Shown here: one piece after another, positions 1 to 7,000 of the stretch
How the letters are laid out: every line of letters begins with the position of its first letter
Position numbering within the stretch: position 1 is the stretch's first letter
The notes under the pieces: model-generated
What the model saw: the letters and a program-made list of their open reading frames with translations, nothing else
What the model was told of the DNA's origin: nothing
The model's database searches: none
Translations under genes and position numbers: made by a program
Assembly (NCBI RefSeq): GCF_018420025.1
Contig: NZ_JAEDAM010000064.1
Coordinates: 1 to 7,000 of the forward strand
Source: Candidatus Vampirococcus lugosii
GTDB lineage: Bacteria; Patescibacteriota; Gracilibacteria; Absconditabacterales; Absconditicoccaceae
Direction: 5' to 3'
Length of the DNA stretch: 7,000 nucleotides

Positions 1-977
1 CCCATTCATGAATCTCTCCACGGCAATATAGCTTCCAAATATTTACTATTTTTATCAATCATTTTTTCCAAATCAACTTGAAGAGTTTGTCATAATCAAT
101 GACAAGTTTCACAAGCTCATTCTTGTCTATTTGGCGAAAAATGTTGAGTAGTAAAATCTGGATATATAATATCACAATCAGGACAAAAATTTTTATCAGT
201 ATACCAAGTAATATTTCAATTTTGATATATTCATACTTTATTTTTATTTAAAAGAATTTTTACTATTCATTCTTTAAGTCTTGATAAATTTTTATCTTCA
301 AGACTAATACGATCATAAATTCAATAAACTTTGATTGGAAAATTTCATTTTGGAATTTTGGGATCTTCAAGATAAAAATATTCTATACATTCAAAATTAT
401 CAAGTTGAATTATAATTCTAATACTTCATTTACCAGCATCAACTTGTTTTCTATTTTTTCTAGTAAATTTCAATAAATCATTTTCTTCTTTAAAATCTCA
501 TATATACTGTAAAATATATATTTTTTCTCATTCAAATTTTTCAATTATTTGTTTATAAATATTATCAGTAGTTTGTGCTTTAATTTCTTTATTACATGAA
601 TAACAATATATATCACCAAGTTTAGCAAACAAAAGTCTTAAATAATCATCAACTTCAGTCATAGTTCATACAGTACTTCTACTATTTCCAACTTTTTTAT
701 TTTGTTCAATTGCTATTGCTGGAGAAAATCACTGACAATAATCAACATCAGGTCTTTCTCATAAATTAAAAAATTGTCTTAAATAACTAGATAAAGATTC
801 TATATATCTAAATTGTCATTCTTTGTAAATAGTATTGAAAGCAAGTGTAGATTTACCTGATCCACTAACTCCTGTAATTGTAATTAATTTATTTTTTGGT
901 AAAGTAATATCAATATTATTTAAATTATTTGTTCTTGCTCATTTGATAATCAATTTTGAAAAATCATTATTTTCCAT
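1..977 (-). CDS. uvrA: Excinuclease ABC subunit A (UvrA), N-terminal ~325 codons; the gene continues past the left edge of the window
   Basis: ATG at 977..975, with an in-frame TAA eight codons upstream. The frame stays open to position 1 when TGA is sense (17 in-frame TGA by hand count, no TAA/TAG). The translation [120 protein letters not shown] tracks the E. coli UvrA N-terminus motif by motif. Walker [10 protein letters not shown] lies at 846-872, and the zinc-module Cys pairs are present. Confidence 0.92.
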
Positions 978-1220
978 ATACAGAAATATTTTATATATTA
1001 TAAATAAACTATATTTATATACTTTTATATCAAAATTTCAATAGTATATAAAACTAATCTATAGCAAACCATTTCAAATATCCCACCAAATAATAAAATT
1101 TAATAAAAAATACACAAAAAATCACTTGAAAAAGATAAAAAAAATAATATAATTTAATTATTCAAAATTAATTAATAATTAATATTTAATCTTGAAAATT
1201 ATGAAAAAATGAGAAAATTT

Positions 1221-1245
1221 AATTGTGAATTGTGAATTGTGAATT
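1221..1245. repeat. Tandem heptanucleotide repeat (AATTGTG) x3 plus a partial fourth unit (AATT), in the uvrA/pilin divergent intergenic region
   Basis: Direct reading gives aattgtg aattgtg aattgtg aatt. It lies about 120-145 nt upstream of the pilin ATG (1366) and about 245 nt upstream of the uvrA ATG (977, opposite strand). Confidence 0.75.
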
Positions 1246-1258
1246 AGATAATTTATCT
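1246..1258. promoter_or_regulatory. 13-bp palindrome AGATAA-T-TTATCT directly abutting the heptamer repeat; candidate protein-binding site
   Basis: agataa (1246-1251) is the exact reverse complement of ttatct (1253-1258), with a 1-nt centre. The function is inferred only. Palindromes of A/T-rich hexamers are not rare at this base composition. Confidence 0.25.
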
Positions 1259-1315
1259 ATAAATAATTTTTGAGTTAATAAAAAAATATGATAGATTTTT
1301 TCTATTGTGTTTTTT

Positions 1316-1339
1316 TATTGATTTAAGAAAAAATCAATA
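1316..1339. promoter_or_regulatory. 9-bp inverted repeat TATTGATTT-N6-AAATCAATA just upstream of the pilin start; candidate operator or RNA hairpin
   Basis: tattgattt (1316-1324) and aaatcaata (1331-1339) are exact reverse complements separated by aagaaa. The repeat ends 27 nt before the ATG at 1366. A TATAAT hexamer follows at 1348-1353, but I found no well-spaced -35 for it. Confidence 0.3.
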
Positions 1340-1365
1340 TATTTTAATATAATAAATAATTAGAT

Positions 1366-2631
1366 ATGAAAAAAAACAATAAATGATTTACATTAGTAGA
1401 AGTTGTGATAACAGTTTGAATTATCGCAATATTGGCGGTAGTAGGATGAATTAGTATTAGTATTTGGATAAGTAAAGCAAGGGATGCACAAGTGGTAAAC
1501 AATGTGCAAACTATAGCATGAGGACTTGAAAGCTATCATATGAAAAATTTTGAATTTCCTGTACCAGATGGTAATATTTTGCCTGATGATCATAAAAAAC
1601 GGGAACAATGAATAATATGATCTTGAGTGATCAAAAAATTATCAAGTTTTATTAATGTAAAAAATTTATCAAATTCTAATAAATATATTTATAGTACTTA
1701 TCAAATTTACGATCATTATCAAGTAATATGACTGTTGGAAAATGATGTTCAAATACAGGCATATGAATATATTATAGATAAAGCACATGCAAATACGGAT
1801 AAAATTGTTGAGCTATGAGATAAATGATATTATTCAAAATGAACCGTTGAAAATATTCCTATGATAATAAATGAAAATAATAAAACTTTAGTACTTGAAT
1901 GAAATGATTGAACTGATTGATGAACTACTTGAAATTATTCTGCTATAAATAATGATTGAACAAATATTTTGAATGGTAATCCTAATTTTAAATGAGTTAG
2001 TGATTTAACTCAAATATCAAAAAATACAAGTGAATATATAGAAAAAGGTGATAATGCAATTATAGAAATTGAAGAAGGTATATATCAATCTATTGATTGA
2101 AAATTTATTAAAATCACAGATTCAAGTACAGATAACGATCTATGATATACAATCATAACTTATAATCCAAGTAATATATCATGAGAACCTGATTTTAGTG
2201 CTTGAAAAAATTCTTTTAATATAAATTGATCAGATCCAAAAATGGAATGGTGATGTAATTGAAAAAAAGTTAGTGATAATGGAAGTGATGGTAAAATAAA
2301 AACTGAAGAAATAGTAAATTTTCACGATGATAATAATAATTTTAGTTGATATAATTATACTTCTTATACAGGAGATTATTCAGATATATGATGTAACTCA
2401 GGCAATGATTGAAATGTAGGAGCTATATTTTGTAACAATTTAGTTTTTAATTGACATAATAATTGGTATTTGCCGTCAAGTAGTGAGTTAAATATAATTA
2501 AAAAACAAAACCTTTTAATTGAAAATCGCTACTTTTCTGCTTCCGAATATTGAAATAATTGAGCTTGGACAAATAACAGTGCTCATTCTAAAAATTATGA
2601 TCGTTATATCCGCTGTATTCGTAGAGAATAA
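1366..2631 (+). CDS. Modular type IV pilin / pseudopilin-like protein (421 aa): prepilin N-terminal cleavage/methylation signal, Gly/Asn/Asp-rich middle region, and DUF1566 (Lcl C-terminal / FISUMP-like) C-terminal module
   Basis: I checked the frame codon by codon from ATG 1366 to TAA 2629-2631. There is no TAA/TAG, and 31 in-frame TGA by hand count. The N-terminus MKKNNK-G-FTLVEVVITVGIIAILAVVGGISISIWISKARDAQ is the class III signal, with Gly at -1 (TGA 1384-1386), Phe at +1, Glu at +5 (1399-1401) and a hydrophobic alpha-1 helix. The C-terminus ..AIFCNNLVFNGHNNWYLPSSSELNIIKKQ..YFSASEY..AWTNN..YIRCIRRE matches the DUF1566 pattern C-x-n-l-x-x-G-x-x-x-W-R/Y-LP-x-x-x-EL ... Y-W/x-S ... vRCvR. 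Four Cys in the distal third could form two disulfides. Confidence 0.82.
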
Positions 2632-2651
2632 ATTTTAAAACTCAAGCAAAC

Positions 2652-2697
2652 AAAAAAAGACACTAGTTTAATAAACTTAAAAACCGTGTCTTTTTTT
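2652..2697. terminator. Candidate bidirectional intrinsic terminator between the convergent pilin and CPBP genes
   Basis: AAAAAAAGACAC (2652-2663) pairs with GTGTCTTTTTTT (2686-2697), giving an A-tract/T-tract-flanked stem that can act on both strands. The weaknesses are a GC core of only 5 bp and a long 22-nt loop. Confidence 0.4.
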
Positions 2698-2730
2698 GTT
2701 TTATATAAAAAACCAAATAAAATATATTAC

Positions 2731-3399
2731 TTAAAAATAAAACATTTTAATTCATATCAAAATGATAGCAATATCAGCAAAAACATGAACAATATAACCA
2801 TTAATTATAGTTTCATTTTTTTCATTAACATATGAAAATATTAAACCACCTATGATAAGTCATATTAATGCCAATAAAAAATTATACCAAGCAAACCATG
2901 TAGCAAATATTCCAACATGATAAATTGAAAACAAAAATGAATTAAAAAAATATTTTCAAAATCTATTTTTTACAGTATGATAGAACACAAAGCCTCTAAA
3001 GAAAAATTCTTCAAAAAAAGCATTAAAAAATGTAATATATATCGCAACAAATGGAAAAATCATTTTATTGACTCATACATTATTTTCTAATTCTTCAGCT
3101 ATGAAACCTAAATCTATTGTATTACTCAATATTACATATGTAATAATAATAGTTACTAATACTAAAATAGATAAAATCCAAGTAAGTCATCTTAAATTAT
3201 TTTTTTTAATATTTATCAAAGATAAAGTTCTTTCTTTACCCAATATAATTATTGGTATTACCAAAAACAATAATATTTTAAATAATATTTTATATAATAT
3301 AAAAACATTCAAAATTTGTTCTAATACATACAAAACTCCTACTGCAAACAATATATATAGTATTAAAATAATTTTATTATTATATATTCTATCTTCCAT
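2731..3399 (-). CDS. CPBP family (CAAX protease / Abi, Rce1-like) glutamic-type intramembrane metalloprotease, 222 aa
   Basis: ATG at 3399..3397 and TAA at 2733..2731, with 5 in-frame TGA; walked codon by codon. The protein is polytopic and hydrophobic. It carries the three CPBP signature motifs: EEFFFRG (2992-3012, EExxxR), FSIYH (His at 2917-2919, FxxxH) and HVFAD (2773-2787, HxxxD/N). Confidence 0.82.
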
Positions 3400-3448
3400 T
3401 ATTGAATTTATTTAATTTAATAAAATTTATAATTTTTATTATATATTC

Positions 3449-3493
3449 AAAAAAATTATGAAATAAAGAAAAAAAATAACTTTATTTCATAAT
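3449..3493 (-). terminator. Candidate rho-independent terminator of the TelA-SPFH-flotillin operon
   Basis: There is a perfect 14-bp inverted repeat: attatgaaataaag (3455-3468) and ctttatttcataat (3480-3493), with an 11-nt loop. Read on the minus strand, the hairpin is followed at once by TTTTTT (complement of 3449-3454). It begins 24 nt after the flotillin stop. The stem is A/T-rich, with only 2 G:C pairs. Confidence 0.5.
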
Positions 3494-3516
3494 CATTAAA
3501 TTAATTATATATTTTT

Positions 3517-4959
3517 TTATACAGACTCTTCTTGTTTATCATTTATTTGTTTAAAATTATTTACTATATTATTAAATTTTTCTTCTCATACTGTTTTTTT
3601 AAATGTTTCAACCATAGCTCAAATATTAGCTCATCAATTTGAAGAAAACAAATCCATAAAACTATTTATTCAACTAGTTCAATTATCACCAGTAGATACA
3701 ATCTTTATATCTGCATTATTTAATGCACGAGCTTTTTCAAGATCTACAACTTGTGATATATCAGCTTCAAGCTGTTTAATCATAAAGTTAAGAGCTTCAG
3801 GTTTAAATTTATTCAAAGCTTCTGCCATTTCTTCTTTATTTCTAGCTTCAGCTGTTCATATATAATTAACTTCTCTTGCTTTAGCTTCAGCAAGTGATTG
3901 TATTCTTTTTGCTTCTGCTTCAGCCAATGATTCAATTTTTAATCTTTCAGCTTCTGCATTTGTTTCAGTAATATATTTTTCAGATTCAACTTCTATTTTT
4001 CTTCTATCTCTTATTTCTTCAGCCTTTATTATTTCTGTTCTCTTACTTATTTCTGCATTTCTTTCTTCTTCAAGTTGTTCTATCATCAATTCTTTTTCTC
4101 TAGTAGATTTTTGAGCTTCAAACATTTTTTGTCTTGAAATTTCTTTTTTTAAGTTCAATTCTTCTTCTTTTTCAATTTCAAAATTTTCTGTTACTCTTTC
4201 ATTTTCTAATTTCTTTAATCAAGACTCTCTTTGTGAATCATATTCAACAATATCAGCTTTTGATTTAGCTTCAGCCGCTCTAGCTCTAGCTTCCGATTCT
4301 TTATTTTCTTTTTCAATAATAGTTCTTTTTTGATTTTCCGAAACTTCAATTTGAGATTCAGATTCAATTTCAGATCTTTTTTTCTGCATAATATTACTTA
4401 TTACTCTACTTTCTCAAGTTTCAGGATCTCTAATATCCATAAATTCTACATTTTTTAAATCAACTCACCAACTTACAACAGAGTCCAAAACTTCTTTATA
4501 GAATTCTTCTTTTATTTCAACTCTAGATTCCATTATTTCTATAATATCTTTTGATGCAAGAGTTTTTCTTATTACTCATTTTAAAGTTTCATTTAAATGT
4601 TCTTTAAGTTCTTCTATATGAAATATTTTTTGTGCTGCAATTTCAGGTTCTTTTATTACAAAAAATGCAGTAACATCTACTATAAAAGGAACTTTTCATG
4701 AATCATATGCTTTATATTGATCAACTTTTATTGTAAAGATACTAATAGGAAGTTTTTGAACTTCTACTCATAAAGCAGGAACCCAAGATGGCCAATCTAT
4801 ATATACATTTCATGCATCAAATCATCTACCATATGCTTTTGATGTTTTTTTTCATTGTGCTATATGAACTTCATTTGTAGGAACTACTTTTCTTAAATTA
4901 GACAATATTACAATAAACACAATAAATGCAACTAAACCACCAACTCAAAAAATAGTCAT
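3517..4959 (-). CDS. floT: Flotillin-family SPFH/Band-7 protein (FloT/YqiK-like), 480 aa: N-terminal TM, SPFH domain, long Glu/Ala/Lys coiled coil, flotillin C-terminal region
   Basis: ATG at 4959..4957 and TAA at 3519..3517. I checked every codon and found 17 in-frame TGA and no TAA/TAG. The N-terminal TM is TIFGVGGLVAFIVFIVILSNL, followed by LRKVVPTNEVHIAQG...VSWGVDLKNVEFMDIRDP (SPFH core). The EA-rich coiled coil ..ETNAEAERLKIESLAEAEAKRIQSLAEAKAREV.. and the tail ..ALNKFKPEALNFMIKQL..IKIVSTGDNGTSG.. resemble the B. subtilis FloT C-terminus (..GLAEAEAKEKIAAAFEQYG..ITVVDTGGSG..). ORF-track fragment 3856..4158 is an internal piece of this gene. Confidence 0.88.
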
Positions 4960-5003
4960 TTTTAATACTATTTAATAATTAAATTTATTTATTATTTATC
5001 TTT

Positions 5004-5570
5004 TTAAGATAAATTAATATCTATTAATTCTAACTTTTTAAGCTCAACTCAAACATTTTTGATAGAAGATAAGATTTCTTTATAAAGTTTTTCTTTTATA
5101 TCAAGTTTAAAATTACTTTTTTCAAAGAAATCTGTAATATCTACTTTCAAAATACTTTTTGATGAAAAAACTTTTTGTAATATTAATTCTATCATTCTCT
5201 GCAAATACTTTTCTAACTCATTCATATCAAAAGATATATTTGATATAAGTTCAATATCTTTTACAACAAAATATACATTAAGATCTATTATTAGATTTAC
5301 TTTTAGTGAATCATATGTAGTATATTTTTTAAATACTATTGTAAATACATCAAGATTAAATTTAGCAACTTCTATTCATAAAAAAGGAATCCAACCTGGC
5401 CATTCCAAATAAGTATCTCAATGAATAAGTCATTTTCAATAATATTTAAATCCATATCTATATTGTATTAAATGGGCTTCATTTGCAGGAACTACTCTTC
5501 TCAAATTATACAATATCAATACATATGGTAACACAAAAAATAAAACAAAAAGTATAATAATATTAATCAT
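5004..5570 (-). CDS. Short single-TM SPFH-domain protein (188 aa); a paralog of the N-terminal third of the downstream flotillin that lacks the coiled-coil/flotillin tail
   Basis: ATG at 5570..5568 and TAA at 5006..5004, with 5 in-frame TGA; every codon checked. MINIIILFVLFFVLPYVLILYNLRRVVPANEAHLIQ..YYGKGLIHGDTYLEWPGWIPFLGIEV..FTIV..YTTYDS.KV..IIDL..YFVVKD...KEKLYKEILSSIKNVGVELKKLELIDINLS aligns colinearly with flotillin residues ~20-200 (LRKVVPTNEVHIAQ..AYGRGFDAGNVYIDWPSWVPALGVEV..FTIK..YKAYDS.KV..IVDV..FFVIKE...KEEFYKEVLDSVVSWGVDLKNVEFMDIRDP). Confidence 0.75.
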
Positions 5571-5572
5571 TT

Positions 5573-6751
5573 TTATTGTTTTTTATCTTCTTCTTTATCC
5601 ATAATTTCAACTAATTCTTTTTCTTGAGATTCTTCATCTGACAAAGTATTTTTAAGTTCATTTGCATCATCTTTATTCATAACTTTTATATCATCTAATT
5701 TAGCTCTAGCCTCTCCAAATAACTTTCTTTCTTCTTTAGCTTCTCTTGCAACTTGTTCTCTAAAATTTTCTATTTCATCAAAATGATTTTTTAATTTAGT
5801 AACATTTTCCATAAATACTGTTGTAGAAACTACTGGTTTAGATGCAACTTCTTCAGCTTTTTTACTTCATTCTATTGCTTTATCAGTAAGATCACTTGAC
5901 ATTTTATCTATTGTACTACCCATCACATCCATAGCTTTCATACTTGCATCTATAGATTTTTGACTAGAAGTTTCTATTATTGCAGTAGATAAAAGTGTTT
6001 TAAAAATTGGTCTTGATGAATTCATAGATAAAGCAAGTTTAGTAGCACTATCAAGTCTCATTTCTAATCTCTTTTTTGCCATTTCCAAATTACCGATCAA
6101 AACTACTATATTTGTCAAAAAGAACTCAACATTTTGTTTAAACATTGATAATTTTCTTTTTTCATCTTCATTTTCTTCATTATCAATTCTTCCTTGAAGT
6201 TCATCAACTTTTTTTCATATATAATCTTTGTAAGAAACTATAGAACCTAAATTCTCTTCTACACCATCCAAAAAATTATTTTGCATATCTATAGAAGTAT
6301 TTATTGAATAATATGCTTGATCAAATCATGAAAATATTGTTTCAATTTTTCATTCTACAGTTTTCATATTGAAACTCATATCATCTTTAGCATTATCAAT
6401 TTTAGTCACTACAGATCATATTCATGGTATAGATTTCATAAATTTCATAAAACTTCAATCATTATCTATAATATCTCTATAAACTCATTGAACTTCTCAA
6501 TTCATTTTTTCTAATTCATCAGAAACAGACATAATAGGATCACCATCTATTACTTTGGCAGTTTTGGAAACAATATCATCTATTGGAGCTGTAATTCTTT
6601 CTCATATACTTCTAAAATTCTTTGCTTCTTCAAAAGCTTTTTGAATTTCTTTTGTTTCTTCTTCTGACAATTCAATTTGCTTTATTTCTGTGTTTGCCAA
6701 ATTATTAGATAAATTATTATTTTGAATATTATCTTTAACATTATTTTCCAT
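5573..6751 (-). CDS. telA: TelA/YaaN/KlaA-family protein (toxic anion resistance protein family), 392 aa
   Basis: ATG at 6751..6749, with an in-frame TAA three codons upstream. TAA at 5575..5573, and 10 in-frame TGA; walked codon by codon. ORF-track fragments 5573..5812 and 5867..6145 are in the same frame and are joined through TGA 5867-5869. The protein is all-helical and acidic. Its layout resembles B. subtilis YaaN/TelA as recalled: a central ..SIDMQNNFLDGVEENLGSIVSYKDYIGKKVDELQ.. (compare ..NALISDNKLLEQLYEKNKEYF..YIAAGELKLEEL..), then ..LEMRLDSATKLALSMNSSRPIFKTLLSTAIIETSSQKSIDA.., then a C-terminal charged helix. This is a family-level call made without an HMM. Confidence 0.68.
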
Positions 6752-6787
6752 GCTTTTTTAATTTTTTTATAATATAAATATAGATAT

Positions 6788-6815
6788 ATTATATTACTTT
6801 TTTTTAAAAAATCAA
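6788..6815 (-). promoter_or_regulatory. Candidate sigma-70-type promoter of the TelA-SPFH-flotillin operon
   Basis: On the minus strand: TTGATT (6815..6810), a 16-nt spacer (ttttaaaaaaaagtaa), then TATAAT (6793..6788). The -10 ends 36 nt upstream of the ATG at 6751. Such hexamers arise easily by chance in DNA this AT-rich. Confidence 0.3.
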
Positions 6816-6918
6816 ATTAATATGGATATTTTTTCATTTTTGGGATAAAAAATTTAAAGAAAGGACAGATTTTAATTATTATTAGAGTACTTTTAAATCA
6901 ATAAAAAAATGTCCATAA

Positions 6919-6963
6919 ATTACTGCAATATCTTGTCTGAAATTACTAACCTTCTGCAGTAAT
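6919..6963. repeat. 9-bp inverted repeat ATTACTGCA-N27-TGCAGTAAT, with a third direct copy of AAATTACT in the spacer
   Basis: attactgca (6919-6927) and tgcagtaat (6955-6963) are exact reverse complements. aaattact occurs at 6917-6924 and again at 6940-6947. The repeat lies 170-210 nt upstream of the telA-like start. All three minus-strand frames hit a stop within the last ~12 nt of the window, so an upstream minus-strand gene could end near 6990. In that case this could be its terminator. Confidence 0.4.
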
Positions 6964-7000
6964 AAAGATAAAAAAAGCTTGAAAAGTTAATTAAGAACTA

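Follow-up and report, generated by a model that had tools for sequence, protein, structure and literature searches.

Coding Layout and Identity of the Window

The question raised by the 7,000-nt stretch of DNA analyzed here, referred to below as the window, is what UGA means in its genes. With TGA read as a stop, the window contains exactly 7 ORFs of at least 60 aa, four of which are in-frame pieces of real genes and three of which are antisense. With TGA read as sense, it resolves into one partial and five complete CDS with a total length of 6099 nt (∼6.1 kb), containing 85 in-frame TGA codons and with TAA as the stop codon of all five complete CDS. Each of these figures reproduces that of a preliminary description of the DNA, including its hand count of TGA codons gene by gene. 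The features, with the number of in-frame TGA codons in each gene, are as follows.

3..977, minus strand: uvrA, N-terminal 325 codons, running off the contig end; 17 TGA
835-1044, plus strand: antisense ORF under table 11, opposite a real gene
978..1365, no strand: AT-rich spacer separating the divergent uvrA and pilin genes
1366..2631, plus strand: type IV pilin-like protein, 421 aa; 31 TGA; N_methyl domain; exact match to MBS8122275
1393-1608, minus strand: antisense ORF under table 11, opposite a real gene
2648..2701, both strands: bidirectional terminator-like hairpin (RNA fold) where the pilin and CPBP genes converge
2731..3399, minus strand: CPBP/Rce1-like intramembrane protease, 222 aa; 5 TGA; Pfam Rce1-like match, E = 2e-9; exact match to MBS8122276
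3068-3415, plus strand: antisense ORF under table 11, opposite a real gene
3517..4959, minus strand: flotillin-like SPFH protein, 480 aa; 17 TGA; exact match to MBS8122277
5004..5570, minus strand: short SPFH paralog, 188 aa; 5 TGA; exact match to MBS8122278
5573..6751, minus strand: conserved all-alpha 392-aa protein, family unassigned; 10 TGA; exact match to MBS8122279 ("hypothetical protein")

TGA accounts for 85 of the 2033 codons (4.2%). The longest runs free of TAA and TAG are 484, 423, 394, and 352 codons; these are not due to chance, since shuffled sequences reached a maximum of only 166 codons (n = 300). Reading TAG as sense in place of TGA brought no gain. The window has a GC content of 23% and uses TGA as its predominant glycine codon, with 85 occurrences versus 38 of GGN. 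All of the individual TGA codons cited previously, at 939-941, 816-818, 729-731, 666-668, 117-119, 96-98, and 90-92 in uvrA and at 1384-1386 and 2452-2454 in the pilin gene, are in frame, as is the TGG codon at 1465-1467.

The table 25 translations of all five full-length genes match exactly the NCBI proteins MBS8122275-79 of Candidatus Vampirococcus lugosii, and the UvrA fragment is 100% identical to the NCBI entry "excinuclease ABC subunit A, partial" from the same organism. The earlier placement of the sequence in a CPR lineage is correct. The window is almost certainly a complete 7000-bp contig of V. lugosii (Absconditabacteria/SR1, a predatory CPR bacterium) in which UGA is an ordinary glycine codon. 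The V. lugosii genome paper (2021) states the reassignment of UGA to glycine and used Prodigal with table 25, and the deposited NCBI annotation is already in table 25. For the lineage, the reassignment has been known since 2013 (Rinke et al. 2013, among the sources cited for it). The recoding in the window is scientifically nothing new because the genome paper already states it for V. lugosii, as the preliminary description had itself remarked of the code.

TGA Positions Correspond to Glycine in Conserved Protein Families

The residue encoded by TGA was assessed by a Codetta-style column test on the UvrA TGA columns using 58 standard-code UvrA orthologs. Over the 17 columns glycine scored +3.3 bits, the runner-up −46.9 bits, and tryptophan −82.8 bits, an advantage for glycine of ∼50 bits over any other residue and ∼86 bits over tryptophan. 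Enrichment for glycine at the TGA columns of orthologs, on which the preliminary description had made its reading depend, was observed. The internal controls were assigned correctly (GGN to Gly, TGG to Trp, and GAT to Asp). Glycine is the majority residue in 8 of the 17 TGA columns and tryptophan in none, and 7 of the 13 UvrA columns with at least 90% glycine use TGA in the window. TGA positions include columns where 56-60 distant orthologs, of at most 61 compared, carry glycine, and alignment with UvrA entries in the PDB places glycine at TGA columns in solved structures; the column test and the structures agree with the earlier claim that TGA occupies invariant UvrA glycines. About half of the TGA columns are variable among distant orthologs, and the assignment to glycine is made because of the conserved half together with the codon exchanges described below. 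The sole Trp-majority column of UvrA is encoded by TGG in the window.

Profile scores were higher with TGA translated as glycine than as tryptophan for UvrA (NCBIfam NF001503, 269.3 versus 233.4 bits, a comparison proposed in the preliminary description), for N_methyl (30.8 versus 15.6 bits), and for Band_7 in both the flotillin-like protein (54.8 versus 42.9 bits) and the short SPFH protein (30.6 versus 24.8 bits). The CPBP protease runs in the opposite direction, with 39.7 bits for tryptophan versus 37.9 bits for glycine; this score is uninformative because the columns involved are hydrophobic and membrane-located.

The pilin-like protein carries a prepilin G|FTLVE signal at its N-terminus, in which the glycine is encoded by TGA at 1384-1386. 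It has the G|FxxxE motif for cleavage and methylation, followed by a hydrophobic helix, that is expected of a type IV prepilin, and it passes the profiles PF07963 (30.8 bits, cutoff 21.2) and TIGR02532 (25.1 bits, cutoff 16.3) with TGA as glycine and fails both with tryptophan. The placing of a TGA codon at the prepilin cleavage-site glycine is thereby borne out.

Other Gene Products and Intergenic Elements

The C-terminus of the pilin-like protein bears a resemblance, as judged by profile comparison, to Lcl_C/DUF1566 (PF07603), and nothing beyond a resemblance is claimed: the score of 21.5 bits is below the cutoff of 34.9, and the similarity is seen only with TGA as glycine. Of the DUF1566-like module described previously, then, the in-frame TGA at 2452-2454 stands and the family match does not. 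The short SPFH protein is 38% identical to the N-terminal domain of the flotillin-like protein.

The 392-aa protein has relatives of 63-72% identity across Gracilibacteria and Absconditabacteria, none of which has a Pfam domain, and its family has only 80 representatives in a library of 1.84 billion proteins. The label "TelA-like" that it had been given falls below family thresholds. The protein itself has no match to TelA (PF05816) at E ≤ 0.1, 0 of 47 family members match at E ≤ 1, and two distant relatives give faint TelA scores of 15.1 and 18.9 bits (cutoff 30). A fold search with a model of the protein (pLDDT 62) returned non-specific matches.

The hairpin at 2648..2701 has predicted folding energies of −18.6 kcal/mol on the plus strand and −21.1 kcal/mol on the minus strand (z-scores −5.5 and −4.3), and 0 of 200 shuffled sequences fold as well. 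Between uvrA and the pilin gene, the best σ70-like site lies at 1126-1153 (11 of 12 matches), in a scan where the number of sites was not above that in shuffled sequences. A GTGAATT repeat in three copies can be read in the sequence at ∼1224-1245 in the same region; the repeat search of the window gave nothing notable besides low-complexity AT-rich matches.

Codon Exchange in Relatives and the Assignment of CGA and CGG

Codon alignment with the DNA of relatives is independent of any translation table. At 67 aligned positions, TGA codons of the window are paired with TGA 38 times, with GGN 13 times, and with TGG 0 times. Of 7 aligned TGG codons of the window, 5 are paired with TGG and none with TGA; together with the TGG at the Trp-majority column of UvrA, this upholds the earlier claim that UGG stays tryptophan. 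A flotillin ortholog (locus L004) has TGA at 12 of 15 aligned TGA positions. The same pattern extends across Absconditabacterales loci, where the partners of TGA are 40% GGN, 39% TGA, and 1% TGG, and across Gracilibacteria-type loci, where they are 32% GGN, 40% TGA, and 1% TGG.

One alternative keeps UGA as glycine and goes beyond table 25: in V. lugosii, as in other Absconditabacteria, CGA and CGG would encode tryptophan rather than arginine. A Codetta screen predicts this change in Absconditabacteria (Shulgina and Eddy 2021, PMC8629427), and a Trp-like CGA was reproduced in our 28 Absconditabacterales-type loci, where the partners of CGA are 30% TGG, 47% CGA/CGG, and 2% Arg codons, and those of AGA are 74% Arg codons and 0% CGA/CGG. 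In Gracilibacteria-type loci CGA and CGG behave as normal arginine codons. The window is of the same clade and its codon usage is compatible with the proposal, with CGA at 0 and CGG at 1 of 2033 codons and AGA providing 57 of the 65 Arg codons. Against this, the CGG signal is weak (6% TGG and 7% Arg codons over 114 non-independent pair cells), the Absconditabacterales-type codon-pair sample left out V. lugosii, and the statements on the code in the V. lugosii genome paper appear to give the UGA change only. The lone CGG of the window (1600-1602, pilin codon 79) lies in an unconserved region, which puts the CGA/CGG question beyond the reach of the window, as it is beyond that of the uvrA gene of locus L001, where both codons are absent; for V. 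lugosii the change is only a proposal, and we give it an even chance. The earlier designation "table 25" accordingly holds for UGA and is possibly incomplete for the clade, with at most one codon, a single pilin residue, affected here.

UGA as Tryptophan or Stop

UGA encodes tryptophan (table 4) in Mollicutes and in several endosymbionts of insects whose GC content is likewise low. The window resembles the genomes that use table 4, those of Mycoplasma/Spiroplasma and some endosymbionts, in that UGA is clearly sense and the genome AT-rich and reduced; by analogy, release factor 2 would be lost in V. lugosii too. The 1.8 bits gained by the CPBP protease also favor tryptophan, and many database proteins of relatives show Trp at TGA positions. 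However, the amino acid in the window differs. Tryptophan falls 86 bits below glycine at the UvrA TGA columns, and TGA never interchanges with TGG across the window alignments and swaps freely with GGN. Translation of TGA as tryptophan would also raise the Trp share of codons from 0.7% (TGG alone) to 4.9%; as glycine, it raises the Gly share from 1.9% (GGN alone) to 6.1%. The Trp residues in the databases are themselves suspect. They occur at invariant-Gly columns in 34 of 58 close UvrA entries, mixed with glycine inside the same proteins, at positions where standard-code orthologs are invariantly glycine, which is the signature of table 4 mistranslation. We therefore regard tryptophan as highly improbable, and the earlier judgment that table 4 does not fit is sound.

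That the in-frame TGA codons are true stops, in pseudogenes or subject to selenocysteine insertion or programmed readthrough, would account for the interruption of every gene under the standard code and is as good as impossible, being ruled out by the density of TGA (far too high for selenocysteine) in frames of up to 484 codons without TAA or TAG, by its retention in orthologs at 38 of 67 aligned positions, and by its location on invariant catalytic and structural glycines; the lineage tRNA(UCA), with 74-79 nt and Gly-type acceptor stems, is also not of tRNA-Sec size. Four independent lines of evidence, namely the UvrA column test, the solved UvrA structures, the profile scores, and the codon exchange in relatives, support the assignment of UGA to glycine and to neither tryptophan nor stop.

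tRNA(UCA) and Translation Termination

No tRNA gene was detected in the window by ARAGORN, and an Rfam scan of the window gave a sole, chance-level match (snoR31, E = 0.44). A pattern combining a Gly-type acceptor stem with a UCA anticodon was found at at least 120 loci in genome contigs and at one locus in metagenomes. Among the matches listed, which do not include V. lugosii, 97 group into two tRNA families that are conserved in the genomes of Gracilibacteria and Absconditabacterales; both were confirmed as tRNAs by ARAGORN. In Absconditabacterales the tRNA(UCA) gene adjoins a Tyr-Ala-Arg-Glu tRNA cluster, infC, and rpsM-rpoA; the five loci from relatives that were scanned contained no tRNA(UCA). 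The pattern matches show that a predicted tRNA-Gly(UCA) is present at the level of the lineage, in both Gracilibacteria and Absconditabacterales. The same glycine identity criteria for tRNA(UCA) are applied in the Codetta paper, which reports release factor 2 only in "Gracilibacteria" genomes without the recoding (PMC8629427). The text and supplements of the V. lugosii genome paper contain no mention of release factor 2 and no tRNA list.

By extension from the lineage and the literature, UGA in V. lugosii would be read by a dedicated UCA-anticodon tRNA with glycine identity elements (G1:C72, C2:G71, G3:C70, and U73), presumably charged by GlyRS. Release factor 2 would be absent, so that termination would be carried out by RF1 at UAA or UAG. 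UGG stays tryptophan.

Significance of the Code for the Window and the Lineage

The window shares with table 25 UGA as glycine, UGG as tryptophan, UAA and UAG as stops, and low GC; a predicted tRNA(UCA) with glycine identity elements is a feature of the lineage. For UGA there is no difference from table 25, with which the V. lugosii genome is already annotated; table 25 itself is without the CGA/CGG-to-Trp change proposed for Absconditabacteria. Should that change apply to V. lugosii, pilin residue 79 would be Trp and not Arg, and table 25 and the deposited annotation would be slightly wrong, with all CGA and CGG codons genome-wide affected.

The choice of code governs the reading of the whole window. 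Table 11 loses ∼85% of the coding sequence. Table 4 puts a spurious tryptophan at each TGA-encoded glycine, among them those at catalytic and structural positions of UvrA and at the prepilin cleavage site, and this error is visibly common in the public protein sets of the lineage, as the 34 affected entries among 58 close UvrA sequences illustrate.

Open Reading Frames in the Window

The window has a GC content of 23%. Under the bacterial code (table 11), it yields exactly seven open reading frames of at least 60 aa, as the preliminary description had reported. Four of these are in-frame pieces of real genes, and the following three are antisense:

835-1044 (+), opposite to a real gene
1393-1608 (-), opposite to a real gene
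3068-3415 (+), opposite to a real gene

With only TAA and TAG as stops, the window resolves into one partial and five complete genes, which together occupy 6099 of the 7000 bases:

3-977 (-), uvrA, partial, 17 in-frame TGA
1366-2631 (+), pilin-like protein, 31 in-frame TGA
2731-3399 (-), CPBP protease, 5 in-frame TGA
3517-4959 (-), flotillin, 17 in-frame TGA
5004-5570 (-), short SPFH protein, 5 in-frame TGA
5573-6751 (-), 392-aa protein, 10 in-frame TGA

The in-frame TGA codons total 85, and TAA terminates all five complete coding sequences. Every position at which a recoded glycine had been proposed is a true in-frame TGA, and 1465-1467 is an in-frame TGG. The long runs free of TAA and TAG are not a product of chance: the longest extend over 484, 423, 394, and 352 codons whereas the longest in 300 shuffles is 166. 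Reading TAG rather than TGA as sense brought no gain in open reading frames in the window, where TAG occurs 0 times in frame and 70 and 43 times in the two off-frames.

UGA Encodes Glycine

The sense codon could be read as Gly (table 25) or as Trp (table 4). With TGA as Gly, glycine makes up 6.1% of codons in the window, a normal value, versus 1.9% from GGN alone, and 69% of the glycine codons are then TGA. With TGA as Trp, tryptophan would make up 4.9%.

The meaning of TGA is best tested on the UvrA fragment, which was aligned with 58 orthologs from standard-code phyla; three rows with W at TGA columns, suspected to be table 4 translations, were left out. The 17 TGA columns are enriched for Gly, with a summed log-odds of +3.3 bits, compared with -46.9 bits for the runner-up, Lys, and -82.8 bits for Trp. 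Internal controls were assigned correctly (GGT/GGA to G, TGG to W, GAT to D, and TTA to L). Gly occupies 90% or more of the rows in 13 columns, where the window codon is TGA in seven cases and GGN in four, and the sole Trp-majority column has TGG in the window, in agreement with the proposal that TGG is kept for Trp. The motif glycines singled out in the preliminary description (IK-G-AR, YAE-G-Q, G-xSPAI, STV-G-T, and G-AC..C.G.G) are G in 56-60 of up to 61 orthologs and also in experimentally solved chains, e.g. 3pih and 9gxk.

Profile scores likewise favor glycine. The CPBP membrane protease is the one exception among the profiles, and its advantage for W is negligible. TIGR02532 (GFxxxE) and Lcl_C match solely when TGA is read as G.

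Profile scores (bits) with TGA translated as Gly or Trp
Profile (gene): Gly; Trp
NF001503 (UvrA): 269.3; 233.4
TIGR00630 (UvrA): 260.8; 222.9
N_methyl (pilin): 30.8; 15.6
Band_7 (flotillin): 54.8; 42.9
Band_7 (short SPFH): 30.6; 24.8
Rce1-like (CPBP): 37.9; 39.7

As a test independent of any translation table, the window genes were aligned with orthologs in the DNA of relatives (loci L001-L004). TGA in the window lies opposite TGA 38 times, GGN 13 times, and TGG 0 times; GGN lies opposite TGA and GGN 10 times each; and TGG lies opposite TGG five times and TGA 0 times. A far bigger set of orthologous genes agrees: TGA was found opposite GGN, TGA, and TGG in 40, 39, and 1% of cases at 28 Absconditabacterales-type loci and in 32, 40, and 1% at 71 Gracilibacteria-type loci, the cells being non-independent in both sets. 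These data show that UGA is a sense codon that stands for Gly, that UGG still encodes Trp, and that termination in the window is by UAA only.

CGA and CGG

For Absconditabacteria, the Codetta screen (PMC8629427) predicts a further change, in which CGA and CGG encode Trp and no longer Arg. Our codon-pair analysis of Absconditabacterales-type loci drawn from L013-L121 reproduces the predicted change for CGA, which lies opposite CGA/CGG in 47%, TGG in 30%, Phe/Tyr codons in 9%, and Arg codons in 2% of cases; AGA lies opposite Arg codons in 74% and opposite CGA/CGG essentially never. CGG alone gave a weak signal in these loci. In Gracilibacteria-type loci both codons lie opposite mainly Arg codons.

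The window contains no CGA and a single CGG (pilin codon 79, 1600-1602), and AGA provides 57 of its 65 Arg codons. This near-avoidance agrees with the clade pattern in PMC8629427. The single CGG may encode Trp and not the Arg of the deposited pilin. Table 25, as proposed in the preliminary description, holds for UGA but possibly not for CGA/CGG, with at most one deposited pilin residue affected.

tRNA(UCA) and Release Factor

In V. lugosii, UGA would be decoded by a dedicated tRNA-Gly(UCA), and RF2 would have been lost. The window itself contains no tRNA. At the level of the lineage, species-representative genomes were scanned for a structural pattern (G1C2G3...U73 with a UCA anticodon) whose acceptor elements are the GlyRS identity set; the authors of Codetta (PMC8629427) apply the same criteria. 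The pattern matched at least 120 loci. At least 97 of them belong to two tightly conserved tRNA(UCA) families in low-GC genomes labelled Gracilibacteria, Absconditabacterales, Patescibacteria, or "Peribacteria," and ARAGORN called members of both as tRNAs, 74-79 nt long, with TCA as the anticodon. Among the matches listed, the Gracilibacteria type is 76 nt long with CCA encoded, the Absconditabacterales type is 74 nt long without CCA, and the other 23 are mostly chance matches in high-GC genomes; no V. lugosii contig is among them.

The Gracilibacteria-type tRNA often lies, among the matches listed, directly upstream of tRNA-Gly(GCC) and tRNA-Arg(GCG). The Absconditabacterales type occurs in a conserved cluster, tRNA(UCA)-Tyr-Ala-Arg(UCU)-Glu(CUC)-infC-Leu(UAA) followed by rpsM-rpsK-rpsD-rpoA-rplQ (L013, L019, L026, L027, L043, L045, L060, L097, L099, L116, and L121). 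One or other type is also present in many MAGs labelled "Candidatus Peribacteria" (L014, L020, L039-L041, L043, L050, L052, L054, L096, and others), including the complete genome CP060226.1; either these taxonomic labels are loose or UGA recoding reaches genomes so filed.

ARAGORN-confirmed UCA-anticodon tRNAs with a glycine-type acceptor stem and U73 also occur in a small number of genomes that do not belong to the recoded CPR lineages (L008, L032, L066, L080, and L094, in MAGs labelled Anaerolineaceae, Akkermansia, Archangium, Woesearchaeota, and Gemmatimonadales). At L094 the tRNA is flanked by tRNA-Tyr and tRNA-Thr, the glyT position in E. coli. These tRNAs could be opal suppressors, sequencing errors, or products of contaminant contigs.

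Gene Content and Non-coding Features

UvrA, the prepilin signal, the CPBP protease, and the two SPFH proteins all pass family thresholds, in keeping with their preliminary labels. The short SPFH protein is a paralog of the flotillin N-terminal domain (38% identical). The DUF1566/Lcl_C module proposed for the pilin is a resemblance below threshold (21.5 bits versus a cutoff of 34.9). Glycine is unusually frequent in the pilin-like protein (10.0% versus 6.1% window-wide), and TGA accounts for 31 of the 42 codons for it; table 4 would turn stretches such as G-ND-G-TD-GG-TT-G into Trp-rich ones. The protein forms a single-member cluster at 90% identity.

The label "TelA-like" for the 392-aa protein was not borne out. 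Neither the protein nor 47 family members match TelA, and faint scores appear in just two distant relatives (15-19 bits versus a cutoff of 30). The protein has no Pfam domain, and a sequence profile search found no relative in the PDB. Its AF2 model is all-α with moderate confidence (pLDDT 62) and gives non-specific fold matches. Sequence identity among Gracilibacteria and Absconditabacteria is 63-72%, and the family has only 80 representatives in a library of 1.84 billion proteins. A more fitting description is a helical protein, highly conserved and confined to the lineage, with family unassigned. SPFH/flotillin genes adjoin its gene both in V. lugosii and in the closest relative, L004, where the neighbor is a Band_7 gene.

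The pilin and CPBP genes converge on a long hairpin flanked by A/U (2648-2701). Its fold is good on either strand (z-scores of -5.5 and -4.3), and it is therefore probably a bidirectional terminator; a simple terminator scan missed it because its loop is large. Three tandem GTGAATT units (1224-1245) occupy the uvrA-pilin intergenic region, and a 9-bp inverted repeat, ATTACTGCA...TGCAGTAAT (6919-6962; fold z-score of -3.1 on the + strand), lies close to the contig end. Neither has an Rfam match.

Database Proteins and Deposited Annotation

Among 58 close UvrA database entries (P0002-P0059), 34 have Trp in at least one invariant-Gly column, as defined on standard-code orthologs, alongside genuine G within the same protein. 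The alignment of the 392-aa family (A1) has the same G/W mixture at the TGA columns of the window. All of the UvrA entries are truncated, with a median of 385 aa and a maximum of 568 aa, compared with ∼940 aa for the complete protein in NCBIfam models and solved chains. Public protein sets of the lineage seem to be widely mistranslated by table 4 or shortened by table 11.

The UvrA fragment is 100% identical to the NCBI entry [quoted passage not shown] an organism classed in Candidatus Absconditibacteriota; the entry is on a contig of 7000 bp. The five full-length table 25 translations agree exactly, from end to end, with NCBI proteins of Candidatus Vampirococcus lugosii, each likewise recorded on a contig of that length: MBS8122275 (prepilin-type protein), MBS8122276 (CPBP family protease), MBS8122277 and MBS8122278 (SPFH domain proteins; flotillin and short SPFH), and MBS8122279 (the 392-aa protein, a hypothetical protein at NCBI and a "toxic anion resistance protein" in UniRef). 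The V. lugosii genome paper gives the change of UGA to Gly and describes gene calling by Prodigal with table 25. The assignment of UGA to Gly from bare sequence was therefore right, and the recoding, as the preliminary description itself allowed, is not new: that of the lineage is textbook knowledge, and that of this exact genome has already been published. The contribution here is an independent confirmation that UGA encodes Gly, together with the CGA/CGG caveat and the side observations.

What the first reader, a model, noticed from the sequence alone, without database searches (positions are those of the whole stretch)
1366..2631. Orphan 421-aa modular type IV pilin carrying a DUF1566/Lcl-like putative binding module: candidate host-adhesion pilin
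The N-terminus is a textbook prepilin signal (K-G|FTLVE plus a hydrophobic helix). At 421 aa, however, the protein is about three times the size of an ordinary pilin. It ends in a Cys-containing module with the DUF1566 signature (..FCNNLVFNGHNNWYLPSSSEL..YFSASEY..IRCIRRE). That fold occurs in the Legionella Lcl adhesin C-terminus and in the Fibrobacter paralogous family, and it resembles lectin-like domains. Modular pilins that graft an adhesive module onto a pilin module are known from Streptococcus sanguinis (PilB, PilC). Type IV pili have been implicated in CPR episymbiont attachment to hosts. A pilin displaying a DUF1566-like module in a table-25 organism would be a plausible host-recognition determinant. 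The gene has no pil assembly genes beside it, being flanked by uvrA and a CPBP protease. Annotation under table 11 would miss it, and table 4 would mistranslate its 31 Gly as Trp.
Basis: partly seen in the sequence, partly recalled or inferred. Interest (0 to 1): 0.7.

Follow-up and report, generated by a model that had tools for sequence, protein, structure and literature searches.

The report
Lectin-tipped modular pilin of Vampirococcus
This gene from the predatory ultra-small bacterium Vampirococcus lugosii encodes a pilus subunit fused to a lectin-like binding domain, which makes it a plausible prey-attachment protein, but this type of fusion has already been catalogued and the gene is already annotated as a prepilin.

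Summary
Window 1366-2631 (+) is an intact 421-aa ORF once TGA is read as Gly (31 TGA codons). It is identical to an NCBI protein of Candidatus Vampirococcus lugosii annotated as a prepilin-type protein.

The prepilin signal (MKKNNKG|FTLVE) passes the Pfam N_methyl and TIGR02532 cut-offs. Residues 3-65 match only solved pilins and pseudopilins.

The C-terminal 135 residues score below Pfam's Lcl_C/DUF1566 cut-off (21.5 vs 34.9 bits). Homology is nevertheless firm:
- 259 HMMER hits, and the relatives tested pass the cut-off.
- A profile of the domain retrieves only PF07603 proteins, and the Legionella Lcl structure 8Q4E at E 4.5e-18.
- An AlphaFold model (pLDDT 94) has 8Q4E as its best solved match.

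A 710-aa paralogue shares the 181-residue pilin module (71% identity) but carries PARCEL/DUF285 repeats instead. So one carrier module has two payloads.

The architecture is not new. Eight other pilin plus Lcl_C proteins were found, one of them in a Parcubacteria-like genome. A 2021 census of modular pilins already lists this combination.

Three things remain untested: the pilin head fold, a position at the pilus tip, and binding to prey. Verdict: a correctly read new member of a known kind, of moderate interest.

The parts
1126..1153 (+). Promoter-like site (TTGAAA, 16-nt spacer, TATAAT; 11 of 12 matches) in the 390-bp intergenic region upstream of the pilin gene
   Evidence: This is weak evidence: in this 23% GC sequence, shuffled controls give as many sites (23 found, 20 expected).
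1366..2631 (+). Complete coding sequence of the 421-aa modular type IV pilin (table 25, 31 TGA = Gly codons, stop TAA at 2629-2631)
   Evidence: It is 100% identical to the NCBI protein P0001 from Ca. Vampirococcus lugosii.
1366..1386 (+). Class III signal-peptide leader MKKNNKG (7 aa). Cleavage is predicted after Gly7, which is encoded by TGA.
   Evidence: Read from the sequence. PF07963 N_methyl scores 30.8 bits against a cut-off of 21.2. TIGR02532 scores 25.1 against 16.3.
1387..1560 (+). Pilin alpha-1 helix, mature residues F1 to about 58 (protein residues 8-65), with Glu at mature position 5 (FTLVE)
   Evidence: Residues 3-65 align only to solved type IV pilins and pseudopilins: Geobacter PilA-N at E 7.6e-6, PilE1, GspG and PpdD. 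AF2 predicts a helix over residues 10-55, confident (pLDDT above 50) over roughly the first 35 residues.
1561..1908 (+). Rest of the pilin carrier module (residues 66-181). The whole module (residues 1-181) is shared with the paralogue P0002.
   Evidence: 71% identity over residues 3-181, and 73% over residues 66-181 alone. It has no similarity to the heads of other pilin plus Lcl_C proteins. The fold is not verified.
1909..2226 (+). Middle region (residues 182-287): acidic (pI 4.05), rich in Gly, Asn, Asp and Thr, with no detectable homologue. It is a presumed linker or stalk.
   Evidence: In the exhaustive HMMER search almost no hit extends into this region.
2227..2628 (+). C-terminal Lcl_C/DUF1566-type, C-type-lectin-like module (residues 288-421) with Cys at 297, 343, 356 and 417. 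This is the putative ligand-binding payload.
   Evidence: Pfam Lcl_C E 3e-4, 21.5 bits, below the cut-off. There are 259 homologues, and those tested pass the cut-off. The profile matches 8q4e at E 4.5e-18 and retrieves only PF07603 proteins. The AF2 model has pLDDT 94.2. Foldseek's best match is 8q4e at probability 0.98. The query keeps 24 of the 30 most conserved columns.
2648..2706 (+). Intrinsic-terminator-like hairpin (16-bp stem) with a U-run, 17 nt after the stop codon
   Evidence: RNA fold of -18.6 kcal/mol, z = -5.7, and 0 of 200 shuffles fold as well. The consensus scan missed it, probably because the region enclosed by the main stem is longer than the scan's 8-nt loop limit.

Best explanation
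The gene encodes a modular type IV pilin with four parts.
1. A 7-residue leader ending in Gly, expected to be removed by the prepilin peptidase.
2. A hydrophobic alpha-1 helix with Glu5, expected to insert the subunit into the core of a type IV filament.
3. A roughly 115-residue pilin head. Together with the leader and alpha-1 it forms a 'carrier' module that the organism also uses in a second pilin.
4. An acidic linker of about 100 residues followed by a 135-residue Lcl_C/DUF1566 domain, which has a C-type-lectin-like fold.

Shown here: the signal and alpha-1; the homology and fold of the C-terminal domain; the carrier module shared with a paralogue that carries PARCEL/DUF285 repeats; and the stand-alone transcription-unit layout, which rests on a weak promoter-like site and a strong terminator-like hairpin.

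Inferred by analogy with Streptococcus sanguinis PilB and PilC: the bulky payload is compatible only, or mainly, with a position at the pilus tip as a low-abundance minor pilin. There it would present a binding surface to the outside, most likely to a surface glycan or protein of the prey bacterium (Halochromatium). Retraction of the pilus would then pull the predator onto the prey. The ligand is unknown.
For: - Signal and alpha-1: PF07963 and TIGR02532 score above their cut-offs. PDB matches for residues 3-65 are all pilins or pseudopilins.
- Payload: 259 HMMER hits to residues 288-421. The homologues tested pass the Lcl_C gathering cut-off. The profile matches the Lcl C-terminal domain 8Q4E at E 4.5e-18, and all listed hits to it in the 5.8-billion-protein database carry PF07603. 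The AF2 model has pLDDT 94.2 and pTM 0.89, and its best PDB match is 8q4e at probability 0.98.
- Known binding roles of the fold: the Lcl C-terminal domain is C-type-lectin-like and binds glycosaminoglycans (PMC11162425). DUF1566 domains are ligand-binding targets diversified by DGRs (PMC5758913).
- Carrier and payload logic: paralogue P0002 shares residues 1-181 at 71% identity, then carries 11 PARCEL repeats.
- Recurrence of the architecture: eight other N_methyl plus Lcl_C proteins were found. One is in a Parcubacteria-like genome. The combination is listed among modular pilins in PMC8179133 Dataset S1 (identifier mapping).
Against: - The alpha-beta fold of the pilin head (residues 66-181) was not confirmed. 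The single-sequence AF2 model has pLDDT 34.
- The Pfam Lcl_C score of the protein itself is below the gathering cut-off. Six of the 30 most conserved family columns are substituted.
- The structural match to Lcl covers only 66 columns (TM 0.35-0.37, E 0.038). The N-terminal half of the module has no solved counterpart.
- The module is mildly acidic (pI 5.6), unlike the basic GAG-binding face of Lcl, so the Lcl ligand class cannot be carried over.
- No pil genes are adjacent.
- There is no expression, localisation or binding data, and no close orthologues for a test of selection or variability.
Confidence: 0.6

Rival explanations
1. It is a surface-anchored or secreted lectin that uses the prepilin signal only for export and membrane anchoring. 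This would resemble the archaeal 'bindosome' sugar-binding proteins or T2SS-type pseudopilins. It would sit in the cell envelope and would not be built into an extended retractile pilus. There it could mediate the cell-to-cell stacking seen in Vampirococcus piles, or the general stickiness of the cell surface.
For: The gene is isolated from pil genes and appears to have its own terminator. The 100-residue linker plus 135-residue domain is bulky. The genome paper stresses a sticky, fibrous surface and stacked cells (PMC8080830). TIGR01710 (GspG, a pseudopilin) is the second-best NCBIfam match, though far below its cut-off.
Against: Glu5 and a full-length alpha-1 helix typical of polymerising pilins are retained. 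The characterised modular pilins (PilB, PilC) are incorporated into pili (PMC8179133). Orphan location is common for minor pilin genes; this last point is my own knowledge and was not tested here.
Confidence: 0.2
2. It is a minor pilin of a competence (DNA-uptake) pilus. The Lcl_C module would capture extracellular or prey DNA, or would dock the pilus where prey DNA is released, and hand it on to ComEA and ComEC.
For: In a Parcubacteria-like metagenomic genome, the N_methyl plus Lcl_C pilin gene lies directly downstream of comEC on the same strand. Lcl binds polyanions (PMC11162425). The genome paper proposes T4P plus ComEC/ComEA for uptake of host DNA. ComGC, ComGD and ComGE models give weak hits to the N-terminus.
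Against: The module is net acidic (13 K+R against 16 D+E, pI 5.6), which argues against general DNA binding. The comEC linkage was seen at one genomic locus only; another pilin plus Lcl_C gene, P0238, has no such neighbours. No comEC gene is near the window gene. The Com-model hits cover only the generic N-terminal motif.
Confidence: 0.1
3. It is the variable protein of a diversity-generating retroelement. DUF1566-type domains form one recognised class of DGR targets, and the C-terminal residues would then be hypermutated to track changes in the prey surface.
For: DUF1566/Fib_succ_major domains make up DGR target class 'd' (CLec2), about 14% of surveyed DGRs (PMC5758913). The C-terminal end of the module is Asn-rich.
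Against: The window contains no second copy (template repeat) of the gene's 3' end and no reverse-transcriptase ORF. The genome paper mentions no retroelement, reverse transcriptase or DGR. The Asn richness is explained by 23% GC: the module is 17% Asn against 8-14% in the other parts of the same protein.
Confidence: 0.04

Closest known systems
Streptococcus sanguinis modular minor pilins PilB (pilin plus vWA) and PilC (pilin plus concanavalin-A-like lectin)
   Same: All have a class III signal peptide with a 7-residue leader ending in Gly, followed by a small pilin module and then a C-terminal domain that is not specific to pilus biology. PilB and PilC bind host proteins and glycans respectively (PMC8179133, PMC9934059). 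Both organisms are described as having a Gram-positive-type envelope (PMC8080830 for Vampirococcus).
   Different: The payload fold differs: Lcl_C/C-type-lectin-like here, against vWA or ConA-like. Here a roughly 100-residue orphan region separates carrier and payload, whereas PilB has a short loop. The gene is not in a pil locus. Nothing has been tested experimentally.
IPR012902 - IPR011460 (N_methyl plus DUF1566) modular pilins in the census of Raynaud et al. 2021, and the metagenomic proteins P0006, P0017, P0020, P0025, P0036, P0134, P0238 and P0266
   Same: The two-signature architecture is the same. The census lists 7 proteins with one DUF1566 domain and 2 with two (mapping). P0006's Lcl_C domain is 49% identical to the query's. 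At least one of these proteins comes from a CPR (Parcubacteria-like) genome.
   Different: The pilin heads are unrelated beyond alpha-1, so these look like independent grafts or have diverged beyond recognition. The query is longer, uses genetic code 25, and scores below the Pfam cut-off for DUF1566, so automated pipelines do not count it in this class.
Legionella pneumophila Lcl adhesin, C-terminal domain (PDB 8Q4E)
   Same: The DUF1566 core is homologous: profile E 4.5e-18 and Foldseek probability 0.98. Both are extracellular adhesin-type proteins with a C-type-lectin-like fold (PMC11162425).
   Different: Lcl is a T2SS-secreted trimer with collagen-like repeats and an N-terminal amphipathic helix. 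It has no disulfides and a basic surface that binds GAGs. The query has no collagen repeats and a pilin N-terminus. It has four Cys, three of them in columns that are Cys in 79-90% of homologues. It also has an extra N-terminal helical sub-domain and is net acidic.
Paralogue P0002 of V. lugosii (710 aa, pilin plus PARCEL/DUF285 repeats, annotated 'BspA family leucine-rich repeat surface protein')
   Same: The carrier pilin module is 71% identical over residues 1-181, and the similarity ends sharply at the motif TLVLEGND. Both are modular pilins from the same genome.
   Different: The payload is entirely different: 11 PARCEL repeats (TIGR02167, 224 bits). The pilin plus DUF285 architecture is also in the 2021 census (IPR012902 - IPR005046, 9 proteins).

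Membership tests
Type IV pilin (class III signal peptide proteins; PF07963 / TIGR02532 / IPR012902) | A short, hydrophilic leader ending in Gly, followed by about 21 hydrophobic residues with Glu at mature position 5 | tested here: met
   The sequence reads MKKNNKG|FTLVEVVITVGIIAILAVVGG. PF07963 scores 30.8 bits against 21.2. TIGR02532 scores 25.1 against 16.3.
Type IV pilin (class III signal peptide proteins; PF07963 / TIGR02532 / IPR012902) | An extended N-terminal alpha-1 helix of about 50 residues | tested here: met
   Residues 3-65 align along their whole length to the alpha-1 of solved pilins. AF2 predicts a helix at residues 10-55, confident (pLDDT above 50) over roughly the first 35 residues.
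Type IV pilin (class III signal peptide proteins; PF07963 / TIGR02532 / IPR012902) | A globular head in which alpha-1C packs on an antiparallel beta-sheet | tested here: inconclusive
   The single-sequence AF2 model has pLDDT below 50 for residues 36-421. Only one homologue of the head exists.
Type IV pilin (class III signal peptide proteins; PF07963 / TIGR02532 / IPR012902) | Processing by a prepilin peptidase and assembly by a T4P machinery encoded in the same genome | not testable with these tools
[quoted passage not shown]
Modular pilin in the sense of Raynaud et al. 2021 | [quoted passage not shown] | tested here: met
   N_methyl is at residues 2-26 and an Lcl_C-type domain at residues 288-421. 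The definition is from PMC8179133.
Lcl_C / DUF1566 (PF07603, IPR011460) | Significant sequence homology to family members | tested here: met
   phmmer E-values reach 1e-20 against proteins that themselves pass the PF07603 cut-off. A profile that includes the query retrieves 177 proteins; of the 120 listed, all but one carry PF07603. The same profile matches 8q4e at E 4.5e-18.
Lcl_C / DUF1566 (PF07603, IPR011460) | A score at or above Pfam's gathering threshold. This is an operational annotation criterion, not a biological feature. | tested here: not met
   The score is 21.5 bits against 34.9, E 3e-4, over residues 355-410 only. This is why databases list only PF07963 for this protein. I therefore call it a divergent homologue of the family and not a threshold-passing Pfam member.
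Lcl_C / DUF1566 (PF07603, IPR011460) | The fold of the DUF1566 core as in the Lcl C-terminal domain (C-type-lectin-like) | tested here: met
   The AF2 model has pLDDT 94.2. Foldseek's best match is 8q4e_A at probability 0.98 and rmsd 2.9 A, but over only 66 columns, with TM 0.35-0.37 and E 0.038. C-type-lectin-like domains follow at noise level.
Lcl_C / DUF1566 (PF07603, IPR011460) | Conserved core residues (D-W-x-L-P, E, Y-W-S-S-x-E, K, R-x-x-R) | tested here: met
   The query matches 24 of the 30 columns that are at least 75% conserved, including W367, L369, P370, E374, Y389, E394, K409, R416 and R419. The substitutions are N312K, A352G, D366N, W390F, S392A and F405S.
Lcl adhesin family (collagen-like repeat plus DUF1566) | A collagen-like GXY repeat region and an N-terminal amphipathic anchoring helix | tested here: not met
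   The sequence has no GXY repeat tract and no Collagen Pfam hit. It is not a member; only the C-terminal domain is shared.
DGR variable protein (CLec2 / DUF1566 class) | A template repeat near-identical to the 3' end of the gene, and a reverse transcriptase nearby | tested here: not met
   The window has no repeat of bases ~2450-2628 and no RT-like ORF. Only 7 kb could be examined.

The most novel reading that the evidence does not exclude
Vampirococcus uses a cassette system for prey recognition. One conserved carrier pilin module (residues 1-181, 71% identical between the paralogues, with a sharp breakpoint) is recombined with interchangeable payloads: an Lcl_C lectin-like domain here and PARCEL repeats in P0002. 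The resulting alternative pilus-tip adhesins would determine which bacteria this CPR predator can seize. If so, it would give the first molecular handle on host specificity in Absconditabacteria.
Probability: 0.25. Interest if true: 0.6.

Novelty: new member of a known kind. Interest (0 to 1): 0.35.

Why it matters
How CPR episymbionts and predators recognise and hold their specific hosts is largely unknown. Type IV pili are the main suspects, but the actual binding determinants have not been named. This protein and its paralogue are concrete, clonable candidates in the only microscopically characterised predatory member of the Absconditabacteria. The recombinant C-terminal module could be tested directly for binding to Halochromatium cells.

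The case also shows a systematic blind spot. AT-rich, code-25 genomes push real domains below Pfam thresholds, so censuses of modular pilins undercount them in exactly these lineages.

Conceptually it adds nothing beyond the established 'carrier pilin plus grafted effector' principle.

Tried and rejected
- Full-length AlphaFold without an alignment gave pLDDT 34 and was unusable beyond the N-terminal helix. The pilin head fold therefore stays unverified.
- Genomic context of P0001 and P0002: neither protein is in the exact-match contig index.
- A scan of GTDB genomes with the carrier-module alignment returned only an unrelated Glaciimonas pilin N-terminus and not the V. lugosii genome. I could not list the pil genes or further paralogues myself.
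- A metagenome scan for close relatives returned only a 29%-identical Lcl_C domain. Variability or selection on the payload among strains cannot be assessed.
- A search of the genome paper's supplements for pil gene names found nothing.
- Cluster look-ups gave almost no taxonomy for the homologues. Taxonomy of one pilin plus Lcl_C locus was inferred indirectly from its ribosomal protein S7.
- The DGR reading was considered and rejected for lack of a template repeat or RT in the window.
- Membership of the Lcl collagen-like adhesin family was rejected because there are no collagen repeats.
- Table 4 (TGA = Trp) was rejected: TGA falls on conserved Gly columns and on the Gly at position -1 of the cleavage site.
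Full report
**1. What is in the sequence**

The window is 23% GC, and under table 11 it breaks into short ORFs. With only TAA and TAG as stops it resolves into six long genes. One of them is an open frame at 1360-2631 (+), whose first ATG is at 1366. It encodes 421 aa and contains 31 in-frame TGA codons, out of 42 Gly positions if TGA is read as Gly.

TGA = Gly, and not Trp, is supported by four observations:
- The TGA-encoded residues 296, 349 and 363 lie on alignment columns that are Gly in 33-35 of 38 homologues.
- A TGA supplies the Gly at position -1 of the prepilin cleavage site.
- TGA falls where E. coli UvrA has Gly in the neighbouring uvrA. This comparison is from my memory of the E. 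coli sequence; the uvrA identity itself is established at E 6.9e-80.
- The table-25 translation is 100% identical over its full length to an NCBI protein of Candidatus Vampirococcus lugosii named 'prepilin-type N-terminal cleavage/methylation domain-containing protein'. That genome was annotated with table 25 (PMC8080830).

The gene is not, however, unknown to annotation. Only its C-terminal domain is unlabelled.

**2. The N-terminus is a type IV pilin signal**

The sequence MKKNNKG|FTLVEVVITVGIIAILAVVGG has a 7-residue leader ending in Gly, Phe at +1 and Glu at +5. PF07963 scores 30.8 bits against a cut-off of 21.2, and TIGR02532 scores 25.1 against 16.3.

Searches of all PDB sequences, with the protein and with a profile of the shared module, return only pilins and pseudopilins: Geobacter PilA-N at E 7.6e-6, PilE1, GspG, PpdD and PAK pilin. 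These align through residues 3-65, the whole alpha-1 helix.

Beyond residue 65 there is no similarity to solved pilins. In my experience that is usual for pilin heads, but I did not test it. I could not verify the head fold: the single-sequence AlphaFold model is unusable (pLDDT 34), and I spent the second and last structure job on the C-terminal module.

**3. The C-terminal module is a divergent Lcl_C/DUF1566 domain**

On its own the protein scores 21.5 bits (E 3e-4) against PF07603, below the 34.9-bit gathering threshold. Four further lines of evidence establish homology:
- An exhaustive HMMER search with residues 182-421 against 1.84 billion representative proteins gave 259 hits at E <= 1e-3. 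All map to residues ~288-421. Many are giant proteins with up to 13-17 copies of the domain.
- All ten of the hits I tested match Lcl_C. Seven score above the cut-off, up to 53.6 bits.
- A 38-sequence alignment headed by the query (A2) matches the Legionella Lcl C-terminal domain (8Q4E) at E 4.5e-18. It retrieves 177 proteins from 5.8 billion, and all but one of the 120 listed carry PF07603.
- With that alignment AlphaFold gives a confident model (pLDDT 94.2, pTM 0.89). Its best solved match is 8q4e_A (Foldseek probability 0.98, rmsd 2.9 A), followed at noise level by C-type-lectin-like domains such as NKR-P1A, Ly49 and LOX-1.

Three limits apply:
- The structural match covers only 66 columns (TM 0.35-0.37, E 0.038). 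The N-terminal half of the module is a helical extension with the motif WGC...NT..IV.FHDD.NF.G..Y.Y.GDY.DIGC, and it has no solved counterpart.
- The query keeps 24 of the 30 most conserved columns. Three of its four Cys sit in columns that are Cys in 79-90% of homologues, and the fourth in a column that is Cys in 54%.
- Residues 182-287 have no homologue anywhere and are acidic and rich in Gly and Asn.

**4. What the fold is known to do**

The Lcl paper shows that the domain is C-type-lectin-like, forms a trimer, and binds sulphated glycosaminoglycans through a basic surface. [quoted passage not shown] DUF1566/Fib_succ_major domains are also one of the classes of ligand-binding targets diversified by DGRs (PMC5758913).

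The query module is net acidic (pI 5.6), so the Lcl ligand class cannot simply be carried over.

**5. A paralogue with the same carrier and a different payload**

Among 5.8 billion proteins, the only significant full-length relative is a 710-aa V. lugosii protein, P0002. It shares residues 1-181 at 71% identity, and the similarity stops abruptly after TLVLEGND. From there P0002 continues into 11 PARCEL/DUF285 repeats (TIGR02167, 224 bits).

This is the 'carrier module plus effector module' logic described for modular pilins. It is the strongest internal evidence that residues 1-181 form one functional unit and that the downstream parts are grafted payloads.

**6. The architecture recurs and is already catalogued**

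Eight other proteins combine a prepilin N-terminus with a C-terminal Lcl_C domain: P0006, P0017, P0020, P0025, P0036, P0134, P0238 and P0266. Their pilin heads are unrelated to the query's. That points to independent grafts, or to divergence beyond recognition.

One of these genes lies directly downstream of comEC, in a genome whose ribosomal protein S7 is closest to Zambryskibacteria, Parcubacteria and Patescibacteria sequences. Another has no informative neighbours.

Raynaud et al. 2021 surveyed InterPro and found more than 1,200 modular pilins in 264 architectures, many of them from CPR bacteria. Their Dataset S1 lists:
- IPR012902 - IPR011460: 7 proteins, plus 2 with the domain doubled.
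- IPR012902 - IPR005046: 9 proteins.
- IPR012902 - IPR011871: 40 proteins.

IPR011460 = DUF1566 and IPR005046 = DUF285 are confirmed from other papers. IPR011871 = Fib_succ_major rests on my memory only.

**7. Context**

The gene sits between uvrA (1-977, -) and a CPBP/Rce1-like protease gene (2731-3399, -). A 390-bp intergenic region upstream holds one good but statistically unremarkable promoter-like site. A strong terminator-like hairpin lies 17 nt after the stop codon (z = -5.7). The gene therefore looks monocistronic.

No pil genes are in the window. [quoted passage not shown] It does not mention modular pilins.

The window holds no DGR template repeat or reverse transcriptase, and no tRNA or Rfam match.

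**8. Mechanism and rivals**

The most likely reading, at about 0.6 for the whole chain, is as follows. The leader is cleaved, and alpha-1 inserts the subunit into a type IV filament. Because of its bulk, the protein sits at the tip as a minor pilin, as modelled for PilB. The Lcl_C module binds a surface molecule of the prey, and retraction brings the two cells together.

The architecture alone I hold at about 0.9. Tip display and prey binding are inferences by analogy.

The rivals are:
- An envelope-anchored lectin that uses the pilin signal only for export, perhaps mediating the stacking of Vampirococcus cells (0.2).
- A minor pilin of a competence pilus. The single comEC linkage supports this; the acidic module argues against it (0.1).
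- A DGR target (0.04).

**9. Verdict**

What the tools add:
- Proof of the genetic code.
- Proof of the domain homology despite a sub-threshold Pfam score.
- The paralogue with a swapped payload.
- The finding that the architecture recurs in other CPR genomes and is already catalogued.

This makes the gene a new member of a known kind. It is a useful experimental candidate for prey recognition in a predatory CPR bacterium, but it would not surprise a pilus or CPR specialist. Interest 0.35.

Noticed in passing
window 1221-1245: There are 3.5 tandem copies of the heptamer AATTGTG in the intergenic region between uvrA and the pilin gene, about 120 nt upstream of the start codon. This could be a regulator-binding site or chance in AT-rich DNA.
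   Followed up: no
window 3517-6751 (- strand): Three tightly packed genes look like an operon. They encode a 480-aa flotillin-like SPFH protein (3517-4959), a 188-aa SPFH protein (5004-5570) and a 392-aa coiled-coil protein with no family match (5573-6751). The two SPFH N-termini are paralogous (DNA repeats D13 and D15).
   Followed up: partly
window 1366-2631: TGA encodes 31 of the gene's 42 glycines (74%), so the reassigned codon is the preferred Gly codon in this 23% GC genome. Three of these TGAs fall on Gly columns conserved across the family, which gives an internal proof of the code.
   Followed up: yes
L002 7553-10915: In a Parcubacteria-like metagenomic genome, a 304-aa N_methyl plus Lcl_C pilin gene follows comEC (DUF4131 + Competence + Lactamase_B) on the same strand, with a 95-nt gap. 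This hints at a possible link between this class of pilin and DNA uptake.
   Followed up: partly
window 2227-2430 (protein residues 288-355); P0003, P0004: The query's Lcl_C domain belongs to a sub-type with an N-terminal helical extension (motif WGC..NT..IV.FHDD.NF.G..YY.Y.GDY.DIGC) that has no solved structural counterpart. The same sub-type is repeated up to 13-17 times in giant metagenomic proteins of 2,466-3,693 aa.
   Followed up: partly
window 6752-7000: A 250-bp AT-rich non-coding stretch at the window's end has no tRNA or Rfam match. Its nature is unknown.
   Followed up: partly
PDB 4eps: The domain profile also matches the C-terminus (residues 428-502) of the 510-aa 'hypothetical protein' 4EPS at E 7.7e-5. 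From memory this may be a Bacteroides fimbrial-type protein, which would be a second case of this domain on a pilus. I did not verify that.
   Followed up: no

Follow-up and report, generated by a model that had tools for sequence, protein, structure and literature searches.

Related systems

TelA has been named a "tellurite resistance" determinant since the early 1990s, and the protein has also been proposed to form sub-membrane structures (PMC7824862). The Firmicutes xpaC-telA (yaaN) pair is one of the closest described systems, in which a TelA gene adjoins a gene for a membrane protein, and the two interact genetically in the organization of phospholipid microdomains and in tolerance to membrane-active antimicrobials. 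In E. faecium the genetic interaction of TelA with its membrane partner XpaC is seen in the effect of an xpaC deletion, which alters phospholipid microdomains and daptomycin binding in a telA-intact background only (PMC6811118). A second system is PspA. YdjI is reported to link PspA to the membrane (PMC8581546), and comparative genomics has tied PspA to Band-7/flotillin, AAA+ and TPM partners (PMC11237479). Operons of SPFH paralogues without NfeD are known already, for example HflK/C and PaFlo5-7, and the genomic contexts of SPFH genes are patchy and variable (PMC13086221).

The DNA studied here was a window of 7,000 nt, the whole stretch that was analyzed, from Ca. Vampirococcus lugosii, a tiny, uncultured predatory bacterium. 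Three genes on its minus strand encode a TelA-like protein, a short SPFH protein and a flotillin. In the paper describing Vampirococcus, this flotillin is listed only as a protein of the membrane proteome, possibly acting in host recognition (PMC8080830).

Layout of the locus and genetic code

Three intact open reading frames were found on the minus strand when TAA and TAG were the sole stop codons. Reading with table 11 caused the same three genes to fall into fragments, and UGA must therefore be a sense codon for the genes to have the coordinates given here. At least eight UGA positions of the neighboring UvrA fragment aligned with glycine residues of Thermotoga UvrA (3pih), which supports glycine as the meaning of UGA. 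The commonest glycine codon in the three genes was UGA, with UGA versus GGN counts of 10 versus 7, 5 versus 2 and 17 versus 4 in genes 1, 2 and 3. A sequence-only reading of this DNA had placed it in a CPR genome using table 25, which fits both the organism and the UvrA alignment.

Gene 1 (5573..6751, minus) encodes a TelA-like, soluble, all-alpha protein of 392 aa and contains 10 UGA-Gly codons. Gene 2 (5004..5570, minus) encodes 188 aa with an N-terminal TM segment and an SPFH domain only. Gene 3 (3517..4959, minus) encodes a flotillin of 480 aa, in which an N-terminal TM segment and an SPFH domain precede a coiled coil and a C-terminal region. The stop codon of gene 1 (TAA, 5575-5573) is separated by 2 nt from the ATG of gene 2 (5570), and the stop codon of gene 2 (5006-5004) by 44 nt from the ATG of gene 3 (4959), exactly as the sequence-only reading had claimed for these packed genes.

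The downstream hairpin and T-tract claimed in the same reading were also recovered. An intrinsic-terminator-like hairpin (3449..3494, minus) is located 23 nt past the flotillin stop codon and is made up of an AU-rich stem of 15 bp (3494-3454) and then U7 down to 3449, with a folding energy of -16.3 kcal/mol and z = -4.0 against 200 shuffles. A G+C-based terminator scan did not detect this AU-rich hairpin 3' of the flotillin gene. The hairpin stands between the three genes and the downstream CPBP protease gene. The claim of an upstream promoter was upheld in part. The sequence TTGATT-16 nt-TATAAT (6788..6815, minus), which lies some 37 nt upstream of the gene 1 start codon, was the best minus-strand site, with 10 of 12 consensus matches. 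Promoter-like sites were not enriched in this 23% GC DNA (20 observed versus 30.5 expected from shuffles), and the promoter is consequently plausible or suggestive and no more. With all genes on the same strand, gaps of 2 and 44 nt and a terminator after gene 3 only, genes 1-3 form an apparent operon, from which we infer co-transcription. No tRNA or Rfam family was found in the window, nor were any meaningful repeats besides the trace of an SPFH paralogue duplication described below.

The two SPFH proteins

Both SPFH proteins passed the Pfam Band_7 model (PF01145, gathering threshold 23.6 bits), the 480-aa protein with 54.8 bits and the 188-aa protein with 30.6 bits. The Pfam Flot model gave 18.9 bits for the 480-aa protein, under its cutoff of 27 bits. 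Residues 59-431 aligned by phmmer with human flotillin-2 (9bq2_A) with an E value of 2.5e-13, and flotillin-1 was matched with an E value of 4e-10. A long coiled coil rich in Glu and Ala follows the SPFH domain. The NCBIfam FloT equivalog NF058507 scored 56.8 bits against a cutoff of 700 bits. Judged by these matches and its domain order, the 480-aa protein is a genuine flotillin (TM, SPFH and coiled coil) and not a FloT orthologue. In common with flotillin-1/2 and FloT/YuaG, it has an N-terminal membrane segment and an SPFH domain, and these are followed by the long Glu/Ala-rich coiled coil and a C-terminal region. Unlike FloT/YuaG, it has no NfeD/YuaF partner gene and is partnered by the TelA-like gene and a truncated SPFH paralogue. 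Orthologues with 57-71% identity were found at loci L004, L006, L089 and L091.

Pfam detected no NfeD among the five window proteins scanned, and the genes called at loci L004-L006 likewise had none among their precomputed Pfam families. The two SPFH genes are paralogues in a window without NfeD, as had been proposed. SPFH paralogues without NfeD are in themselves nothing new, given the operons cited above. HflK/HflC and P. aeruginosa PaFlo5-6-7 are likewise tandem SPFH paralogues without NfeD. Unlike in these systems, one paralogue of the window is a lineage-specific, truncated, SPFH-only protein without coiled coil.

The 188-aa protein was 39% identical to flotillin residues 9-176 over 178 aa (E 9e-44). 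It stops where the SPFH domain ends and is without the coiled-coil/flotillin region. A 23-nt DNA segment with 91% identity is common to gene 2 and the flotillin gene. The short SPFH was found in no other locus examined. On this sequence evidence, the 188-aa SPFH is a Vampirococcus-specific partial tandem duplicate of the flotillin N-terminus with TM segment and SPFH domain retained. Solved flotillins are large cage-like oligomers on the membrane, and in solved flotillin and HflK/C structures it is the coiled-coil region that closes the cage.

An explanation for this gene could be that the unit has two components only. The 188-aa protein would then be a partial copy of flotillin in decay, without a role of its own, and the seeming third component an evolutionary accident. 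Its restriction to this organism and the loss of the whole coiled-coil region fit with decay, as does a divergence so large that no solved SPFH structure was matched by sequence and Band_7 gave only 30.6 bits. Nevertheless, the open reading frame is intact, with its own TM segment and an ATG start, the 2-nt junction is typical of translational coupling, and the membrane-proximal motifs RRVVPANE and WPGWIPFLGIEV are conserved. Furthermore, the duplication is old at 39% identity, yet it has been retained in a reduced genome. Decay is regarded as possible but somewhat doubtful.

Kinship of gene 1 with TelA

Membership of gene 1 in the TelA family had been claimed, and this was sustained at the level of remote kinship only. 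The Pfam TelA model (PF05816, gathering threshold 30 bits) gave no match to the window protein at E<=1. Five of 25 family members matched it below threshold in a broadly collinear manner, with 20.3, 18.9, 15.9, 15.1 and 11.5 bits. A diverse family profile was compared by hhalign with nine genuine TelA sequences, the genes for which were obtained via phage FBKp34, and this resulted in a probability of 94.9%, an E value of 4.3e-8 and a score of 67.4 over 314 collinear columns. Window residues 28-352 were paired with TelA columns 31-361 of 383. The real score of 67.4 compares with 17-20 for reversed profiles, at most 16 for column shuffles and at most 32 for block shuffles, which again found the K.P.IG motif. 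The flotillin control reached a probability of 5.6%. A diverse profile was needed for the match, as a low-diversity family profile gave a probability of 2%.

A family profile search among 1.84 billion representatives never reached TelA. Attempts at bridging to TelA via family member P0131 or a short subfamily returned 2 matches per protein search, and tblastn of P0131 against plasmids gave no match. The classical TelA found in this work was carried on plasmids and phages.

The AF2 models of gene 1 consisted of helices throughout, including a hairpin predicted with confidence at residues 129-260, and had a moderate pLDDT of 63-66. When searched with Foldseek against BFVD, a library of viral structures, all five matches at E<=1e-3 were phage TelA or tellurite-resistance proteins, and the match at rank 6 was named 'TelA-like'. 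TM-scores between the gene 1 models and the phage TelA models were just 0.25-0.44. Sequence searches of the PDB with the single sequence and with the low-diversity and diverse profiles gave nothing above chance. Foldseek searches of the PDB with both models gave no match at E<=1e-3, and the likeness seen was that of generic helical bundles (ClyA/Nhe/Hbl, BAR domains, Vipp1).

Together, the profile and fold comparisons show gene 1 to be a remote relative of TelA that belongs to the TelA (toxic-anion-resistance, KlaB/YaaN) superfamily as a strongly diverged member, the kinship being at the superfamily level only. Gene 1 resembles TelA/KlaB/YaaN in a length of about 360-390 aa, an all-helical fold and the S/K..P.IG motif. 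It differs from them in failing Pfam TelA, and the best gene 1 relative reached 20 bits against the 30-bit cutoff. The canonical neighbors of TelA (klaA, telB/klaC, xpaC and ter genes) were all missing from the gene 1 loci.

The gene 1 family was present in every code-25 genome sampled and was 57-72% identical across the Gracilibacteria and Absconditabacteria sampled, with more than 100 invariant columns among 24 sequences. These genomes are strongly reduced, so the genes kept probably matter. The argument that retention in a streamlined genome indicates importance applies to the TelA-like gene, but it does not extend to the SPFH genes. The UniRef cluster carries the automatic label 'Toxic anion resistance protein', and NCBI calls the protein hypothetical. 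A superfamily can now be assigned to this conserved protein of Gracilibacteria and Absconditabacteria.

Gene neighborhoods in the TelA-like family

Neighborhoods were counted at 65 informative species-level loci of the TelA-like family. The next gene after the TelA-like gene was a flotillin at three of the 65, and at one metagenome locus in addition. At 38 of the 65 it encoded a membrane/coiled-coil protein of about 400 aa, referred to as cluster-1. Of the loci that extended far enough to reveal one, half had a Cdc48-like AAA ATPase downstream, and this recurrent ATPase was closest to Cdc48/VAT (E about 1e-74). The recurrent partners also included a TPM-domain protein and flotillin. Comparison of cluster-1 and the recurrent partners with TelB/KlaC, KlaA and XpaC gave hhalign probabilities below 1.5% in all cases, and Pfam likewise showed no relationship to these proteins.

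A TelA-like gene followed by a flotillin gene, with gaps of 2-71 nt, was observed in four loci (the window, L004, L006 and L091), the outer flanks of which differ. On the family tree these four independent loci fall at two places, and the flotillin of L006 is still followed by the usual AAA ATPase. Two of six flotillin loci, L089 and L092, were without a TelA-like gene. The 263-aa upstream gene of L089 and the 187-aa gene of L092 were considered as divergent TelA-like genes, and both were rejected on comparison. L087 and L088 were rejected as an independent strain, being 100% identical under code 25. The apparent "97%" identity of P0002 was due to UGA being translated as Trp.

In the window, gene 1 is neighbored by the SPFH gene, the flotillin gene and the CPBP protease gene. 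Family neighbors in general were housekeeping genes (rpoBC, uvrA/DNA repair and ribosomal protein genes), and no variable island was seen. The expectation that the three-gene adjacency would be conserved in relatives was not borne out, and the arrangement is a local variant confined to a few lineages and not a conserved or widespread module. No literature describing TelA together with flotillin or SPFH was found, and a metaproteogenomics paper on Gracilibacteria mentions none of these proteins. The pairing of a TelA-like gene with flotillin is confirmed as real and, as the sequence-only reading had supposed, previously undescribed.

Proposed mechanism and alternatives

The gene identities are established by the comparisons above; for the physical interaction and function of the products we infer a sub-membrane TelA-like scaffold for which flotillin serves as an alternative membrane anchor, a reading given about an even chance of being right. 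The TelA-like protein would form or regulate a structure at the cytoplasmic side of the membrane and so help to maintain the membrane or envelope, and would need a membrane-anchored coiled-coil partner encoded alongside. In most relatives this partner would be the cluster-1 protein with its four TM segments and coiled coil, and the assembly could be recycled by the Cdc48-like AAA unfoldase that is often encoded next after cluster-1. Flotillin would take the cluster-1 slot as anchor or organizer in Vampirococcus and in a small number of other lineages, much as PspA of Bacillus subtilis is tethered by the SPFH protein YdjI. As to the short SPFH, it may enter or modulate the ring that lies closest to the membrane in the flotillin oligomer, but a drifting duplicate is just as possible.

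The position of flotillin in the cluster-1 slot, the occurrence of the pair at two places on the tree and the differing flanks appear to favor the anchor reading. The low frequency of adjacency (3 of 65) and the flotillins without a TelA-like gene in L089 and L092 speak against it. Because SPFH genes have patchy and variable contexts (PMC13086221), adjacency alone is weak evidence. Cluster-1 showed no homology to TelB/KlaC, KlaA or XpaC, so the notion of an interchangeable anchor is drawn from position and architecture only. For Vampirococcus the comparison with respect to cluster-1 and the AAA ATPase covers the window locus.

The genes could instead be neighbors by history. In one or two sub-lineages a flotillin gene would then have been inserted beside the conserved TelA-like housekeeping gene, and the two would be co-transcribed while their products act independently, the flotillin being a general membrane organizer or part of a host-contact membrane proteome as suggested in the genome paper. 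Flotillin is absent from about 95% of the TelA-like loci, two of the six flotillin loci have no TelA-like gene, and unstable contexts are typical of SPFH genes; the listing of flotillin in the Vampirococcus membrane proteome, with possible host recognition (PMC8080830), is also in agreement. It is more difficult to explain in this manner that the short-gap pair was kept in four loci despite differing flanks, that flotillins only 57-71% identical are found at two places on the TelA-like tree, and that the slot taken by flotillin is exactly that of the usual membrane partner, with the AAA ATPase still next in L006. A purely historical association is possible, although rather unlikely.

An anti-phage or abortive-infection module, in which an SPFH scaffold holds or triggers the TelA-like protein as an effector that damages membranes, is very unlikely. 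Such a role had been considered in the sequence-only reading, and the literature connects Ter/TelA systems with resistance to phages and colicins (PMC7824862). The fold showed a low likeness to the ClyA/Nhe/Hbl alpha-pore-forming toxins (TM <0.4, none at E<=1e-3). PADLOC gave one weak match of the window protein, to JukB (E 5e-5), but JukB was matched by only one of 25 family members, and no other PADLOC model matched. Defence genes are usually patchy and fast-evolving, whereas gene 1 behaves as a highly conserved core gene beside rpoBC, ribosomal protein and DNA repair genes. Homology of gene 1 to JukB, an anti-jumbo-phage effector, was rejected as a chance match. PADLOC gave no meaningful matches for the two SPFH proteins. 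Literal resistance to toxic anions such as tellurite is extremely improbable: it has in its favor the UniRef cluster name and superfamily-level homology to TelA, but that name was assigned automatically, the partners classically found with TelA (TelB/KlaC, KlaA, TerB/C/D and XpaC) are neither present nor detectable, and the tellurite phenotype of TelA is generally seen as a side effect of a role in membrane stress.

Comparison with PspA and XpaC

The window resembles B. subtilis pspA-ydjGHI in that a gene for a soluble long-helix sub-membrane protein lies beside an SPFH gene. The partner set of PspA (PMC11237479) is mirrored by the TelA-like family, which ties a TelA relative to PspA-type partners, namely flotillin, an AAA unfoldase and a TPM-domain protein. 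Unlike PspA/ESCRT-III, gene 1 is TelA-like, and the Vipp1/PspA structures were weak fold matches (E>0.3, TM about 0.3). By analogy, the likeness to PspA may reflect a way of working, not family membership. The locus also resembles xpaC-telA in the adjacency of a TelA-type gene and a membrane-protein gene. Unlike in that system, no XpaC homologue is present in the window or at related loci, and the membrane partner is flotillin or cluster-1, encoded downstream and not upstream.

The Vampirococcus locus is a candidate membrane-maintenance unit, and it yields the testable idea that TelA-type proteins are sub-membrane scaffolds needing a membrane-anchored coiled-coil partner. It is further conceivable, though improbable at present, that an ATP-driven system not yet described is centered on the TelA-like family and serves to remodel or repair the membrane on its cytoplasmic side. 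It would consist of a helical TelA-like scaffold, an interchangeable anchor (cluster-1 or flotillin) and a Cdc48-like unfoldase. In that case the role of TelA proteins as a whole would be that of membrane scaffolds and not of 'resistance' proteins. Such a system would be a functional analogue of PspA/ESCRT-III with Vps4. The Vampirococcus operon would then represent the form anchored by flotillin and might be adapted to the membrane stresses that come with life as an epibiotic predator.

Genetic code and gene layout

Translation with the standard bacterial code split the region into short ORFs. With TAA and TAG as sole stops, three intact genes were obtained on the minus strand, at the coordinates of the sequence-only reading: a TelA-like gene (gene 1, 5573-6751, 392 aa), a short SPFH gene (gene 2, 5004-5570, 188 aa) and a flotillin gene (gene 3, 3517-4959, 480 aa). 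Genes 1 and 2 are separated by 2 nt and genes 2 and 3 by 44 nt. The proposed promoter, TTGATT-16-TATAAT (6815..6788, minus strand), is the best match on that strand; this 23% GC DNA shows no enrichment of promoter-like sites, with 20 found versus 30.5 expected. The proposed terminator (3494-3449, minus strand) consists of a 15-bp AU-rich hairpin followed by U7 (z = -4.0). Gene identities and an operon-like layout were established. The three-gene observation was borne out, and the interpretation attached to it was upheld in part.

Candidatus Vampirococcus lugosii, which has a protein identical to protein 1, is a member of the Absconditabacteria with code 25. At least eight UGA positions of the adjoining UvrA fragment (3-977, minus strand) pair with glycine in Thermotoga UvrA (3pih), and UGA is the commonest glycine codon in the three operon genes, exceeding GGN. 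The alignments and codon counts indicate that UGA encodes glycine here and that the genome is on code 25.

Relationship of protein 1 to TelA

Gene 1 had been called a TelA-family gene in the sequence-only reading, with a failing HMM search named as grounds for abandoning the call. Protein 1 gave no match to Pfam TelA at E<=1, and a search of 1.84 billion representative proteins with a profile built on close relatives collected only 79 sequences and never reached TelA, so on those grounds the call would fail. Among diverse members of the family, TelA was the most recurrent sub-threshold Pfam match (5 of 25, best E 3e-4). These matches were broadly collinear, and one alignment covered profile positions 13-327 of 332.

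The diverse family alignment was also compared with nine genuine TelA proteins, namely phage FBKp34 gp135, IncP KlaB, B. subtilis YaaN and the plasmid TelA of Clostridium, Pseudomonas, Aeromonas, Comamonas, Acinetobacter and Providencia. The profile-profile match had 94.9% probability (E 4.3e-8) over 314 collinear columns, and paired KSIPGIG of the family with the S..P.IG motif of TelA. The real score of 67.4 compares with 17-20 for reversed profiles, at most 16 for column shuffles and at most 32 for block shuffles, and a control of flotillin against the TelA profile gave 5.6%. A second AlphaFold2 model of protein 1 (pLDDT 66) was all-helical with a confident hairpin at 129-260. When this model was used as query against a viral predicted-structure library, the sole five matches at E<=1e-3 were phage TelA or tellurite-resistance proteins, which provides independent structural support for the relationship. 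No significant relative of protein 1 was found in the PDB. Protein 1 is thus a true member of the TelA superfamily, though a very divergent one. Remote kinship was retained from the original call; membership of the Pfam TelA family was not, and gene 1 also differs from that family in that every canonical TelA neighbour is missing. The TelA-like family is distinct, and 57-72% identity is kept across code-25 CPR bacteria.

The most invariant stretch of the family, residues 247-293 of protein 1 (5873-6013, minus strand), reads RPIFKTLLSTAIIETSSQK... It is mostly of low confidence in AlphaFold2, with pLDDT 30-50 from about 266-288 onward in both models, and could serve in partner binding, membrane binding or switching.

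Annotations of protein 1 conflict, as it is hypothetical at NCBI and belongs to a UniRef cluster named 'Toxic anion resistance protein'. A separate database entry for the same protein, P0002, comes from a pipeline reading UGA as Trp and is for that reason 97% identical. KlaA, encoded upstream of telA/klaB on IncP-type plasmids (L103 2102-2875; also L104-L106 and L108), is a TelA paralogue of lesser length (hhalign 97.7% versus the TelA alignment), and this accounts for the name 'toxic anion resistance protein' that PGAP gives it on some of the plasmids.

The two SPFH proteins

Both the 480-aa and the 188-aa protein exceed the Pfam Band_7 threshold. The larger protein aligns over residues 59-431 with human flotillin-2 (E 2.5e-13) and flotillin-1 (E 4e-10); it is a genuine flotillin but does not qualify as a FloT equivalog. 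The smaller protein corresponds to the flotillin N-terminus, of which it is a paralogue (39% identity over 178 aa, E 9e-44); it ends where the SPFH domain ends, and therefore has no coiled coil. A 23-nt stretch, 91% identical between genes 2 and 3, is a leftover trace of their duplication. The short SPFH was seen at no other locus examined, either on the TelA-like side or among the flotillin-side metagenome loci. That it is simply a drifting duplicate is possible but somewhat doubtful, and would be compatible with functional coupling of its neighbours as well as with mere adjacency. The flotillin gene of the window is without NfeD; other systems with SPFH paralogues in tandem and no NfeD are already known. 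In the Vampirococcus genome paper flotillin is mentioned merely in passing.

Conservation of the gene neighbourhood

On the TelA-like side, 77 non-redundant loci were collected from 80 species-representative genomes and from contigs via exact protein look-up. The first downstream gene was counted in the 65 loci with at least 1.5 kb downstream. It encoded a cluster-1 superfamily protein (about 400 aa, with TM hairpins plus a coiled coil at the C-terminus) in 38 loci, and a flotillin/SPFH protein in three, the window, L004 and L006. Downstream sequence of 5 kb or more was available at 54 loci, and 27 of these have a single-domain AAA ATPase, whose nearest solved relatives are Cdc48/VCP/VAT (E about 1e-74). 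A metagenome scan contributed four further loci on the flotillin side: L091 has the TelA-like gene and then flotillin, in L089 and L092 no TelA-like gene accompanies flotillin, and L090 is too short to reveal the neighbour. Loci L087 and L088, considered as a related strain, were rejected as the same organism as the window.

The three-gene operon thus belongs to this organism alone and is not a conserved module. The TelA-like/flotillin pair is a recurrent but minority arrangement, and the majority arrangement is the TelA-like gene followed by a cluster-1 gene and often by the AAA ATPase. When the TelA-like proteins were placed on a rough neighbour-joining tree, flotillin-linked genes fell at two places. 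One is the base of a clade, where the window, L004 and L006 lie; L001, L007 and L008, nested further inside this clade, have cluster 1 instead. The other, in a different clade, is L091. Outside the pair, each of the four loci has different flanks. Adjacency of the two genes without functional coupling is a serious alternative to coupling, though a less probable one.

L001, L006 and L008 are from closely related genomes and have rpoB-rpoC upstream of the TelA-like gene in all three, the L006 protein being 84% identical to those of L001 and L008. The next gene is flotillin in L006, followed by cluster 4 and the AAA gene, whereas cluster 1 takes this position in L001 and L008. The partner gene looks to have been exchanged in place; that flotillin replaces cluster 1 by position is demonstrated.

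Partner families

Most code-25 genomes sampled have the order TelA-like gene, cluster 1 (no Pfam family) and single-domain Cdc48/VCP/VAT-like AAA ATPase, as at L002 6001-9584 and at L014, L020, L033, L040, L046 and others. No description of this conserved trio was found in the literature searched, and its occurrence across Gracilibacteria is the more interesting by-product of the analysis. Clusters 1, 3, 5, 12 and 27 share a common C-terminal domain. The helical domain of the last four, which are membrane or coiled-coil proteins of varied size encoded near the TelA-like gene (representatives L083 9432-9974, L034 3220-3999, L079 10656-11327 and L059 7120-8151), matches cluster 1 at 82-97% in hhalign, and several cluster-1-related proteins carry a ...LQ[KV].RL..QI..L motif near the C-terminus. 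The five clusters appear, from these alignments, to form a paralogous partner family.

Cluster 4, an uncharacterised family of about 245 aa that is absent from the window, follows flotillin at three loci (L004 9029-9781, L006 8660-9397 and L089 7589-8323). It is homologous to cluster 22, which stands directly after the TelA-like gene in L015, L021 and L066, as cluster 4 does in L037. A TPM-domain membrane protein, cluster 6 (L082 4544-5425 and 10 other loci; Pfam TPM_phosphatase, E 1e-22), is repeatedly encoded in the vicinity of the TelA-like gene, as a rule upstream of it by one or two genes.

Possible function

The TelA-like protein could be a sub-membrane helical scaffold acting with a membrane-anchored coiled-coil partner encoded alongside. 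The partner would be flotillin in Vampirococcus and the cluster-1 protein in most relatives, where the Cdc48-like unfoldase could recycle the assembly. Genuine functional coupling of the TelA-like protein and flotillin has roughly an even chance of being correct. Sub-membrane structures have been proposed for TelA (PMC7824862). In E. faecium, telA and xpaC interact genetically, and xpaC deletion altered membrane microdomains and daptomycin binding only with intact telA (PMC6811118). In Listeria, a membrane-active bacteriocin induces telA/xpaC (PMC12791056). These reports fit a membrane role. The TelA-like partner set of flotillin, AAA ATPase and TPM-domain protein mirrors the partners of PspA reported from comparative genomics (PMC11237479). 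In B. subtilis, PspA is reported to be tethered by YdjI (PMC8581546); the TelA-like/flotillin pair resembles PspA-YdjI in possible working, not in ancestry. No paper linking TelA with flotillin or SPFH proteins was found in the literature searched.

A defence module, as suggested in the sequence-only reading, is improbable because only 1 of 25 family members has the JukB match, the TelA-like gene is a highly conserved core gene and its neighbours are housekeeping genes. Literal tellurite resistance is more improbable still.

Other genes in the window

Just past the operon terminator, on the same strand, is a CPBP/Rce1-like intramembrane protease gene (2731-3399, minus strand; Pfam Rce1-like, E 2e-9), which was not found beside TelA-like or flotillin genes in other loci. 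A 421-aa protein encoded at 1366-2631 (plus strand) has at its N-terminus a methylation motif like that of type IV pilins (N_methyl, E 2e-7), a weak Lcl_C-like C-terminus and 31 UGA (Gly) codons.
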